From contig DATDXN010000016.1 in the NCBI GenBank assembly GCA_035289305.1, positions 18,315 to 82,314 of the forward strand: DNA of 64,000 nucleotides, in the 5' to 3' direction. Both the position numbers and the translations under genes were made by a program. Below the pieces are notes generated by a model. The model was not told the origin of the DNA. It made no database searches and saw only the letters and a list, made by a program, of their open reading frames with translations. Positions 1 to 64,000 of this stretch are shown here, in pieces (position 1 is the stretch's first letter; every line of letters begins with the position of its first letter). Source of the DNA: Patescibacteria group bacterium (GTDB lineage: Bacteria > Patescibacteriota > Microgenomatia > UBA1406 > HO2-37-13b).

Positions 1-162
1 ACAACATCATTTTCTTTTAGGGATAATTTTTCGTTGTGCGCTTTATACCGTTTGTGCTTTTTTATCGTTTTTTTATAGAGTGGATGCTGAAATACCCTCT
101 CCACTTCAACCACCACTGTTTTTTGCCCTTTTGTTGAAACTACTTTTCCCTGTAGTACCTTG
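1..162 (-). CDS. rpsQ: 30S ribosomal protein S17, partial (3' end runs off the window start)
   Basis: Reverse-strand translation from the ATG at 160-162 gives MAKVLQGKVVSTKGQKTVVVEVERVFQHPLYKKTIKKHK..., an S17-like N-terminus. It lies directly downstream of rpmC, as in the S10 operon. Confidence 0.8.
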
Positions 163-182
163 GCCATAGTATTTTTTGAAAA

Positions 183-380
183 TCACTCACTTTTCTCGCC
201 TAAAATGGTTAAAATGCGAGCCAGTCTTTTCCTTTTTTTCATGATGCTATTGGTGTCTTTTTGTGGATTTATTCCCCTCTCAATCGTGAGCTTTGCAATC
301 TCGGTGCGCAAAGCTATACTCTCTGCTTTTAGCTCTTCTACCGATTTACTTTTAAGGTCTTGCATGTCTTTTTTAGTCAT
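183..380 (-). CDS. rpmC: 50S ribosomal protein L29
   Basis: The 65-aa ORF MTKKDMQDLKSKSVEELKAESIALRTEIAKL... has the L29 helical pattern. It sits between rplP and rpsQ. Confidence 0.85.
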   Translation of the reverse strand: MTKKDMQDLKSKSVEELKAESIALRTEIAKLTIERGINPQKDTNSIMKKRKRLARILTILGEKSE

Positions 381-386
381 ACGATT

Positions 387-794
387 TTATTGTTTTTTGA
401 TAATTTTCGTCTTGACGGGCAACTTGCTTGCAACACTTTTGAGCGCGACACGTGCCTCCACTTCAGGTACACCATCAATTTCAAAAAGAACTCGTCCGGG
501 AGAAACAACACTCACAAAATATGCTACCTCTCCTTTTCCAGCTCCCATGGTTACCTCGGGTGGTTTTTTGGTATATGGCTTATCGGGAAAAATACGCATC
601 CAAAATTTTCCTGTCTTTCGTGTCGTTCGCGCCAATATAAGTCGAGCTGCCTCAATTTGTCGATCCTTGATAAAACCTGCTTCGATTGATTTGAGACCAA
701 TGCCCCCAAATTCTAAAGCATTTCCTTTTATAGCGATTTTGCGCCATACACCCCGAAATGCCTTTCTGTATTTTTGTCTTTTTGGTGCCAACAT
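387..794 (-). CDS. rplP: 50S ribosomal protein L16
   Basis: The 135-aa ORF MLAPKRQKYRKAFRG...RIFPDKPYTKKP...GKGEVAYFV matches the L16 consensus. Confidence 0.95.
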   Translation of the reverse strand: MLAPKRQKYRKAFRGVWRKIAIKGNALEFGGIGLKSIEAGFIKDRQIEAARLILARTTRKTGKFWMRIFPDKPYTKKPPEVTMGAGKGEVAYFVSVVSPGRVLFEIDGVPEVEARVALKSVASKLPVKTKIIKKQ

Positions 795-809
795 TGTATA
801 AATTAAAAA

Positions 810-1460
810 TTAAAAATTTTTACGTGCGATCCAAACTTTCACGCCGATATACCCTGATCGTGTCAGAGCTGGAAAACGCGCAAAATCAATGTCTTCACGC
901 ACAGTTGACATTGGGACAGTTCCTTCATAGTACTTTTCGCGGCGTGAAATGGCAGCGCCCGCAATCCTTCCTCCCAGTTGAATTTTCACACCCTTTGCTC
1001 CAGCTTCCATCACCCTGTCCATCGAATGATGAATAATTATTCTATGGGGTAATTGTCTCACGAGCTTTCCGGCAATATCGTGGGCTACGAATTGAGCGTT
1101 GAGATAGGGTTTTTTCACTGGTTCAATCTTTATATCGATTTTTGTTTTCTGTTTCTTGACTGTTTTTCTCCCTATAACATCCTGCGCGAAACGCTTAATC
1201 TCCTCAAGCCCTTTCCCGCCTCGCCCGATAATCATACCGGGTTTGACTGCATGGATAATAAGTCCGATTTTATTGATTGCGCGTTCTATCTCAACTTGAA
1301 CAACATCAGCAAAGCTGAATCTTTTCGTTATCCCTGTTCGTATGGCAATATCATTCAACAGAGCCTCCTTATAGACTTTTTTGTTCCCAAAAATCCATCG
1401 AGAGTCCCATGTTGTTAATATTCCCAGTCGCAATCCTTTTGGATGTACTTTTTGTCCCAT
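810..1460 (-). CDS. rpsC: 30S ribosomal protein S3
   Basis: The 216-aa ORF starts MGQKVHPKGLRLGI... and has a KH-domain pattern. It is in the canonical position. Confidence 0.95.
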   Translation of the reverse strand: MGQKVHPKGLRLGILTTWDSRWIFGNKKVYKEALLNDIAIRTGITKRFSFADVVQVEIERAINKIGLIIHAVKPGMIIGRGGKGLEEIKRFAQDVIGRKTVKKQKTKIDIKIEPVKKPYLNAQFVAHDIAGKLVRQLPHRIIIHHSMDRVMEAGAKGVKIQLGGRIAGAAISRREKYYEGTVPMSTVREDIDFARFPALTRSGYIGVKVWIARKNF

Positions 1461-1477
1461 AGGTTCTATTTAAAAAA

Positions 1478-1843
1478 TTATTTTTTCTCCTTTTTTTCTG
1501 ACCCTTCGTCCTTTGGCACTAAAACAATGTTAATATGCGCCCCTTTCCGCTTGAAGGGTTTTGCAGTACCCCTCCCGCCCATTCTGTATCTTTTCAGCCT
1601 CGGCCCTTCATCAATAGAAAAGGTCTTAAATTGTACCATGCGCGCATCCTTTTTTAAAGTGCTTGCGGCATTGGAAAAAGCTGATTTCAGTGCTTTATAC
1701 AAAATTCTTGCACCGCGTTTTGGGCTGTATAAAAGCATATCAAGCGCTGCTTCCGGCTCCATCTTTTTTATTTCTACAATAAGAAAACGCAGTTTCTTGG
1801 GTGAAATGCGAACGCCGGTAATGTGTGTATGTGATTCACTCAT
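1478..1843 (-). CDS. rplV: 50S ribosomal protein L22
   Basis: The 121-aa ORF ...ISPKKLRFLIVEIKKM..ALDML...IDEGPRLKRYRMGGRG aligns to L22. Confidence 0.9.
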   Translation of the reverse strand: MSESHTHITGVRISPKKLRFLIVEIKKMEPEAALDMLLYSPKRGARILYKALKSAFSNAASTLKKDARMVQFKTFSIDEGPRLKRYRMGGRGTAKPFKRKGAHINIVLVPKDEGSEKKEKK

Positions 1844-1850
1844 ACTATTT

Positions 1851-2594
1851 TTATTTTCTCCTCTTTACGATAAACTTATTACTCCATTTGTTTCTTTTTC
1901 TTGTTCTTGTGCCTCGCGCGCTCTTCCCCCATGGGGTTTTTGGCGTCATGCCTTCTCCTGTCTTTCCCTCTCCTCCTCCATGAGGATGCGAGCGTGGATT
2001 TTGTGCGACACCCCGCACGGTAGGCCGTATACCCATAAGACGGGCGCGACCAGCTTTGCCGATTTTCTCGAGTTTGTGGCCGATGTTGCTTATCTGACCA
2101 ATGGTCACCCAACAATCAAGCATAATTTTTCTCACTTCTTTTGACGGAAGCCTGATATCCGCATATGTGTCATCTTTTGCAATAACCACTGCGTAATTTC
2201 CAGCACTTTTCGCTATCTGTCCACCCTTTGAAGGATACAGTTCTATATTGTGAATAAATGTACCCAAGGGAATATTTTTCAAAACGGTCGCATTGCCGGG
2301 TCGAATTGGTGCATTTTCACTTGATATGATTGCATCGCCCTTTTTCACACCTTCTGGATGCAGTATATATCGTCGTTCACCATCCTTATATGCAACAAGC
2401 GCAATATATGCAGTTCTGTTGGGATCGTATTCGATACCAATGATTTTTCCTTCATTATCTCGCTTATCGCGTTTGAAATCCATCATGCGATAATATCGTT
2501 TTTGTCTGCCTCCTTGATGACGAACAGAAACATGACCTTTTTGGTCTCTTCCTGAATGTTTCTTCAAAATGGTGATGAGTCTTTTTTCAGGCAT
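1851..2594 (-). CDS. rplB: 50S ribosomal protein L2
   Basis: Contains RHQGGRQKRYYRMMDFKR...YDPNRTAYIALV...NPRSHPHGGGEGK. The ORF track extends to 2717, but the internal Met at 2594 gives a normal L2 N-terminus and abuts the rplW stop. Confidence 0.93.
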   Translation of the reverse strand: MPEKRLITILKKHSGRDQKGHVSVRHQGGRQKRYYRMMDFKRDKRDNEGKIIGIEYDPNRTAYIALVAYKDGERRYILHPEGVKKGDAIISSENAPIRPGNATVLKNIPLGTFIHNIELYPSKGGQIAKSAGNYAVVIAKDDTYADIRLPSKEVRKIMLDCWVTIGQISNIGHKLEKIGKAGRARLMGIRPTVRGVAQNPRSHPHGGGEGKTGEGMTPKTPWGKSARGTRTRKRNKWSNKFIVKRRK

Positions 2595-2599
2595 ATTTT

Positions 2600-2887
2600 T
2601 CACGTCTGCGGGAAAAGATTGATCTTTCCTTTTGAAACTTTTATATACGCCATTTTTCGATCGGGTTGTTTTTTGGAGACCATTTTCCTTCCCTTTTTTC
2701 GCACTTTTCCCTCGCAAATAGCAGTGCGAACGCCCGAAACCGTGACGGAAAAAAGAAGCTCTACAGCTTCTTTGATCTGTCTTTTTTGCGCATGAGGATG
2801 AACCTCAAATGTATAGACTGATTCTTTTACTTTTTGCATCGCTCTTTCAGTGATGATTGGTCTGTAAATAACTTCGTTAATTTTCAT
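2600..2887 (-). CDS. rplW: 50S ribosomal protein L23
   Basis: The ORF reads [18 protein letters not shown]...TFEVHPHAQKRQIKEAVE. The start is taken at the internal Met; the ORF track extends to 2902. Confidence 0.85.
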   Translation of the reverse strand: MKINEVIYRPIITERAMQKVKESVYTFEVHPHAQKRQIKEAVELLFSVTVSGVRTAICEGKVRKKGRKMVSKKQPDRKMAYIKVSKGKINLFPQT

Positions 2888-3599
2888 GGTGTCTTTTTTC
2901 AAGAACTGCTAAACTTTCTTTGGCGAGGAGTATTTTTCGAGCTTTAAGCATCGCGTATGGGTTTACCGTTTGAGCATCAGCAAATTCCACATATGAAACG
3001 TTTCGTCCTCCCTGTCTCATATGCTCAAATCCCTTCTCTGGCAAAACAACGAGCACTCTTTTTTTCTCACCTGACGCAAAATGATCAAGTACTTTGCACG
3101 TCTCTTTTGTGCGCGGTTTGATTTCTGAAAATCCCGAAACAACCTGAATATCACCGGCACTGAATTTTTGGGAAAGTACTGCAAAAAAAACACGTCTCTT
3201 TTGTTTTTTGTTCATGGTGAGTGAGAAATCGCGAGGTTTGGGTCCATGTGCTACTCCTCCGCCGACGAAAATCGGTGCTTTGATAGGACCGTGTCTGGCT
3301 CGGCCAGTACCCTTTTGGCGGTAAATTTTCCGTGTCGACCCCGCTACTTCTCCCCGCGTTTTAGTCGAGATAGTGCCTTGTCGCTGACAAGCTAAATAGA
3401 CACGTATGTATTGTGCAATAAGTTTGTCTGACCCCTTTTCTTCAAATATTTTTTTCGGCAATGCTACACGCTCGACCTCCTGTCCCACCGTATTATATAT
3501 CGGTATACCAGCTTCTTCTTTTTTTACCGGCCCATTCTTTTTTTCACCTACAGAACTTTTTGTTGTGACTTCTTTTGGTGTTTTTTTTGCGGGTGACAT
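2877..3599 (-). CDS. rplD: 50S ribosomal protein L4
   Basis: The 240-aa ORF ...[32 protein letters not shown]... carries the L4 signature. Confidence 0.9.
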
Positions 3600-3602
3600 A
3601 TA

Positions 3603-4286
3603 TTAAAAATAGGATTCATGTGAAATAACCGTAATAACTCCCCCCTGTGCTCCAGGGACAAGTCCTGCTACTACTAACTCATCATCTTTTGCCTCAACTA
3701 CCCGCAGACCCTTCACAGTGACTGTATCTCCTCCCATTCTACCTGCCATTCGTTTCCCCTTGTACACTCGTCCAGGGGTCGTGGTTTGTCCGATTGACCC
3801 GGGTGCGCGCTCACGGTCAGACTGTCCATGTGTCCGTGGGCCTCCTTTGAAACGATGGCGCCTTACCACTCCCTGAAACCCTTTACCTTTTGATACACCG
3901 GTCACAACGATCGGATCATTTTTTGCAAAAAGAAGAGAAGGAGTAATTTCTGATCCGGCAAATAATTCGTGTTGACCGACTTTAATTCCCTGTTTTCCTT
4001 CTTTCTCAATAAATGAGATTCCATTTTTCTTATCAAGCCGTATCTCGCGAAAAAAACGAAGCGGGTCTTTGATGCCCGCTTTTTTCAAAATTCCGGCGCG
4101 TGATTTTTGAATTTTCTTGGTGCCTCCCCATCCAAGAAGGATAGATGTGTATCCATCACGTTGTGGATACTTCACATCAATCACCCTACAGGGACGGGTG
4201 ATAATATGAGTGACTACAATCCGTTTTCCTTTTTCATCAAATGCTGCCTCCGATTTCGATTTTTTACCTACGATAAAACCTTTCAT
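3603..4286 (-). CDS. rplC: 50S ribosomal protein L3
   Basis: The ORF reads MKGFIVGKK...FKGGPRTHGQSDRERAPGSIG. The ATG at 4284-4286 is preferred over the upstream TTG at 4293-4295 given in the ORF track. Confidence 0.9.
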   Translation of the reverse strand: MKGFIVGKKSKSEAAFDEKGKRIVVTHIITRPCRVIDVKYPQRDGYTSILLGWGGTKKIQKSRAGILKKAGIKDPLRFFREIRLDKKNGISFIEKEGKQGIKVGQHELFAGSEITPSLLFAKNDPIVVTGVSKGKGFQGVVRRHRFKGGPRTHGQSDRERAPGSIGQTTTPGRVYKGKRMAGRMGGDTVTVKGLRVVEAKDDELVVAGLVPGAQGGVITVISHESYF

Positions 4287-4293
4287 ACAGAAC

Positions 4294-4318
4294 AAAAAAA
4301 AGCCCCAGATTGGGGCTT
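4294..4318 (-). terminator. Intrinsic-terminator-like hairpin plus U8 in the rplC leader; a possible attenuator
   Basis: Plus strand 4300-4318 is AAGCCCCA-GAT-TGGGGCTT, an 8-bp GC-rich stem, preceded by A8 at 4294-4301. On the minus-strand RNA this reads as a hairpin followed by U8, ending 7 nt before the rplC ATG. Confidence 0.5.
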
Positions 4319-4390
4319 GTCGCTTCCTTCCAATCTGAAAAACTGTGTCAAAAAAACTGCGTGATAAAAATATCTTTTATCATTAATACA

Positions 4391-4419
4391 ATTATATAGT
4401 ATCTTCACGCATGCGTCAA
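4391..4419 (-). promoter_or_regulatory. Sigma-70-like promoter on the minus strand, reading toward rplC
   Basis: The reverse complement gives TTGACG (4419-4414), a 17-nt spacer and TATAAT (4396-4391). The predicted start is near 4384, leaving about 98 nt of leader that contains the hairpin above. Confidence 0.45.
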
Positions 4420-4468
4420 TGAGTAGTTTGACATTGTGTTTTTGGGGCGGTTGCGATACACTATCAAA

Positions 4469-7030
4469 ATGGATACGGGGGAGATTGAGAAACAAGGGCT
4501 TTCGACAAAACACGCCCAAGAACTTCTCAAAATACACGGGTTAAACGAGATACGAGAGAAAAGGGATTTTACTCTTTTTACAGCATTTTTCAGTCAATTT
4601 GACAATTTTTTGATCATTCTTCTTATAGGAGCAGGAATTGTATCATTTCTTTTTGGCGAAAAAATAGACAGTTTTTTTATTTTTTTCATCGTTATTCTTA
4701 ATGCTTTCTTTGGCGTCTATCAAGAATTTAAAGCAGAAAAAGCTATCCAAGCGCTCAAAGTCCTCACGATAAGCACCACCCGTGTCATACGAGACGGGAG
4801 GGAACAAAACATCGATAACAAATACCTTGTGCCCGGAGATATCATATATGTTGAAGAAGGCGCCAAAATCCCCGCAGATTGCCATGTGGTCAAAGCAAGG
4901 CATTTTGAGGTCAATGAATCCTCATTCACCGGAGAATCATTCCCTGTGAGAAAAAACGAAAACAAAAACAATAATCTGCTATATCTCGGAACGGTTGTTG
5001 CAAAAGGAAGAGCATACGCACGAGTAACAAAAATAGGCATGCATACGCGTTTTGGAGAAATTGCGCAAACACTCAAAACTATCAAGGAGAAAAAAACACC
5101 GCTTCAGCGCAAACTCGAAGTCTTTTCAAAACAAGTTGGAATCATTGGTATATGCGCGTCAATCGTGGTATTTTTCCTCTCCTTCATACAAACAAAGACG
5201 TTGTTTGAGAGTTTTCTCTTTGCCGTCAGCCTGGCTGTGGCAGCAGTACCCGAGGGGCTTCCTGCAGTCATGACCATCACCCTTGCGATAGGAGTTGAGC
5301 GCATGAGCAAAAAAAAGGCCATCATCAGGAAATTAAACGCCATAGAAACACTTGGCGCTGTGACGCTTGTTGCAACAGATAAGACTGGAACTCTTACGAC
5401 CAATCAGATGAGTGTGAGAAAAATATGGATTGATAAAAATGTATATGAAGCAAAAACTCCCTCATCCATCTCTCCAGATCATCCATTCAATTTATTTCTT
5501 CTCAATTCAATCCTCTGCTCAACTGCCTCAATTGTCATGAAAGTAAACCATGGAGCATTCGACGTCGTGGGCGACACAACCGAGGGAGCACTGCTTCTTT
5601 TTGCCCATAAAATGAATTACTCACCTGCTGGAATTCGAAAAGAGTGGACAATCCTCGATGAGATGTCTTTTAACCCAGTGACGAAGCGAATGAGCGTTGC
5701 TGTTTCTTCACTCAAAAATCCTCATGAGATGTATGTCTTTAGCAAAGGAGCTCCCGAATCAATTATAGGTATCTGTGACAAAATCATCTGGCGAGGACAA
5801 GAAATAGAATTTGATACAGAGAAAAAAACACTTATTGAAAAGGAATTTCAGTCATTTGCAAAAAAAGGTCTTCGCACGATTGCATTCTCGTATAAAAAGA
5901 AAGATCGCAACCTCCAGTCAAAACAGGTATTTTTGGGATTTGCAGGCATAGCAGATCCTGTGCGAGATGAGGCAAGAGAAGCTGTGGAGAGGGCAAAAAA
6001 AGCAGGAATACGTGTCGTGATGATTACCGGAGACAGCACGCTTACGGCAGAGGCAATCGGAATTGAAGCAGGAATTATCACGCAGGGAGACGATATTCTC
6101 ACCGGTTCCCAAATAGATGCTTCCTCGGACCGGGAGCTTCGTCCTATTCTCGATAAAGTCAAAATATATGCCCGCACGACGCCGGAGCACAAATATCGTC
6201 TGGTCAAGCTTTTGCAGGAAAACAATGTCGTTGCAGTAACTGGAGATGGCGTCAACGATGCCCTCGCGCTTAAACAAGCAGACGTGGGAGTTGCAATGGG
6301 AAAAACAGGAACAGATGTGGCAAAAGAAGCAGCTGATATGATTATCACCGATGACAACTTCGCGACACTCATCAATGCAATTGAGGAAGGACGCAATATC
6401 TTCAATAACATTAAAAATGCCATCAAGTATCTTCTCACGTCAAATACCGCTGAAGTCATCGCAGTTCTTATCACCGTCAGCCTCAAACTACCTATCGTTA
6501 TTACTGCCTTACAAATACTCTATATCAATCTCATAACAGATGGGTTACCTGCACTTTCCCTCGCGTTTTCACCAAAAGATAAAGACATCATGCGCCAAAA
6601 ACCGAGGAAAGCAGAGGCGCTCCTTCAGAAAAAAGACTTTAAATACATCCTCGTAATAGGACTTTTTGGAGGGATACTGACAATTATTTCATTCTTTGTG
6701 GGTATGGGGTTTGATGGCGTGGGATTTGCCCGCACTATGGCTTTTACTACCCTGACACTTATTCAGCCATTTATTCTTCTTGATTTGTGGCTTTCACATC
6801 GCATCATCATTCGCCATTTTAATTTGCTTAAACACCCTGTTTTTTTAAGCTCATTACTTCTTCCGTTTCTCATTCAGCCATTTCTTATATATCAACCGCT
6901 CTTGCAAGATATTTTCAAAACACAGTCTCTTAATCCCTTGTATATTGTGATTGCGTTTTTACTAACGACACTTATTATTCTTCCCATTGAAATAAAAAAG
7001 ATTCTGATGAGGAAAACAGTTACATCTTAA
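4469..7030 (+). CDS. P-type cation-transporting ATPase (P2-type, Ca2+/Mg2+-ATPase-like)
   Basis: Carries the DKTGTLT phosphorylation motif, MITGD, TGDGVNDALALKQADVGVAMG and multiple TM helices. The start is taken at the ATG at 4469; the ORF track begins at a GTG at 4436. Confidence 0.92.
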   Translation: MDTGEIEKQGLSTKHAQELLKIHGLNEIREKRDFTLFTAFFSQFDNFLIILLIGAGIVSFLFGEKIDSFFIFFIVILNAFFGVYQEFKAEKAIQALKVLTISTTRVIRDGREQNIDNKYLVPGDIIYVEEGAKIPADCHVVKARHFEVNESSFTGESFPVRKNENKNNNLLYLGTVVAKGRAYARVTKIGMHTRFGEIAQTLKTIKEKKTPLQRKLEVFSKQVGIIGICASIVVFFLSFIQTKTLFESFLFAVSLAVAAVPEGLPAVMTITLAIGVERMSKKKAIIRKLNAIETLGAVTLVATDKTGTLTTNQMSVRKIWIDKNVYEAKTPSSISPDHPFNLFLLNSILCSTASIVMKVNHGAFDVVGDTTEGALLLFAHKMNYSPAGIRKEWTILDEMSFNPVTKRMSVAVSSLKNPHEMYVFSKGAPESIIGICDKIIWRGQEIEFDTEKKTLIEKEFQSFAKKGLRTIAFSYKKKDRNLQSKQVFLGFAGIADPVRDEAREAVERAKKAGIRVVMITGDSTLTAEAIGIEAGIITQGDDILTGSQIDASSDRELRPILDKVKIYARTTPEHKYRLVKLLQENNVVAVTGDGVNDALALKQADVGVAMGKTGTDVAKEAADMIITDDNFATLINAIEEGRNIFNNIKNAIKYLLTSNTAEVIAVLITVSLKLPIVITALQILYINLITDGLPALSLAFSPKDKDIMRQKPRKAEALLQKKDFKYILVIGLFGGILTIISFFVGMGFDGVGFARTMAFTTLTLIQPFILLDLWLSHRIIIRHFNLLKHPVFLSSLLLPFLIQPFLIYQPLLQDIFKTQSLNPLYIVIAFLLTTLIILPIEIKKILMRKTVTS

Positions 7031-7328
7031 TTTCCACATCAATACCTGCTGGAAGATCAAGATGCATGAGAGAATCAATCGTTTGGTTAGTGGGATTGAT
7101 AATATCAAGAAGCCTCTTGTGGATTTTGAGACCAAAGTATTCTCGACTATCTTTGTCAATAAAGGTTGATTTATTGACGACATATGCCTCTTTTTTTGTC
7201 GGAAGGGGGATGGGCCCCACGATAGAAGCACCAGTCTTTGTGGCAGTATCGACCAATTTTTGACACGTCTCGTCAATGAGACGATGATCAAATGACTTCA
7301 ATTTTATCCGTATCCTTCCTTTTGGCAT
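7020..7328 (-). CDS. rpsJ: 30S ribosomal protein S10
   Basis: The 102-aa ORF MPKGRIRIKLKSFDHRLIDETCQKLVDTATKTGASIVGPIPLPTKK is a classic S10. Confidence 0.95.
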   Translation of the reverse strand: MPKGRIRIKLKSFDHRLIDETCQKLVDTATKTGASIVGPIPLPTKKEAYVVNKSTFIDKDSREYFGLKIHKRLLDIINPTNQTIDSLMHLDLPAGIDVEIKM

Positions 7329-7366
7329 ATGTAAAAGAGCAAAAAACAGTTAAATCAGTTGTGTAA

Positions 7367-8551
7367 CTATTTAGTGACTTTCGTGACGACTCCCGCACCG
7401 ACCGTATGACCTCCCTCACGGATGGCAAATTTGACACCTTCCTCAAGAGCCACCGGATAAATTAACTTACCCGTGATTTTGATATTATCTCCTGGCATGA
7501 CCATCTCGACTCCCGAAGGAAGCGTTGCCTCACCAGTCACATCAGTAGTCCTTATATAAAATTGTGGTCTGTAGCCAGTGAAAAAGGGCGTGTGACGTCC
7601 ACCTTCTTCTTTGGTCAATACATAAATTTCTGCCTCAAATTCTGTATGAGGTGTGACCGACCCTGGTTTGGCAATGACTTGACCTCGCTCCACCTGCGTT
7701 TTTTCAATTCCTCGAAGTAGAAGGCCGACGTTGTCTCCTGCACGTGCCTCATCAAGGCTTTTCTTGAACATTTCAACACCGGTGATGACGGTCTTTTTGG
7801 TCTCTTTAAGGCCTACGATCTCAATTTCCTCATTGACTTTGAGTATTCCTCGCTCCACTCTTCCCGTCACCACTGTTCCTCTTCCTTGAATGGTGAAAAT
7901 GTCCTCAATAGGCATCAAGAAGGGTTTTTCAGTGTCTCGAATTGGATCGGGGACGTATTCATCAACCGCCTTCATCAGATCTTCGATTGACTTTACCGCA
8001 TCTGCATCTCCTTCAATTGCCTTAAGAGCAGAACCGCGGATTACCGGAATTTTATCACCGGGGAAATTATACTTTTTGAGAAGATCACGAACTTCCATCT
8101 CAACTAGATCAAGAATCTCTTTATCAGATACCATGTCTACCTTGTTCAGGAAAACAACAATCGCAGGAACGTTTACCTGACCGGCAAGGAGGATGTGTTC
8201 TCTTGTTTGGGGCATGGGCCCGTCAGGCGCTGAAACGACCAGTATCGCGCCATCCATTTGTGCAGCACCGGTAATCATATTCTTGATATAATCAGCATGT
8301 CCTGGAGCGTCAATATGGGCATAGTGCCGCTTCTCGGTCTCGTATTCAGAGTGGTGAAGATTGATCGTCACTCCACGAGCTTTTTCCTCGGGCGCTTTAT
8401 CAATTTCTTCGTATTTGAGGACTTGTGCCATTCCTTTTTTTGCCAACACATGATGAATTGCCGACGTAAGCGTCGTCTTGCCATGATCCACATGACCAAT
8501 GGTGCCAATGTTTAAATGAGGCTTGGTTCGCTGAAAAACTCCTTGTGCCAT
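7367..8551 (-). CDS. tuf: Elongation factor Tu
   Basis: The 394-aa ORF contains [22 protein letters not shown] and NKVD. Confidence 0.97.
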
Positions 8552-8576
8552 ATGTTATTTAAAGTAAAGTCAATAA

Positions 8577-8596
8577 ATCCCGATTTATATCGGGAT
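8577..8596. promoter_or_regulatory. Perfect 8-bp inverted repeat with a 4-nt spacer, in the divergent tuf / membrane-protein intergenic region
   Basis: ATCCCGAT-TTAT-ATCGGGAT read directly from the sequence. It could be an operator or a 5'-UTR hairpin. Confidence 0.35.
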
Positions 8597-8673
8597 AAAA
8601 ATTTTTAATGATATAGACTTACAAATGTAATATTCTAGTACAAACAAATAAAAAAAGCAAATGCAAAAAGCGC

Positions 8674-8702
8674 TTGCAAAGTTATATGCGTTGTTCTACT
8701 AT
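8674..8702 (+). promoter_or_regulatory. Candidate sigma-70-like promoter for the 8713 membrane-protein gene
   Basis: TTGCAA (8674-8679), a 17-nt spacer, then TACTAT (8697-8702). The ATG at 8713 leaves a near-leaderless transcript. Confidence 0.3.
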
Positions 8703-8712
8703 AAAATTAGGT

Positions 8713-9633
8713 ATGAAAAAAATCAAGACTTTTTTTCATGTATTGACCAATTCTGCGATTCCTCATAGAGAGTATTACAAAAAGATCCAAAGGACGCCTT
8801 TTCGGTTTTCTCTCACCTATTTTTTCTTTCTCGTTTTTATCACTCAATTTATCGTCATGACGATTGTTTTTACAAGAATATGGCTTTTTGAGGGCAGTTT
8901 TGGGAGCTTCAAAACAAACGTCACGCAAATGTTTGATAGCTTCCCTCAAGATCTCGTGGTCACGATCAAAAATAGACGACTGTTTACCAACTATAATTAT
9001 CCTTTTATTGCGTGGTTTAACTACCACAATATTCCATTTCCCATAGTTGCTGTAGATGAATATGCCAACGCAGGAAAAATCCAGGAGTATGATTCATTTG
9101 TGCTTCTTCATGCTGAAGGAATCACCACGCAAACTCAAAAAGACCTTAATACCTATCCGTTTGAAAAAAATACAACGTATGTCATCAATAAAGAGAAAGT
9201 TAATACGCTCAAAAACTTCTTTCTCTACTGGTTTTCTCTCGTTTTTCCCTTAGCTGTTTTGCTCTTTTTCATTCTCACGATTTCAATCGTACCCTTTGCT
9301 TATTTTATTGGCACATTGATCTATCTCGTTGTGTTGGCCTTAGTTGTCTCTATCGCGGCAAAATTGAGCTATCAACATATTCATTACAAAAAAGTTCTGC
9401 AGATTAGTTTTCACGCAATCACGCTCCCGTTTATTCTCAATAATATCACATTTCTCATCATGCCCCATCGCCCCATTTTCAAATTATGGCCGGGAACTCA
9501 ACTTGCAGTGCAACTTAGATTTTCGTGGCTTTTTTTGGTGATCTATTTCTTGTTTTTGGTGGTCGCGGTATACGAAGTGTATGGTACTTCCTCCTCTCAT
9601 ACAAAATCTCATCATGTTTCCCATCATCAATGA
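8713..9633 (+). CDS. Hypothetical polytopic membrane protein
   Basis: Several hydrophobic segments and a C-terminal His-rich tail SHHVSHHQ. The start is taken at MKKIKTFF; no family assigned. Confidence 0.5.
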   Translation: MKKIKTFFHVLTNSAIPHREYYKKIQRTPFRFSLTYFFFLVFITQFIVMTIVFTRIWLFEGSFGSFKTNVTQMFDSFPQDLVVTIKNRRLFTNYNYPFIAWFNYHNIPFPIVAVDEYANAGKIQEYDSFVLLHAEGITTQTQKDLNTYPFEKNTTYVINKEKVNTLKNFFLYWFSLVFPLAVLLFFILTISIVPFAYFIGTLIYLVVLALVVSIAAKLSYQHIHYKKVLQISFHAITLPFILNNITFLIMPHRPIFKLWPGTQLAVQLRFSWLFLVIYFLFLVVAVYEVYGTSSSHTKSHHVSHHQ

Positions 9634-10910
9634 CGAGACGTCAAAATAGCCTCCAATTCTTTCACAAATGAAATATTTTTGTATGAAAATATGTGCGAGA
9701 AACCAAAACGCTCTGCATCGCGCATGATTTTTGCCTGACGTATGACTTTGCGTACCTCTCCCAAAAGCCCCACCTCACCGACAAACACCGATTTTTCAGG
9801 AGCGGGAATATTTTTGAATGAGGAAATAACCGAGGCAATAACTCCCAAATCTGCGGCAGTTGATTTGATCGAAATGCCACCGACAACGTTGACATAGATA
9901 TCGTAGCGATCAAGCGGTAACCCCATGTTTTTGCGAACGACTGCCAGAAGCAACAGTAATTTATTGTAGTCTATGCCCGATGATACTCGACGAGGGATGG
10001 TCAGGAAACTTTCAACCACCAACGTCTGCACTTCAAAAAAAAGAGGGCGATTGCCTTCTGCCACTCCCACGAGTACTTTGCCCGGAGCTCTTTTTGTCTC
10101 CTCATCCAAAAACATGGTAGATCCTGAAGCCTCTACAAATCCTTTTTCCTTCATCTCAAAAATTCCGACCTCATCTGTTGAACCAAATCGGTTTTTATGT
10201 GCTCGCAAAATCCGAAATTGCGACTGACGGTCTCCTTCAAAATACAAAACAACATCTACAACATGCTCAAGTAGTTTGGGTCCGGCAATACCTCCTTCTT
10301 TTGTCACGTGACCGATCATAATGACTGAAATATTGTTTTTTTTGGCAAAGTCAATGACTTGTGCGGCAATTTCTTTAATCTGCGCAGGAGCACCGGGAGA
10401 AGCTTCAATTTTTTTGGAATACACCGTTTGGATAGAATCAATGACGATGATGTCATAGATATTTTTTTTCTCACCCGCAGCCTCCAAAATTCCCTCAATT
10501 TGCACGTCATCGGAAAAATAGATGTGGGCAAGATCAACCCCCGTACGCTCTGCACGCTCTTTCACCTGTTCGCCAGACTCCTCACCGGAGACATAAAGAG
10601 TTTTCATTCCCGAAAAAGATGTCAAAAGAAGGGTCGATTTTCCAATGCCCGGGTCACCGCTTAAAAGGACGACAGATCCTTGAGCAAATCCACCCCCCAA
10701 AACACGGTCAAACTCGAAGAAGCGAGTTTTTTTGCGCTCACGCGTACGGCTTGTAACCTTCGAAAGAGAGATAATTGTTGCTTTTTTCGTTTCTTCCCCC
10801 ACCCCTATTTCTTTTTGTTCACGCATCATATTCCACTCTCCACAGGAGGGACATTTACCATACCACGAAGCTGAACCATATCCACACGAAGCGCAAATAA
10901 ACAATGACAT
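9627..10910 (-). CDS. radA: DNA repair protein RadA/Sms
   Basis: N-terminal C4 zinc finger (CASCGY...CPSCGEW), RecA-like Walker A GDPGIGKST, and a Lon-like C-terminal domain. Confidence 0.9.
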   Translation of the reverse strand: MSLFICASCGYGSASWYGKCPSCGEWNMMREQKEIGVGEETKKATIISLSKVTSRTRERKKTRFFEFDRVLGGGFAQGSVVLLSGDPGIGKSTLLLTSFSGMKTLYVSGEESGEQVKERAERTGVDLAHIYFSDDVQIEGILEAAGEKKNIYDIIVIDSIQTVYSKKIEASPGAPAQIKEIAAQVIDFAKKNNISVIMIGHVTKEGGIAGPKLLEHVVDVVLYFEGDRQSQFRILRAHKNRFGSTDEVGIFEMKEKGFVEASGSTMFLDEETKRAPGKVLVGVAEGNRPLFFEVQTLVVESFLTIPRRVSSGIDYNKLLLLLAVVRKNMGLPLDRYDIYVNVVGGISIKSTAADLGVIASVISSFKNIPAPEKSVFVGEVGLLGEVRKVIRQAKIMRDAERFGFSHIFSYKNISFVKELEAILTSRH

Positions 10911-10948
10911 TGCATCTATTCTAACAAAAAAAAGATTCTCTATTGACC

Positions 10949-10977
10949 TTGAAATATTGTAGAGGATGCGTTACAAT
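10949..10977 (+). promoter_or_regulatory. Sigma-70-like promoter for the 11003 gene
   Basis: TTGAAA (10949-10954), a 17-nt spacer, then TACAAT (10972-10977). It lies 26 nt upstream of the ATG. Confidence 0.4.
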
Positions 10978-11002
10978 ACACCTCCAAATTAGTTATAAAC
11001 AT

Positions 11003-12865
11003 ATGAATCGGAAAGAATTACCACCACCCACTACCCAACCGCATATCAAAATAATAAAAGAAGTGCCTGCTCTTTCTCCTATCGAGAAACGTCTCGTCCA
11101 CAGTGCGGTGAATGAAAATATAGACCAAGGAGTAGATCCAAAAGAAACCCATCAGAGAGGACAATACACCGAAGAAAGAATTCTTTTCCTGAAACTTAAT
11201 CTTCCTCCTTCATATAATTTTCAAGAAGTTCTTGAAACAATATATCCCAAATCTCTCGAGGATTCTGGTAATACTACAGCAAAAGAAAAACCCACAATAC
11301 CATGGCTTGCAGCAAAACCTTTCTCCACCGAAGATGAACAAGAAATAAAAAAATTATTGCCTCGCCTAGTGCTTGATGATCCAGTATATGAAGAAACATT
11401 GGACCTACCCGATTTTCCTCTATATGCCGTAAGCACTCTCCTCACTTCTGAAACGTATGAAAAAGCTCATGAAAAAATGGTGAAGACTATAAGAAAATAT
11501 ATACACGAAGCAATCGGGAATAGAGGGGAAATCGTCCTTACGGAAATACTTGAGGGAAATTCTCGTTTTGTAAAAGGAGCCCTCATCCAACAAGACATAC
11601 GCCATGCACTTTTTGGACAACCAACAGAGGATGGAGGATTTTATTATCGTCATCCGACGGTATTTCTCAGATGGGTTAACCAGTGTCATGATCGAAAAGC
11701 TCTGAAAGAAGTAATGGGTGTAATGGGTATAGAATCAAAAGAAAACGAAAAAATTCGTGGTCTTTTATTGCATACGTTTGCAATGCCTGCGCAAGAAGGA
11801 ATACATACACATATTCGAAATAGTCAAGATGACTCACGCATACGCCCCTCCTCACAAACAATAATGATGGCAATCGGAGAAAGCAATCTACCTGATATAT
11901 CATCTATGGAAAAAACCATACAAGAAACACTTCAAAAAAAATACTTACCTTCTCAATCATGTTGTTCTATCGAAGTAGCGCCACTTCCTGAAGCGAGTGG
12001 AAATTTCTATTATAAAATTCCAACGAGGAGTATAGAAGATACTTTCTCGATGTTGCAACAATCTGTTTCACTCATGGACTCCCTTAAAGAAAAGGGGTTG
12101 CTGCATCCGCTTACCGGAATGCCCCTTCGCACTGGCACAATGCTTGAATTTGAAAATCTAAACGATACAGAACGGAAAGTTTTGTTGCATTCATTCGCAG
12201 CACTCACTTGTGCATTATGGCTCTCTATCAGTCCTGTTGATCGACTAGAACATTTTCTTCAAGCCCAACGAAATTCCTTAATCGGCCATGATGATCATGG
12301 CAACGGAAGGTATGTCATATATAACAAGCTTCCCTTCGTAACTGATATGCTTTCTTTTGATGTGGCTCGTTTAGAGACGTTATTTACAGCGCATGTTGCG
12401 GAAACTTATAAACAAAATGGAATTGAGGACGCACGACAAACGATGAAGGAAATAATAGATGCTATCGGTGAAAACCTCATATCGCTCAATCGCTCTCCTG
12501 TAAATATAGAGTCTTTGCAAGATGTATATTCACTTTTGGGAGTAAAGTATGATGATAAATGTCATGAAACTATGGTGGGTCTTGTATCTGATCATCGACG
12601 AAAAATTGGAAACAACAGCGATCGTATACAACGTTTCTCTCGCGCATTGAAACGGGCGAAAAAAGAAAGTGCAGAAGAAAAAATACGAAAAATAGAAACT
12701 CTCCTTCATGATCTTGAAAACAGCAAGGTATACATTGACGATTATTTTCTTTTGGGGAAAGAGGGACGAAACAGGCTCGCCGGTAAGATCATAGAGATTT
12801 TGAAAGATGCGATAACTGCAACGGTAGGTAAAAAAAGAGGTGGCGTAGATTTTTCCTCTCTCTGA
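11003..12865 (+). CDS. Hypothetical protein (about 620 aa, no recognisable domains)
   Basis: Long intact ORF with a hydrophilic, charged sequence. The start is taken at MNRKELPPP; the upstream TTG in the ORF track is unlikely. Confidence 0.55.
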   Translation: MNRKELPPPTTQPHIKIIKEVPALSPIEKRLVHSAVNENIDQGVDPKETHQRGQYTEERILFLKLNLPPSYNFQEVLETIYPKSLEDSGNTTAKEKPTIPWLAAKPFSTEDEQEIKKLLPRLVLDDPVYEETLDLPDFPLYAVSTLLTSETYEKAHEKMVKTIRKYIHEAIGNRGEIVLTEILEGNSRFVKGALIQQDIRHALFGQPTEDGGFYYRHPTVFLRWVNQCHDRKALKEVMGVMGIESKENEKIRGLLLHTFAMPAQEGIHTHIRNSQDDSRIRPSSQTIMMAIGESNLPDISSMEKTIQETLQKKYLPSQSCCSIEVAPLPEASGNFYYKIPTRSIEDTFSMLQQSVSLMDSLKEKGLLHPLTGMPLRTGTMLEFENLNDTERKVLLHSFAALTCALWLSISPVDRLEHFLQAQRNSLIGHDDHGNGRYVIYNKLPFVTDMLSFDVARLETLFTAHVAETYKQNGIEDARQTMKEIIDAIGENLISLNRSPVNIESLQDVYSLLGVKYDDKCHETMVGLVSDHRRKIGNNSDRIQRFSRALKRAKKESAEEKIRKIETLLHDLENSKVYIDDYFLLGKEGRNRLAGKIIEILKDAITATVGKKRGGVDFSSL

Positions 12866-12940
12866 AATCCAAACGCTCCCACTTCAATTTATTAAATAAT
12901 TAAAGTCCTTATTCTCTGACAAAAATAGTAAGATAGAAGT

Positions 12941-13957
12941 ATGCATATACAACTTATTCCAGACAACTTCGATAAAGATATTTATAACCAAATAGCCACT
13001 CATCCCCTCCAGTCGTGGCAGTGGGGGGAGGCGCGGAAAAAGATGGGGATTGCAATAATGCGAGTCGGCGAATACCATAAAGAAACACTCGTTAATGTCT
13101 ACCAAGTCACTTTTCACCAGATTCCCCACACGCCTTTTACCATCGGATATTTGCCGCGATCTGCTACACCTTCAGAAGAAGTCGTGCATTTTCTTGAACA
13201 TGAAGGAAAGAAAAGAAACTGTATTTTCATCAAAGTTGAACCTTACGTAAGAAAATCAAAAATAAATGGAAATCCCTTAGGTGCAAATATAAATCCACCC
13301 CTGGGGTGTATTTTATCTTCTCACCCATTATTTCCAAATTGGACGCTCTTGCTTGATCTCACTAAATCTGAAGATGAGCTTTTGAAAAATATGCATCCAA
13401 AAACGAGATACAATATCAAACTTGCGCAGAAAAAGGGTGTAATTGTGAAAGAAATGACAAATACGCAAGGATTTGAAATATTTGCGAAGCTCTATTTTGA
13501 AACATGCAAAAGACAAAAGTATTTTGGTCACAATACGACCTATCACAAGACCATTTTTGAAACTTTGAAAAATACAATCTCACATATCTTGGTTGCTTTT
13601 TATGAAAAAACACCACTTGCCGCGTATGAGATTTTCATCTTTAACGGCGTCTTGTATTATCCCTACGGAGGATCTTCTGTTCAATTACGCAATCTTATGA
13701 TGCCACATCTTCTCATGTGGGAGGCAATACGCTTCGGGAAACAACAGGAGGCAAAAAAGTTTGATATGTGGGGATCACTCCCACCTTCATATGATGTGAA
13801 GAATCCCTGGGCAGGGTTTACTCGATTTAAAGAAGGGTTCGGTGGTATACACACGGAACTTATCGGTAGCTTCGATCTTGTAATTAACAAGTTACTCTAT
13901 CCTATATATAATTTTGTCTATAAAACACGAAGAAAATTTTTGACTTTAAATTTTTGA
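12941..13957 (+). CDS. FemAB-family peptidoglycan interpeptide-bridge peptidyltransferase (aminoacyl-tRNA dependent)
   Basis: The 338-aa ORF has FemAB/FemX-like features (KTRYNIKLAQKKGV, MWGS, GFTRFKEGFGG) in GNAT-like tandem halves. Confidence 0.65.
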   Translation: MHIQLIPDNFDKDIYNQIATHPLQSWQWGEARKKMGIAIMRVGEYHKETLVNVYQVTFHQIPHTPFTIGYLPRSATPSEEVVHFLEHEGKKRNCIFIKVEPYVRKSKINGNPLGANINPPLGCILSSHPLFPNWTLLLDLTKSEDELLKNMHPKTRYNIKLAQKKGVIVKEMTNTQGFEIFAKLYFETCKRQKYFGHNTTYHKTIFETLKNTISHILVAFYEKTPLAAYEIFIFNGVLYYPYGGSSVQLRNLMMPHLLMWEAIRFGKQQEAKKFDMWGSLPPSYDVKNPWAGFTRFKEGFGGIHTELIGSFDLVINKLLYPIYNFVYKTRRKFLTLNF

Positions 13958-13970
13958 CTTTAAATTTTCA

Positions 13971-16949
13971 TTATTGCCATGCTTCACAATTAATTCGAAA
14001 CGGACAAAAATCACACCATGGCCCGACGTTTGCCGCAAATAACCCTTTCTGTATCTGCGAAATCGTATTTTTTACCACTGCCTTTGCTTCTTCAATGTCC
14101 TCCGGCTTTTTTTTCGTTGAGAATACATCTGCATCTTGTAGGAAGTGAAAAGTCAGCGTAATATCATCAACGGGTTTTGCGTAAAAACTTTTATCAGACA
14201 CAGCCAATGCGTAGAGACTCATCTGTAGATTTTTTTTCAAGGCAGGTAGCGTTGGTTTTTTTCCAGTTTTATAATCAATGATTTCCAGCCCTCCATCTTT
14301 TCGCGCATCAACCCTGTCTATTTTCCCACTGATAAATGTAGTTTCATCTATCTTCACGGTAAATCGTTTTTCAAGATCAAGAATTGAGAGATTATCCGTA
14401 TGATAGCGCATAAAAAAACTCTGCAACATCTTCTTTCCCTCTTTTTTCATTTTTTCCTCATGGGTCCTGGAAACATATCCCAATGGCAACCAACACATTT
14501 CATAAAACGTAAAAAGATCATCAAGCGTTACTCTGCCGACTTTTTTGAGAAACAGATAAAACTTCTGCAAAGCTCTATGAATACTGTCTCCAAAAGAGGC
14601 AGCTGCTGATGGCAAAGTAGGGATTTTTAAGACATACTGATATTTATAACGTAAGGGACATGTCTTATACGACTCAATCTGTGAATAGGAAAGCCGCGAC
14701 GGAACGGGACGAGAAAAAACAGGCTCTTTGTCTTTTTTTTCTTCATGTTTCTTAAAATCAACCCCGATTGAATCGGGATCAGCTCCAATGAGATCGGGAT
14801 CAAAAATCGAGAGCTGTGATTTTTCTTCCTTTTGCCTGTGGGTAAGTCTTTGGACAAAATCTTCACCCATTGCCTCAACGACAAATGGTGAAACTTTGCG
14901 CATCCGCCTGCCCTCGCCGTAGTTAAGACTTGACGTAAAATATACTTTGTCCCGGGCGCGCGTCACCCCCACATAAAAAAGCCTGCGCTCTTCCTCAAGA
15001 TGATAATCACCCTCTGGCAGTATTTCTTTGATAAGCTCATCGGGAATGGGGATCGGCTCTCGCCGCTCTCGTGTGGGAAACCGATCAAGCGTCAGATTGA
15101 CCAAAAAGACGACTTTAAATTCCATACCCTTTGCAGAATGTACAGTAAGAATGTTGACCGCATCGCGCTCGCTTATATCAAGTTCAGGCACGAGGGGGGA
15201 CTCTTTAAACTCCATACACATGTGGATGAAATCAACCGCCGCCTCTACCGATGCGTCTTCCTGCCTGACCTCACGTGTTTTTAAAAACTCGAAAAATCGA
15301 GAGATATTGACCACTTTTCGCTCGTCCTTCGCTGTCTTTGCTGATGCAAGATAGGATAAATATCCTGATTCTTCGAGGAAAAAGTAGAGAATCTGACCTA
15401 CTGTTTCTTTTGAAAAAAGGGAAAGCGCTCGCTCAACAATGCCATAGATTTTCTTGATTGTCTCTTTGGTCTCCTGCCGTGTGATAAAAAGCTCCCTCCG
15501 GTAGATCTCAAATTCGCTGCGTGCGTATTCTGTGTAGAAAAATGAAAGATACACGTGCATAGCCTCAAAAAGTGAGAGACTTGTCCGTTTGGCAAATGAG
15601 ATAAAACGCGCTACGTCTTTCTCATCAAGGTGGAAAATATCCATGGAGATCACACGGTAAAAACTCGCTGAATCAGAAACATCTGTCAAAAAAGTAAGAT
15701 ATGCAATAAGATCCTTGATTTCTGGTTGCTTGAAAAGCATACCCTGCCCCAAAAATTGAAAAGGAATTCCATGTCGCTCAAATGTATGAGCAAAAGGATC
15801 TGCGTGGCTATTGGCACGCATCAAAAGAGCGATATCGCGATACTTGTATCCTTTTGTGATCAATTCCTGGATTTTCTCTGCGACGTATTCGCATTCTTTG
15901 GTGATATGAGGGGCGACAAAAAGTGAAACGCTTTCACCGTTTCCCTTACCTGTCATGCTTTTGAGGTTTTTTGAAATATTGAGTCTGCTTTCCAATGTGT
16001 CGGGATTATTGTGCGTGATGACGCGGTAGGCAATATCAAGAATGTGTTGATTTGATCGGTAATTCTCAAGGAGTACCATCTGTTTTGCTTGGCCGTAATC
16101 TTTCATGAACTGAAGAATATTTGAAACGGAGGCACCTCGAAACTTATAGATGCTTTGATTATCATCTCCGATGACTGAAAGCTTCGGCTGTTCTTGAGGC
16201 GGGGCGAGGAGCTTAATCAGCTCATATTGAGCAATATTAGTGTCTTGAAACTCATCAACAAGAATATATTTAAACCGCGCCTTGTACTTCTCTTTGATAT
16301 TTTGGCGGGCGCGAAAAAGCTTCACGGTATAAAAAATAAGATCTGCAAAATCCATGATAGTATCTTTCAATTTAATATCTTGAAATACCGTATACGCATG
16401 TGCTAATTCAGTGTTTTTCTTCACATCGGGACTTTCGACTTTATGGACTTTTTCCTGTGCACGTGCCCATTTCATATAGTTTTCCGGCGCAATGTCTTCG
16501 TCTCGAAGGCGCGAAAAATGTTGGATCAATCCTTCGATAAATTTATAGGGGTTTCCTAGAGGACGGAAATAGTCGAGATTGAACAAAAACAGTTTTTTTT
16601 GAAGATAGATGATTGATTGAGCCTGCGTATAAAGCTTATATTCGGGGGAAAGACCCATATGCATCCCGTCTTCTTTCAAAACACCGTCGCAAAAAGAGTG
16701 AAATGTGGCGATATGTGTCTGAAAATATCCATAAGGAAGTATTTTATCCACTCGCTCCTCAATTTCGTTCACTGCCTTTTCCGTGAAGGTAAGCGCCAGA
16801 ATCTCATCGGGACGGGCGAGTTTGTGAGCAATGAGATATTTAATCTTTTCAACTAGTACGGTGGTTTTGCCAGTTCCTGCTCCGGCGATGATGAGAAGCG
16901 GTCCATCATTGTATACAACTGCCTGTTTCTGCGAATGAGTCAACTTCAC
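13971..16949 (-). CDS. UvrD/PcrA-like helicase fused to a RecB-family PD-(D/E)XK nuclease with a C-terminal Cys cluster (AddA/AddB-like)
   Basis: N-terminal IIAGAGTGKTTVL UvrD motif I. C-terminal GKIDRVD...IIDYKTG nuclease motifs and a CDFCPFRINC cluster. Confidence 0.85.
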   Translation of the reverse strand: MKLTHSQKQAVVYNDGPLLIIAGAGTGKTTVLVEKIKYLIAHKLARPDEILALTFTEKAVNEIEERVDKILPYGYFQTHIATFHSFCDGVLKEDGMHMGLSPEYKLYTQAQSIIYLQKKLFLFNLDYFRPLGNPYKFIEGLIQHFSRLRDEDIAPENYMKWARAQEKVHKVESPDVKKNTELAHAYTVFQDIKLKDTIMDFADLIFYTVKLFRARQNIKEKYKARFKYILVDEFQDTNIAQYELIKLLAPPQEQPKLSVIGDDNQSIYKFRGASVSNILQFMKDYGQAKQMVLLENYRSNQHILDIAYRVITHNNPDTLESRLNISKNLKSMTGKGNGESVSLFVAPHITKECEYVAEKIQELITKGYKYRDIALLMRANSHADPFAHTFERHGIPFQFLGQGMLFKQPEIKDLIAYLTFLTDVSDSASFYRVISMDIFHLDEKDVARFISFAKRTSLSLFEAMHVYLSFFYTEYARSEFEIYRRELFITRQETKETIKKIYGIVERALSLFSKETVGQILYFFLEESGYLSYLASAKTAKDERKVVNISRFFEFLKTREVRQEDASVEAAVDFIHMCMEFKESPLVPELDISERDAVNILTVHSAKGMEFKVVFLVNLTLDRFPTRERREPIPIPDELIKEILPEGDYHLEEERRLFYVGVTRARDKVYFTSSLNYGEGRRMRKVSPFVVEAMGEDFVQRLTHRQKEEKSQLSIFDPDLIGADPDSIGVDFKKHEEKKDKEPVFSRPVPSRLSYSQIESYKTCPLRYKYQYVLKIPTLPSAAASFGDSIHRALQKFYLFLKKVGRVTLDDLFTFYEMCWLPLGYVSRTHEEKMKKEGKKMLQSFFMRYHTDNLSILDLEKRFTVKIDETTFISGKIDRVDARKDGGLEIIDYKTGKKPTLPALKKNLQMSLYALAVSDKSFYAKPVDDITLTFHFLQDADVFSTKKKPEDIEEAKAVVKNTISQIQKGLFAANVGPWCDFCPFRINCEAWQ

Positions 16950-16963
16950 GTAATGATTATATA

Positions 16964-19336
16964 TTACGACTCACTTAAATATTTATTCAACATTTCTCGT
17001 ATCATATCTAATTGTTCTTTTCTTGCTTTGTTTGGTGATGTGTTCGTTCTTAATTTGTAGCAAAATTGTTTCATGTAAGTAGCAATCGTTCTTTCTCCTA
17101 ATCCAAACTCTTTTCCCACCTTTTCAAAACTATCACCGTCGAAAAATACCCTCTTTACTATTTGTCCGTCACGGGGACTTAATATCATTTCTATCAATTT
17201 CTCAAGTTCTCTTCTAATAGCATACCTATTATGCTTGCGAACAATATATGGCTCGTATAGAGTCAGATCTATCTGCGCATTCCTTCTGTTAATATATGCT
17301 TTTATAAGAGACCTTCCAATTTCTGTCTCCTGCGCTAATTCTTCTGTTAGCGATTCGATCTCATCGTGTGGAATTCCGCAAGGATGCAATTTTAAAACAA
17401 CATCAATCCTATCTCTTACTTTTTCGTATGGAAGTGTTTTATGCCTACTGCGTAAAACCATACCAATGCCCATTTGTTCTTCCTTCGCGATATAAGAAGC
17501 CGCTGCGGCACGTGCGTCATAAAAAACTTGTTGAGGACTATAATATTTCGTTTTCACTTTCATAGCTTTTTCTGTTAACTTTCTCTGAATTGCAGCAATA
17601 GCTTCATGGAGCATTTCTTCATTATCATGCGCATTTTTTGACTTATATCCTTCAACTCCGTTCATAATAGTTTTTAAGTTTAAAAGCAAAAAAACAGTAC
17701 GTCCAGCAGATGAAACATTTGTATCAATGCTTGCCATCGCTTGTAGAATTTGACGTTGAGTTTCAGTTCTCACAAAATATGGCAAAGCCTTTACCATTAA
17801 TTCGTAAAAATCGAAAGAAGAGATACCGGGATTTTTATCATATATTTCCGAAGCAACGTGATTGATTGCAGCTGCAATTTCTATGATTGATCCACCCTTT
17901 AAATGTTTTCTCAAAAGCGACCGTGCTTGCACTGAATCTATCACTGAATGAATCTTGCCTCCAAAAAACTGTATTCGTGCATCGCTTTTTACATTTTTTC
18001 CTCTTTGACTTTTTTCTTGCACACTGCCTATTTGTGTCCCGCGTAGAACATAATACGGATCGAAAATATCTGGAATAAGAATAGGCGCTTGTGTCGAACG
18101 GGTGAAATCATCAACCAATTGAATAGCAATGCTTTTATGTTTTTGCGTCTCTTCACATGGCCGCAAAATTCTTCCAAGCTCCTGCGTCGCTACGATGCCG
18201 GATTGTGTGGGAGCTAAAAATATTCCAACTTCTGTCTCCGGCGAATCCCACCCTAACTGCAACATATTAACACCGAGCACAACTTGCACCTCTCCATTTT
18301 TATGCGACTGCAAAATTTGTTCTCTCTGTTTATCAGAAAGTTTACCATGCACTGCTTGAGCAGATATCCCAAGTCTGCGAAGTTTGTCTGCCAATTGCTC
18401 AACATGATTAATTGATAAACCAAACACCACCGTTCTTTTTCCGCGAATTTTTTCGTGTATCGAAGTCATCTCATCTACTTGTTGAGGAATAAAAGATATG
18501 TTTGATGAAAGACTATGAAGACCTGCAAGTAGACCGATCGTCAAATAGTTTCGTTTCTCTGTATTAAGATATTTTTCCAATTGTCGTTGATCATACGCCC
18601 CTTCTGGAGATATAGTAATAGCGTCAACAGCCATATCAGTGGTGAAAAGATGCACATCCAATGATGTTAAGATGCCTTTTTCTATTGCCTCCTCAAGCGA
18701 CATTTCATGGATAAGGCGTGTAAATACGCCCAACCAATGTTCGTCGCCTTTTATAATATTTCGTTCTTTGTATCCCGCAAGTTGTTCGAAATAAGGCGTT
18801 GCGGTAAGTCCTATTTTGATTGCGTTTTGGGGGATATGTTTGAACAACGTATGCCTTTCCTCACCTAAAGCAGTATGTATTTCGTCACAAATAAGAAGTT
18901 CTATTTTGTTTGTGTCGATTTTTTGCTGTTCAATGAGTTTGAGAAAAGACGTATAGGTAGTATTTAATGTTTGTCGTCCTAGATTTTTTTCAGCAGTATA
19001 ATAATTACCCACTTCTACGTGAGAAGCAAAATTTTCCATTGCACGATGTGTTTGCAGAAGAATAGGACGAGTGGGTGAAAGAATAACGGTATTCAAGTTC
19101 ATTGCTCCGATGAGTTCTGCTGCGACAACGGTCTTTCCAAATCCCGTAGGCAAACTTAAATATCCCGCAATATCGCCTTTTTTCAAAGAATCAAGCACTG
19201 ATTGTGCGACTGGTTTTTGGTGCTCTCGCAGCCTACTTTCTTGAGACGCATCTAAGTATCTGGTAAGACCCTCAATTGCCTTTTCGCAAGGAGCAACTAC
19301 CCTCCCTTGCTCTGGAACAACATATCTCTCCAACAT
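16964..19336 (-). CDS. SF2 DEAH-type helicase with a C-terminal sigma-70 region-4-like HTH
   Basis: LPTGFGKT (motif I), LICDEIH (motif II), GLTATP, and QELGRILR (motif VI). The C-terminus LSPRDGQIVKRVFFDGDSFEKVGKEFGLGERTIATYMKQFCYKLR parallels the rpoD region 4.2 in this window, [49 protein letters not shown]. Confidence 0.7.
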   Translation of the reverse strand: MLERYVVPEQGRVVAPCEKAIEGLTRYLDASQESRLREHQKPVAQSVLDSLKKGDIAGYLSLPTGFGKTVVAAELIGAMNLNTVILSPTRPILLQTHRAMENFASHVEVGNYYTAEKNLGRQTLNTTYTSFLKLIEQQKIDTNKIELLICDEIHTALGEERHTLFKHIPQNAIKIGLTATPYFEQLAGYKERNIIKGDEHWLGVFTRLIHEMSLEEAIEKGILTSLDVHLFTTDMAVDAITISPEGAYDQRQLEKYLNTEKRNYLTIGLLAGLHSLSSNISFIPQQVDEMTSIHEKIRGKRTVVFGLSINHVEQLADKLRRLGISAQAVHGKLSDKQREQILQSHKNGEVQVVLGVNMLQLGWDSPETEVGIFLAPTQSGIVATQELGRILRPCEETQKHKSIAIQLVDDFTRSTQAPILIPDIFDPYYVLRGTQIGSVQEKSQRGKNVKSDARIQFFGGKIHSVIDSVQARSLLRKHLKGGSIIEIAAAINHVASEIYDKNPGISSFDFYELMVKALPYFVRTETQRQILQAMASIDTNVSSAGRTVFLLLNLKTIMNGVEGYKSKNAHDNEEMLHEAIAAIQRKLTEKAMKVKTKYYSPQQVFYDARAAAASYIAKEEQMGIGMVLRSRHKTLPYEKVRDRIDVVLKLHPCGIPHDEIESLTEELAQETEIGRSLIKAYINRRNAQIDLTLYEPYIVRKHNRYAIRRELEKLIEMILSPRDGQIVKRVFFDGDSFEKVGKEFGLGERTIATYMKQFCYKLRTNTSPNKARKEQLDMIREMLNKYLSES

Positions 19337-19390
19337 AATACCCTATTATACCATAAAATTGTCTTATAGTAAATAGAGAACTATCGGGTA

Positions 19391-20479
19391 CTATTCAAGA
19401 AAATCGCGCAGTTTCTTGGCGCGCGTGGGGTGGCGAAGTTTGCGTATTGCTTTTGCCTCAATCTGCCTGATACGCTCTCTCGTGACGCGAAATTCTCTCC
19501 CCACTGCCTCAAGCGTCTTGGGCTTGCCGTCATCCAGCCCAAACCGCATAATAAGCACTTTTTTCTCGCGATCAGAAAGCGTATCAAGCACATCATTGAG
19601 ATAATCCTTCAAAAACTCCCGTGATACTTTATCATAGAGAGTCGGTTTATTCTGGTCGGATAAAAACTCCTCAAGCGTTGTTTCTTTATCATCGCCCACC
19701 GGCGTTGAAAGAGACTTGGGGTGCTGTGATATTTTAATCAAATTTTCAACTTCTTTGACCGAAATCCCGAGCTCTTTTGCAATCTCTTTGGTCGTTGCGT
19801 CTCTTCCCAATTTTTGTGTGAGACGTCGCTGTGTCTTGTAGTACCTGTTGATATGATCGACCATGTGTACCGGAATGCGTATCGTACGCGACTGATCTGC
19901 AATAGCGCGCGTGATCGCCTGCCGTATCCACCATGTCGCATAGGTTGAGAATTTATACCCCCGTCGCCAGTCGTATTTCTCAACCCCCTTGATAAGTCCC
20001 TGGTTGCCTTCTTGAATAAGATCCAAGAAAGACAACCGTCTCCCCAGATATTTTTTGGCAATTGAGACCACTAGTCGAAGATTCGATTTAATGAGTTTCT
20101 CACGAGCTGCCAGATCATCTTTTTCATATCTTTTTGCGAGAGACACTTCTTCCTTAAACGTCAGCAAGGGGTATCTACCGATTTCGCGAAGATACATCTT
20201 GATCGGATCCAAAGACTCGCCTTGTTTGAGCGTGATAATCTGTTTGAGCTCTTTCTCAAGCTCCTCAACTGTCTTTTTACTATCCTCATCCTCTGTTGAA
20301 ACATTTTCAAAAATATCAATATTTTTTTTGATTGCTTTGTCAAAAAGATCATCTATCTCATTAATATGATGCTCTGGATCAGAATACACGAAAAAAATAT
20401 CATCAAGCACTAAAAATCCATTTTCCTCGCCTTGTCTCAAGAGCTCTTTGACGTTCTTGGGAATTTTTTGGATACTCAT
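19391..20479 (-). CDS. rpoD: RNA polymerase sigma factor RpoD (sigma-70)
   Basis: Contains [35 protein letters not shown] and region 4.2. Confidence 0.95.
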
Positions 20480-20490
20480 GAGAGTATATT

Positions 20491-22278
20491 CTATATGAGA
20501 GAGAGCTTTTTTTCCACTTGTGATAGTTTGCGAAGGTAATCCTCAAGTCTGACATCGCTTTTTTCGGTTGCTCCTTCCTCCTTCATCATGTCCCTGATCT
20601 TCTTTTTGAGGGACATTCGTTTAAATTCAAGAAGAGGCTTTTCAAAATTTTTTTCCTCTACTTCTTCAAAGATAGCAATATCAAAAAGGACTATTTCATC
20701 AAAAACAGGCACAAGCTCTTTGGGAATGACATGAGCAAAAGCGTTGACAGAAAATGAGACCGGATGATCCTGACTGCAATAATCAAGAAGATGATTGACG
20801 AGTTTCCGATGAGAAGGAAGTGTAAAATCTTCTACATCTAAAACAGTCAGTGTCTTTTTTAGTATATGATCAGGATCTTTATGCTGAAAGATCGCGTGAA
20901 GGATATAGCGAGAAAGAATGTCGCGTCGGGAAATGCTACTGCGCTGTACTGTATGTGCGCTGGGCCGACGCCGCAAGGTAGTTTTTTGTTTTGCAATGGA
21001 CTTTCTGATCAAATCTTCTATCGATCTTTCATTCACCTGAAGAAGAGCGCTCATTTTTTTCAGATAATGTGATTTCACGATGGGATTTCTGATAAGCACA
21101 AGGAAGGGAATAACTTCCTCTGCAATGTTTTTTTTCGAGAACGCGTCTTCAATGCCATATTTTGCAAGCGCAGTTTCGATAACAAAATCATAAATAGCAA
21201 TGGGGCGCTCAATACTTTTCTTAAAAAGCTGTTTATCATGCGCAATTGCTTCATCTGGATCCTTCCCATTTGCAAATCGCGCAACCATTATTTCAAAATC
21301 AAGACTTTCTCCATCGAGTATCGCTTTTTTCGTCGTTGCAATTCCCGAAAAATCTGCATCCAAACATATAATGATTTTATTCGTGTACCGCTTCAGAAGC
21401 ATGAGTTGATCACGCGTCACAGCCGATCCTTTGACCGCAACCACATTGCCAATACCTATCTGAAAACAACTCATCGTATCAAACTCGCCCTCAACCACCA
21501 CAACCATCCCCTCTTTTTTGATCGCATCTTTTGCGATATGGATGCCAAAAAGCGTTTCGCGCTTATGATATATCGGTGTCTCTGGAGTATTGACATATTT
21601 TGCCTCTTTTGTAGGCGCGATCAGTCTCCCTGAAAAACCAACGATGTTTCCCGAGGCTAGAGTCAGCGGAAACATCACTCTCTTTCTGAAGCGATCATAA
21701 TATCGCCCGCCCGCACTTTTGATGACAAGACCTGCATCAACAATTTCCTCATCACGAAAGCCCTTTTTTTTCAAAAATGTGTGGAGCGAATTCCACGACG
21801 AAGGAGCATATCCCAGGCCAAACGTCTCAATGGTTTGTGCTCTTACACTTCGCTGTACTAGATATTGGCGTGCTTTTTCTCCAACCGTATGTTTCGTGAG
21901 TAAAAAGTGATAAAATTCTTGAGCAAGATGGTTGGCCGCAAGGAGTCGCTCTTTCTTTTTCCACTCCTTATCTTCAAACGACATACCTTCAAGCGATACG
22001 CCTGTTTTCTCGGCAAGTTCTCTTAAGATTTCGAAAAAAGGTCGTGCCTCCCATTTCATCAGAAACGCGATCACGTCCCCACCTGTTTGACACGCGCCAA
22101 AACATCTCCACGATTGCCGGTCGGGCGATATGATAAACGAAGGAGTCTTTTCCTGATGAAAAGGACACAAAGCTTTGAAGTTCCGTCCCGCTTTTTTAAG
22201 AGTGATACATGACCCGATGATATCAACAATATCCACTCTTCTTTTTACCTCATCAACAACGGTATCCATACACCTCAC
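20491..22278 (-). CDS. dnaG: DNA primase
   Basis: Zinc-binding [11 protein letters not shown]...[13 protein letters not shown], a TOPRIM region (EGEFD) and an N-terminal RVDIVDIIG. Confidence 0.93.
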
Positions 22279-22994
22279 TATTCTATACTATTATCACTCC
22301 TACTCTTTCTGAAAAAATCAAGATGTTCTTTAAATGTTGAAAAAACATTGCGCCAGGTAAAAAATGCAGACCGACCGAAGATGCGGGGATAGTGATGTAC
22401 AGGAACTTCTGCAAATCGAGCGCCTCTCTTCTCCAAGTTTTTAATCAATTCGACGCAAATAAGTCCTGATGAAGCAGTCAACGTGATTTCTTTTAGGAGC
22501 GACCTCCGTATCAATCTGAAATCACAATCTATATCAGCAATTGGGAGATTATACATCTTATGAACCGTCCAATTATAGACTGTTCCAATAATCTTTCGTA
22601 TCCACCTGTCTTTTCGCTCTGCTTTATATCCGTTTACCACATCTATATGAGAGGTCGCTTTTTTCACCAGTTCTTTTAGTTCGCATGAATCATATTGTCC
22701 ATCTCCATCAGTATAAAACACCCATTCTTTCGTGGCTGATGAAAAACCAGACTGAAGCGCGCCGCCATATCCCTTGTTTTTTTCGTGGCGTATGACTTTG
22801 AGCGATGGAAAATATCGCGACAGAAGAGAAGCTACCTCATATGTATCATCACACGATCCATCATCTACGATAATGACTTCAAATTCATTTGTGACAATAG
22901 GAAGAATACTATACATTTTCACGATCAAATACGGCAAAATTTTGGCATCGTTGAAGGCCGGAAAAAATACTGAAATACTGTTAATTTTTCTCAT
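22278..22994 (-). CDS. Family 2 glycosyltransferase (polyprenol-phosphate sugar synthase / DPM1-like)
   Basis: Contains VIIVDDGSCDDT, HEKNKGYGGALQSGF and a DGDGQ DxD-like motif. Confidence 0.8.
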   Translation of the reverse strand: MRKINSISVFFPAFNDAKILPYLIVKMYSILPIVTNEFEVIIVDDGSCDDTYEVASLLSRYFPSLKVIRHEKNKGYGGALQSGFSSATKEWVFYTDGDGQYDSCELKELVKKATSHIDVVNGYKAERKDRWIRKIIGTVYNWTVHKMYNLPIADIDCDFRLIRRSLLKEITLTASSGLICVELIKNLEKRGARFAEVPVHHYPRIFGRSAFFTWRNVFSTFKEHLDFFRKSRSDNSIE

Positions 22995-24111
22995 AAAACA
23001 TGTGTATAGTCTCTGCGATATATTCTATATCATGCCGCCTCAAGAAAGCGTGAAAAGGTAGACTAATAATCTCTTTTGCCAATCCTTCAGCACAAGGAAA
23101 ATCTCCCTTTTTAAATCCTAAATGGGAAAATGCAGGGACTAAATGGACAGGATACGGATAGTGAATCAAACTTTCTATGTGATATTTTTTTAAAAACGCT
23201 TGAAGCTTATCTCTTTTTTGTGCACGCACTACCATCAAATGATATGAAGGAGTAGACGGTACGGAAGTAGAAAGAAATGTCATATATGACAATAATTTTT
23301 TTCGTCTAAAAGTTTGACGATAGATCAAAGCTATTTTTTTCTTTTTTTCAAGTTCGCGGCCAAAACGCGCAAGATACAAAGAAATCACTCCTGCCTGTGT
23401 CTCTGGTAATCTACTATGACCGGAAATGAAAAGACTCTTGTAGCGAATCTCCTCACCGTATGATCGGGCTTGCGTGAAAAACTGGTGGTATTTTGTATTT
23501 CGAGTCCAAACAGCTCCTCCATCTCCAATGGTACCTACATTTTTGGTCGGATAAAATGAAAAACAACTGATATCTCCCCACGTTCCCACGGTGCGCCCTT
23601 TAAAGAGCGCACCAAGCGATTGAGCACAATCTTCTATAAGCACGAGTTTGTTTTTCCGTGTAAGTGCATGTATTTTTTCTATATCACCAATTAAACCATA
23701 GAGATGAACTATAATAATAGCCTTCGTACGGTTTGTTATTTTCTTTTCTACTTCTTTTGGATTGATTTGACCGTTTTTATCAACATCAACCGGGACTGGA
23801 CGAGCACCAGAAAGCACCACAGGAAAAGCAGTCGGATAGCTATTGACGGGAAACATCACCTCATCGCGTGGGGAAAGACGAAGTGACTGAAGTGCAAGAA
23901 GAAGAGCATCATGTCCTGATGCAACAGTTTTTATGTATCCGCCTCCCAAAAGAGAACACAGTTTTTCTTCAAGACGCGAATTTTGCTCCCCATGCAAGAA
24001 AATTCCCTCATCAAGCACATACGAAATCATCCGTATGATATTTCTTTTGTCTTGCCGTGCGCGTTCTTTTACATCGGTGAAAGAGATATGGCGTTGCTGT
24101 ATGCCTTTCAT
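22981..24111 (-). CDS. DegT/DnrJ/EryC1/StrS-family PLP-dependent sugar aminotransferase
   Basis: The 376-aa ORF has a FSFYPTKN lysine motif and EDCAQSLGA. Confidence 0.85.
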   Translation of the reverse strand: MKGIQQRHISFTDVKERARQDKRNIIRMISYVLDEGIFLHGEQNSRLEEKLCSLLGGGYIKTVASGHDALLLALQSLRLSPRDEVMFPVNSYPTAFPVVLSGARPVPVDVDKNGQINPKEVEKKITNRTKAIIIVHLYGLIGDIEKIHALTRKNKLVLIEDCAQSLGALFKGRTVGTWGDISCFSFYPTKNVGTIGDGGAVWTRNTKYHQFFTQARSYGEEIRYKSLFISGHSRLPETQAGVISLYLARFGRELEKKKKIALIYRQTFRRKKLLSYMTFLSTSVPSTPSYHLMVVRAQKRDKLQAFLKKYHIESLIHYPYPVHLVPAFSHLGFKKGDFPCAEGLAKEIISLPFHAFLRRHDIEYIAETIHMFYEKN

Positions 24112-24129
24112 CCTCTTTGTTTGTAGAGT

Positions 24130-24684
24130 TTAATCCTTCATTGGGGTCCAAAAATCAGCCCCGAGTATATCCCAACGTATTCTTTTCTCGTCTGGATCAT
24201 GAATATTAAAATGTTTATTGACAAAATACATAAGCTCTACTGGCTCTTTTGAAAAATTGCATGATCCGTGAGCTACTCCTTTTGGAATAAACAAGAGCTG
24301 TGAATATCCTCCACCAAGTAAGATGCGCATTTTTTTGCCCCTTGTGGGCGATGATTTTCGGACATCCCAAAGGCCGGCAAAAAGGAAACTAGACGGAGGA
24401 ACATGCCACAGTTCATCCTGTTTGAAATGAAGATGCCAGGCCTTGATTGAACTTGGATTAAGTTTTGTTCTATTGACTTGCGCAATCTGAAAACCCGGCA
24501 TTTGAGAGATCTGTCCTTTTTCATCGAGCCGCACTAATTCGCAAAAATCTCCCTCTTCTCCAATAATATTTTTGAGAGAAAAAATTTCAACTCCGTGAAT
24601 AGTATCTTTTTTTGAGTAATCCTGTATATACACATCATGGATTACTGCTTCGTCAATATCTTTGATGGATAAATCTGGTGTCAT
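24130..24684 (-). CDS. RmlC-like cupin (dTDP-4-dehydrorhamnose 3,5-epimerase family sugar epimerase/isomerase)
   Basis: The 184-aa ORF has a WHLHFKQDELWHV His pair and an RmlC-like fold pattern. Confidence 0.7.
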   Translation of the reverse strand: MTPDLSIKDIDEAVIHDVYIQDYSKKDTIHGVEIFSLKNIIGEEGDFCELVRLDEKGQISQMPGFQIAQVNRTKLNPSSIKAWHLHFKQDELWHVPPSSFLFAGLWDVRKSSPTRGKKMRILLGGGYSQLLFIPKGVAHGSCNFSKEPVELMYFVNKHFNIHDPDEKRIRWDILGADFWTPMKD

Positions 24685-24740
24685 TTTTTATATTGATAGA
24701 AATAAATAATATGAAACATTGTACCATGGGCAAATACCTC

Positions 24741-24769
24741 TTGACAAGGGTTTTTTATTTTGTTACTGT
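24741..24769 (+). promoter_or_regulatory. Candidate promoter for the major pilin gene
   Basis: TTGACA (24741-24746), a 17-nt spacer, then TACTGT (24764-24769). It lies 40 nt upstream of the ATG. Confidence 0.3.
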
Positions 24770-24809
24770 AAAAATTAGTTATTACATTTTTACTATTTTT
24801 TAAACCATT

Positions 24810-25277
24810 ATGAAATCAACAAAATCAAAAGGTTTTACCCTGATCGAACTGTTGGTAGTGATAGGAATTCTCGCGGTTCTTTTAGCAATTACGTTGATTG
24901 CCATCAATCCCGCACGTCAATTCTCCCAATCAAATAATACCAAAAGGAGAAGTGATGTAAATGCAGTACTCAATGCCATCAATCAATATATGGCAGATAA
25001 TAAAGGAACACTTCCTACTGGAATTGATGCAACGCTTCGAACTATAACCAACGATCCTGTTAATCCCGCAGGCGTTGATCTGTGTACAACATTGGTCACA
25101 CAATACATTGCAGCATTGCCGGTTGACCCATTGACAAATAATGGCACACCAGTCAGCAATTGTGCTGCAGGTACCTATGATACAAATTACACAGTCCAAA
25201 GAAGCGCTGCTGACAATAGAATTACCATACGAGCGCCAGCTGCTGAACTTGGAGAAGTCATTGAAGTAACTCGATAA
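24810..25277 (+). CDS. Type IV (major) pilin with a prepilin N-terminal methylation motif
   Basis: MKSTKSKG|FTLIELLVVIGILAV matches the G-F-T-L-I-E class III signal. Confidence 0.9.
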   Translation: MKSTKSKGFTLIELLVVIGILAVLLAITLIAINPARQFSQSNNTKRRSDVNAVLNAINQYMADNKGTLPTGIDATLRTITNDPVNPAGVDLCTTLVTQYIAALPVDPLTNNGTPVSNCAAGTYDTNYTVQRSAADNRITIRAPAAELGEVIEVTR

Positions 25278-25292
25278 ACGCACATTACTAAA

Positions 25293-25324
25293 CCTCCCCC
25301 ACTTTTTTGGGGGAGGTTTTTTTT
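25293..25324. terminator. Rho-independent terminator shared by the convergent pilin gene and the 25326 gene
   Basis: CCTCCCCCA-CTTTTT-TGGGGGAGG, a 9-bp stem, followed by T8 at 25317-25324. Confidence 0.8.
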
Positions 25325-25325
25325 A

Positions 25326-26030
25326 TTACAGTACGATCATAATGATCAATATGATGACAAGAACCGCAAATACCCCGACAAAAAGATATAGTCGGCGTTT
25401 CCCACGTTTTTGAAGAGAAGGATTTTTATTATTATTGTTTTGCACTTCTTTTTTTTGAGATATAACCTCTTCTTCAAGGAGACTGTACTGACGAAACGAG
25501 TCACTATTTTTGAGGATCCATCGTGCCGCGTCAGTAGTCATTCCTTGTGCAAATAAAACGCCTCCTACAAAATCAGGAATGATTAATTTTATTGGAAAAC
25601 CGTGTTTCACCAATATATCTTTCACTGGTTCGTAAAAATCCTTGTTTACTCCGATTACTTTCATTATTTTTTCCAACCGAAACATTTTTTTCATCACATT
25701 TTTGAAAGGAATTGCATCAAGGAAATATTGTATGCTGGACACTATATTTTCCTTTTGTTCCTCCACAGAAAAGTCTTTTTCGAACACGGCGTTTCTTGAA
25801 ATTACCATAATACTATGAAGAGGTGTGAGTGCATTCACCTGGATAAAAGTGGATATCAACGTGTTTAATTTTTGTATATCAATAATTTCCAAGTCGCGTA
25901 CGCTATCTTGCGGAAACTCACAAGAAGGTATCGCGACTTTATTATCCGAATAAAAACTTAGTTTATTTTGATCGAGGTAAAATACCCCTCCTGCCTTTTG
26001 AAATACCATAGCTACGGCACCTCCCTCCAC
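25326..26030 (-). CDS. Hypothetical pilus-locus protein with a C-terminal transmembrane anchor
   Basis: The 234-aa ORF has a hydrophobic C-terminus LYLFVGVFAVLVIILIIMIVL. No family assigned. Confidence 0.5.
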   Translation of the reverse strand: MEGGAVAMVFQKAGGVFYLDQNKLSFYSDNKVAIPSCEFPQDSVRDLEIIDIQKLNTLISTFIQVNALTPLHSIMVISRNAVFEKDFSVEEQKENIVSSIQYFLDAIPFKNVMKKMFRLEKIMKVIGVNKDFYEPVKDILVKHGFPIKLIIPDFVGGVLFAQGMTTDAARWILKNSDSFRQYSLLEEEVISQKKEVQNNNNKNPSLQKRGKRRLYLFVGVFAVLVIILIIMIVL

Positions 26031-26404
26031 GAAATAATTGTTAGTATGTTATTATTATAACTTACCACAATCTCAATGTATCTTACAAAGTTCCCGCTTG
26101 TTCCCTTTGAAAGAATGGTCTTCGGATCCCCTGCCGAAACGGTAATTTCGGCTATTCCCCCCTCAAGACTTACTGTTTCACCCGTATAAGAAGGATTGCG
26201 CAAAAGCCGCAAGATTGCATTTTCTCCTCCTGCCTCGGCCAGGTAAAAAGCTCGTGTTCCTTCTTGCAATTTGGTTGTGCTTGAAGCATTTACAACCATA
26301 AGAATGACTGCAGCTGATGTGATAACAAGTGTAATGCTTGCAAAAACTAAAAGTAGCACGAGACTCTGGCCTTTTTGGAAAAATAGTCTACTTTTTCTTT
26401 TCAT
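26012..26404 (-). CDS. Pilin-like protein (atypical prepilin N-terminus; PilX-like?)
   Basis: MKRKSRLFFQKGQSLVLLLVFASITLV has an N-terminal TM helix after a Gly but lacks Glu at +5. Confidence 0.45.
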   Translation of the reverse strand: MKRKSRLFFQKGQSLVLLLVFASITLVITSAAVILMVVNASSTTKLQEGTRAFYLAEAGGENAILRLLRNPSYTGETVSLEGGIAEITVSAGDPKTILSKGTSGNFVRYIEIVVSYNNNILTIISWREVP

Positions 26405-26898
26405 CGCGTACTCACCGTCATGGTGAAATTTTGGACACGCGGTCCGTGTTTAACTACCGTAACACTCTCAATAGTAAAATTTACTCGTATTGTGTTCTTG
26501 CCTCCACTGTTTCCAATTCTTTTGAATGTAAGATTAGTTAAACGAGTATTAACACTATTTAGTTGATTTGTCCCATTATTGTTTATTATCACGAGATTCC
26601 CACCCTGCAACTGGTATGTGTTATCTACACCAGAAAGTACTATAGCCATAGTACTGTCTGATGAACCCAGTGCTGGAGAAATAATAGCCTCGCTTCTCTC
26701 TATGTCGTACATGAGACGAGTCAAAATGAAACGCCCATCTATAGACACGGCAGACGTCGTCTCTGCCTCAAGACGAGTTTCAAGCGATGTAACAAATATG
26801 TTGGTTAAAATAATAAAAAAAACAGAGAGAAAAAGCATATAGATAATAAGTTCAACGATTGTTGTCCCTTTGTTCGTTGTTGCAAACTGTATGTTCAT
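26401..26898 (-). CDS. Minor pilin / pseudopilin
   Basis: TNKG|TTIVELIIYMLFL is a prepilin motif with E at +5. Confidence 0.75.
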   Translation of the reverse strand: MNIQFATTNKGTTIVELIIYMLFLSVFFIILTNIFVTSLETRLEAETTSAVSIDGRFILTRLMYDIERSEAIISPALGSSDSTMAIVLSGVDNTYQLQGGNLVIINNNGTNQLNSVNTRLTNLTFKRIGNSGGKNTIRVNFTIESVTVVKHGPRVQNFTMTVSTR

Positions 26899-28805
26899 GG
26901 TGAATAGTTAACGGTAATTTCGTGAAAAATGGGAGAGGAAGTCGTATCGATTGAGGAAAGATATGCTTTGTATCTGAAGCATTGACCCGGATTTTCAAAT
27001 CCTGAACCATCATCATCAAGAGGTATGGGCGAGGAACCAGTGAAAAAACTTGTCGAAGTCCCGTCAGGCCCTACATAGATAAAATTCGCCCCGCTGCATC
27101 CTCCCCCACTTGGGTCAGCAACAGCCATTTGATACTGAATCTGTGTTCCGGGGGGCATGTTTTCGATAGTCACAAATCTATTAAAAGCCGTCATGTAGCC
27201 CGAATCAAAAATACTTGATTCAAAAGTACCCGAGTCTGTGTATAATCCTCCTGGACCCCCTTCAATAATTCTTAACTCCTGTGTAGCGTCACCAGTTATG
27301 ATGTATGAATATGCATCTCCATCCATCTCAAGCACCGTATCTACCCCACGTATACCTGACGCAATGGATATTCCTCCACAATGAACAGGATTTGATTCAT
27401 TGCTAATATCAAGCACCAGATAATTCTCTCCACCATCTCCAACAATAACAACGCGATTACCTGTGGTCACTGCAACATCTTGAGGAGTAGTCATATTATT
27501 TATTATATAAATGCCCTGTATGCCATATGTTGCCAAGTCAAGAATATAAAATTGCCCTCCCGCAGTTGGATACTGTTGATTGATAATATATAGCCGTGTT
27601 CCAGTCGAGTTAATGGCTAACCCCTTCCCTCTTCCTGCTAAATTAAGGTTTAGTATCAATGTAAGATTGGCAGGATTGCTCACGTCTATAATCTGAAGAT
27701 CAACAATATTTCCATATACCGGTATATATGCTTTGCCATTTGCAACCACTATAGATTCCGACGCCGCCTGATAACTCAATGTAAAACCATCGCTGTCCAG
27801 GAGTGGACGCGATCCATTTTTACTCGTCAGATCAAAATTCCATAATGTATTTCCCTGCACCATATATCCTATATTCCCTGAAACGGTCACGTTGATCGCA
27901 TCGGTAGGTCCCGGCGCATCAAAATACCCAACCTCTGTATATGGCGATGTTGAAACGTCAATAATGACAATTTCTTTTGCATTATTATCTGTTGCAAGAT
28001 ATACATAATTTGATTGACTAAAAATATCATTTGTTTTATATCCGTCAAAAGTACCAATAATCGTCGGTACGGGAGGATTGGTATTGCTCACCGCCACGTT
28101 TGCAAACGAAACGCCTGAAGAATTATCTCCTGTTGCGGCAAATACATGGCCCTCATAGGCCGATAGCGCATTTGCCACACCATTTTTTGGCAAATCCAAC
28201 ATCACCAGAGATGGGTCGGGCTGACACCAGTCTCCCCCACCTCCTGCTCCCAATATCACTTCTCCCCCTGCGGTATTTGTCACGGCTACACCAGTTTTCA
28301 CCCCAGCATTGAAATCCGCTTCAGTCGTTTGAATAAAAGAAAGATTTTCAAAACGAGAAACATAGGTAACCTGATCAATGGAGGATGCAAATGGCAAGGA
28401 CCATGAAACGATCACTCGAACTCGTTTGGTTGATGGATCAAGCGCCCCTGAAGTGAGTGTAATTGCTCCACTTGCATCCCGATACACATCGCTTATTTCT
28501 ATCTGACGGATATATCCATTGATTGTCTCTGTCCCCGTCATCAAAACCCATGAGAAATCTGCCGATTCCTCCGGATGAAATGTTCCATTGATGGCAAAAG
28601 TGCTCCAGCCTTTTTCCCGCACGCTTCGGACTGCCTCAAATGCTTCCTTGGTCAAAGCAGTCGCTTCAAGCCTTTGAAATTGTTGGGCTTTTCCTTCCCG
28701 TGATGCAATAAAACCGGCAAAAAGCGCCGGCAGAATAATCGCTGAAATCCCGATAACAATAATAATCTCAATGAGCGACTGGCCGCGATGATACAATACC
28801 TGCAT
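26895..28805 (-). CDS. Large prepilin-type protein (636 aa) with LVIVD-like beta-propeller repeats; candidate pilus tip or adhesin subunit
   Basis: HRG|QSLIEIIIVIGI prepilin signal. It contains repeated blocks (VYLATDNNAKEIVIIDVS, LYIINQQ...FYILDL, VVIVGDGGENYLVLDIS) and Gly-rich stretches. Confidence 0.7.
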   Translation of the reverse strand: MQVLYHRGQSLIEIIIVIGISAIILPALFAGFIASREGKAQQFQRLEATALTKEAFEAVRSVREKGWSTFAINGTFHPEESADFSWVLMTGTETINGYIRQIEISDVYRDASGAITLTSGALDPSTKRVRVIVSWSLPFASSIDQVTYVSRFENLSFIQTTEADFNAGVKTGVAVTNTAGGEVILGAGGGGDWCQPDPSLVMLDLPKNGVANALSAYEGHVFAATGDNSSGVSFANVAVSNTNPPVPTIIGTFDGYKTNDIFSQSNYVYLATDNNAKEIVIIDVSTSPYTEVGYFDAPGPTDAINVTVSGNIGYMVQGNTLWNFDLTSKNGSRPLLDSDGFTLSYQAASESIVVANGKAYIPVYGNIVDLQIIDVSNPANLTLILNLNLAGRGKGLAINSTGTRLYIINQQYPTAGGQFYILDLATYGIQGIYIINNMTTPQDVAVTTGNRVVIVGDGGENYLVLDISNESNPVHCGGISIASGIRGVDTVLEMDGDAYSYIITGDATQELRIIEGGPGGLYTDSGTFESSIFDSGYMTAFNRFVTIENMPPGTQIQYQMAVADPSGGGCSGANFIYVGPDGTSTSFFTGSSPIPLDDDGSGFENPGQCFRYKAYLSSIDTTSSPIFHEITVNYSP

Positions 28806-28814
28806 AGCTTTTGA

Positions 28815-29309
28815 TTAGTTTAGTCCATACAACGATCCATAACGATTAAAATAAAACGTTTTTCTTTCATTACTTCCCATATACTCAAGTGTGAAAAAAT
28901 TGGAAGCAGGATCAAAGTTTTGCACCTCTCCCGAGAGCTTTCCAAAAGTGACAAATGAATTTGCAAAACCAATGGCTGAAAATTGCATCTGCGGGGATAA
29001 ATCAATACGAATATTTGAAGGTTCCATTGGATCGTATGTTGCGCCATGAAAAAGCGTATATCTTCCTTGTTCAAAATTTACTCCATAATCAGATGTCGAA
29101 CCTCTCCCTTCTGCATCCCCTACCATTGCCTTGATTTGTTGTTGTTTGATGTCGGCAATCAAAGTTTCTGTGGTTGTTGCAAATGTTGTTTTACCAAAAA
29201 GATTTGAAGTATTGATCGTCGAGACAGAGAGCAAAACTCCAATAATACTCAACACAATAATAAGCTCCAGAAAAGTTATCCCCTGCTGGTTTTTTCTTAT
29301 ATCACTCAT
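28815..29309 (-). CDS. Minor pilin / pseudopilin (GspH/FimT-like)
   Basis: NQQG|ITFLELIIVLSIIGVL is a prepilin motif. Confidence 0.75.
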   Translation of the reverse strand: MSDIRKNQQGITFLELIIVLSIIGVLLSVSTINTSNLFGKTTFATTTETLIADIKQQQIKAMVGDAEGRGSTSDYGVNFEQGRYTLFHGATYDPMEPSNIRIDLSPQMQFSAIGFANSFVTFGKLSGEVQNFDPASNFFTLEYMGSNERKTFYFNRYGSLYGLN

Positions 29310-29334
29310 TGCCTAAAAACACCTCTTAAGATTT

Positions 29335-30384
29335 TCATCGTGATCCTATATTGCCTATCAAATTATAAATTGGGCCGATAATTGAAAACATCATACTTCC
29401 CACCAAAACCCCGACCACAATGAGCATAATAGGTTCAAGCAAGGTAGTAATTGTTTGAAGTGTTTTTGCTACTTGATAGTCAAGATATAAAGAAACGTCT
29501 TGCATTGATTTGTCGAGAGTCCCGCTTTTTTCGCCTGCTTCGGTAATTTTAACCATCATACTTGGAATAATTCTCCCATGCATTTTAAAACCTTCTGAAA
29601 GTCTTTTTCCTCCAAGCACCATTTCTCTTGATTTACTAATCGCTTTTGCTATTTCTTTTTTCACCACCACATCTTGAGTGAGTTCAAGCGCTGTCGTGAT
29701 AGGAACACCTGATGACAGTAAGAGGAAGAGGCTCCGAGTAAAGCGTGTCAGATCTATTTGCTTTACCAGAAGAGAGATAAATGGGAGTTGAGAAAGGAAA
29801 GAAAAAAGTATTCTTTTCTTTTTGGCATACATATAAAAAAGGAAGATAACGATCAAAAGCGTGCATATGCCGGAAACAATTGGATGTTTGACGAGGATAT
29901 CCGAGATAAAAACTAAAATTCTTGTGGGAAGAGGAAGAGGTATTCTTAAGCGACTGAATACGATAAAAATCCGCGGTATCACAAATACCAGGATGACTAA
30001 AAGAACAGCCGCAAAGACAAGGAATATGAGTGCCGGATATATAAGCGCTGATCTAATTTTATCGTTAAATTCTATCTCTTTTTTGATATTTTCCCGCAGA
30101 TCTTTTAAAACCACTTCAAACGTTCCCCCTTCTTCTGCTGCTTTTAAAATGTTGGTGGTAACTTTATCAAAAACATGGGGAAATTTAGAAAAAGAAATAT
30201 ATACATGTTTCCCCTGCATCAAATCTTCTCTCACGGTTTCCAGAATCTTCTTTTGATTACCTTTTGCATCAATAAGCAACGCATCTACAGCTTCAAGAAT
30301 AGGAATACCAGCGATAAGCATCGTTGCAAAATTGCTGATGAGTGTCAGTTTGTCACTTGATGATAACGTAATAGTTTTGAACAT
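29335..30384 (-). CDS. pilC: Type IV pilus / type II secretion platform protein (GspF/PilC family)
   Basis: The 349-aa ORF has tandem T2SS-F domains and several TM segments. Confidence 0.85.
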   Translation of the reverse strand: MFKTITLSSSDKLTLISNFATMLIAGIPILEAVDALLIDAKGNQKKILETVREDLMQGKHVYISFSKFPHVFDKVTTNILKAAEEGGTFEVVLKDLRENIKKEIEFNDKIRSALIYPALIFLVFAAVLLVILVFVIPRIFIVFSRLRIPLPLPTRILVFISDILVKHPIVSGICTLLIVIFLFYMYAKKKRILFSFLSQLPFISLLVKQIDLTRFTRSLFLLLSSGVPITTALELTQDVVVKKEIAKAISKSREMVLGGKRLSEGFKMHGRIIPSMMVKITEAGEKSGTLDKSMQDVSLYLDYQVAKTLQTITTLLEPIMLIVVGVLVGSMMFSIIGPIYNLIGNIGSR

Positions 30385-30390
30385 AGATGG

Positions 30391-32082
30391 TTATACGTCA
30401 ACTCTCGTTACTCGAAGCACCTCCTCGAGCGTCGTAATACCCTTTTTCACTTTTTCAAGCCCGTCATCAAGCATTGTCGTCATTCCTTCAGTACTTGCTT
30501 CCTGCGCAATCATATCGGCATCATTTTTCTCCGTGATGAGTTTGCGTATTTTGTTGGTTATCTCAAGCACTTCAAAAACTGCTATTCGCTCCGAGTACCC
30601 TGTAAAACGGCAAATTTTGCATCCTTTTCCCTTATATAGTTGTATTTCGCTCTTGTTTCCAAATAATTTTTTCATAATTTCCAGCGGAATTTTTCCGACA
30701 AGATCATTTTGATGAACAGTCAATGAAGAATTACACATCTCGCAAATCCTGCGCAGTAACCTCTGGGCAATAATGATATTGACGGTGGAACCAACAAGAA
30801 ACGGCTCAACTTTCATATCAATAAGCCGAGGAAGAGCAGTTGCCGCATTGTTTGTATGGAGTGTTGAAAGAACCAGATGACCGGTCAAAGCAGCATTTAC
30901 CGCAATTCCCGCTGTTTCATTATCTCTAATTTCTCCAACAAATATGATGTTTGGATCTTGGCGCAGGATTGACCGAAGTCCGTTTGCAAAGGTAAGGTTG
31001 GTTTTGGGATTGGCTTGAATTTGATTTACTCCGCGGATGCGATATTCCACCGGGTCCTCTATGGTGGTAATATTTCTGTCTCTGGTGTTTAAGATTTTGA
31101 GAATTGCGTAGATGGTACTTGTTTTTCCTGATCCTGTCGGACCTGTTGCCAAAATCATACCAAAAGATTTATTCATAACACCCTCTACTTTCCGCAAATC
31201 TTTCTCCCCCATGCCTAAATCTATGAGCGTAAATCGGCGCGACTGGGAAGCAAGTAGTCGCAGCACAACCTTTTCTCCTTCGGCGATAGGAATTATGGAA
31301 ACACGAATGTCGAGATTCTCATCGGTCACATTTATGCGCATCTTTCCATCCTGCGCACTCAAATGTTCGTCTGTCCGAAGTTTCGAGAGTACTTTTATTC
31401 GCGCAATAATTTGCTCATGAATATTTTTTGGGAGTCTTACCGTATCGTGGAGTACCCCATCTATCCGAAAACGCACTAAACTGGCATCTTCTATAGCCTC
31501 AATATGTATATCTGACGCCTTATCCTGATATGCGTCATTTATGATGATATCAACAATCTGCGCAATAGGAGCTTCGTTTGTTTTGTGTAATTTTGTTCCA
31601 ATGCCTTGTGCATTAATAAGCTCATTAATTGTTTTTTGTACATCCTTTTTATATATACGAAATGCGTTGCTAATATCTCTTTCAGTGGCGAAATAAGGAA
31701 TAACTTTGGATCCTGTCTTTTTTGCAATGACTCGCTGTATTTCACCATCGGATGGATCTTGCATGGCTATTTTGACACTTTCTTTATCTCGAGCAAAAGG
31801 GATAACCTTGTATTTCCGAGCAACACTCTCGGGAATAATATGAAAGACTTCATCGGAAATGAACGTTTTGGAAAGGATTACAAACGGGAGCTTAAAAAAA
31901 TCAGCAATAAGAAGACCTAGATTTGCGTCTGATATAATATCTTGCTCCACAAGTACATTTTGAAGAGGACTCTTATTTTCGTGGGCAAGACGAACGAGCT
32001 CTTCTAGCTTCTTTGCGTCGACTAACCCCTTCTGTGTAATAAGCTGTTTGAGATTTTCATCGGTAATAACCATATATTTCAA
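30391..32082 (-). CDS. pilB: Type IV pilus assembly ATPase (GspE/PilB family)
   Basis: Walker A GPTGSGKTST, a tetracysteine motif (CEMC...CKIC) and a GspE N-terminal domain. Confidence 0.9.
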   Translation of the reverse strand: MKYMVITDENLKQLITQKGLVDAKKLEELVRLAHENKSPLQNVLVEQDIISDANLGLLIADFFKLPFVILSKTFISDEVFHIIPESVARKYKVIPFARDKESVKIAMQDPSDGEIQRVIAKKTGSKVIPYFATERDISNAFRIYKKDVQKTINELINAQGIGTKLHKTNEAPIAQIVDIIINDAYQDKASDIHIEAIEDASLVRFRIDGVLHDTVRLPKNIHEQIIARIKVLSKLRTDEHLSAQDGKMRINVTDENLDIRVSIIPIAEGEKVVLRLLASQSRRFTLIDLGMGEKDLRKVEGVMNKSFGMILATGPTGSGKTSTIYAILKILNTRDRNITTIEDPVEYRIRGVNQIQANPKTNLTFANGLRSILRQDPNIIFVGEIRDNETAGIAVNAALTGHLVLSTLHTNNAATALPRLIDMKVEPFLVGSTVNIIIAQRLLRRICEMCNSSLTVHQNDLVGKIPLEIMKKLFGNKSEIQLYKGKGCKICRFTGYSERIAVFEVLEITNKIRKLITEKNDADMIAQEASTEGMTTMLDDGLEKVKKGITTLEEVLRVTRVDV

Positions 32083-32459
32083 GAAGGTGTAGAGCGTCCT
32101 ATGATATTCATAATTTTTGCTTTAAGATTTGCGAAATCAAAAGAACTTTTATCCACATAATCCAGAGCACCTAATTGTTTTGCCTTTTTTACATCTTCTT
32201 CCTGTCCCAGCGTTGAAAAAATAATAACCGGAATTTTTTTGAGCGTGGAGTCTTGCGACATGTCTTTGAGCATTTCAAATCCATCTTTTTTCGGCATGAT
32301 GATATCGAGAATGATAAGGGACGGTATGATCTCTCGCGCTTTTTGAAGTCCTTCCTCTCCATTGGATGCGGTATAAACTTCCATCCCTTCTTCTTTCAGC
32401 TTTGAGGTGTAAAATTTTTGGAAAAAAACGTCATCCTCTACAAGGAGTATCTTAGTCAT
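32079..32459 (-). CDS. Single-domain response regulator (CheY-like receiver)
   Basis: KILLVEDD, the phosphoacceptor region ...IILDIIMPKKDGFE, and a conserved K in KIPVIIFS. Its start overlaps the pilB stop at ATGA. Confidence 0.8.
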   Translation of the reverse strand: MTKILLVEDDVFFQKFYTSKLKEEGMEVYTASNGEEGLQKAREIIPSLIILDIIMPKKDGFEMLKDMSQDSTLKKIPVIIFSTLGQEEDVKKAKQLGALDYVDKSSFDFANLKAKIMNIIGRSTPS

Positions 32460-32851
32460 ATGACACTTTGATGAAGAAATCGTTCTAATTTTTGTGTGTA
32501 TAAACTCACATCTTTCTCCTTATTACTCTCCCGTATCATAGTAAACGATTTCTCCACGGCCACAATCGCATCTTGTAGGACTACCCCAAGTGTATTCGCA
32601 AAAACGAGCTGATTGCTTTTGATTTTGTAAAAAACATGTTCAATCATTTTGCAAAGACTCCCTGTTTGAACAAAACCCATGATCATATGTTCTGAAGCAA
32701 GCGAGTGTGCTGCAAGATATATACGATCGATAATTACACTGTCCCTGTTACCTTTCATAAGGTCATCTACCCCATTTTTCATATCGCGAATATAATTCGC
32801 TGCTGTTTCTGCATATACATACTTAAATGCAAATGTGTCATTGACAGGCAT
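32456..32851 (-). CDS. Hypothetical protein, possibly an Hpt-like phosphotransfer domain
   Basis: The 131-aa helical protein has AAHSLASEH, which resembles the Hpt HxxKG region. Co-operonic with the receiver gene. Confidence 0.35.
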   Translation of the reverse strand: MPVNDTFAFKYVYAETAANYIRDMKNGVDDLMKGNRDSVIIDRIYLAAHSLASEHMIMGFVQTGSLCKMIEHVFYKIKSNQLVFANTLGVVLQDAIVAVEKSFTMIRESNKEKDVSLYTQKLERFLHQSVI

Positions 32852-32918
32852 AGTATTATTTGTAATAGTAATATATTACGAGGAAGATGTGCAAGTCCTG
32901 TTTGAGGTTAAAAAAATC

Positions 32919-34130
32919 ATGAAAGAAATACTGAAAGAAAACATAGCTCTGCGAATAGTAAGTATCGTCGTCGTGCTCGCAACCCTTATCACAGTAACCG
33001 TTCTCTACTTTAATCAAACCAATGAATATAAAAGAAACATTGTCAATCTTTCTGCAAAAGAAAGAAATGCCTCCCGAGAGCTTACCGATCTCAAAAAGAA
33101 CCTTACCCAAACATCTCAAGAATTAGACGACCTCAAAAATCAGGATCAGTATCTTATCAATCAAAAATTACAAGAAGATATTGGAAATATTGAAATCACG
33201 TACAAAACAACAGTATCAGCGTATGAAAAACTCCTGAAAGTAAGAGAAGCAACTACGGCAAAAAAAACACAAAAAATTGATGATTTTTTTTCTGATGCAT
33301 TGGTATTTCTTTCACAGCAAAATTATGTCGCAGCAAGCGCAGTGCTCAAACAATTAAGTCAGGAACTTACCAAAATTGAAGAGGAGTTGGCGCAGGCAGC
33401 AACCGCTGGACAAAACGTGGCAGTGGTCAACACTCCTCCTTCTTCCGGATACAGGAGACAAAACGTAAAGACCGATGCCGGTACTTTTCTGATAGACATC
33501 ATAGTAGCGGATCTTAACTCAACCAAAGTTATTGTCGACACCGCATCAGCAGGCGATTGTAGAAACGATTGTCCTGTTTTATCGCTGGCAGAATTTGCCC
33601 AAAGAAGTGGTGCTTTTGCCGGTATTAACGGTCCCTACTTTTGTCCCGCCTCTTACCCAAATTGTAGCGATAAGAAGAATTCTTTTGATACGCTCCTTAT
33701 GAATAAGGATAAAACATATTTCAATTCCGACAACAACGTATACAGTACAGTCCCTGCAGTGATTTTCTCGGGCAACTCCGCGCGCTTTGTCACGCAATCT
33801 CTGCAGTGGGGACGCGATATAGGAGTTGATGCGGTCATCGCAAGCCAACCGCTTTTGGTTTTAAATAATGAAATAGTATTCTTTGGCGACGGTGAGGCAA
33901 AACGAGCATCACGAGGATCGAGAAGCTTTATTGGAGCAACAAGAAACACCGTATATATTGGGGTTGTCCGCACCGCCACAGTAGCTGAAGTGGCAAAAGT
34001 CGTGAAGACTTTGGGAATTACAAATGCTTTAAATCTCGACAGCGGCGGATCAACAGCCCTCTGGAATGGTCGCTATCTTGCAGGCCCTGGACGGGCTACA
34101 CCTTTTGGGATTTTACTGACTCGAAAATAG
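32919..34130 (+). CDS. Phosphodiester glycosidase family protein (DUF2233/NAGPA-like) with N-terminal TM and coiled coil
   Basis: C-terminal NALNLDSGGSTALW motif. The start is taken at MKEILKEN; the ORF track starts at 32835. Confidence 0.65.
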   Translation: MKEILKENIALRIVSIVVVLATLITVTVLYFNQTNEYKRNIVNLSAKERNASRELTDLKKNLTQTSQELDDLKNQDQYLINQKLQEDIGNIEITYKTTVSAYEKLLKVREATTAKKTQKIDDFFSDALVFLSQQNYVAASAVLKQLSQELTKIEEELAQAATAGQNVAVVNTPPSSGYRRQNVKTDAGTFLIDIIVADLNSTKVIVDTASAGDCRNDCPVLSLAEFAQRSGAFAGINGPYFCPASYPNCSDKKNSFDTLLMNKDKTYFNSDNNVYSTVPAVIFSGNSARFVTQSLQWGRDIGVDAVIASQPLLVLNNEIVFFGDGEAKRASRGSRSFIGATRNTVYIGVVRTATVAEVAKVVKTLGITNALNLDSGGSTALWNGRYLAGPGRATPFGILLTRK

Positions 34131-34151
34131 AAACGGCGGATCAATCAACTA

Positions 34152-34454
34152 TTACTCTTTATGCGGAATAACTGATTTGATTTTTTGAAGCACTGTGTGT
34201 ATTGTATCACTCCCCCCTATTTTATTAAGAGAATGTTCTATTTTTTCTTTACCATCTGCGAATGTTTCCTCGATTTTCTCCATGAATTCCTCTTCTGAAA
34301 ACTCGAGATTTTCTGTGGCATCAAGCGCTTTTTTGAGCATTTTTCTTCCTTTTTGAGTACCAAAGAAAAATAATCCTGAAATACCAAAAACTGCTCCTAA
34401 TAGAAAATGCGGCCAAAATTCATGTTTTTTCTCTGCATAAAGATCATTTTTCAT
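34152..34454 (-). CDS. Small membrane protein (YtxH-like?)
   Basis: The 100-aa ORF has one TM helix HFLLGAVFGISGLFFFG and a charged helical tail. Confidence 0.4.
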   Translation of the reverse strand: MKNDLYAEKKHEFWPHFLLGAVFGISGLFFFGTQKGRKMLKKALDATENLEFSEEEFMEKIEETFADGKEKIEHSLNKIGGSDTIHTVLQKIKSVIPHKE

Positions 34455-34710
34455 GTTTCTTATGCTTTTTTTTCGCCAAAATATCTACGATGTGAAAAAG
34501 ACTTTTTAAACCCGAGAAAAAACCCATCACTTCAGAATATCCATGTCCTATGTTGAAACCAACTTTTTCAAATTCTTTTACGATGCGATTGATTTTGACA
34601 ACCAATGTCCGTATATCTTTTAAAACGAGTATGAGCTGTATCCCCACCACTGTTAGGATAATGGTGGTAATAGTTATTGCGGCAGAAAAAAGGATTTGTG
34701 TGATCTCCAT
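34444..34710 (-). CDS. Small membrane protein (DUF948-like?)
   Basis: The 88-aa ORF has an N-terminal TM helix and a basic C-terminus KKKHKKHEK. Confidence 0.4.
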   Translation of the reverse strand: MEITQILFSAAITITTIILTVVGIQLILVLKDIRTLVVKINRIVKEFEKVGFNIGHGYSEVMGFFSGLKSLFHIVDILAKKKHKKHEK

Positions 34711-34763
34711 ATCTTCATTTTCTCAAAAAAGAACCCCAAAAGTCAAGCACTATATAAAATAAT

Positions 34764-35462
34764 TTGATAGAATGTAAACACAATTCTATGTGTAAAATTA
34801 CTTTACTTACAATTTTAATCTCATTCTTCATTTTCACTCGTCTAGCTCCTGTTTTTGCTCAAGAAGACAATCATACTGCTCGCGAAGAAATTGAGGGAAA
34901 AGCTATCTGGGAAAGACTTCAGAATAAACAAGCCTCCTGCGATAACTTATCCGATGACGATTTTGGCGCACTAGGTGAATACTACATGGGACAAATGATG
35001 GGTACTTCCCATGAACAAATGAATCAAATGATGATCCAAATGATGGGTGAAGAAGGGGAAAAACAGATGCACATCTCTATGGGTAAACGGCTCAGTGGCT
35101 GCGATACTTCTGCACAATTTCCTCAAAACGAAATTGGTTTTATGCCGATGATGTGGATGATGGGATCCGCCTTCTCCCGATGGCCATCGGGATTTGACGA
35201 GACGAAGGGAGGTGATAATTCTATGATGGGGCAAGGATTTGGAACCATGATGAACGGTTGGGGTGGCTTTGGGATTTTCGGTTGGCTTTCAATGTTTCTA
35301 TTTTGGGCTCTTCTTATTCTGGGGGTGATTGCTCTTATCCGCTATCTTGCCAGATCGGGGCAGGAAAAAAAGGATAGAACCCCTCTTGATATTCTCAAAG
35401 AACGCTATGCTAAAGGGCAAATCGATAAAAAAGAATTTGAGGAGAAGAAAAAAGATTTATGA
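34764..35462 (+). CDS. Methionine-rich exported/membrane protein with a C-terminal SHOCT domain
   Basis: Signal-like N-terminus ...LAPVFAQ. Met-rich motifs (MMGTSHEQMNQMMIQMMGEEGEKQMHISM, MPMMWMMG, MMGQGFGTMMNGWGG), a TM helix, then PLDILKERYAKGQIDKKEFEEKK (SHOCT). Confidence 0.6.
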   Translation: MIECKHNSMCKITLLTILISFFIFTRLAPVFAQEDNHTAREEIEGKAIWERLQNKQASCDNLSDDDFGALGEYYMGQMMGTSHEQMNQMMIQMMGEEGEKQMHISMGKRLSGCDTSAQFPQNEIGFMPMMWMMGSAFSRWPSGFDETKGGDNSMMGQGFGTMMNGWGGFGIFGWLSMFLFWALLILGVIALIRYLARSGQEKKDRTPLDILKERYAKGQIDKKEFEEKKKDL

Positions 35463-35785
35463 AACTAGGCACCATTTTACAATCTAATAACCCGGAGCAT
35501 GTTTGGAATACCTTACGCTTGGGAATAACTGCTCTCTCTGCTTCTCATTCTGTGCATATTTTTCTGATGAGCGAAGGAGTGGAAATTACGAACATTCCTG
35601 ATACAAAACACTTTGATATTTCCAAAAAACTTGAGAAATTCCAAAAGTTAGGTGGGCAGCTTCTAGCCTGCGGAACATGTTTAGAAATCCGCCACACAGG
35701 TGAAAATAGAGTTTGTCCTGTGTCTACGATGAAAGATTTGGTAAAAATGATCGAGGAATCAGATAAAGTTTTAGTTTTTGGGTGA
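35459..35785 (+). CDS. DsrE/DsrF-like family protein
   Basis: The 108-aa ORF has an ACGTCL Cys motif. Its start overlaps the upstream stop at ATGA. Confidence 0.5.
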   Translation: MKLGTILQSNNPEHVWNTLRLGITALSASHSVHIFLMSEGVEITNIPDTKHFDISKKLEKFQKLGGQLLACGTCLEIRHTGENRVCPVSTMKDLVKMIEESDKVLVFG

Positions 35786-35848
35786 TTAACTAAAGGCTAA
35801 AAATTATTTCATAACAATCTTCGTAACCCCCGCGTTTGATTTTTATTT

Positions 35849-36910
35849 TTAGTCATTTAACCAGAATACAACCTGATTTTTTAATTGGAGAGAAAGCCTA
35901 TAAGCATTTGCGTGACCAAGATACCCAAGGTAAGATTGAACCGATTGATTCAATAACCCAGAAGATATTTTATTCATCTTGTAAAGTTGAACTTTTTGGT
36001 AAATCTTTTTAAATATTCTTCTTTTTGTCTTTGTTCTGGGTAAAACGAAGTGAGGAAAGATTACATATCCCAAAAAGTCTACGCCCAGATAATAGTTCTT
36101 TATTTCGATTTTTTGTGGATGTAATGATAACGTCAATTTAGAATTGAGAAATTCCTTTATACTTGTTATTAACCCTTCGAGGTATTCCCTACTCTCTGAC
36201 AAAATTATAAAATCATCCGCATAACGAATGTAATATTCTACTTTAAGTTCATGTTTTATATAGCGATCTAAAGGATCGAGGTAAATGTTAGCAAATAATT
36301 GTGAAGTGAGATTACCAATTGGCATACCCTTGGGAAATTTCAGATCTGTTGTAAATTCTGAACTAAAACTACTGACAATTTCTTTTAATAACCACAAAAA
36401 GTCTTCGTCCTGAATTCTTTTGTTCAGTAATTTTATAAGTATCTCGTGATCAACATTGGCAAAAAACTTTTTAATGTCGCATTTTAAAGCAAACAATGGA
36501 AAAGTATTATTTTTACTTGCCTTCCTTGAAAATCTGATAAATGCCTCAATGGCTTTAAGAGTTCCTTTTTCTCTGCGGCAGGAATACGAATGAGTATAAA
36601 ATGTTGAATCAAATATTTTTTCTAATAATCTGCTTGCGAGATGGTGAACAACCCTATCTTTCACACAAGCTTTTGATATGTGGCGGACTTTCGGATCCCT
36701 AATATAAAATGATTTATATCCACCATGCTCGTATGTTTTATTTTGCAAGTTTTGATGCAACTCGAATAGGTTATCTTCTAAAAATCTTGCAAAAGCTACA
36801 ACATCGGTTTTTTTCTTTTTGCCGATTATAAACTCGTCCCACGCTTGGAAAACAGCTTCAATCGTGCTACTATGAGAGTAGATGGTATGCCAAATTCTCA
36901 TGGTTTTCAA
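35849..36910 (-). CDS. Diversity-generating retroelement (DGR) reverse transcriptase
   Basis: YADD box (YIRYADDFIIL) and the DGR-specific motif-4 PIGNLTSQLFANIYL (I/LGxxxSQ). The N-terminus KKKKTDVVAFARFLEDNLFELHQNLQNKTYEHGGYKSFYIRDPKVRHIS is typical of DGR RTs. Length is about 350 aa. Confidence 0.85.
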   Translation of the reverse strand: MKTMRIWHTIYSHSSTIEAVFQAWDEFIIGKKKKTDVVAFARFLEDNLFELHQNLQNKTYEHGGYKSFYIRDPKVRHISKACVKDRVVHHLASRLLEKIFDSTFYTHSYSCRREKGTLKAIEAFIRFSRKASKNNTFPLFALKCDIKKFFANVDHEILIKLLNKRIQDEDFLWLLKEIVSSFSSEFTTDLKFPKGMPIGNLTSQLFANIYLDPLDRYIKHELKVEYYIRYADDFIILSESREYLEGLITSIKEFLNSKLTLSLHPQKIEIKNYYLGVDFLGYVIFPHFVLPRTKTKRRIFKKIYQKVQLYKMNKISSGLLNQSVQSYLGYLGHANAYRLSLQLKNQVVFWLND

Positions 36911-37264
36911 TCAAATAACCGAACTTTTGATTTTCCTATTTTTCAAAAAATATACGAAACATATAAACGTTTCTATTGTTATCTCGTCAATTTTCCCAAA
37001 AAAGATAAATATACCCTTGGTCAACGTTGCGAGAATGCGCTTTTGGATTTTTTAGAAACTATCGTAATAGCAGGAGGATTATCTAAAACTGAAAAATTTC
37101 CTGTATTGCAAAAGGCAAGTACAAAGCTTGATTTAGCAAAAATATTCATAAGATTGTGTAAAGATTTAAAAATTCTTGATAATAAAAAATACCTTGAACT
37201 GGAATCTTCTCTCCAAGAAATAGGCAGGATGCTTGGTGGTTGGATTAAATCCTCCTCCACTTAA
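36887..37264 (+). CDS. avd: Accessory variability determinant (Avd), a four-helix-bundle protein
   Basis: FPKKDKYTLGQRCENALLDF...LDLAKIFIRL...LQEIGRMLGGWIKSS matches the four-helix-bundle/Avd family. It is encoded antisense to the RT, TR and target. Confidence 0.7.
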   Translation: MPNSHGFQSNNRTFDFPIFQKIYETYKRFYCYLVNFPKKDKYTLGQRCENALLDFLETIVIAGGLSKTEKFPVLQKASTKLDLAKIFIRLCKDLKILDNKKYLELESSLQEIGRMLGGWIKSSST

Positions 37265-37274
37265 AGAAAATAAT

Positions 37275-37395
37275 ACTACCGCAACACGGAAACCGATGTT
37301 ATCGTTCGAGTTATCAGGTTGATTCCAATTGGCGTTCCCAGCACCACCGAGGTCAGAGTTACCAACCATGAGACGGTTCGAACCACCGGACTCAC
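37275..37395 (-). repeat. DGR template repeat (TR), 121-bp core
   Basis: It aligns base-for-base with 37821-37941. The minus-sense TR has A wherever the variable repeat differs, and is Asn-codon rich (VGNSDLGGAGNANWNQPDNSNDNIGF). Confidence 0.8.
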
Positions 37396-37760
37396 GCGTG
37401 TATTGCCCCTTTTCTTTCCTGAAGTAAGTATGACCTACTTCATTGTTACCACTGAATGTTAATCCAAAACACCTTATCTTTATATTCGAACCGAGATGGT
37501 CTTTAGACATTAAAGACTATCTCCTGTATTTAACATGGCTCAATCATTTCTTATTGATGCCTTCAAAAAGGGACAAGTAGTTTCATCTTCCTATTTGCTC
37601 TCTTTTGACAGGCGTACCCATCAAAACTCGGGCTTTAAATAAAAAGTGAGATTTCGTGAGATGTAGGCGTACCCACATCTGCATTAACAAAATCTATTGT
37701 GAAGCATAAAGAAGAATAAGGAAAAAATCAAGTGTAAATGCTATTTCTATTTATAGTCAT

Positions 37761-37778
37761 CTTTTAAAATTTTAAAAG
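37761..37778. other. Perfect 18-nt AT palindrome about 29 nt downstream of the target stop codon; a possible DGR hairpin or terminator
   Basis: CTTTTAAAATTTTAAAAG read directly from the sequence. Confidence 0.4.
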
Positions 37779-37806
37779 AGACCAAAAGAACCAAAGATTC
37801 AAAGTA

Positions 37807-40410
37807 TTAAGAACCGAAAACTACCGCAACACGGAAGCCGATGTAACCGCCCGAGGTCCCAGGCCGATCCCAATCGGCGTTCCCAGCACCACCGAGGTCA
37901 GAGCGACCAACCAGGAGACGGCGCGAACCACCGGACTCACGATATTCATCTTCTACCCACTCATAGGTATTAGTCTGTCCCCATCCTTCACGATTACCCA
38001 ATAAATTCCATTCTAAAGCTCTTAATAGTCGCATATCTGCTCTACCTACCAAACCAACGGTGGAGAGCACATCAGAGGTGATCCTCTGTATACCGTCTTG
38101 AGCAGTATTCCAGGTGATTTTGAATCTGTCAGAAAAACCAAGCATGGTAGTAATAGGGGTTTGGGCATAGTGGTTGCCAAAAGCTGGTTTCTCAAGGGTT
38201 TCAACAGCCATCCATTGTCCCGGCAAGGTTGGGAAATTGATTTTGTCTGCCTTTACCTCTTTCCAATACCACTTCATCAAGTTTCTTACCTTCGTGTGGT
38301 CAGCTTTGTCTGTATCTGATAATGACTCATATGGCTTCCAGTTGGGGTAATGAACATTTAATTCTTGTAAATACTCCTCAACGCTTTTATTGCGTAAGCT
38401 GCTTTGCAGTAAATCGAGCTTTGGGATAAAACGTAAAATCATACCAAGATCTTCTAATTTTCTCTTTACTTCTGGAGTAACATCAGCAGGGAGCGGCGCA
38501 ATATCTACGTGAGTACCCAATATATCCTGCCAAGCTCTTTGCTCGGCAACTTGTATTTCCGACACGGCCTCTTGCCTTCCTGCTCCTGTATCGACAGTAT
38601 CTCCCATTGGATCTTCATTACCGAGCGCTACCTCTCCTGCCATTTCCGAAGGAAGAATATAACTCTTGTCTTGATGAGGAATTTCAACCTGTATATCGGC
38701 CGTTGTGTCGGTGATTAGACCAAAAGCACGAAAGATTTTTTGTAGAGTTCGTCTCTCTTCTGGAACACTCATCGTTTTGGGATCCGTGACAAACTCACGA
38801 AGTTTATCGCTCATATAATGAGCAAAGTTTTGTCCTCTGGCAGAAGCCAGTTCCCATTCACCAAAGAGTTTAAAGAGCGTCCCTGGGTCAAGAAAATTGG
38901 TATTCAACGTTGTATCAGTGTTTCTTTGAGCATCAATGCCAAGAAGAGTCCTCATTTTTGTCGAAAAACCTTCAAAGTCGCGGTTGTGAATCCTTTGCAT
39001 CATTTCTGCAGCTTTAGTCAATTGTTCAACATATTTAACCTCATTCTGGCTCAGTTTTAATACTCCGCTTTCTGAAATTAACTTTGCCCGGATAATATCA
39101 TTCATCTCAGAAGCAGGCATATAACTTACTTCAACTCCTGTTAACTCACGAAGGATTGCAGGATCCATTTCTTCACGCTGCTTGGTCCTTTCATCTTTGG
39201 GATTTCCTGTAAAAACTTCAATAAAATTATTGGTTACATCAAAAACCTGTCCGTTAAAGCCGGGTATCTGGATCCGGTCCCCTGCACGGGCACCCATCAT
39301 GAATTTTGCAGCTAGTTGTGTTCTGGTTGAACCCCCGGTGTATTCCTCATGAATAACACCCACACCTCTTTCCAATGCTTTGGGTACAGGTCCTGGTTTC
39401 ATACCGCTCTGCACACCACCTAGTTCATCAGTCCATAACTCCCTGTACCCGAAAAGGTCGCGGGGAGTTGTGCCTTCATGCCAGTTAATAAGCTCATAGC
39501 CGCCTGTAAGATTGTTAAGAGCATAAAAAGCTAATTGTGTTTTACCTGTACCGGTTGAACCAACAAGAAAAATCTTTTTTCCTGCCAGTGCCTCACGGGT
39601 AATACGGTCAATCAGATGTTCTCTGGAGAGAGTCATGACAAAACCTTTCTCCTGAAGCTGTCTTTTATACTCCAATAACTTCTGCGTTTCAAGATAACCA
39701 AGAGTAGCAGGGGAGGCTGTGCCTTCAATACCTTTTTTTTGTTGTTCCAGTTCATCTAATTTACCCTGGAAAAAAGAGGTCTGATCGACTGAACTTTGAG
39801 TCAGCTTCCCGTGTTGTTGCTTATCTTCCAGATATCTTTTATACATTGCCTTCTTAAGCTTTCTGGTAACTCTGTCAATATCCCGGACCTGTCGTAGGGA
39901 TCGACGAGCTGCGTGATAGCGAGGCAACTCTTCATTGAATTCTTTTTCAAATCTGTCTCTTACTTGGGAACTTGCCAACAGTGCTGAGAGTCTGTGTTCA
40001 ATTTGCTTATGACGTTGCCCACCCTGGAGCTTATCTACATCTGGTTTGAGATGTAAAACCTCGTCAAGCTGGGTTTCCAGCTCCTCCAGTCCGCTTTTTT
40101 TACGGGGAATTTCTCTCCCATTTCCCGGTACACCCTCGGCGGTTAAATCAACATCTTTTATTTCAGCTATATCAGAAGAAGAGGGAAGGTAATATTCTTC
40201 CAGGTACCCTAATACTGCAAAACACTTATTTTGGATCTCTGCTTCAGATAACTCAGTTTGAGCAGCAGGCTGGGCTTTAGGGGAAATAAACCTTTTCCAG
40301 ACTAGAGGAGACAGGCGCTGGCGTGCTAATGGAGTAATCAACCAATCAGGAGCCGATGTTCTTGTGGGCAATAGTGTATCTGTTGCTTCCGCCATAAGTC
40401 TCTCTATCAT
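37807..40410 (-). CDS. DGR target protein: cytoplasmic P-loop (AAA+/MoxR-like) ATPase with a C-terminal C-type-lectin/FGE-fold variable domain
   Basis: Walker A KIFLVGSTGTGKTQLA. C-terminus ...YRESGGSRRLLVGRSDLGGAGNADWDRPGTSGGYIGFRVAVVFGS carries the variable repeat. No signal peptide or TM helix. Confidence 0.75.
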   Translation of the reverse strand: MIERLMAEATDTLLPTRTSAPDWLITPLARQRLSPLVWKRFISPKAQPAAQTELSEAEIQNKCFAVLGYLEEYYLPSSSDIAEIKDVDLTAEGVPGNGREIPRKKSGLEELETQLDEVLHLKPDVDKLQGGQRHKQIEHRLSALLASSQVRDRFEKEFNEELPRYHAARRSLRQVRDIDRVTRKLKKAMYKRYLEDKQQHGKLTQSSVDQTSFFQGKLDELEQQKKGIEGTASPATLGYLETQKLLEYKRQLQEKGFVMTLSREHLIDRITREALAGKKIFLVGSTGTGKTQLAFYALNNLTGGYELINWHEGTTPRDLFGYRELWTDELGGVQSGMKPGPVPKALERGVGVIHEEYTGGSTRTQLAAKFMMGARAGDRIQIPGFNGQVFDVTNNFIEVFTGNPKDERTKQREEMDPAILRELTGVEVSYMPASEMNDIIRAKLISESGVLKLSQNEVKYVEQLTKAAEMMQRIHNRDFEGFSTKMRTLLGIDAQRNTDTTLNTNFLDPGTLFKLFGEWELASARGQNFAHYMSDKLREFVTDPKTMSVPEERRTLQKIFRAFGLITDTTADIQVEIPHQDKSYILPSEMAGEVALGNEDPMGDTVDTGAGRQEAVSEIQVAEQRAWQDILGTHVDIAPLPADVTPEVKRKLEDLGMILRFIPKLDLLQSSLRNKSVEEYLQELNVHYPNWKPYESLSDTDKADHTKVRNLMKWYWKEVKADKINFPTLPGQWMAVETLEKPAFGNHYAQTPITTMLGFSDRFKITWNTAQDGIQRITSDVLSTVGLVGRADMRLLRALEWNLLGNREGWGQTNTYEWVEDEYRESGGSRRLLVGRSDLGGAGNADWDRPGTSGGYIGFRVAVVFGS
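37821..37941 (-). repeat. DGR variable repeat (VR) at the 3' end of the target gene
   Basis: 17 mismatches against the TR across 121 bp. 15 are at positions where the TR coding strand has A; the other 2 are non-A changes, one near the 3' (IMH-like) end. Confidence 0.8.
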
Positions 40411-40444
40411 TATACCAGATTTTTATAGTTGTTAACTACTGGCA

Positions 40445-43102
40445 CTATAGTTTTGATAATTGTTTCATTAATAATTTATGTCTTACCAGAGTGGCTTCCC
40501 TCACGTCATCAATTACAACTGCTGTATCCGGGTCTGCCGGATCATGGCAGACAATTTTAATATCCTGCGCCTCGCTTCCAAATCCTATACCTTGCACTAC
40601 AACACCGGCTGCCCGAAGCTCTTTAATTTCGTTGATACATCCGGCCTGATCGTCTACATCACCGTCTGAAACAACAGTCAAAACTTTCGCATAACCTCCT
40701 TTTTTAATCTTTTGTAAAGTGGCAGGATCCAGTGCTTCCCGATATTGTTTTAATGATTCACGAAGACCTCTTGATGACTGATTATGTGATTTTAACACAC
40801 CGTCAAGCTCAACAAGACCTCTTTCAGTAATAAAATCTGTGGATTCTTGGGCAACAGAAGTCCAATCACCAAATACTGCCACTCTTGATTTAACTGCCAA
40901 AGGTGTAGTCATACATCCTCTGTATCGGGAAAGTCCCAGTCGTTCATTAAGATTTTTAATGTTATATTCACTGCTTAGCACCATCTTCCGCTGTTCATCA
41001 GCAGGCAGGCCGCTCATTGACCCGGAAATATCCAGAATAAAATCATCTTCAAAAACAGAAACTTCTACTCGTTCTTTTTGTCTTACGTGTGACATCTGGT
41101 ACCCCAAAGGGTCATCCTCGTACGAACGAATATCGACAAATGCTGTCACAGAATCATCCAAAATTTCACCTTCGCTCTGTCTCACAGGACCTTTATATAC
41201 CTGCTGGGGAATTTCCCTGCGTTTATAAAGTAAATCAAATAACTGTCGCCATTCATCGTATATGGTACTTTGTCTGTGACTGATACTGGACTGCGCAGGA
41301 ACTGGAGTTCTGTTGACCCCGTTAATCCAGGTTTCCAGCTGATGCCACTGCTCCCATGCAATTCCTTTTTCCTGCTCAAACTGCTTGGCAGCTAATTCTT
41401 CCGGAGTGGGAGGTTGAATTGTTTGTTGATCTTGTTGAGAAAATTCTTGGTACAATTTTTCTATTTCCTCTTGGCTTAATTCAGATTGACCAACTAAAGA
41501 TTCTCCAAAATCCCCTTCAAGAGGTTCCTGATCACTATCCTGTTCTTCCTGCTTATCCTGTTTTTTTGCAGGTGTGGCATCCATACCTTTATGTATCCAT
41601 ATTTCCTTATCGGGATCCCAAACCTCTCCCCAGGCATGTTTATCCATTCCTTTAGCCTCAACAATTGCAAAATCAAAACGAGGATCTTTACTCCCTACAT
41701 AAGACCCTGTTGCAATACGGGAAGCAATCCTTATCCTTTTACACAGTTCATCCCGAAAAATATTTGCCCAGTAACAGTGGGCAATCCCTGTCTCGGTCAT
41801 TTTAGTCCAGAGTTCCTGTGGGAATACAGATAAATACAGGGAATCAATTTGACCTATTTCTGCAGCATCTTCCGGGTAACGAAACTTTTTACGGACATAG
41901 AGAGCAATTTCTCGTGCTTTTTGAACATCATTCATCCAATTTTGAGAAGATAATTCATCAAGGAACTCCTGTGTCTGTGGATCAACAGCTCCTCCCACAG
42001 GGATAAGATCACGATCACTAGGGGAAACATTGAGTTGATTAGATTGTGTTTCAGTCAGAACAAAATCGAATGAAAATTTTCCTGATGCTGCTTGTCTTTG
42101 TGTTCTGGGGTCAAGATAAACAATACCAAGATCATCTCTCATAAAGTGGAGTGAGTTAGCTGGCTGGAGCGTAGAAACTAATGGCAGAGTTCCATAAGGA
42201 AGTTTAACAAGAACTTCCTGTCCTGGTTGTATAACCCCTTCATACGTCCTTTTGGTTTTCCACACCGATTCATCTTCAGGAGCCTCATCAATATCCCACG
42301 ATTGTTTCATGCCTGATTCCTTAACAATTTGCCTTGTGCTTGGATCGTAGCGACATACCTGTTCTCTATAGTAGCCCCCGTAAAAAGGAGTAACTCTAAC
42401 AGCAATATCTGCCTCCTGAATAGGTTCTTTATCGTCGTTGATATCTTGAGTTTGAAATGGTCGATATTCAAACTTTTGAGATTGACCTGTTTGTCTATCA
42501 GTAGCAGCGAGTTCATCAATAAGAGGTTTCAAATGAGTTGCAAAATTTTGCCCGTCAAATCGAAAGTGACGACCACAGGCGATATAATCAACTAAACTTT
42601 GACCTCGGGACTTTGGGATTTTCTTGACCGCTTGAGTTACTGCATCTGAAAGGTGGTCTGGATATCTACCTGTTAGTACGTATGTATCAAGCGCCCATTG
42701 AAATTCTTGAACAAGCGTTTGATTTTGAGAATTAATGGGTTGATCACGAAGGATATCAGGGTTACTTTCTTTCAATCTTGCTAATCCTTGCCATCTAAGG
42801 ATTGGCTCACTGGCTTCGGGATAATCACGAATTGTTTGTAACAAGATACTTGCATCTTTTCGAATTGCTTGGGTGAGTCCCAAATGACCAGCCACCTGTC
42901 GCAAAGTTGCTATGCGCGCCTGGTCTTCGTTTTGAAATAAAGTCGTATTAACGCGCAGTTTTTGGTGACCTTCTGACCAAGCCATTCTCGCGCCTGTTTT
43001 TCTGGATAACACTACTACATCGCCATATACTTTTCTTCCTTCTTCGTGAGGAATTAAAGCACTTTCAACTGATGTGATCCCGACAGACTGTCTTTCATCC
43101 AT
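40445..43102 (-). CDS. Transglutaminase-like cysteine-protease domain plus C-terminal von Willebrand factor A (VWA) domain protein
   Basis: TGase-like GIAHCYWANIFRDELCKRIRIASR and HAWGEVWDPDKEIWIHKGMDATP (Cys-His-Asp). VWA MIDAS motif DISGSMSG...TVVSDGDVDD. The start is taken at MDERQ (43100-43102), because the longer ORF would overlap the divergent rmlD-like gene. Confidence 0.65.
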   Translation of the reverse strand: MDERQSVGITSVESALIPHEEGRKVYGDVVVLSRKTGARMAWSEGHQKLRVNTTLFQNEDQARIATLRQVAGHLGLTQAIRKDASILLQTIRDYPEASEPILRWQGLARLKESNPDILRDQPINSQNQTLVQEFQWALDTYVLTGRYPDHLSDAVTQAVKKIPKSRGQSLVDYIACGRHFRFDGQNFATHLKPLIDELAATDRQTGQSQKFEYRPFQTQDINDDKEPIQEADIAVRVTPFYGGYYREQVCRYDPSTRQIVKESGMKQSWDIDEAPEDESVWKTKRTYEGVIQPGQEVLVKLPYGTLPLVSTLQPANSLHFMRDDLGIVYLDPRTQRQAASGKFSFDFVLTETQSNQLNVSPSDRDLIPVGGAVDPQTQEFLDELSSQNWMNDVQKAREIALYVRKKFRYPEDAAEIGQIDSLYLSVFPQELWTKMTETGIAHCYWANIFRDELCKRIRIASRIATGSYVGSKDPRFDFAIVEAKGMDKHAWGEVWDPDKEIWIHKGMDATPAKKQDKQEEQDSDQEPLEGDFGESLVGQSELSQEEIEKLYQEFSQQDQQTIQPPTPEELAAKQFEQEKGIAWEQWHQLETWINGVNRTPVPAQSSISHRQSTIYDEWRQLFDLLYKRREIPQQVYKGPVRQSEGEILDDSVTAFVDIRSYEDDPLGYQMSHVRQKERVEVSVFEDDFILDISGSMSGLPADEQRKMVLSSEYNIKNLNERLGLSRYRGCMTTPLAVKSRVAVFGDWTSVAQESTDFITERGLVELDGVLKSHNQSSRGLRESLKQYREALDPATLQKIKKGGYAKVLTVVSDGDVDDQAGCINEIKELRAAGVVVQGIGFGSEAQDIKIVCHDPADPDTAVVIDDVREATLVRHKLLMKQLSKL

Positions 43103-43151
43103 AATTGTCAAAATTTTTTGTGTACAGTATATAAACAGTATATAATATGTT

Positions 43152-44006
43152 ATGAATAAAAAAATGGTAGTGGCGGCGACGGGTCTTGATGGACTCGTGG
43201 GATCACGAGTGAGAGAACTACTTGAGGATAAAATACAGTTCATACCTCTACCCAAAGAAATCATTGATATAACGAAAAAAGATTCGGTAAAACAGGCTTT
43301 ACAGTCAATTGACTTTGATATATTTCTGCATCTTGCAGCGTATACCAATGTAGACCTTGCGGAAAAAGAAAAAAGTCTAGCGTGGAGCGTTAATGTTGCG
43401 GGAACAAAAAATGTATTTGAAGTAGTTTCATCGCGTGAAAAAAAAATGATATACATCTCCACAGACTTCGTGTTTGATGGAGAAAACGCGCCATTTACCG
43501 AAGATTCTCCTCCCCGTCCCATCTCGCACTATGGCATGACGAAATATGAAGGAGAGAAAATCGTCAAAGATCATGCAATGATTGTCCGTTTCAGCTACCC
43601 TTATCGAGCATACTATGAGCCAAAAAAAGATATTGTGCGATCAATTCTTGCTGCTTTGAAAGACAAAAAACACATACAGGGAGTCGTTGATCAAATAATC
43701 ACGTTTACCTTCATTGACGATATTGCGCATGCACTACACTATCTTTTTCTCAACTATGCGCCTGAAATCTATCATGTTGTCGGAAAAGATAGTTTATCAG
43801 CCTATGATGCAATTATGACTATAGCTAAAGTTTTTGAGCTTGATACTTCTCTCGTCTCAAAAACGACATATGATGAGTTTTATAAAGGTAAAGCAAAACG
43901 TCCCAAAAAAGGAATTGTGAAATCAAAGAAAAATGTTTTTTACCCGATGAAAAGTTTAAAGGAAGGTTTAATGGAGATTAAAAAACAAAATTGTCTTTTA
44001 AAGTAA
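43152..44006 (+). CDS. dTDP-4-dehydrorhamnose reductase-like (RmlD family) NAD(P)-dependent sugar reductase
   Basis: The 284-aa ORF has the HYGMTK catalytic YxxxK region and is short-chain Rossmann-like. Confidence 0.7.
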   Translation: MNKKMVVAATGLDGLVGSRVRELLEDKIQFIPLPKEIIDITKKDSVKQALQSIDFDIFLHLAAYTNVDLAEKEKSLAWSVNVAGTKNVFEVVSSREKKMIYISTDFVFDGENAPFTEDSPPRPISHYGMTKYEGEKIVKDHAMIVRFSYPYRAYYEPKKDIVRSILAALKDKKHIQGVVDQIITFTFIDDIAHALHYLFLNYAPEIYHVVGKDSLSAYDAIMTIAKVFELDTSLVSKTTYDEFYKGKAKRPKKGIVKSKKNVFYPMKSLKEGLMEIKKQNCLLK

Positions 44007-44028
44007 ATTAGTATATGATACACCCATT

Positions 44029-45333
44029 ATGACGATAACATTCATAGGGCATGGTTATGTGGGGCTGGTATCGGCATGTGTGTTTGCGTCCCTTGGCAAT
44101 ACCGTCTATGTCATCGGAAGAAATGAGGAGAAAATAAAAAAACTTCAACAAGGTAATCCGATCATTTTCGAGCCAGGTCTTGCGGAACTGCTGAAAAAAA
44201 ATATTGAAGCGAAGAGAATTTTTTTCACGACTTCATATACGCATGCTACTCCCACATCACAAATAGTATTTATCGCAGTGGGAACTCCCGCAAAAACCGA
44301 TGGTGAAGCTGACTTGACTGCCGTCAATAAAACAGCACAACACATTGCCCGCCATTTGGGTAAACAGTATACAGTTATCTCCTGCAAAAGCACTGTTCCT
44401 ATCGGCACGAATAGAAAGATATATGAACTTGTCAAAAAAAACGCTCCTTCATATGCAAAATTTGATGTTGCCTCATGCCCGGAATTTTTAAGAGAGGGAT
44501 CAGCTCTTGAAGATAGTTTTAATCCTGATCGAATTGTGATTGGATCTTCATCAAAAAAAGCTCTATCTTTCCTACTTGACCTTCACAAGCCCATTGAGGG
44601 AAAACGAGTCATGGTAAACCTCGAATCGGCAGAGATCATCAAATATGCATCAAACTCCATTTTGGCTACGAAAATTTCCTTTGCCAATCTTATATCTTTT
44701 TTATGTGAAAAAACAGGAGCCGATGTAGTTGAAGTGTTGGACGGCGTTGGCCTTGACAATCGCATTGGGCGGATGTTTTTGAGTCCCGGCATTGGATACG
44801 GCGGCAGTTGTTTCCCGAAAGATTTGAGAAGCCTCATCCAAACAGGCGAATCACTGGATATCGATATGTCGCTTTTGAGAGAAGTTGAAGAGATAAACAA
44901 ACAAGCAAAAGAACGCATGCTTTCAAAAATCATCAAAAATTGCCCCGGAAAAATCGTCACGATCTGGGGTCTCGCCTTTAAACCAAATACCGACGATGTG
45001 CGAGAGGCTCCCTCGCTTTTTATCATCACAGAACTGCTCCAACGTGGTTTTGAAGTAAAAGTGTATGATCCTGAAGCAATGGACAATATAAAAAAAATTT
45101 TTGGTGACAAACTCATGTACTATAAGAATCCCTATGAGGCGGTGAAAAATACACATTTACTTGCTATTTTGACTGAATGGAATGAATTTAAACAAATAGA
45201 TTTGCAAAAAGTGAAAAAGACAATGAAGAAGTCAATTGTGGTTGACGGAAGAAATCTCTATGATCCCAAAAATATGGTACAATGTGATTTTACTTATATT
45301 CCTACGGGAAGAACGCCGTATCAAGATATATAA
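44029..45333 (+). CDS. ugd: UDP-glucose/GDP-mannose 6-dehydrogenase family (UDP-glucose 6-dehydrogenase likely)
   Basis: N-terminal GHGYVGL Rossmann fold and a catalytic GYGGSCFPKD Cys. 434 aa. Confidence 0.85.
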   Translation: MTITFIGHGYVGLVSACVFASLGNTVYVIGRNEEKIKKLQQGNPIIFEPGLAELLKKNIEAKRIFFTTSYTHATPTSQIVFIAVGTPAKTDGEADLTAVNKTAQHIARHLGKQYTVISCKSTVPIGTNRKIYELVKKNAPSYAKFDVASCPEFLREGSALEDSFNPDRIVIGSSSKKALSFLLDLHKPIEGKRVMVNLESAEIIKYASNSILATKISFANLISFLCEKTGADVVEVLDGVGLDNRIGRMFLSPGIGYGGSCFPKDLRSLIQTGESLDIDMSLLREVEEINKQAKERMLSKIIKNCPGKIVTIWGLAFKPNTDDVREAPSLFIITELLQRGFEVKVYDPEAMDNIKKIFGDKLMYYKNPYEAVKNTHLLAILTEWNEFKQIDLQKVKKTMKKSIVVDGRNLYDPKNMVQCDFTYIPTGRTPYQDI

Positions 45334-45356
45334 ATTTTTACACATTTCAAAAGACC

Positions 45357-46319
45357 ATGAAAAAACAAAAAAAAGCATTGATAACGGGTATCACAGGATT
45401 TGCAGGAAGTCATCTTGCCGAGTTTTTACTTGACAAAGGACTTGTCATACATGGAATGGTGAGGTGGAGATCTGAAAGAAGCAACATCCAGTCAATTAAA
45501 AAGAAATTGTTTCTCCATGAGGCAGATTTGCTTGATGCACACTCGCTGTATACGGTCATAGAAACGATAAAACCTGATTACATTTTCCATTTAGCTGCCC
45601 AGTCTTTTGTCAAATCTTCGTGGGCATCTCCCGCACACACCATTGAAGTAAACATGGTAGGATCGACAAACCTTTTTGAGGCAGTGCGGCGCTGTCATTT
45701 TCCCACAGTCATTCAGATTGCGTGCTCCTCTGAAGAATACGGTAAAGTGTATCCAGAGGAAACACCCATAAAAGAGACTAATGCTCTTCGACCGCTTTCC
45801 CCCTATGGAGTGTCAAAACTAGGTATGGATTATCTGGGTTATCAGTATTACGAAAGCTACGGCCTGAAAATTATACGGACACGAGGTTTTAATCACACAG
45901 GCCCACGCAGGGGCGAGGTATTTGCCGAAAGCACTTTTGCCAAACAAATAGCAGAAATTGAAAAAGGGAAAAGAGAACCAATAGTTTCCGTCGGTAATTT
46001 GGATGCAGAGCGCGATTATACAGACGTTCGAGACATGGTGCGGGCTTATTATCTAGCAGCACAAAAATGCACCCCTGGAGAGGTATACAATATCTGCACC
46101 GGTAAAACGTGGAAGATCAAAAAAGTGCTTGACTTCCTTCTTTCGCAATCAAAAGTGAAAATAACGATGCAAAAAGACCCCAATCGCATGAGACCATCTG
46201 ATGTCCTGCTTCTGTCGGGAGATAATAGTAAATTTGTGAAAGCGACAGGATGGAAACCGCAGATTTCTTTTGAGCAGACACTCACTGATCTTCTGAATTA
46301 TTGGAGAGAAAAGGTGTAA
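45357..46319 (+). CDS. GDP-mannose 4,6-dehydratase family enzyme (Gmd/Rmd-like NAD-dependent epimerase/dehydratase)
   Basis: ALITGITGFAGSHLAEFLL, RPLSPYGVSKL and FNHTGPRRG. The C-terminal half resembles Rmd. Confidence 0.7.
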   Translation: MKKQKKALITGITGFAGSHLAEFLLDKGLVIHGMVRWRSERSNIQSIKKKLFLHEADLLDAHSLYTVIETIKPDYIFHLAAQSFVKSSWASPAHTIEVNMVGSTNLFEAVRRCHFPTVIQIACSSEEYGKVYPEETPIKETNALRPLSPYGVSKLGMDYLGYQYYESYGLKIIRTRGFNHTGPRRGEVFAESTFAKQIAEIEKGKREPIVSVGNLDAERDYTDVRDMVRAYYLAAQKCTPGEVYNICTGKTWKIKKVLDFLLSQSKVKITMQKDPNRMRPSDVLLLSGDNSKFVKATGWKPQISFEQTLTDLLNYWREKV

Positions 46320-46323
46320 AGGT

Positions 46324-47277
46324 ATGAAAAGAGTCTTAATCACCGGAGGAGCAGGTTTTGTAGGCTCCCACCTGGTTGATGCTTTTCTTGGAAAAAAGTA
46401 TTGCGTGTGGGTTATTGACAATCTTATCACCGGCTCTTTGAGAAATATTGCGGAAGCACGAAAGAACAAGCATTTTCATTTTGTGCAGGATGACCTTATC
46501 ACCATGGATCTTGAGGGGAAACTCGAAGCTCGGCGATTTGATCTAGTGTACCACCTCGCTTCTCCTGCCTCCCCGAAACAATATTTTACCTATCCTCTTG
46601 AAACCCTTTTGGTAAACTCCTATGGTACGCACCGACTCATGGAGTATTTTAAGAATACAAAAAGCGGCCATTTTATCTATGCCTCTACATCAGAAGTATA
46701 TGGGGACCCATTAGTCCATCCCCAAGTTGAACAGTACTGGGGAAACGTCAATCCTGTTGGGGAACGTGCATGTTATGACGAAGGAAAAAGATGCGGAGAA
46801 ACTTTCTGTACGATCTATAGTAAAAAATATGACCAACATATTACAATCGTTCGAATCTTTAACACATACGGACCCCGTATGGAAAAAGATGATGGGAGAG
46901 TTATTTCCAACTTCATCACACAAGCACTCAAGAGCGGTGAAATAACGATCTACGGAGATGGTCATCAAACTCGTTCATTTTGTTTTGTATCAGATCTTGT
47001 GGAGGGATTATATCGTGCAGGAAACATAGATGAGAACGGGGTGATCATGAATTTAGGAAACCCAACAGAAAAGAAGATTATCGATATTGCGCTGCTTATC
47101 AAGAAATTAACCCATTCACATTCAGCTATCGTATACAAAGAAAAACGCACTGACGATCCTCAAAAAAGGAAACCAGACATCACCAGAGCACAACGTCTTC
47201 TTTTCTGGTCTCCTCACGTTGACCTTGAAACGGGACTGACATTAACTATCACCTATTTTAAATCGCTCATCTCATGA
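46324..47277 (+). CDS. UDP-glucuronate decarboxylase (UDP-xylose synthase)
   Basis: ITGGAGFVGSHL, TSEVYGDPLVHPQVEQYWGNVNPVGERACYDEGKR. Adjacent to ugd. Confidence 0.8.
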   Translation: MKRVLITGGAGFVGSHLVDAFLGKKYCVWVIDNLITGSLRNIAEARKNKHFHFVQDDLITMDLEGKLEARRFDLVYHLASPASPKQYFTYPLETLLVNSYGTHRLMEYFKNTKSGHFIYASTSEVYGDPLVHPQVEQYWGNVNPVGERACYDEGKRCGETFCTIYSKKYDQHITIVRIFNTYGPRMEKDDGRVISNFITQALKSGEITIYGDGHQTRSFCFVSDLVEGLYRAGNIDENGVIMNLGNPTEKKIIDIALLIKKLTHSHSAIVYKEKRTDDPQKRKPDITRAQRLLFWSPHVDLETGLTLTITYFKSLIS

Positions 47278-48389
47278 AAAAAGTTGTTGTTATTCTTCCT
47301 ACGTACAATGAAAAGGAAAATATCAAAACACTCATTCCTGCAATTTTTGACGCTGCTACTTCCTCCCCTAATTGGCATATCTCAATCATTGTCGTTGACG
47401 ATAAATCACCGGATGAAACGGGTAAGGAGGTGCGCAAACTCCAAGCTCGCTACGCTGATTTACATATCATCTACGGAAAAAAAGAAGGACTAGGAAATGC
47501 ATACTTAAGAGGCTTCTCATATGCTTTGGAAGCACAAAATCCATCGGTCGTTTTTGAAATGGATGCTGATTGGTCCCATAATCCCTCCCAAATTCCGGGC
47601 TTTCTGAAAAAAATAGAAGAAGGAGTAGATTTTGTCATCGGATCACGGTATATGAAAGGAGGATCAATTCCTAAAAACTGGGGTTTACATCGAAAACTCT
47701 TTTCGATTATAGGGAACCTGATCATTCGTTTTGGATTTATGGTGAGAAATATTCGCGACTGGACATCAGGATATAGAGCCATCAGAACGTGGTATATAAA
47801 GGAAATCCTAGGAGAAATGGAAAATTATAATGGGTATGTCTTTCAAGTCGCTCTCCTTGATCGTGCACATAAAAGAGGTCTTCGCATTGCAGAAATTCCG
47901 ATACATTTTAAAGATAGGAAAAAAGGAGTATCAAAGATAAAATCGATGCAATACATCATAACCACTTTGTGGTATGTTTTCTTGCACTCATCTTTCATCA
48001 AATTCGTTATCGTAGGAACCATCGGATTCCTCATCGATTTTACTCTCTCTTTTTTATTCATAGAAAAAATAAAACTGTCTATTTGGATAAGCACAGTGAT
48101 AAGCTCTGAAGTTGCAATTATATCAAACTTTTTCTGTAATAATTTTTGGAGTTTCTCCCATAAAAAAGTTACGCATGCATTCTTATCCTATATCAAGAAA
48201 TTTTCTCATTTTAACCTTGTTGCGGTTGGATCAATTATCATCCAAGCAATACTTCTTCATTTTGCAACCGTCATTTTTCCCGCATATTTGTGGTATATTT
48301 ATAAAACGATCATTATTATTGCTATTATCATACCGTATTCGTATTATATGTATAATTACGTCATTTGGAAAAAAAAGTCACGAACATGA
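47274..48389 (+). CDS. GT2 polyprenol-phosphate glycosyltransferase fused to a GtrA-like 4-TM domain
   Basis: N-terminal ILPTYNEKENI...VVDDKSPDETG...DADWSH. The C-terminus carries multiple TM helices of GtrA type. Confidence 0.8.
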   Translation: MKKVVVILPTYNEKENIKTLIPAIFDAATSSPNWHISIIVVDDKSPDETGKEVRKLQARYADLHIIYGKKEGLGNAYLRGFSYALEAQNPSVVFEMDADWSHNPSQIPGFLKKIEEGVDFVIGSRYMKGGSIPKNWGLHRKLFSIIGNLIIRFGFMVRNIRDWTSGYRAIRTWYIKEILGEMENYNGYVFQVALLDRAHKRGLRIAEIPIHFKDRKKGVSKIKSMQYIITTLWYVFLHSSFIKFVIVGTIGFLIDFTLSFLFIEKIKLSIWISTVISSEVAIISNFFCNNFWSFSHKKVTHAFLSYIKKFSHFNLVAVGSIIIQAILLHFATVIFPAYLWYIYKTIIIIAIIIPYSYYMYNYVIWKKKSRT

Positions 48390-49033
48390 AAACCGTCTCA
48401 TACACTCAAAAAGTGCTTAATGTGTGGGCAGTAATTTTGATTTTATGGAGTATATATCGTGCAAAATTAGCCCTACCTGAATGGTTTGATGAGTTTATAG
48501 CAAAACCACTTATATTTATTCTTCCCGTCTATCTTTTTATAAGAAAAGTTGAAAAAGGCAACTTTTTTTCAAAAATCGCTTTAAGAAAGGAAAACAGCAT
48601 ACGGGAGTTCTACTACGCCATCTTTATCGGTATCTCTCTGTTATTTGTAGTGATTGTGGCAAAACTAGCACAACAAGAAGAACTTGCTGTCAATACAAAA
48701 ACTATCTTATATGCTTTTGCGCAATTTCCTTTTGTATTTGCTACTGCTTTTTCAGAAGAAATCCTCGCGCGAGGTTTCATTCTCAAAAGACTTTACGGCG
48801 AATCCCACAATATTATAACCTCGACTTTTGTAGCAAGCATATTATTTTTGATCATTCAGATCCCTATTCTCTTCACCAATCTCAATCTCACGGGAAATCT
48901 TATCGTTCTTTTTATCATCACCGATCTTATATTGAGTTTTGCAAACTCATTTATTTTCCTTTACCGGCGAAGTCTCATCGTTCCTATCTTCGTACATGCT
49001 TTTTATAATCTCATACTTCTTCTTGCCCTATAA
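48386..49033 (+). CDS. CPBP (CAAX protease / Abi) family intramembrane metalloprotease
   Basis: Multi-TM protein with an EEILARGF motif and a C-terminal HAFYN. The start is taken at the internal Met. Confidence 0.65.
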   Translation: MKTVSYTQKVLNVWAVILILWSIYRAKLALPEWFDEFIAKPLIFILPVYLFIRKVEKGNFFSKIALRKENSIREFYYAIFIGISLLFVVIVAKLAQQEELAVNTKTILYAFAQFPFVFATAFSEEILARGFILKRLYGESHNIITSTFVASILFLIIQIPILFTNLNLTGNLIVLFIITDLILSFANSFIFLYRRSLIVPIFVHAFYNLILLLAL

Positions 49034-50632
49034 ATTCTCATAAATCCAGAAAATTTCCTCGCCATCTGCGTATATTTTTTTAATTTTGTCCATATCAATG
49101 TCTTTTCTATCCTCAAAATGTTCTGGATACCCGATATATGAAATACCCTTCTTGGTAAGGTCAAGATTGAAGTTGAAGTTAAATTTGTCAAAACTTTCAA
49201 CCTGCCCAAACCCATACTCATCAGGGGGAGAAAGCCGCGCCTGTTTCTGGTATTGTGTCGGATCATATCTTAAATAAAATAATAACTCTATATACGGCTG
49301 ACCGTGACGAGAAGTGATAATGAATTCGTCAAAATTGGTATAATTTTCCTTAACATAATTTGCAAGTTCTTTATATCCACACTGCCATGATCTTTTTACG
49401 AGGGCGCGTTTGTAATAATGAAAAAAATAATAATCCCACGTTTGCGCAATAAAAATCAAGAAAACACTAGCAACTACCATGAAAAAAACTCTCCTGTGTC
49501 CCACATTTCTTGCCAGATGAATAAACCCATATGAAGCAACAAGAAGGATGGGAACGACTAAGAAAAATGAGCGGGTTAACGAGTACTCCTGCCAAGCCAA
49601 AGAAGCGGGAAGCGGCGAAACAAAAAGTAGGAGAATTATGAGAAAACGGTATTTTTCTTTCCTTTTAAACAGATAATATAACCCAATGAGGAAAAAAATA
49701 TACTCCACGAGACTTATCGGTGAAATACCCGGGTATCCAAAACGAGGATTTGCATCCCCACTTATAAAGAGAAATTGTGGAGAAAAATAGGTAAAATATT
49801 GTTTTGAAAGATCGAAAAAACCCTGCGTGAGTTTATTGTGAAATATCTGGATGTTATGCTCGTTTCTTAGTTCATAGATTTTGAGATTAAAACCAGTATC
49901 TCGAAAAAAAATAAGATTTTGTACTCTTGTTGGCGGACTTTGAAATTCTGAATAAAGGAAAAAAATAATTGGAAGAAAGAGGACAACAAAAAAAAGCATG
50001 CGGCTACCCTGCACTTCCTTCCTTTTTTTGAGAAGAATATATAGTACATATATCAAAAAGAAGAAGGAGAATATCTTTGTGCTATGGTAGGTAAAAAGAC
50101 CCACACCCTGCATCAGAGAAAAGCAAAAAAAATCAAAAAAAGAAAACGACGCGAGAAATCTTATGAGAAAAATGACAGTAATGCTCAAAATGAATACTAC
50201 GAGGATCGCCTCATGAGCATGACGAGCAGTAATTTGAAGCCATGGAGAAACACTGGCGGCAAAAGCAGCAACCAATGCAATTTTTTTGTCCTTGAAAAAC
50301 TGATGGGCTAATAGAAATATAACAATCGGGAACAATACTCCAAAAATATTTGCAAGCATTCTCGCTGACATGGCGCTTAAACCAAACAGCCCAATAAAGG
50401 GAACTGAAAGATATGAGTAGAGGGGTAGTTTATAATCACCAAATGACTTCAGACGCAGAGGCAAAAAAATACCATATTCATCTTTTCCAGTTTTGAGCAG
50501 TGAGTATGCATTATACCCAAAAGCAGCCTCATCCGCATTAACACATGCAGGTACTTCTGATGCTTTGAATATATGGAGAAATAGTGCAATCCCAACAAAT
50601 AGTAAGAGATACAAAAAAACACCTTTTTTCAT
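49028..50632 (-). CDS. GT-C family membrane glycosyltransferase (ArnT/PMT-like, GT39/GT83)
   Basis: The N-terminal loop NADEAAFGYNAYSLLKTGKDEYG carries a DE motif, followed by more than 10 TM helices. 534 aa. Confidence 0.75.
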   Translation of the reverse strand: MKKGVFLYLLLFVGIALFLHIFKASEVPACVNADEAAFGYNAYSLLKTGKDEYGIFLPLRLKSFGDYKLPLYSYLSVPFIGLFGLSAMSARMLANIFGVLFPIVIFLLAHQFFKDKKIALVAAFAASVSPWLQITARHAHEAILVVFILSITVIFLIRFLASFSFFDFFCFSLMQGVGLFTYHSTKIFSFFFLIYVLYILLKKRKEVQGSRMLFFVVLFLPIIFFLYSEFQSPPTRVQNLIFFRDTGFNLKIYELRNEHNIQIFHNKLTQGFFDLSKQYFTYFSPQFLFISGDANPRFGYPGISPISLVEYIFFLIGLYYLFKRKEKYRFLIILLLFVSPLPASLAWQEYSLTRSFFLVVPILLVASYGFIHLARNVGHRRVFFMVVASVFLIFIAQTWDYYFFHYYKRALVKRSWQCGYKELANYVKENYTNFDEFIITSRHGQPYIELLFYLRYDPTQYQKQARLSPPDEYGFGQVESFDKFNFNFNLDLTKKGISYIGYPEHFEDRKDIDMDKIKKIYADGEEIFWIYENL

Positions 50633-51540
50633 GACGTATGGGTAAAAATTCGCAAAACTTCTCGATCGGAAAACATGTTGTTATCAACACCGCTACGCCT
50701 TTTTTGCCAAACACTGGGAATATAAAAAAGAGCTTTCCATAAACCCAAAAAAAACTCCCACTCTTTTTTGGAGGCGCAATATACCATATGGAAGGGAAGA
50801 AAAAAAAGATGAGAGAGAAATAGATCGCCATCTGCGATATTCTTCCACATGAAAATCAGTTGGTTTCGAAAAGCAATCGTTTTTACCCGTCTTTTATCAA
50901 AATATTTGCCAATCGTAGACTCATGATGGTGTTCAACCAGTATGCCGGGATCAAACAGTACCCGCCACCCTCTTTTGTAGGCGCGATATGATAGGTCAAT
51001 ATCTTCCCAATAGAAGGGCGCATAGAGCGTGTCAAAACCATCAAGCTCATCAAAATACTGCTTCCTTACAATACTTGCTCCTCCTTCTGCCCACCCATTT
51101 ATATCAGGGCGCGTATCTTTTACCTTACGGTGAAATAAAAAACCGCGCCTGAAAAAAATAGTATTTTTCCCCACCAGTTCGCCATTTTTTTCCTTTTGCA
51201 TGAAACTCACCGCAAAAAGCCGCTTATCTTTTTGCAGAGAAACAACAGCTTTTTCAAAATGCGCATCCAAAAGCTTCACGTCTGAATTGAGAAGGAAAAT
51301 ATATTCACCCTGCGCTTTTTTAACTCCTTTGTTTACCGTACCTGCAAATCCGAGATTCACGTCGTTTTTGAGGTAGATGATAGATGGATAGCGCTCGTGG
51401 ATAATCTTTTCAAGTTTAGGATCATACGCATCATCAATGATGATGACCTCGTGTTTTTGCAGAAAAGGATAATTATGTGCCAGATTCTTTAAAAAAAGCT
51501 CCCTATTTTTATATACCGGTATCACGACTGAAAGCTCCAT
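50629..51540 (-). CDS. Family 2 glycosyltransferase
   Basis: LSVVIPVYKN...IIIDDAYD...NLGFAGTVNKG and DxD-like motifs. Confidence 0.8.
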   Translation of the reverse strand: MELSVVIPVYKNRELFLKNLAHNYPFLQKHEVIIIDDAYDPKLEKIIHERYPSIIYLKNDVNLGFAGTVNKGVKKAQGEYIFLLNSDVKLLDAHFEKAVVSLQKDKRLFAVSFMQKEKNGELVGKNTIFFRRGFLFHRKVKDTRPDINGWAEGGASIVRKQYFDELDGFDTLYAPFYWEDIDLSYRAYKRGWRVLFDPGILVEHHHESTIGKYFDKRRVKTIAFRNQLIFMWKNIADGDLFLSHLFFLPFHMVYCASKKEWEFFLGLWKALFYIPSVWQKRRSGVDNNMFSDREVLRIFTHTS

Positions 51541-51548
51541 AGTAATTT

Positions 51549-52649
51549 TCAGATCAAATGAAAATGGGTAATAACTCTTTTTTTGAAATCTTCATAAGAA
51601 AAATGCTCGCTTATAAATAGTTGTGCCTGATTGGCTATTTCCGTCAGAGTGTTTCTTATATTGTATGTATCGATCGTTTTTTGAACAAGTTCATCCATCA
51701 TGTTGTATACAAACCCATTTTTGCCATTTTTGATCAATGTAGCAAGCTCGCCTTTTTTGGGACAAAAAATAATACACCCTGATGCCATTGCCTCAAGAGG
51801 AGAAATACCCAGATGCTCTACGAGCTCCGGACTATGCTTCTCATTTATATCATACCCTGCCGCATGCCAAAAAAACAACGCCTTGCGGTAATACTCAATC
51901 ACAGTAGTTTGTGAAGCATTGGGAAGAAAGATGATATTATCATTGTCGCGAGCAAGAAGTACCAGCTCATCAAAGTACTTTTTATCTTCTTCTTTCAACC
52001 CGCCAATGAGATAGAGTTTAAAATCTTTGAACATATTATTTTCCCGTTGTAATTTATTGAACGCTTTTATCAGAATATCTTGTCTTTTCGTATGAAGATG
52101 TCTGAAAAATCTACCAACTGAAAGAATTATGTTTTGTTTATTGGTTCCTGTGTGGTTTTTATGAAAATATCTAAAATCTATATAGGGATATATGACGCTG
52201 CTTTCTTTTCCCGTCCATTTATCTACAAACGACTTGGTGAAATGTGAATTACATATAAAATCGAAGTTGCTCCATTTCATATGATTGATCCATGTTGCTT
52301 TATATAATTCTTTTTTCGGATACATGCAAAAAACATGATTGTGCGAAGCGCCTGAAAAGAGATAACTCCCGTCTGTCACATAAAAAAAGTGCTCGTATTT
52401 CTTAGTCTCTAAAAACTTACTCACTATGTTACCTTCAAAAAATGAATGAACGATCGACAGATGTGAAAAATCCATATCAAACTGTTTTTTTAAACGATCG
52501 CTTATTGAAGCATCATTCCATATCACGTCAACGTGATATCCGCACTGATCAAACACTTTAGCGATTGAAAGAATATGTCGCTCTCCTCCACCAAGCGTAT
52601 CAAGATACGGATCGTACACGATGATCTTTTTCTTTTTCATATTTTTCAT
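51549..52649 (-). CDS. Family 4 (GT-B) glycosyltransferase
   Basis: C-terminal EHLGISPLEAMASGCIIFCPKKGELATLIKNGKNGFV GT4 signature. The start is taken at an internal Met to limit overlap with the upstream gene. Confidence 0.8.
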   Translation of the reverse strand: MKNMKKKKIIVYDPYLDTLGGGERHILSIAKVFDQCGYHVDVIWNDASISDRLKKQFDMDFSHLSIVHSFFEGNIVSKFLETKKYEHFFYVTDGSYLFSGASHNHVFCMYPKKELYKATWINHMKWSNFDFICNSHFTKSFVDKWTGKESSVIYPYIDFRYFHKNHTGTNKQNIILSVGRFFRHLHTKRQDILIKAFNKLQRENNMFKDFKLYLIGGLKEEDKKYFDELVLLARDNDNIIFLPNASQTTVIEYYRKALFFWHAAGYDINEKHSPELVEHLGISPLEAMASGCIIFCPKKGELATLIKNGKNGFVYNMMDELVQKTIDTYNIRNTLTEIANQAQLFISEHFSYEDFKKRVITHFHLI

Positions 52650-53385
52650 AGAGGAAAATATACGTAATCGTTTTTGAGAAAGCCTGATAGATTGATTCAA
52701 TGATACCAAAAGCTCCATCTAAAAATCCTTTATGCACGACAAGACGCTTATACAACTCACCACCAAATTTCCGCAAAAAAGTAACAGTTGATACTTTTTT
52801 CCCTGCCTCAAAAAGGAGATCTGACTCAATATCTTCAAAAGTCACCGTCTTTTGCACCATGTTTTCAAACGAGGGATGAAAATAATGCACGAGCGGATTT
52901 CGCAGTAGCCCACACGTACCCCTTATATGAGGTACCGCGTGAATTCTTGATGGCCAGCTCACGAAATATTTCTTATTAATGAGACGCACTTGATAATCAG
53001 GGTACCATCCCCCATGTACAAGCCATTTTTTCTTGCTAAATATATTTTTTCTGGGTACTTTGTAGTGAGAATGAGTCGAAAGATGAAGAAGGCTTTTTAT
53101 TTCATCTGCAAGAGGTTGAGTGATGCGCTCGTCTGCGTCCAGAATAAACACCCATTCTGTTTGAGCCTTTGCTATCCCAAACCTCCGCGCCGGCTCCACG
53201 TATTTTGTATAAGGAAAATCATAAAGGACACATCCCTCCCTCAAAACATACTCTCGCGTTTTGTCTCGGCTGCCCATATCAATAACAACTATCCTATCAC
53301 TTAACTGACGCGCAGATTGTATACACTCACGTATGTTTTCCTCTTCATTGAACGTATGAATTATAATACTGATATCATGGCTCAT
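52600..53385 (-). CDS. Family 2 glycosyltransferase
   Basis: ISIIIHTFNEEENI...VIDMGSRDKT...LDADE. Confidence 0.8.
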   Translation of the reverse strand: MSHDISIIIHTFNEEENIRECIQSARQLSDRIVVIDMGSRDKTREYVLREGCVLYDFPYTKYVEPARRFGIAKAQTEWVFILDADERITQPLADEIKSLLHLSTHSHYKVPRKNIFSKKKWLVHGGWYPDYQVRLINKKYFVSWPSRIHAVPHIRGTCGLLRNPLVHYFHPSFENMVQKTVTFEDIESDLLFEAGKKVSTVTFLRKFGGELYKRLVVHKGFLDGAFGIIESIYQAFSKTITYIFLYEKYEKEKDHRVRSVS

Positions 53386-54501
53386 ATATCTTATTCTATC
53401 AAAAAGAAAGTTTTTATTTTTCTTTTTATCATCAATCTTATTCTTCTTATGCTCTATTCATATGTACTGGTTGATCCCAATATCACCCTCATCAACCACC
53501 CACTGTGGACGACTTTTCGAAATAGTATGGTATATATCGGTTATTATAAACGTCCCTTATCTACTTTTTTCTTCGTAATGTTGATCATTTCTTTGGGAGC
53601 TTGGAATATATATGCCCACCGATTGTCATTTCGACCGCTTCATATCAGCTTGTTAATTGGCCTTATTTTGCTTTTTTCCTACCCATTTCTTTCTCATGAT
53701 TTTTTTAACTATATCTTTGATGCAAAAATACTGACTTTTTATCATAAAAATCCGTATCTTTATAAGGCACTTGATTTCCCGGGCGATCCGTATCTTCGAT
53801 TTATGCACTGGACACATCGCACCTACCCCTATGGACCATTCTGGCTGATCATTTCCTCCATTCCCTCTTTTCTTTCGGCACACAAGTTTTTACTCAATTT
53901 TCTATTTCTTAAAATGACGTTTGGGGCGTTGTACGTCATCAGCACCTATATACTTGAAAAAAGCAACAAAAAACATGCGCTTTTTTTTGCGACCAATCCC
54001 CTCGTCATCATGGAGGGCCTCGTTTCACCTCACAATGACTTGGCTGCCGTAACACTTGGTATTATTTTCCTCTTTTTTATTATGGCACAGAACAAAAAAT
54101 TGCTTGGAGGGGTATTCTTATTGCTGTCAATACTCATCAAATATATAACGATATTTCTTCTTGGCTTTTTGATTCCCATGAAAAAACGTATACAAATTAC
54201 AACAAGCATCTTTCTATGTGGAATCATTCTTCTCTATCTCATAGTCAAAAATGGAGTTTTTCCATGGTATTTTCTCAACATTTTTGTTTTTCTTCCTTTT
54301 TGTGGCAGAAGGACGAAAATGGCACTTACTATATTTACAGTTATACTATGCATCACATATCTTCCATTTATCCTATACGGCGATTGGACGAAACAAACAC
54401 TTCAATTTCGCAGTCAAATCTTCTGGGTAGGAGTAGTAATTTCCATTATTGTCTTGCTCATAGTTCGCTATCTTCCCAAAAGAGCATTTTTCAGTAAATG
54501 A
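53377..54501 (+). CDS. Polytopic membrane protein, putative GT-C-like glycosyltransferase (DUF2029/GT87-like?)
   Basis: More than 9 hydrophobic helices and a YPYGPFWLII motif. The start is uncertain; candidate Mets lie at 53317-53377. Confidence 0.45.
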   Translation: MAHISYSIKKKVFIFLFIINLILLMLYSYVLVDPNITLINHPLWTTFRNSMVYIGYYKRPLSTFFFVMLIISLGAWNIYAHRLSFRPLHISLLIGLILLFSYPFLSHDFFNYIFDAKILTFYHKNPYLYKALDFPGDPYLRFMHWTHRTYPYGPFWLIISSIPSFLSAHKFLLNFLFLKMTFGALYVISTYILEKSNKKHALFFATNPLVIMEGLVSPHNDLAAVTLGIIFLFFIMAQNKKLLGGVFLLLSILIKYITIFLLGFLIPMKKRIQITTSIFLCGIILLYLIVKNGVFPWYFLNIFVFLPFCGRRTKMALTIFTVILCITYLPFILYGDWTKQTLQFRSQIFWVGVVISIIVLLIVRYLPKRAFFSK

Positions 54502-55301
54502 AGTTTCGTGTAAAAAGGAGCATATTTTAAACCAAAAATAAACCTGTTCTTTTTTTGATAATGTTGATGCAGAGATGATCCCGCCCCGCCGGTTGATTGC
54601 GCATTTTTGTGCCAGATGGCAACTGACGGATCGTAGTATAAAGGAATATGTTTTTGTTTTGCACGCTCGCAATAATCAGCATCTTCATAATAAAGAAAAT
54701 ACCGCTCATCCCACAATCCTATCGCAGAAACCACTGCATGGTCAAAAAGCATGAGACAGCCGGTGATAAATGGAGTTTGCATAAACGCATCATACTGACC
54801 ATGATCCACCTCGTCCACCCCTCTGTGCGCTGTATATACATTTTTCCAGTCAACAATGCCGCCGGCATACCACAACACTTTACCTGATTCCTCCTTCGCA
54901 TACTTATCATGATACTCATACCCTTTCTCATAATAAATCTTTCCGCCGATGAGTGATTTGGGGTGATGCATGAGGCTATTTTTTACATGTTTCACAAAAT
55001 CTTTTTCCACTCGCGTGTCGTTGTTTATGACAACAAAATGGTCTAAGTCCTGTTTCAAAGCTGCCTCAATGCCAACATTCACCCCATGTGCATATCCTTT
55101 GTTCTCTGCGGGAATAACACTTAACCATGGCCTTTCTGGCAATTGCTCCTTTCTTTCTGATAAATCTGCGATAAAAATATGAAAGTCGTCGCTTTTAATT
55201 GGTGCAAAACAATCAATAAATTCACGAGTGACTGTATAATTTCGATAATTGACCGTAAGGATAGCAATTTTTTTCATATTCTTATCATGATGAACGCTCA
55301 C
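54468..55301 (-). CDS. Family 2 glycosyltransferase
   Basis: IAILTVNYRN...VVINNDT...YYEDADYCERA. The start may be the internal Met at 55277. Confidence 0.8.
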   Translation of the reverse strand: MSVHHDKNMKKIAILTVNYRNYTVTREFIDCFAPIKSDDFHIFIADLSERKEQLPERPWLSVIPAENKGYAHGVNVGIEAALKQDLDHFVVINNDTRVEKDFVKHVKNSLMHHPKSLIGGKIYYEKGYEYHDKYAKEESGKVLWYAGGIVDWKNVYTAHRGVDEVDHGQYDAFMQTPFITGCLMLFDHAVVSAIGLWDERYFLYYEDADYCERAKQKHIPLYYDPSVAIWHKNAQSTGGAGSSLHQHYQKKNRFIFGLKYAPFYTKLHLLKNALLGR

Positions 55302-56755
55302 GTTTTTAAAAGCTCTCGTATTTCACGATACAAGGCATTTCCTTTTCTTTTGTACACAATAAAAAAGTAAATAAGAGCGCCCCCGATCACCGAGATGATA
55401 AAGTATGTATATACATGTTCTCCCAGTTGCGAAAAAAGTAATCGGACAATCAAAAGATAAAAAAACATGACTGAAACTCCAAAAAAAGAAGTCTTAAACG
55501 AGTTTTCAAATGAAAACTGGACATATCGTCGAGCAATCGCTATAACAAATATAAATGAAAGGGACTGAATAAAAAACGCAATTGATATGCCGTTTGGACC
55601 AAAAAATTTGATGCCAACTGGTACGAGAATCCATGTAAAAGCAGTCCACATAATCATAAAATATAGACTTAATTTTACCTTGCCTATTGCATTAAATAAA
55701 TTGATAAAAGGAGTAGTAAGAGTGATGAAAAAGGCAGAAAAAGAGAAGAAGTAAAATGAAAATAAAGAACTTCCCCATTTTGTGAAATAACCGGGAATGA
55801 TTTTTAGGACACTTTCAAAAACGAACAGCACTCCGACAATGGCCGGGAAGATAAGCAGAGACTCATAAAAGAGTACTTTTTCCATACTTTTAGTCAGAAG
55901 CTCTTTTTCTTTCTGGAACCGTGCAAAAAGTGGAAATGAAACTCTATTGAAATTATCAACGACTATTCGTATGGAAAATTCCGCATATTTTTTTGCGAAA
56001 GTAACATATCCTAGATTAGTAAGTCCGATCGCACTTCCAAGATACATTATCAGAAGATCGTCTTTGACGAGAGCGAGAAAAGAATTTCCTTGAAAAGGAA
56101 TCCCATAGCTTAAGAGTGCTTTGGCTGATGAAGGAGAAAATATCAGTCGAGGAGACCAAGGCTGTAAAATATATACCATCACAATACCAACCAGAGATCG
56201 AAAAAGGACAGCGACGATTAAACTAAATATTTCAAATCCAAGGAGTGAAAAAATAATAATAAGCAGATAAAAAACAGTATTTTCGACTGCCTGGACCAAT
56301 ACTACTTTATATATTTGTATTTTCTTCTCCAGGAGAATGGAGGGAATTGTCTTGAGGGAAAGAAGAAAAAAAGAGGCAAGTACTGACCAGTACAGATAGA
56401 CGGCGTTTCTTGGAAGATCTGGATAGAGCACAAAAAGCTTGTTTGTCAAGGAAAACCCCACCGCAACTGCTATAATTGAAAGAGCAAATTGGAGAAGAAA
56501 AGCTGTATGCAGGTCTTTTTCCTCGACGTCTTTTTTTTGTACTATTGCAGCGGCAAGACCAAGATTAGTAAAATAGTTGAAAAAGGCCATCATAGCTAGA
56601 ACAGTATTATAAATTCCCAAAAGATATACGCCAGATTTTATTGTTAAAATAAGAAATGCGGCAAATCCTAAAACAGCAGAATATGTTGTTTGCATCATTA
56701 AGCTTGAAACGCTTAAGAAACTGCGGGATTTGACGTCTCGTAAATTATGTTCCAT
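55298..56755 (-). CDS. Wzx-like polysaccharide/oligosaccharide flippase (MOP superfamily)
   Basis: 485 aa with about 12-14 predicted TM helices and a typical PST-family N-terminus. Confidence 0.7.
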   Translation of the reverse strand: MEHNLRDVKSRSFLSVSSLMMQTTYSAVLGFAAFLILTIKSGVYLLGIYNTVLAMMAFFNYFTNLGLAAAIVQKKDVEEKDLHTAFLLQFALSIIAVAVGFSLTNKLFVLYPDLPRNAVYLYWSVLASFFLLSLKTIPSILLEKKIQIYKVVLVQAVENTVFYLLIIIFSLLGFEIFSLIVAVLFRSLVGIVMVYILQPWSPRLIFSPSSAKALLSYGIPFQGNSFLALVKDDLLIMYLGSAIGLTNLGYVTFAKKYAEFSIRIVVDNFNRVSFPLFARFQKEKELLTKSMEKVLFYESLLIFPAIVGVLFVFESVLKIIPGYFTKWGSSLFSFYFFSFSAFFITLTTPFINLFNAIGKVKLSLYFMIMWTAFTWILVPVGIKFFGPNGISIAFFIQSLSFIFVIAIARRYVQFSFENSFKTSFFGVSVMFFYLLIVRLLFSQLGEHVYTYFIISVIGGALIYFFIVYKRKGNALYREIRELLKT

Positions 56756-58519
56756 AACATAGCTCGCCTCATTAAAAAAAATTCAGCCCTTTTTGAAGCT
56801 CTCCTTATCTTTATTATAACAATTCCAAGCTTTTTTGCACTTTTTAAAGCTCCTTATTTTTCTATGCATGATAATCAACATATAGCGCGATTGTACCTTC
56901 TGGATCAGGGGATCAGACAAGGACATATATATCCCAGATGGGTTGATATGCTGGGCTTTGGTTTTGGATACCCGCTTTTTAACTTTTACCCGCCGTTTAT
57001 TTACTATATTGGAGTTTTTTTCCGTTTATTTGGCGCCTCATACATCTGGTCAATCAAATTGATGATTATTGTCGGTTTTTTTTTGGCGGCATACGGCTCG
57101 TACTTATTTGTCAAGAGACTTATCGGTAAAACATACGGGTTTTTAGCATCAGTTCTCTATACCTATTTTTTCTACCATGCAGTACTTACATATGTACGAG
57201 GAGCGTTTGCCGAGTTCTTTAGCATGGCGATTATTCCCTTCCTTTTTATAGCTTTATGGAACGGGAAGAAAAATCCATCCCTGCGCAGTGCGATTTTTAT
57301 CGGGCTTTCCTTTGCTATTCTTATTCTTACTCATCCTCTTATTGCGTTTCCCACTCTTTTTTTTGTTGGGTTTTTCATTGTATTTGCGATCATCACCAAT
57401 AAACAAAAACTACGACAATTGATTACCTATGCGTGTGGAATGATCATTGCTCTTGGAATATCTGCATTTTTTTGGCTTCCTTCTCTGTTTGAGAGAAAAT
57501 TTACCCTTGTTGATGCGATTCTCACAAAAGAACTTGCCTCTTATAAAATCCACTATATATTTCCCCAACAGTTCATTTATTCACCATGGGGATATGGAGG
57601 TTCAATCAACGGCCCCTATGATGGCATGACGTTTCAACTGGGGAAAATACATCTATTTCTTGCCCTTCTTGCTATCATCTCCTCGCTTATATACTGGGCA
57701 AAAACACGGGTATTTTCCCATACGCTCAAGCAATTCTTTTTGATAACTTTTCTCGCGGTTTTTAGTCTTTTTATGACGACATATTTTTCATCGTTTGTCT
57801 GGGACAACGTTACATTCCTCCATTATTTGCAGTTTCCATGGCGTTTTCTCACATTTTCTGGTCTTTTCATAAGCGCCATGGGAGCTTACGCAATCTTTTT
57901 TTTAACGTCTCTTACAAAAATACGTTTTGCACGTTATGTCGCTGTTATATTTCTTATCGCCATAATAATCATACGCTATTCTCCCTACTTCAAACCTCAA
58001 AGATTTATTTACACGCAAGATTCAAAACTCACTTCATTTGAAGAAATTGCATGGAATATCAGCAAATCATCGTTTGAATTTATACCAAAAGGTGTGGTCA
58101 CGAAAAAAACGCCGCTCAATACAACAACTGTGGATATTGAAAAAAATCGGCTTCCCTCCGGACCCTTTGAAATACTTGACGGGAAGAGTGACGTTCAAAT
58201 AGAAAAAAATAATTTTACAGATAAACGATTCACGATCTACGCACAAACGCCTATTGTATTCCAGCTGAATACATACTATTTTCCTGGTTGGTACGCGTAT
58301 GTAGATGGAAATAACATCAGTATTAATGATATAAACAAATATAAATTGATAACGATAATGATTCCTCAAGGCAAACACAGTGCGCAGTTTTTCTTCAAAG
58401 ATACTTTCACTCGAAAAATCGCCAACTACATCTCTTGGGTCTTTTTTATTTCTATTACTCTGTATATTTTTTTGCTCTATTGGAGAAAAAACAATAATCA
58501 CAAAACCTTGAAAAAATAA
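56747..58519 (+). CDS. Large polytopic membrane protein (YfhO / PTPS-related-domain-like putative glycosyltransferase)
   Basis: 590 aa with an N-terminal multi-TM region containing HDNQHIARLYLLDQGIRQGHIYPRW and a large C-terminal soluble domain. Confidence 0.4.
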   Translation: MFHNIARLIKKNSALFEALLIFIITIPSFFALFKAPYFSMHDNQHIARLYLLDQGIRQGHIYPRWVDMLGFGFGYPLFNFYPPFIYYIGVFFRLFGASYIWSIKLMIIVGFFLAAYGSYLFVKRLIGKTYGFLASVLYTYFFYHAVLTYVRGAFAEFFSMAIIPFLFIALWNGKKNPSLRSAIFIGLSFAILILTHPLIAFPTLFFVGFFIVFAIITNKQKLRQLITYACGMIIALGISAFFWLPSLFERKFTLVDAILTKELASYKIHYIFPQQFIYSPWGYGGSINGPYDGMTFQLGKIHLFLALLAIISSLIYWAKTRVFSHTLKQFFLITFLAVFSLFMTTYFSSFVWDNVTFLHYLQFPWRFLTFSGLFISAMGAYAIFFLTSLTKIRFARYVAVIFLIAIIIIRYSPYFKPQRFIYTQDSKLTSFEEIAWNISKSSFEFIPKGVVTKKTPLNTTTVDIEKNRLPSGPFEILDGKSDVQIEKNNFTDKRFTIYAQTPIVFQLNTYYFPGWYAYVDGNNISINDINKYKLITIMIPQGKHSAQFFFKDTFTRKIANYISWVFFISITLYIFLLYWRKNNNHKTLKK

Positions 58520-60030
58520 ATTGCTTCTGCGCCGCCTGGTTTTTCGTATTTTTGAATAAGCTCAAGCGGCCATTCATTCACATTATCCACAGATTTTGCA
58601 AATACTGCAAAAACATGACGCATTTTCTTTTCTTTCTGTGCTTCAATAACATGTTTCTTCTCAAGCGGCCAGAAACCTTTGATCTCTATGCGATCTCCTC
58701 TTTTCAAAAACACGTCAAGCACATCTCCACTCATCCCAAAATTTCCTTCGGCTAAAATAATCACTGGCTTCTCTTGCGCTTTCAAACGCGCATACTCGAT
58801 AATTTCCCGCGCCCCATACCCTGAAGGGTATCCTTCTATATACTGTCCTCGATCATCGCACAGGAATGGAATACTTTTGTAATCAAACATAATCGTGTAA
58901 TCAAAATAAACAGTGAAACTATATAGGAGAATCAGCACAACGATCCATATAAGGGTTTTTTTTACCTTTGTTGCAAGAAAATACGCTGCAAAGATAATAA
59001 AAGGAGCTATAAGGAAAATAACATACCGAGAAAATAATACCTTCATGAAAAAAGTTGTAAGGACGTAGGGAATGAATATCCATAGGAGGAAATACAGACT
59101 CATGCGTTTATTTTTCCGGTAAAAAAACACGAATCCCAAAATTCCCAAGATGGTAGTAGCCCATCCCGCGTTGTAAGCAGTGTGAAGAGGCGTATAGCGC
59201 AAATTATACCAAAAGGCAGAGAACGGTTCGCTCACAAATTCATCCCATGTCTTAACAAATGTATTATTTTTCTCTGACACAAAATGGAGAAACGGAGAAA
59301 GTCGCTGTATATTATAAAAAAGTACAACAATTATAATAACTATGAGCATCAAAAAAACATAATTTATTATTGTTCTACTATTTTTTTGAACACTTTTTGA
59401 AAAGATAGTAAGCGGCGCAAATATAGAAAGTCCAAGAAAAAGACTCACTGAAGATTTGGCAAGCATAAACATTCCCGCAATAAAGCCGAAAAAGAGCGCT
59501 ACATCGTAGCGAAGAGTATTAATAAGAAGCAGCGATAAAAACAATATCCACACAAAAGACGCATTCACCAGCGAGTCAACCATCGCGAGGCGATCAAAAA
59601 ATAGGTAAAACGGCGTGATGATATAAAGCAGGGAAGCTATATACGCTGTTTTCTTTCCGAAAAGATAAGAAGATAGCGAAAATATGCCAATCATGGCTAC
59701 AAAACCACTTGCTACTCCAAAAAGTCTTCCAGCGAAAAGCGCACGGTCAGGAAATAGCTTCAAAAATGGAATTGTCGCCCATGTTTGCAGTGGCTGCCTA
59801 CCGTCAGTGAGTGAGATAAAGCGCCATGAAGCATCATGCCATGCCACCTTTGCCCAACGTATATAAATTCCTTCGTCGGAAAAAATAGGAAATGACTCAA
59901 GATTGGTGAGACGCGTCGCAAAAAAGGCAAAAAGAAGCAAAAAAATAATCAGAATGTCTTGTCTTGAAAGGTTTTTCTTGATAAATCGTATACTCCTGAC
60001 TATGTCAAACATATTGTATAATTCTATCAC
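58498..60030 (-). CDS. GT-C family membrane glycosyltransferase (ArnT/PMT-like)
   Basis: The N-terminal loop FPIFSDEGIYIRWA carries a DE motif, followed by more than 10 TM helices. 510 aa. Confidence 0.75.
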   Translation of the reverse strand: MIELYNMFDIVRSIRFIKKNLSRQDILIIFLLLFAFFATRLTNLESFPIFSDEGIYIRWAKVAWHDASWRFISLTDGRQPLQTWATIPFLKLFPDRALFAGRLFGVASGFVAMIGIFSLSSYLFGKKTAYIASLLYIITPFYLFFDRLAMVDSLVNASFVWILFLSLLLINTLRYDVALFFGFIAGMFMLAKSSVSLFLGLSIFAPLTIFSKSVQKNSRTIINYVFLMLIVIIIVVLFYNIQRLSPFLHFVSEKNNTFVKTWDEFVSEPFSAFWYNLRYTPLHTAYNAGWATTILGILGFVFFYRKNKRMSLYFLLWIFIPYVLTTFFMKVLFSRYVIFLIAPFIIFAAYFLATKVKKTLIWIVVLILLYSFTVYFDYTIMFDYKSIPFLCDDRGQYIEGYPSGYGAREIIEYARLKAQEKPVIILAEGNFGMSGDVLDVFLKRGDRIEIKGFWPLEKKHVIEAQKEKKMRHVFAVFAKSVDNVNEWPLELIQKYEKPGGAEAIYFFKVL

Positions 60031-60032
60031 AT

Positions 60033-60959
60033 ATGAGATATACGATTATATTTCCCGTCTACAATGAAGAAGAAAACATTGAAAATATCTATAAACAAAC
60101 GGCAAGAGTCATGAACACGTTGAAAAACAAGTATGAGATCATTTTTGTCAATGACGGTTCGTTTGATAACACTCCTGATATGCTCTCCAGACTCCATGAA
60201 AAATACCCGGAGGTAAAAATTATCAACTTTTCCCGAAACTTTGGCCACCAAACTGCAGTCACTGCAGGACTACATCATGCAATCGGCGAGGCCATAGCAA
60301 TACTTGATGCAGATTTGCAAGATCCTCCAGAAATTCTCCCTCGTTTTTTTAAAAAACTCGAGGAAGGATATGACGCAGTATATGCGGTGAGAAAAAAACG
60401 GAAAGAAAACATTTTTAAAAGAGGCATGTATAGCATGTTTTATAGGTTGCTTAAAAAAATTGCGGATACTGATATTCCTCTGGATAGTGGAGATTTTTGC
60501 GTGATGAGCAAACGCATGGTGCGAACAATGAACTCTCTTCCGGAGCGCAATCGCTTCATTCGTGGGATAAGAAGCTGGGTGGGGTATAAACAATGCGGTA
60601 TCGAATATGAAAGAAACGCCAGATCAGCAGGAGAGAGCAAATATACGCTGCGAAAAATGTTCAAACTTGCATTCGACGGTATTTTTTCTTTTTCGTATAT
60701 TCCACTTCAACTCATGTTTTTCATTGGGTTTTTTTCTCTTATGCTTTCTTTCCTGGGTATCATTATTGCCTTTTATATGAAATTCTTCACACAAAATTAT
60801 ACGCGCGTTCCCGGATTTGCATCTACGTTTATATTACTTATGTTTATCGGCGGTCTTGTGCTCTTCTCAATTGGGATACTAGGCGAATATATACGGCGGA
60901 TATATGATGAAATCAAACAACGCCCTCCGTATATCATTGAATCAAAAATCGGATTTTGA
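60033..60959 (+). CDS. GtrB/ArnC-like GT2 polyprenol-phosphate glycosyltransferase
   Basis: IIFPVYNEEENI...FVNDGSFDNT...LDADLQDPPE, with two C-terminal TM helices. Confidence 0.85.
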   Translation: MRYTIIFPVYNEEENIENIYKQTARVMNTLKNKYEIIFVNDGSFDNTPDMLSRLHEKYPEVKIINFSRNFGHQTAVTAGLHHAIGEAIAILDADLQDPPEILPRFFKKLEEGYDAVYAVRKKRKENIFKRGMYSMFYRLLKKIADTDIPLDSGDFCVMSKRMVRTMNSLPERNRFIRGIRSWVGYKQCGIEYERNARSAGESKYTLRKMFKLAFDGIFSFSYIPLQLMFFIGFFSLMLSFLGIIIAFYMKFFTQNYTRVPGFASTFILLMFIGGLVLFSIGILGEYIRRIYDEIKQRPPYIIESKIGF

Positions 60960-60967
60960 GGGATTTT

Positions 60968-62659
60968 CTACCAACCTCCACCCCCTCCACCACCACCGCC
61001 TCCACCTGACGAACCACCGGAGAAACCGCTGCCAAAACCTGAAGAACTTGAACGAGGAGTTGCGGCAACTCGCAAGCTAGAAAAGGAAGAATTCAAACCG
61101 TTCGTAAGGAGTATACTGTTGAAAACAGCACCAGAATACCCTTGATACCAATCGGAAGGTTGTATAGAAACGTCTTTAAATCTCGCTGCCCAGATTTTTT
61201 CTACACCAAAGACAATCGCATAAGGAAGTAGTCTCTCAAACATAAGCTGGTTTTTTGCCTGAAATTCAAGTTGTCTCTCTTGACTTACCAGAAAATTACG
61301 AAGAGATTTTGCCACCTGTGCTCCCAGTACCCCCTCTTGAGTCTTTCTCACGAGATTCCTGCCGAAAATAAATGCTGCTGCCGCCAAAAACCAGTTAAAA
61401 GTCATCATTGCTAGAACGCCAATACCGACATAGAAGTTTCGTATACGTGCGGGATTATGAGGGAAAAACCCTTCTGCGACAAGCCCTTCATAGATTCCTT
61501 TTTTTGCATCTTCAACTGTTTTATATAAATCTTCTTTCTTTGAGTCTTTTATAGAAAAGACTTCTTGTCTTTCAAAAAGATCGTTTAAAAATGAACGCTC
61601 CCATAAAAGTAGGTTTTTATCGTGAGAAAAATCTTTACTTTTCACAAAGTAAAAATCTCCTTTTTCCCTTTCTTCAATTTTCATATATCCCTTTTGAGCA
61701 AGATAAACAATCATTCCGCAAATTTCTCTCATCTGCGCCATCTCATCAATGAGCGTACCTGTTTCCTCCGGCGTCAAAAATCTGCCATTTTTATTTTTAG
61801 GAGGATCAAACCACGCCCGAACTTCTCCCGGCTGCCCTTGTGCAGGAGAAGGATCACGGCCGTGTTTATACCATTTGTATACGATGAAAATTGGGTAGAT
61901 GATATACCAAAAAGTCGCAAGCAAAAACATAAGAAAAACCACAAATCGACCAAACAGCGTCTGCCAAAATGTGGTATAAGCCGCAGGCTCAAGCACACTC
62001 ACCAGTCCTTTGGGGAAACTGACAACTATAGTAAATCCCTCACCAACGGATAAAAACCTATCTGTTTCAAAAACGACTATACCCCCTTTAAGATTGACAG
62101 AACAGCTCATCTCTCTGTTATCTTTTGTCCCCGTATAACAAATCGCCTTTAATTGACTTTGCTTTATTTCTTTGGGGAATCTGACTGTGGCAGATGCTGA
62201 CTGCGCTCCAACAGTCCAATCATTACCCGTGACGTTCCAGTACAGTTCATCGTGATCAGAAAAATACGTTACAGCGCCCGATACTCGATATCGAATAATA
62301 TATGTATGAACACCCGTTATGGTTTTGTTCGGATCTCCGATTTTGAGATGTATATTTTCTCCAGATTGTGTTTGATCATATGGATACCTTTTCCTGTTTT
62401 CGTCTTCGATCGACAAAATAGTGATATTGAGTTTAAACTTTTTACCCGCGTTGTTTGTTTTTATGTACGGGATGTCTCGATAAATACCATGCCTGCTTAC
62501 CTCACCAAAATCATACGTGATGGTTTCAACCACATCGATCGTACCATCTGTGTTTATGGTAATATCTGCGGCAAAGTTGTTTATTTGCTCTGCATGAACA
62601 AAGGGCACAAAAAATAAAACCAAACCTACAACTATACAGAAAGAGAGAAATTTTTTCAT
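60968..62659 (-). CDS. DUF2207-family membrane protein with a C-terminal Gly-rich tail
   Basis: Signal peptide, an extracellular domain, TM helices, and a GSGFSGGSSGGGGGGGGGGGW terminus. Confidence 0.65.
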   Translation of the reverse strand: MKKFLSFCIVVGLVLFFVPFVHAEQINNFAADITINTDGTIDVVETITYDFGEVSRHGIYRDIPYIKTNNAGKKFKLNITILSIEDENRKRYPYDQTQSGENIHLKIGDPNKTITGVHTYIIRYRVSGAVTYFSDHDELYWNVTGNDWTVGAQSASATVRFPKEIKQSQLKAICYTGTKDNREMSCSVNLKGGIVVFETDRFLSVGEGFTIVVSFPKGLVSVLEPAAYTTFWQTLFGRFVVFLMFLLATFWYIIYPIFIVYKWYKHGRDPSPAQGQPGEVRAWFDPPKNKNGRFLTPEETGTLIDEMAQMREICGMIVYLAQKGYMKIEEREKGDFYFVKSKDFSHDKNLLLWERSFLNDLFERQEVFSIKDSKKEDLYKTVEDAKKGIYEGLVAEGFFPHNPARIRNFYVGIGVLAMMTFNWFLAAAAFIFGRNLVRKTQEGVLGAQVAKSLRNFLVSQERQLEFQAKNQLMFERLLPYAIVFGVEKIWAARFKDVSIQPSDWYQGYSGAVFNSILLTNGLNSSFSSLRVAATPRSSSSGFGSGFSGGSSGGGGGGGGGGGW

Positions 62660-64000
62660 TTCTTAAAAAGATATAACTGTCCAAATTTTTTCAACAATTT
62701 CGTGTTTTTTACTTCTGGATTTGTTTTATAATTCTCTTCGTAAACAACAAGACACTCATTGATACGCAGAGAACCGACCTTTTCTTTAAATACGTCCATA
62801 TCATATATGAAATTCACACGTTTACCAAAATAATAGACTATAGATGGATGATCTCCCCACCATTTTGAAGTCGTGATGAGAAGTCCCATGCTCTCAAGTG
62901 TAGCGAAACTTTCTCTGACGTCTGTACTTAATAACAATGATAATGTATCGCATTTTTCTCGTGCAAAAAGAGCAAGGTCGTAATAATGCTCTCTCTTTGA
63001 ATAAAATGTTGAAAAAAATGCATCAGGAATAAATGCGCGATATATGATATATATACATACAATAACCCCTACCACCATATACGCCAGTCTCTTTTTGGAG
63101 AGGATAGTAATGGGAAAAATACTCAAAAAAGCAAATTGAGGTATGGCGGGTATGATATACCAAAAAATCTTGGTTTTTGTGAGATTTAAGAAGAGAAACC
63201 ATGGGAGCAAATATAGTCCCCAAAACAGTTTTTTCTCGTTTTTGAAATATTTGACTGCAAAAAGGAAAAACCCTACGATCGAAACCCAAAAGAAAATACC
63301 AAACTGGGCGCGTATAAGATCAATATAAAAAGTTCTTTTGCCAAAATGAAACTCTATGGATGATGAAACTCGCTTGAAATGACTTTCTATGATGTGTTGC
63401 ATGAAAAACGCTTTTTTGTAGAGAATGAGCATTGCGACAAACCATAAAGACAACATCAATCCATGCAGTACTATTTTCATCATATTTTTCTGCAACTCTG
63501 GCATTTTGATTTTCTTTCGAAAAAAAAGGTAGAGGTAGAATAAACTCATCATCGCAAGCGGATAAAACCCGATGAGTGACTTACTCAATATCGCAATCGC
63601 CCCAAATAGTAAACTCGCCCAAAAACGATTGAAAAATATAATATATCCGAGCCACCCCAGAAGAAGGAAAATGTCAAGATTAACCATTTGCGTGCGCTGA
63701 AGAAAAATGGGGGTAAATGTAGTCAACACAACCGCCAAAAAGGCAAACAAACGTCTCCCCACTACACGAAGGTAGAGAATATATACGAAAAAGAGTACGA
63801 CCGAAGCGACAGCGAGGGTAAAAAGACGGGTGGAAACTTCAGGGGACGTAAAGAAAAAAAGTCTCATAATAAGTCCATATAAGAAAGGGACAAGTGGCGG
63901 CTTGTCAAGCCATGGCTCACCTTGCCACACAGGAAAAAGAAAGAATTTGCGCTCAAACATTTCTTTTCCCGACTGCACGTATAAAGACTCATCCCAATCA
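62656..64000 (-). CDS. GT-C family membrane glycosyltransferase (ArnT-like), 5' end beyond the window
   Basis: The in-frame sequence continues upstream of the GTG at 63978 (…DWDESLYVQSGKEMFERKFFLFPVWQGEPWLDKPPLVPFL), with the ArnT-like DE...EKPPL pattern. Confidence 0.65.
   Translation of the reverse strand, partial: DWDESLYVQSGKEMFERKFFLFPVWQGEPWLDKPPLVPFLYGLIMRLFFFTSPEVSTRLFTLAVASVVLFFVYILYLRVVGRRLFAFLAVVLTTFTPIFLQRTQMVNLDIFLLLGWLGYIIFFNRFWASLLFGAIAILSKSLIGFYPLAMMSLFYLYLFFRKKIKMPELQKNMMKIVLHGLMLSLWFVAMLILYKKAFFMQHIIESHFKRVSSSIEFHFGKRTFYIDLIRAQFGIFFWVSIVGFFLFAVKYFKNEKKLFWGLYLLPWFLFLNLTKTKIFWYIIPAIPQFAFLSIFPITILSKKRLAYMVVGVIVCIYIIYRAFIPDAFFSTFYSKREHYYDLALFAREKCDTLSLLLSTDVRESFATLESMGLLITTSKWWGDHPSIVYYFGKRVNFIYDMDVFKEKVGSLRINECLVVYEENYKTNPEVKNTKLLKKFGQLYLFKK

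What the first reader, a model, noticed from the sequence alone, without database searches (positions are those of the whole stretch)
36845..37806. Atypical DGR layout: Avd antisense and overlapping the RT start head-to-head, with a roughly 410-nt structured spacer between target and TR
Canonical cassettes are target-avd-TR-RT on one strand. Here avd (plus strand) lies between TR and RT but on the opposite strand, and its 5' end overlaps the RT 5' end by about 15-25 nt. The TR is separated from the target stop codon by about 410 nt of non-coding sequence rather than by avd.
Basis: seen in the sequence. Interest (0 to 1): 0.55.

Follow-up and report, generated by a model that had tools for sequence, protein, structure and literature searches.

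The report
Standard CPR-type DGR with structured TR leader
This is an active protein-diversifying retroelement from a Patescibacteria (CPR) bacterium; its "odd" gene order is the normal, already described one for that group, but the 410-base gap holds a conserved folded RNA just upstream of the template that I did not find described.

Summary
The anatomy is as described. Target 37807-40410(-), 410-nt gap, TR ~37274-37396(-), avd 36887-37264(+), RT 35849-36901(-). The avd and RT start codons overlap by exactly 15 nt.

The layout is not atypical for its lineage. It is Architecture B3, "TR-(avd)-RT", of Wu et al. 2018, which they report for 90% of CPR DGRs. All ~75 of 80 related loci with enough upstream sequence have avd antisense and head-to-head with RT. 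55 have the same 267-472-nt VR-to-TR gap.

The cassette works in nature. Nine near-identical target variants from metagenomes differ almost only in the VR.

The gap holds two separable modules:
- A VR-linked tail of 8-nt-phased YTTG repeats plus a hairpin.
- A TR-linked unit: a -10-like box and a ~300-nt structured leader RNA. It has two UACG-capped hairpins, and a long-range helix that ends 7 nt before the TR.

Covariation is strong (87-94% of cells paired against 36-54% in slid controls; 59 of 60 pairs compensatory). Two covariance models hit once per locus, always abutting the TR. Rfam 15 and the papers I could read do not describe the leader.

Verdict: a new member of a known kind, with one possibly new RNA element. 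Its function as an RT-Avd scaffold or cDNA stop is inferred, not shown.

The parts
37807..40410 (-). DGR target gene (867 aa): AAA_5 ATPase domain with the variable region at the C-terminus
   Evidence: ORF. Pfam AAA_5 E=4e-07. Natural variants differ almost only at residues 829-857.
37819..37941 (-). Variable repeat (VR). Homology to the TR runs on, degraded, to 37809.
   Evidence: Repeat family D1 and the alignment.
37778..37806 (-). VR-linked tail: phased YTTG repeats (ACTTTGAATCTTTGGTTCTTTTGGTCTC)
   Evidence: Mean 3.4 YTTG per 65 nt after VRs against 0.88 in background, with a modal spacing of 8 nt. The window itself has 3.
37760..37779 (.). Perfect AT palindrome TCTTTTAAAATTTTAAAAGA, at the position where relatives have a GC hairpin plus T-run after the target gene
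   Evidence: Sequence and alignment A1.
37703..37708 (-). -10-like hexamer TATGCT, 8 nt upstream of the first base of helix P1. Proposed promoter of the TR RNA.
   Evidence: 42 of 49 leader hits scored have a hexamer matching TATAAT at 5 of 6 or better within 28 nt upstream, against 17% in background. The window's own entry was mis-oriented in that script, so its hexamer was read from the sequence.
37573..37695 (-). TR leader, 5' domain. P1: 37687-37694 with 37650-37657. P2: 37672-37680 with 37659-37667, UACG loop at 37668-37671. P4: 37617-37626 with 37603-37612, UACG loop at 37613-37616. P3 and P5 are also present.
   Evidence: CM R1 hit E=5e-20, the only hit in the window. Covariation. Minimum-free-energy fold.
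37396..37585 (-). TR leader, 3' domain. Invariant GAAACUACUUG, then long-range helix P6 (37565-37576 with 37403-37414). P6 encloses P7, the single-stranded AAAUACAG motif, the P8 hairpin (about 37493-37523) and an extra hairpin.
   Evidence: CM R2 hit E=8.5e-12. Covariation. Fold.
37274..37396 (-). Template repeat (TR). Degraded homology continues to 37264 and abuts the avd stop codon.
36887..37264 (+). avd (125 aa from ATG 36887; upstream in-frame ATG at 36872 and TTG at 36845), antisense to the TR and RT strand
   Evidence: Pfam bAvd, NCBIfam NF033474 above its cutoff, and a full-length match to the clade HMM.
36887..36901 (.). 15-nt head-to-head overlap of the avd and RT start regions. Codons 1-5 of each gene are antisense to codons 1-5 of the other.
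   Evidence: Sequence. The same 15-nt overlap occurs in L001, L002 and L005.
35849..36901 (-). DGR reverse transcriptase (350 aa; alternative TTG start at 36910)
   Evidence: Pfam RVT_1. Called as 350 aa in public assemblies. Identical to NCBI HLC94345.1.

Best explanation
**What it is.** This is an ordinary, active diversity-generating retroelement of the type that dominates in CPR/Patescibacteria: Architecture B3, target - TR - (avd) - RT.

**Proposed mechanism.**
1. The target mRNA ends in the first ~50-100 nt after the VR, at the phased YTTG repeats and hairpin.
2. A separate promoter, with its -10 box about 8 nt before helix P1, then starts a non-coding RNA.
3. That RNA consists of a ~300-nt folded leader followed directly by the TR.
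4. avd and RT are transcribed divergently from back-to-back start codons. Each gene's promoter and 5' end therefore lie inside the other's coding sequence.
5. The RT-Avd complex copies the TR RNA into adenine-mutagenised cDNA, which replaces the VR.
6. I infer that the leader is the protein-binding scaffold of this RNA. Its two stem-loops (9-10 bp in the window) capped by UACG tetraloops resemble the UNCG-capped Avd 'grapple' of the Bordetella phage RNA.
7. Helix P6 ends 7 nt upstream of the TR. It is placed like the 'cPRT Stop' duplex that ends cDNA synthesis in the phage.

**Shown here:** gene identities, the A-specific TR/VR differences, natural VR hypervariation, conservation of the layout, the RNA structure, and its physical linkage to the TR.

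**Inferred:** transcript ends, protein binding, the stop function, and where priming occurs.
For: **Components**
- RT, Avd and target identities.
- 17 of 21 TR/VR mismatches fall at TR adenines.

**Known architecture**
- Wu et al. 2018 define B3 = TR-(avd)-RT and report it for 90% of CPR DGRs.
- Of 80 RT relatives (45-65% identity, nearly all Patescibacteria MAGs), all ~75 with upstream sequence have avd on the opposite strand abutting the RT start.
- Start codons lie within -15 to +25 nt of each other in 38 of 46 scorable loci.
- The TR sits next to the avd stop, and the VR-to-TR gap is 267-472 nt in 55 loci.

**Activity**
- Nine natural target variants differ almost only in VR residues 829-857.

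**Two separable modules**
- Where the target lies elsewhere (L023, L042, L055, L075), and in L049 which has two targets, the YTTG repeats and hairpin stay with each VR.
- In those same loci the box plus leader stays with the TR.
- In L005 the leader-TR unit is inverted, yet the leader still abuts the TR.

**RNA structure**
- Sequence-only alignment A3: 87.4% of cells paired against 37-43% in slid controls, 27 of 36 pairs compensatory, 0 of 500 shuffles as good.
- CM R1 gives 49 hits and CM R2 gives 59 significant hits in 805 kb. Each locus has one hit, always flanking the TR.
- Alignment A4: 89.7% paired, 36 of 36 pairs compensatory.
- Alignment A5: 94.1% paired, 23 of 24 pairs compensatory.
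- The window's leader folds with z=-5.64.

**Promoter**
- A -10-like box precedes 42 of 49 leaders, against 17% in background.

**Phage precedent**
- Handa et al. preprint 10.1101/2023.10.23.563531 describes the UNCG stem-loop and stop duplex in the Bordetella phage.
Against: - No transcript data exist. The promoter, the RNA ends and the claim that the leader and TR form one RNA are inferred from sequence alone.
- In the Bordetella phage all essential RNA elements other than an 11-nt upstream strand lie downstream of the TR. The priming adenosine is downstream too.
- I found no convincing primer site or template:primer pairing in the leader.
- The window lacks the hairpin that many relatives have just after the TR (at least 23 of 59 by a strict scan). 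Its TR-downstream sequence, which is antisense avd, is not detectably structured (z=-0.45). How cDNA synthesis is primed here is therefore open.
- Alignments A4 and A5 are fitted to the covariance models, which inflates their pair counts. A3 and A2 are not fitted.
- Paul et al. 2017, the main paper on CPR DGRs, could not be read. 'Undescribed' is therefore provisional.
Confidence: 0.85

Rival explanations
1. The cassette is a genuinely aberrant or decaying DGR. A local inversion flipped avd, the antisense Avd ORF is not expressed, and the element is inactive or depends on an Avd encoded elsewhere.
For: The layout differs from the Bordetella phage prototype (target-avd-TR-RT). Public gene callers do not even call avd at this locus.
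Against: - The same orientation occurs in all ~75 informative relatives and is a published architecture.
- The Avd matches the clade profile end to end (E=1.6e-47), and there is no second Avd in the window.
- NCBIfam scores it above the equivalog cutoff.
- The VR is hypervariable among natural variants.
Confidence: 0.02
2. The spacer and TR region encode a small protein: the 114-aa ORF at 37166-37510(-) that public pipelines call. It would be a truncated paralogue of the target C-terminus, and the conservation would reflect coding.
For: An ATG-initiated ORF spans the TR in the VR frame, preceded by GGAG. It is called as a gene in ENA and JGI assemblies.
Against: - The TR-frame ORF is not conserved. 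Most relatives have stop codons within 10-50 nt upstream of the TR and no ATG.
- It has no Pfam hit.
- It would overlap 99 nt of avd in antisense.
- Substitutions in the region are compensatory in RNA helices, not codon-patterned.
- The apparent 'pseudo-target' stretch is an extra hairpin that covaries between the window (GAAGUA/UACUUC) and L001 (GAAAGG/CCUUUC).
Confidence: 0.03
3. The leader is a cis-regulatory RNA, such as a riboswitch, attenuator or protein-titrated leader. It would control how much TR RNA (and, by read-through, RT mRNA) is made, rather than act as a structural part of the reverse-transcription RNP.
For: - It lies at the 5' end of a transcription unit and is large and multi-helical, with highly conserved single-stranded stretches (AAAUAAAAUACAG, CAGUG..GAUG) that look like ligand or protein sites.
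- In the window no terminator separates the TR from antisense avd and RT. Read-through into RT is therefore possible.
Against: - No terminator/antiterminator alternative is evident between the leader and the TR.
- P6 closes the domain 7 nt from the TR in every class, a geometry that parallels the phage stop duplex.
- Many relatives have a terminator-like hairpin right after the TR (at least 23 of 59 by a strict scan), so RT is probably not on that transcript.
- There is no Rfam riboswitch hit.
Confidence: 0.12
4. The conserved spacer acts at the DNA level, for example as a recombination or homing site or as a protein-binding array, and the RNA fold is incidental.
For: The VR-proximal YTTG octamer repeats look like a binding array. 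They travel with the VR, the DNA that receives the cDNA.
Against: - For the leader, G-U pairs and strand-specific compensatory changes in 59 of 60 modelled pairs indicate selection on a single-stranded RNA of the TR strand.
- The leader travels with the TR, not with the VR.
- The DNA-level idea remains plausible only for the YTTG and hairpin tail.
Confidence: 0.05

Closest known systems
DGR cassette Architecture B3, 'TR-(avd)-RT' (Wu et al. 2018, Nucleic Acids Res 46:11, PMC5758913). This is the predominant layout of CPR/DPANN DGRs.
   Same: - The order and strands of target, TR, antisense avd and RT.
- CPR host.
- A target with an AAA/Midasin-like ATPase domain and a C-terminal VR, which that paper also notes for CPR targets.
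   Different: Nothing in the layout. In the sections I read, that paper does not mention the back-to-back or overlapping start codons, the constant ~270-470-nt VR-TR gap, or any RNA structure upstream of the TR.
Bordetella phage BPP-1 DGR (mtd-avd-TR-brt) and its DGR RNA (avd 3' end - TR - Sp), from Handa et al. 2018 (PMC6182149) and preprint 10.1101/2023.10.23.563531
   Same: - An RT plus pentameric-type Avd, and A-specific mutagenesis.
- The TR is flanked by structured RNA.
- A UNCG-capped stem-loop of ~9-11 bp.
- A duplex immediately upstream of the TR.
   Different: - Here avd is antisense and lies between the TR and RT, so a 140-nt non-coding Sp downstream of the TR does not exist.
- The large structured RNA lies upstream of the TR.
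- The duplex next to the TR's 5' end (P6) pairs with an upstream strand, not a downstream one.
- No priming site has been identified.
Rfam RT-1 to RT-19 motifs (Weinberg et al. 2017, PMC5737381). RT-10 corresponds to the BPP-1 TR-brt spacer.
   Same: Structured RNA motifs found next to bacterial RT genes. At least one belongs to a DGR.
   Different: No Rfam 15 family matches the window at gathering score. None matches 36800-37900 at E<=10 apart from chance miRNA and snoRNA hits. The leader is upstream of the TR and separated from RT by avd.

Membership tests
Diversity-generating retroelement (DGR) | Reverse transcriptase of the DGR type (RVT_1 fold, YxDD catalytic box, I/LGxxxSQ motif) | tested here: met
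   Pfam RVT_1 E=1.6e-24. YADD and IGNLTSQ are visible in the translation. All 80 nearest relatives sit in DGR cassettes.
Diversity-generating retroelement (DGR) | TR/VR repeat pair whose differences fall at adenines of the TR | tested here: met
   A 133-nt repeat at 84% identity. 17 of 21 mismatches are at TR adenines, and 17 of 27 TR adenines are changed.
Diversity-generating retroelement (DGR) | VR at the 3' end of a protein-coding target, hypervariable among natural copies | tested here: met
   The VR ends 10 nt before the stop codon. Nine natural variants differ at 15 VR positions, with only about 6 scattered substitutions elsewhere apart from a 5-residue N-terminal length difference.
Diversity-generating retroelement (DGR) | C-type-lectin (or Ig) fold carrying the VR | not tested
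   No Pfam, NCBIfam or PDB sequence hit for the C-terminal 164-197 aa. No structure prediction was run.
Diversity-generating retroelement (DGR) | Accessory variability determinant (Avd) | tested here: met
   PF22296 bAvd E=7e-19. NF033474 DivGenRetAVD scores 91.6 bits against a cutoff of 80.
Architecture B3 of Wu et al. 2018 (TR-(avd)-RT) | TR upstream of RT on the RT strand, with avd between them on the reverse strand | tested here: met
   Coordinates. Definition quoted.
BPP-1-type DGR RNA (avd-TR-Sp) | Avd-binding stem-loop and other structured elements in a non-coding spacer immediately downstream of the TR | tested here: not met
   TR homology abuts the avd stop codon. The 151 nt downstream fold no better than shuffles (z=-0.45). 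No hairpin plus T-run was found there. Many relatives do have a hairpin at that position.
BPP-1-type DGR RNA (avd-TR-Sp) | 'cPRT Stop' duplex formed between the segment just upstream of the TR and a segment downstream of the TR | tested here: not met
   The segment just upstream of the TR (37403-37414) instead pairs with 37565-37576 further upstream (P6). 12 of its 13 pairs are compensatory across 62 sequences.
Rfam 15 RNA families (including RT-1 to RT-19) | Covariance-model score at or above the family's gathering threshold | tested here: not met
   0 hits in the whole window at gathering score. Only chance-level hits at E<=10 in 36800-37900.

The most novel reading that the evidence does not exclude
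CPR-type (B3) DGRs keep their RNP-organising RNA on the 5' side of the template. It would be a ~250-300-nt leader that forms an undescribed RNA family and is the permuted functional counterpart of the Bordetella phage Sp RNA. Its features are two UACG-capped hairpins, a conserved AAAUAAAAUACAG strand, and a long-range helix that closes 5-10 nt before the TR. On this reading it recruits RT-Avd, sets the end of cDNA synthesis and possibly supplies the primer. The 8-nt-phased YTTG repeats after each VR would be the matching target-site mark.
Probability: 0.3. Interest if true: 0.6.

Novelty: new member of a known kind. Interest (0 to 1): 0.4.

Why it matters
The layout itself adds nothing new. 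It is one more example of the CPR-type DGR cassette.

The comparison does turn up things that would matter to people working on DGR mechanism:
- **Mechanistic contrast.** All mechanistic knowledge comes from one phage element, whose essential RNA lies downstream of the template. Here, and in at least 59 relatives, that position is mostly occupied by an antisense gene. A large, strongly covarying RNA sits upstream instead.
- **Possible generalisation.** If that leader is the RT-Avd scaffold, the 'RNA envelops the enzyme' principle would be conserved while its topology is permuted.
- **Experimental handle.** The leader gives a defined, compact RNA (leader + TR, about 430 nt) for reconstituting a CPR DGR.
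- **Annotation.** Public gene callers miss avd here and call a spurious ORF across the TR. The two covariance models could help locate TRs in CPR genomes.

Tried and rejected
1. **Conserved small ORF across the TR.** Rejected because the frame is closed in most relatives.
2. **Upstream flank of the TR as a decayed copy of the target's C-terminal domain.** Replaced by an extra RNA hairpin that covaries between the window and L001.
3. **Pairing between the conserved leader strand AAAUAAAAUACAG (or GAACUUCUUG) and the TR 3' end or its downstream flank, as a template:primer or stop duplex.** No consistent complementarity. In one subclass GAACUUCUU is a direct repeat of the TR 3' end, while in the window only 5 nt are complementary. 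Left unexplained.
4. **Sigma-70 consensus scan for avd and RT promoters.** Fewer promoter-like sites than in shuffles and nothing usable. Histograms of -10-like hexamers around the back-to-back starts were suggestive for avd but not decisive.
5. **Rfam at gathering and at permissive thresholds.** Nothing.
6. **Paul et al. 2017 (Nat Microbiol), the key paper on CPR DGRs.** Not held in the library.
7. **First start-codon script.** Too strict for 27 loci that had no candidate start upstream of profile position 1. Overlap statistics therefore rest on 46 loci.
8. **mafft-qinsi.** Not available in the sandbox.
9. **PDB sequence search of the VR domain.** No hit. A first attempt was out of frame.
Full report
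**1. What is in the window**

Nearly everything lies on the minus strand (ORFs and sequence).
- An 867-aa gene at 37807-40410 carries an AAA_5 ATPase domain.
- A non-coding stretch follows at 37397-37806.
- A 133-nt repeat at 37264-37396 is 84% identical to 37809-37941, the 3' end of the 867-aa gene.
- A reverse transcriptase follows at 35849-36901 (RVT_1, E=1.6e-24).
- Between the repeat and the RT, on the plus strand, is an Avd gene ending at 37264. It matches Pfam bAvd at 7e-19 and NCBIfam DivGenRetAVD at 91.6 bits against a cutoff of 80.

Read on the minus strand, 17 of the 21 repeat mismatches are at adenines of the 37264-37396 copy. That copy is therefore the TR and the other is the VR.

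The latest canonical start of avd is ATG 36887. The RT starts at ATG 36901, or at TTG 36910. The two genes therefore overlap head-to-head by at least 15 nt. In that minimal case, codons 1-5 of each gene are exactly antisense to codons 1-5 of the other.

There is only one Avd and one RT in the 64 kb.

**2. Is the layout atypical?**

It is not atypical for this lineage. Wu et al. 2018 (PMC5758913) classify DGR cassettes and define Architecture B3 as "TR-(avd)-RT", with parentheses meaning the reverse strand. [quoted passage not shown]

The window's RT and target are identical or nearly so to NCBI proteins HLC94345.1 and HLC94347.1 from a "Patescibacteria group bacterium" MAG.

I fetched the 80 closest RT loci from one genome per species (45-65% identity, almost all CPR MAGs).
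- Every locus with enough sequence upstream of the RT (about 75) has an Avd ORF on the opposite strand abutting the RT start.
- In 46 loci where starts could be assigned, the two start codons lie within -15 to +25 nt of each other in 38, and 20 overlap.
- The commonest arrangement is CAT-NNN-ATG. The window's nearest relatives L001 and L002, and also L005, share its 15-nt overlap.
- The TR lies -24 to +60 nt from the avd stop.
- In 55 loci the target sits upstream on the same strand with a VR-to-TR gap of 267-472 nt, median 351.

The gene order is already published.

**3. Is the cassette functional in this arrangement?**

Yes. The protein cluster of the target holds nine natural variants from different assemblies. 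Apart from a 5-residue N-terminal length difference and six scattered substitutions, the variable positions lie at residues 829-857, within the VR. Four variants carry 12-14 changes there, and two others have chimeric VRs. The RT sequence is found unchanged on 14 contigs.

**4. What the 410-nt 'spacer' is**

Aligning 55 VR-to-TR gaps shows an ordered set of conserved features:
1. Directly after the VR, four to five YTTG(A/G) repeats. They average 3.4 per 65 nt against 0.88 in background, with a modal spacing of 8 nt.
2. A hairpin, usually GC-rich and followed by a T-run. In the window it is a perfect 20-nt AT palindrome at 37760-37779.
3. A -10-like box, often TGnTAnAAT.
4. A ~230-300-nt conserved block running up to the TR.

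Natural rearrangements separate these features into two modules.
- In L023, L042, L055 and L075 the target lies beyond the RT. In L049 there are two targets. In all of these the repeats and hairpin follow each VR, while the box and conserved block stay immediately upstream of the TR.
- In L005 the block-TR unit is inverted, running co-directionally with avd, yet it still abuts the TR. The A-specific mismatches (22 of 23) follow that strand.

**5. The conserved block is a structured RNA**

*5' domain (window 37573-37695).* This was tested on a sequence-only MAFFT alignment of 18 sequences.
- The five helices I read off the alignment (P1-P5) give 87.4% paired cells, against 37-43% when partners are slid by 1-3 columns.
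- 27 of 36 pairs show compensatory changes, and 0 of 500 shuffles reach any measure.
- P2 and P4 are stem-loops (9 and 10 bp in the window) capped by UACG tetraloops. In the window the sequence is GGGUACGCCU, occurring twice.
- A covariance model of this domain finds 49 hits in 805 kb, one per locus, all just upstream of the TR on the TR strand.
- In the window it finds only 37573-37695(-), E=5e-20. On those 49 hits, 89.7% of cells pair and all 36 pairs show compensatory changes.

*3' domain (window 37396-37585).*
- It begins with an invariant GAACUUCUUG (GAAACUACUUG in the window).
- Its next 12-13 nt pair with the 12-13 nt that end 5-10 nt before the TR, forming helix P6.
- P6 encloses a hairpin (P7), a nearly invariant single strand AAAUAAAAUACAG, a second hairpin (P8) and CAGUG..GAUG.
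- RNAalifold finds 17 of 24 pairs compensatory in 17 sequences.
- The model gives 59 significant hits, each ending at the TR. On these, 94.1% of cells pair and 23 of 24 pairs are compensatory.

*The window's leader on its own.*
- It folds to -88.5 kcal/mol (z=-5.64) and reproduces P1, P2, P4, P6 and P8.
- A hexamer matching TATAAT at 5 of 6 or better lies within 28 nt upstream of the 5' domain in 42 of 49 hits, against 17% in background. Distances cluster at 4-7 nt. In the window it is TATGCT at 37703-37708.
- The 114-aa ORF that public pipelines call across the TR is not conserved as an open frame.

**6. Comparison with what is known**

In the Bordetella phage the TR RNA needs an 11-nt upstream strand and a 140-nt downstream spacer (Sp). 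Sp supplies:
- an 11-bp UNCG-capped Avd-binding stem-loop right after the TR;
- the priming adenosine;
- the downstream strand of the 'cPRT Stop' duplex;
- a thumb ring and an RT-binding stem-loop.

That study surveyed only 40 nt upstream and 100 nt downstream of the TR in other DGRs.

In the present clade the downstream side is short.
- Many relatives have one strong hairpin, often followed by a T-run, between the TR and the avd stop. A strict scan finds it in at least 23 of 59 loci, and more are visible by eye. It could be an Avd-binding stem-loop, a bidirectional terminator, or both.
- The window has none. Its downstream sequence is simply antisense avd, with z=-0.45.

The big structured RNA is upstream. 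The duplex adjacent to the TR's 5' end pairs with an upstream strand rather than a downstream one.

No Rfam 15 family matches, including the RT-associated motifs of Weinberg et al. 2017. I found no description of the leader in Wu et al. 2018, in Paul & Eren 2022 or by full-text searches. Paul et al. 2017 could not be read.

**7. Most likely mechanism, and what remains open**

- **Shown:** a B3-type DGR that diversifies its target in nature, and a leader-TR unit that behaves as an autonomous, orientation-independent module with its own promoter-like box.
- **Inferred:** the leader is the RT-Avd docking scaffold, with the UACG hairpins acting as 'grapples'. P6 is the barrier that ends cDNA synthesis at the TR's 5' edge. 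avd and RT are expressed from promoters embedded in each other's first codons.
- **Open:** where cDNA synthesis is primed, what the YTTG repeats do, and whether the window's TR RNA reads through antisense avd into RT.

**8. Verdict**

The finding is real but its headline is not new. The layout is already described and is the norm in CPR, so the cassette is a new member of a known kind.

The part worth carrying forward is the TR leader RNA, and secondarily the VR-linked repeats. The leader is strongly supported as a conserved structure and appears undescribed in what I could access.

Interest is 0.4 overall: low for the layout, moderate for the RNA.

Noticed in passing
window 37778-37806(-); after every VR in L001-L080, e.g. 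L013 5121-5170 and L049 4121-4170 and 5115-5165: Four to five YTTG(A/G) repeats spaced about 8 nt apart follow directly after each VR, before the hairpin. They travel with the VR, not with the TR. Their function is unknown. One possibility is a target-site mark, by analogy with the element downstream of IMH in the Bordetella phage.
   Followed up: partly
L042 about 7070-7110(-), L055 about 4590-4640(-), L075 about 7040-7080(-): Where the target is remote, long tetranucleotide microsatellites ((CCAT)n or (CCAA)n, 8-11 units) lie ~100-130 nt downstream of the VR. These are slippage-prone tracts next to a hypermutated gene.
   Followed up: no
L081 5901-6390 (= window about 37021-37510): Public gene calls for this same locus list the spurious 114-aa ORF across the TR and a 42-aa ORF, and do not call avd at all. 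Antisense avd genes in CPR DGRs may therefore be under-annotated systematically.
   Followed up: partly
L005 5341-6018: A variant cassette in which avd, a shortened leader and the TR run co-directionally, while the RT, still head-to-head with avd, is on the other strand and the target lies beyond the RT. The avd/RT divergent pair is the invariant unit. The leader-TR module can flip.
   Followed up: yes
L007 1743-3282: A second, more distant RT (E=1e-52) has an Avd ORF upstream on the same strand and no hit to either leader model. It is a possible non-B3 DGR in the same genome that lacks the leader.
   Followed up: no
proteins P0004-P0009 (variants of window 37807-40410): Two natural variants have chimeric VRs: P0006 has the 5' half of one VR type and the 3' half of another, and P0007 is the reverse. 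Residues 829-830 change from S-R to F-Y, which needs non-adenine changes relative to the TR (TCGAAC). This suggests partial retrohoming, recombination or non-canonical mutagenesis.
   Followed up: partly
between the TR end and the avd stop in many relatives, e.g. L013 5615-5645, L042 5613-5645, L061 1145-1170: A strong hairpin, often flanked by an A-run and a T-run, sits at the convergent junction of the TR RNA and avd. It looks like a bidirectional terminator, an Avd-binding stem-loop, or both. The window lacks it, because TR homology runs into the avd stop codon.
   Followed up: partly
window 40445-43522(-): The gene upstream of the target encodes a transglutaminase-core plus VWA protein. 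The window ORF is 1025 aa, but public assemblies call it as 885 aa. Together with the AAA_5 target it resembles a MoxR-type ATPase/VWA pair, so the diversified protein may act with this partner.
   Followed up: no
leader motif GAACUUCUU (e.g. L049 5346-5354) and the TR 3' end (e.g. L049 about 5588-5598): In one subclass the invariant leader motif GAACUUCUU is repeated in the same sense at the 3' end of the TR and VR (GGAACUUCUU). In the window and L001 the corresponding leader motif (AACUAC) is instead complementary to GUAGU at the TR and VR 3' end. No consistent rule was found.
   Followed up: partly

What the first reader, a model, noticed from the sequence alone, without database searches (positions are those of the whole stretch)
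37807..43102. DGR-diversified sensor on a cytoplasmic AAA+/MoxR-like ATPase, paired with a transglutaminase-like plus VWA protein
The variable repeat sits at the C-terminus of a protein with a Walker A P-loop (KIFLVGSTGTGKTQLA) and no signal peptide or TM helix. The immediately upstream co-oriented gene encodes a transglutaminase-like Cys-His-Asp core (GIAHC..., HAWGEVWDPDKEIW) plus a MIDAS-containing VWA domain. AAA+(MoxR)/VWA pairs are established two-component ATPase modules. Coupling one to a retroelement-diversified ligand-binding fold suggests an intracellular, programmable recognition system such as phage defence, and not a surface adhesin. I know of no described system with this exact composition.
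Basis: inference. Interest (0 to 1): 0.9.

Follow-up and report, generated by a model that had tools for sequence, protein, structure and literature searches.

The report
Retroelement-diversified ATPase with protease-adaptor partner
An ultra-small (Patescibacteria/CPR) bacterium uses a mutagenic retroelement to rewrite the tip of a cytoplasmic motor ATPase that always travels with a cysteine-protease/adaptor partner, which looks like a reprogrammable intracellular protein-targeting machine; the ATPase target was already known, but the obligate partner and this reading appear not to be described.

Summary
Window 35849-43102 (minus strand) holds a complete, apparently active diversity-generating retroelement (DGR): reverse transcriptase, Avd, and a TR/VR pair with 16 of 18 mismatches at TR adenines. 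The VR ends an 867-aa soluble ATPase whose closest structural matches are NorQ and CbbQ (MoxR class). The co-oriented upstream 885-aa protein has a TgpA-like transglutaminase-like (TGL) core with an invariant Cys-His-Asp triad. It also has a vWA domain with a conserved MIDAS motif.

The pair is adjacent in 14 of 14 inspected loci, and a DGR reverse transcriptase is present in 11 of 14. The cassette sits in unrelated contexts: prophage, conjugative element, next to McrBC or Thoeris/RM genes, or plain chromosome. Nine near-identical natural copies differ almost only at VR codons.

The novelty claim is only partly right. AAA-ATPase–CLec targets are reported as the commonest CPR DGR target (Paul 2017, as cited by Doré 2024; Wu 2018). 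MoxR–vWA–TGL operons (Zhang & Aravind 2012) and DGR-linked MoxR/vWA conflict systems (Kaur 2020) are also known. What I could not find described is the obligate TGL–vWA partner with the variable domain on the ATPase.

Best reading: a DGR-programmable MoxR–vWA–TGL remodelling and cleavage machine, probably used in conflicts with mobile elements. The function is untested, and the CLec fold is supported only at motif level.

The parts
40445..43102 (-). Partner gene, 885 aa. Layout: N-terminal beta/helical region, beta-sandwich, transglutaminase-like (TGL) Cys-His-Asp core, acidic disordered linker, C-terminal vWA/MIDAS domain.
   Evidence: ORF; the start at 43102 was worked out from the translation. 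Pfam Transglut_core E=4.5e-7. AF2 model pLDDT 76.9. Foldseek matches to TgpA 6g49 at 4e-7 and to vWA/MIDAS/NorD. 38 homologues at 35-82% identity.
41570..41938 (-). TGL catalytic core (about aa 389-511), with C443, H489 and D508.
   Evidence: Cys, His and Asp are invariant in 35 homologues. They are also kept in remote partners from L008-L011, L015 and L016.
40448..41056 (-). vWA domain (about aa 683-885), with MIDAS residues D691-x-S693-x-S695 and D813.
   Evidence: D691, S695 and D813 are invariant and S693 nearly so. Remote members carry DxTxS. Fold matches to the MDN1/Rea1 MIDAS domain and to the NorD vWA domain. The Pfam VWA hit is below its cut-off.
37807..40410 (-). DGR target gene, 867 aa. 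Layout: N-terminal long-helix region, AAA+ module (NorQ/CbbQ-like), alpha/beta middle domain, C-terminal variable CLec-like domain.
   Evidence: ORF. AF2 pLDDT 83.8, rising to about 95 for aa 615-867. 65 homologues, with names pointing to Patescibacteria, Roizmanbacteria, Pacebacteria and Peregrinibacteria.
38731..39627 (-). AAA+ ATPase module (about aa 262-560). Walker A K290, Walker B E356, sensor-1 N403, R412 and R421.
   Evidence: Pfam AAA_5, aa 280-421. These residues are invariant in 60 sequences. Foldseek matches NorQ 9qh7_E at 1.3e-11 (TMt 0.81), then CbbQ 6l1q, then McrB. The profile against PDB sequences matches midasin AAA domains at 1e-6.
37809..37941 (-). Variable repeat (VR). Hypervariable codons are aa 829-857, roughly 37840-37926. 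The repeat ends in the constant GFRVAVV strand and the stop codon.
   Evidence: Fourteen variable columns among 9 natural near-identical copies fall here.
37264..37396 (-). Template repeat (TR), 410 nt downstream of the target stop codon and abutting the 3' end of avd on the opposite strand.
   Evidence: The same VR-to-TR spacing of about 500-600 nt is seen in six related loci.
36845..37264 (+). Avd accessory gene, antisense to the rest of the cassette. The likely start is an internal ATG near 36887. Its 5' end overlaps the RT 5' end head-to-head.
   Evidence: Pfam bAvd 7.3e-19. NCBIfam DivGenRetAVD 92.6 bits, above the cut-off of 80. The same divergent avd/RT layout occurs in L005, L010 and L018. 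Wu 2018 classes this as 'B3', the arrangement typical of CPR DGRs.
35849..36910 (-). DGR reverse transcriptase, 353 aa.
   Evidence: RVT_1 1.6e-24. IGNLTSQ and YADD motifs are visible in the translation. PADLOC generic RT hit 8.6e-48.

Best explanation
This is a Patescibacteria-type DGR cassette. Its diversified target is not a surface protein but a cytoplasmic MoxR-class (NorQ/CbbQ-like, AAA_5) ATPase carrying a small C-terminal CLec-like ligand-binding domain.

**Shown**
- The RT, Avd and TR rewrite about 14 adenine-templated codons at the tip of that domain.
- Natural populations carry several VR haplotypes on an otherwise constant protein.
- The ATPase is always encoded immediately after a soluble partner. 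That partner fuses a catalytically intact transglutaminase-like (TGL) Cys-His-Asp domain to a vWA/MIDAS domain.

**Inferred by analogy** (NorQ–NorD, CbbQ–CbbO, midasin, and the MoxR–vWA–TGL operon model)
- The ATPase forms a ring that displays up to six variable domains.
- The partner docks on the ring through its vWA/MIDAS domain.
- A ligand, most likely a protein, captured by the variable domain is mechanically remodelled by the AAA+ ring. It is then cleaved, or otherwise covalently modified, by the TGL domain.

On this reading the cassette is a retroelement-programmable version of the MoxR–vWA–TGL machine. It is often carried on prophages, conjugative elements and defence-type islands, so its most likely use is recognising fast-evolving proteins in conflicts between cells and mobile elements.
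For: - **DGR complete and A-biased:**
- **Active in nature:** 9 copies at 98% identity or more differ at 14 VR columns, against 7 singleton changes in the remaining roughly 838 aa, and show at least 3 VR haplotypes.
- **ATPase class:** AAA_5 is above its cut-off. NorQ and CbbQ are the top structural matches. Walker A/B, sensor and Arg residues are invariant.
- **Partner:** TgpA-like TGL plus vWA by fold. The triad and MIDAS are conserved even in remote members.
- **Obligate pairing:** the partner sits directly upstream, with gaps of roughly 10-50 nt where the two genes are adjacent, in 14 of 14 inspected loci. These include a remote branch with a different gene order.
- **VR always on the ATPase:** seen in all 6 loci tested.
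- **A DGR-less pair exists (L015):** this points to a core two-gene machine with a swappable C-terminal head.
- **Mobile and defence context:**
  - inside phage structural genes (L010);
  - at a prophage end beside an EcoRI methylase, GmrSD and ThsA (L012);
  - beside McrBC (L018);
  - in conjugative regions (L007; P0159 locus);
  - beside TA modules (L005, L009, P0046 locus).
- **Mechanistic precedent:** Zhang & Aravind 2012 predicted that MoxR–vWA–TGL operons are ATP-dependent degradation systems. NorQ–NorD vWA complexes are among the top structural hits for both proteins.
Against: - No experiment exists on any member. Hexamer formation, partner docking and TGL activity are all inferred.
- The ligand is unknown.
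- The CLec fold of the variable domain is supported only weakly. There are FGE-like motifs, the predicted strand/helix order fits, one Pfam FGE-sulfatase hit at E=0.08 in 1 of 17 sequences, and a PDB profile hit at E=1. Fold searches returned only AAA+ matches.
- Neither protein matches PADLOC defence models.
- In this window the cassette lies between type IV pilus and sugar-nucleotide genes, not in an obvious defence island.
- TGL domains can act as peptidases, cross-linkers or deamidases, so the chemistry is open.
- NorQ and CbbQ are activases, not unfoldases feeding a protease.
Confidence: 0.5

Rival explanations
1. Sensor-switch (abortive-infection style) model. The variable domain is only a sensor. 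Ligand binding triggers the ATPase to release or activate the TGL–vWA effector, which then attacks the cell's own proteins. This follows what has been proposed for DGR-linked MoxR/vWA (VMAP) conflict systems. The captured ligand is not itself processed.
For: Doré 2024 propose exactly this sensor-to-MoxR-to-effector logic for DGR-linked ternary systems, and note that the CPR AAA–CLec targets might work similarly. Defence-type neighbours are seen in several loci. The TGL triad is conserved, as expected for an effector.
Against: No third (VMAP or adaptor) component and no effector-associated domains were detected. There is no PADLOC match. Nothing in the sequence data separates this model from the substrate-delivery model.
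Confidence: 0.2
2. The module serves the mobile element rather than the cell. Carried by CPR phages and conjugative elements, it would target host defence proteins or competing elements. Alternatively, it would act as a virion-assembly chaperone, as the MoxR/vWA pair of Acidianus two-tailed virus does.
For: The cassette is embedded between portal/minor-capsid genes and major-capsid/tail genes in L010. It follows the tail and lysis genes in an IMG/VR contig. It lies in conjugative regions. Phage-encoded MoxR-like ATPases are common among the structural matches. The ATV p618/p892 precedent is cited in Zhang & Aravind 2012.
Against: Several loci, including this window, show no phage or conjugation genes within about 10 kb. 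Only 1 of 2.9 million IMG/VR contigs carries the cassette. A location at a prophage end beside RM and Thoeris genes is typical of host-benefiting cargo.
Confidence: 0.13
3. Cell-surface or host-attachment role. This is the general idea for CPR episymbiont DGRs: the variable domain ends up outside the cell and binds host-cell surface molecules.
For: CPR bacteria are episymbionts, and DGR targets in most other lineages are surface or tail-fibre proteins. The window cassette lies next to type IV pilus and envelope-sugar genes.
Against: Neither protein has a signal peptide or TM segment. The variable domain is fused to an ATP-dependent motor with an intact catalytic site, which needs cytoplasmic ATP. 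The partner is also soluble.
Confidence: 0.05
4. Housekeeping activase. Like NorQ–NorD or CbbQ–CbbO, the pair matures or reactivates one particular enzyme, and the DGR merely tunes that interaction.
For: The closest structures are NorQ, CbbQ and NorD. One pair without any DGR exists.
Against: There is no conserved client gene next to the cassette, and the flanks differ in every locus. Hypervariation at 14 codons across near-identical genomes does not fit a fixed client. The conserved TGL catalytic triad has no role in such activases.
Confidence: 0.05

Closest known systems
AAA-ATPase–CLec variable proteins of CPR/DPANN DGRs (Paul et al. 2017, as summarised by Doré 2024; Wu et al. 2018 'UVR4'/midasin-like targets and category g1; 'B3' cassette architecture)
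   Same: Same lineage (Patescibacteria names). Same target architecture: a P-loop/midasin-like AAA with a C-terminal VR. Same divergent-avd cassette layout. This locus is a member of that group.
   Different: None of the DGR papers I could read mention a transglutaminase or vWA neighbour: 0 occurrences of 'transglutaminase' in Doré 2024, Wu 2018, Roux 2021 and PMC11661182. Paul 2017 itself could not be opened, so prior mention there cannot be excluded. Wu 2018 could not decide whether these VRs lie in a CLec fold.
MoxR–vWA–TGL (YebA/TgpA-like) three-gene operon (Zhang & Aravind 2012). The related MoxR–DUF58–transglutaminase genes of actinobacterial PFNA clusters appeared only as a literature-search listing.
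   Same: The same three domains work together: a MoxR-class AAA+, a vWA domain and a transglutaminase-like thiol peptidase. The partner's best structural match is TgpA. The published prediction is that vWA recruits, MoxR unwinds and TGL cleaves.
   Different: The published TGL is an 8-TM membrane protein and the three parts are separate genes. Here everything is soluble, TGL and vWA are fused, the ATPase is of the AAA_5 NorQ/CbbQ type, and a DGR-diversified recognition domain is attached to the ATPase.
vWA–MoxR (VMAP and iSTAND) ternary conflict systems with DGR-diversified FGS/CLec domains (Kaur et al. 2020; Doré et al. 2024)
   Same: [quoted passage not shown] These systems are proposed to recognise invaders intracellularly.
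   Different: There the CLec is fused to the vWA protein, not the ATPase. A third VMAP/iSTAND protein is defining, and the hosts are multicellular cyanobacteria, gammaproteobacteria or actinobacteria. Here there is no third component, the bpMoxR Pfam model is below its cut-off (12.6 bits against 27), and the host is a CPR bacterium. Doré 2024 place most CPR RTs in a separate RT clade.
NorQ–NorD and CbbQ–CbbO (MoxR-class AAA+ ring plus vWA/MIDAS adaptor)
   Same: NorQ and CbbQ are the best structural matches of the ATPase: 9qh7 and 6l1q, with TM about 0.75-0.8 normalised to the target. The NorD vWA domain is among the partner's matches. Two-gene logic in both cases.
   Different: Those systems service one fixed metalloenzyme client. 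They have no peptidase domain and no variable domain. Sequence identity is only about 14-15%.
Midasin/Rea1
   Same: This is the closest solved relative of the ATPase by sequence profile (E=1e-6). Its MIDAS domain is among the partner's structural matches. It combines AAA modules with a MIDAS substrate grip.
   Different: It is a eukaryotic, six-AAA single polypeptide acting in ribosome assembly. It has no TGL domain and no diversification.

Membership tests
Diversity-generating retroelement (DGR) | Reverse transcriptase of the DGR type ([I/L/V]GxxxSQ motif and YxDD) | tested here: met
   RVT_1 E=1.6e-24. IGNLTSQ and YADD are present in the translation. No DGR-specific RT phylogeny was made.
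Diversity-generating retroelement (DGR) | TR/VR pair whose differences lie at TR adenines | tested here: met
   133 nt at 84% identity. 16 of 18 mismatches are at TR adenines.
Diversity-generating retroelement (DGR) | Avd accessory protein | tested here: met
   NCBIfam DivGenRetAVD 92.6 bits, above the cut-off of 80. Pfam bAvd 7.3e-19.
Diversity-generating retroelement (DGR) | Evidence of ongoing diversification confined to the VR | tested here: met
   Nine members of the 90%-identity cluster differ at 14 VR columns (aa 829-857), against 7 singleton changes elsewhere.
Diversity-generating retroelement (DGR) | VR lies in a C-type-lectin (FGE-type) fold | tested here: inconclusive
   Support is at motif and secondary-structure level only. 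The pattern is R-L-L-x-A-x-EW helix / YEW / GFRVAV, in the strand order beta1-alpha1-beta2-5, with pLDDT about 95. Pfam FGE-sulfatase hits 1 of 17 sequences at E=0.08. The PDB profile hit has E=1. The fold searches listed only AAA+ matches.
MoxR-class AAA+ ATPase (AAA_5; NorQ/CbbQ/GvpN subgroup) | AAA+ core with Walker A, Walker B, sensor 1 and Arg residues | tested here: met
   AAA_5 30.5 bits, above the cut-off of 22. K290, E356, N403, R412 and R421 are invariant in 60 sequences.
MoxR-class AAA+ ATPase (AAA_5; NorQ/CbbQ/GvpN subgroup) | Structural similarity to MoxR-class members rather than other AAA+ clades | tested here: met
   The top 15 PDB matches are NorQ or CbbQ (E down to 1e-11, TMt 0.73-0.81), followed by McrB.
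MoxR-class AAA+ ATPase (AAA_5; NorQ/CbbQ/GvpN subgroup) | Hexameric ring and ATP hydrolysis | not testable with these tools
   Only a monomer was predicted.
MoxR-class AAA+ ATPase (AAA_5; NorQ/CbbQ/GvpN subgroup) | Genetically linked vWA/MIDAS partner | tested here: met
   The partner has a vWA fold and a conserved MIDAS motif. It is adjacent in 14 of 14 loci.
MoxR–vWA–TGL (YebA/TgpA) operon of Zhang & Aravind 2012 | MoxR AAA+, vWA and TGL peptidase encoded together | tested here: met
   All three domains are present in two adjacent genes. The TGL triad is invariant.
MoxR–vWA–TGL (YebA/TgpA) operon of Zhang & Aravind 2012 | TGL protein is a polytopic (about 8 TM) membrane protein | tested here: not met
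   The partner has no hydrophobic segment; the maximum KD19 is 0.92. This is therefore a soluble variant, not a member in the strict sense.
VMAP/iSTAND vWA–MoxR ternary conflict systems (Kaur 2020) | Third component (VMAP or iSTAND protein) next to MoxR and vWA | tested here: not met
   There is no third conserved gene in the cassette across loci. The only genes between or after the pair are DGR parts or a second small VR-bearing target.
VMAP/iSTAND vWA–MoxR ternary conflict systems (Kaur 2020) | Effector or variable FGS domain fused to the vWA component | tested here: not met
   The VR is on the ATPase in all 7 loci checked. The vWA protein carries TGL instead.
Known anti-phage defence systems (PADLOC-DB 2.0) | Match of the ATPase or partner to a defence-system model | tested here: not met
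   There are 0 families for either protein at E<=0.01. Only the RT matches generic RT models.

The most novel reading that the evidence does not exclude
The cassette encodes an adaptive, retroelement-programmed protein-targeting machine. An AAA+ ring's six hypervariable heads select an arbitrary intracellular protein, for example a phage or plasmid protein. A tethered cysteine peptidase/transglutaminase then destroys or cross-links it. That would be a prokaryotic analogue of antibody-directed degradation, spread among ultra-small CPR bacteria by their own phages and conjugative elements.
Probability: 0.3. Interest if true: 0.85.

Novelty: new variant of a known kind. Interest (0 to 1): 0.6.

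Why it matters
DGR-diversified ATPases are reported to be the most common DGR target in the Candidate Phyla Radiation, yet no function or partner has been assigned to them.

This work links them to an obligate partner that fuses a catalytically intact TGL peptidase to a vWA/MIDAS domain. It also links them structurally to NorQ–NorD-type machines. That turns a 'hypothetical AAA protein' into a concrete, testable two-protein mechanism: capture by the variable head, ATP-driven remodelling, then TGL chemistry.

If correct, this would be a compact, naturally reprogrammable intracellular binder-plus-enzyme platform. It would also extend the DGR-sensor conflict-system idea from multicellular bacteria to the smallest known cells and their phages.

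Tried and rejected
- **Genome-collection scan.** The target alignment produced P-loop patterns that were too generic. I switched to exact-protein contig look-ups.
- **Fold searches for the C-terminal domain.** Searches of the full-length target against PDB and BFVD listed only AAA+ matches.
- **Sequence routes to CLec.**
  - The profile of the last 135 aa against PDB gave one hit at E=1.
  - Pfam on 17 fragments gave FGE-sulfatase in only one sequence, at E=0.08.
  - A profile search of 5.8 billion proteins found only fragments of the same domain, with no Pfam label.
- **Paul et al. 2017.** The paper could not be opened under three identifiers.
- **Minor negative results.** Rfam found nothing in the window. 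The promoter/terminator scan and the hairpin fold downstream of the VR were no better than shuffles.
- **Names for remote partner relatives.** None are recorded.
- **Rejected readings.**
  - The 1025-aa ORF starting at 43522 is not the true partner gene. Its first 140 codons overlap the neighbouring rmlD-like gene and are absent from all homologues.
  - The 114-aa ORF across the TR (37166-37510) is not a gene.


Full report
**1. What is in the sequence**

On the minus strand between 43102 and 35849 the window carries, in order:
- an 885-aa gene (40445-43102);
- an 867-aa gene (37807-40410), 34 nt downstream;
- a 133-nt repeat copy (37264-37396);
- a 139-codon ORF on the opposite strand (36845-37264);
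- a 353-aa gene (35849-36910).

The repeat pairs with the last 133 nt of the 867-aa gene (37809-37941) at 84% identity. Of its 18 mismatches, 16 lie at adenines of the downstream copy, which is full of AAC codons. The 353-aa protein is a reverse transcriptase (RVT_1 E=1.6e-24) with the IGNLTSQ and YADD motifs. The antisense ORF is Avd (NCBIfam DivGenRetAVD 92.6 bits against a cut-off of 80).

This is therefore a complete DGR with the divergent-avd layout. Wu et al. 2018 call that layout B3 and find it in 90% of CPR DGRs. The longer mechanical ORF running to 43522 is not the gene.

**2. The DGR is active in nature**

The target's 90%-identity cluster has nine members from different assemblies, one named 'Patescibacteria group bacterium'. 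When aligned, 14 of the 21 variable columns fall within aa 829-857. All but one of these 14 columns sit on TR codons that contain adenine. They form at least three VR haplotypes, plus two apparent mixtures. The other roughly 838 residues carry only seven singleton changes. One VR change (S829F) is not at a TR adenine and remains unexplained.

**3. The target**

- **Domain hits.** Pfam finds AAA_5 above its cut-off (aa 280-421). A weak bpMoxR hit is below its cut-off.
- **Conserved residues.** Across 60 homologues at 26-74% identity, Walker A K290, Walker B E356, sensor-1 N403, R412 and R421 are invariant.
- **Structure.** The AlphaFold model has pLDDT 83.8, and about 95 for aa 615-867. Its top PDB matches are NorQ hexamer subunits (E=1.3e-11, TM 0.81 normalised to the target) and CbbQ, followed by McrB. 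By sequence profile, the nearest solved relative is midasin, which agrees with Wu 2018's 'UVR4/midasin' note.
- **Localisation.** No TM segment or signal-like N-terminus was found.
- **C-terminal head.** It shows the FGE/CLec hallmarks in order: strand plus 'LRALEWNLL' helix, 'TYEWVED', the 'LLVGRS' strand, VR loops, and the 'GFRVAVV' strand. Statistical support is weak. The fold searches could not reach this domain because AAA+ hits filled the lists. I treat CLec as likely but not demonstrated.
- **Modularity.** The C-terminal region comes in at least three head subtypes, all ending in a VR.

**4. The partner**

- **Domain hits.** Pfam gives Transglut_core above its cut-off and VWA below it.
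- **Structure.** The AlphaFold model (pLDDT 76.9) matches the TgpA transglutaminase domain (4e-7). It also matches many vWA domains, including the MDN1/Rea1 MIDAS domain and the NorD vWA domain from NorQD complexes.
- **Conserved residues.** C443, H489, D508, D691, S695 and D813 are invariant in 35 homologues, and S693 is nearly so. Remote partners keep the Cys-His-Asp triad and show DxTxS in place of DxSxS. The partner is soluble.
- **Family size.** The family is small. Searching 1.84 billion representative proteins with the family profile gives 367 hits at E<=1e-3 and 77 at E<=1e-30.

**5. Is the pair conserved?**

Yes. I inspected 14 loci:
- the window;
- L003/4, L005/6, L007, L008, L009, L010, L011, L012/13, L015, L016/17 and L018;
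- the P0159 and P0046 loci.

In all of them a full-length homologue of the partner lies directly upstream of the ATPase on the same strand (HMM E<=1e-124 where DNA was available). It is split into two ORFs in L016, and one extra gene intervenes in L011.

The VR sits on the ATPase in all six related loci tested. L008 and L009 add a second small VR-bearing gene. An RT is present in 11 of the 14 loci:
- L015 has the pair but no CLec head and no RT or Avd on its 11-kb contig.
- The P0046 locus shows no RT within 10 kb.
- L016/17 looks decayed.

A remote branch, found with the partner profile (E=8e-45), keeps all four genes in a different order: Avd, RT, TGL–vWA, AAA_5.

**6. Context**

The flanks differ completely between loci, so the cassette is mobile.

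- **L010.** It lies between terminase, portal and minor-capsid genes on one side and major-capsid and tail genes on the other.
- **The single IMG/VR contig.** It follows the tail and lysis genes and precedes an EcoRI-type methylase, a GmrSD-like HNH enzyme and a ThsA Macro-domain protein.
- **L018.** It abuts McrBC and a recombinase.
- **L007 and the P0159 locus.** It lies among conjugation genes.
- **L005, L009 and the P0046 locus.** It is beside toxin–antitoxin genes.
- **This window.** Its neighbours are type IV pilus genes, a DsrE-like gene, a SHOCT-domain gene and sugar-nucleotide genes.

Neither protein matches a PADLOC defence model.

**7. How it most likely works**

Shown:
- The DGR hypermutates the tip of a cytoplasmic MoxR-class ATPase.
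- That ATPase is genetically locked to a TGL–vWA protein whose catalytic and metal-binding residues are conserved.

Inferred:
- The ATPase forms a ring.
- The partner's vWA/MIDAS domain docks on the ring, as in NorQ–NorD, CbbQ–CbbO and midasin.
- A ligand bound by the variable heads is remodelled and then cleaved or covalently modified by the TGL domain.

This is the degradation logic that Zhang & Aravind (2012) predicted for the widespread MoxR–vWA–TGL operon. Here it is soluble, condensed into two genes, and given a programmable receptor. The frequent carriage on mobile elements and in defence-type neighbourhoods points to conflicts with phages or plasmids as the arena.

The main rival keeps the same parts but makes the head a trigger for a self-directed effector, as in Doré 2024's proposal for ternary systems. 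The other rivals are less favoured for the reasons given in their entries. They are an element-serving function, surface adhesion, and a fixed-client activase.

**8. Comparison with what is known, and novelty**

- **Already described.**
  - The AAA–CLec target class in CPR DGRs.
  - The MoxR–vWA–TGL triad.
  - DGR-diversified CLec domains inside MoxR/vWA conflict systems of multicellular bacteria.
- **Membership tests that fail.**
  - Against the VMAP/iSTAND ternary systems: there is no third component, and the variable domain is on the ATPase rather than the vWA protein.
  - Against the membrane-bound YebA/TgpA operon: the partner here is soluble.
- **Not found in any accessible paper.**
  - The obligate TGL–vWA partner of the CPR AAA–CLec targets.
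  - Its conserved active sites.
  - The NorQ/NorD-type structural kinship.
  - The phage and conjugative-element carriage.
- **Caveat.** Paul et al. 2017 could not be read.

I therefore rate this a new variant of a known kind. It has moderate-to-high interest, because it offers a concrete mechanism for the reportedly commonest DGR target in a very large, poorly understood part of the bacterial tree.

Noticed in passing
window 36845-36910 (avd and RT 5' ends); TR at 37264-37396: avd is antisense to the RT and the target, and its 5' end overlaps the RT 5' end head-to-head by 15-66 nt, depending on the start codon. The TR abuts the avd stop codon. A TR-to-RT transcript would therefore run antisense through the whole avd gene. 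The same layout occurs in L005 and L018.
   Followed up: partly
window 37924-37926 (target codon 829): Among natural variants, S829 changes to F together with R830Y. The TR codon for residue 829 (TCG) contains no adenine, so adenine mutagenesis from this TR does not explain the change. Those strains may carry a different TR, or the assemblies may be mixed.
   Followed up: no
L008 12607-13566; L009 12658-13677; also the 332-aa gene in the P0046 locus: Some relatives carry a second small gene (about 320-340 aa) right after the ATPase. Its C-terminus holds a second VR matching the same TR, so one DGR serves two targets. It has no Pfam match.
   Followed up: partly
L015 8174-10411: This close relative of the ATPase (51% identity over the N-terminal two-thirds) lacks the CLec head. 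It ends instead in a duplicated motif of about 50 aa (…YAEPTG..Q[FY][IV]ELR…). It still has the TGL–vWA partner, but there is no RT or Avd on the 11-kb contig. This is a DGR-free version of the pair.
   Followed up: partly
L016 4174-9479 / L017: This looks like a decayed cassette. The partner is split into 511-aa (TGL) and 327-aa (vWA) ORFs, the ATPase is truncated to 575 aa, and a separate 224-aa ORF follows. L017 retains an Avd remnant. A recombinase and an IS1595 transposase lie nearby.
   Followed up: partly
L010 8800-8931: There is a 66-nt tandem duplication (94% identical) in the acidic linker between the TGL and vWA domains of the partner. The linker is disordered in the model and variable in length across the family.
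   Followed up: no
window 26895-32459: A type IV pilus gene set lies a few kb from the DGR: a PilB-like T2SSE ATPase, a PilC-like T2SSF protein, a pilin with an N-methylation motif, and an LVIVD-repeat protein, plus a stand-alone response regulator. This is typical CPR surface machinery.
   Followed up: partly
window 37493-37523: A 14-bp-stem palindrome (GAGATGGTCTTTAGAC ATT …) sits about 100 nt upstream of the TR on the transcribed strand. It may belong to the DGR RNA or act as a terminator for the target gene.
   Followed up: no
P0279 (227 aa, on a 485-kb NCBI contig): This is a stand-alone small protein consisting essentially of the same C-terminal variable-head domain, with no ATPase. The head may also exist as an independent gene in some genomes.
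   Followed up: no
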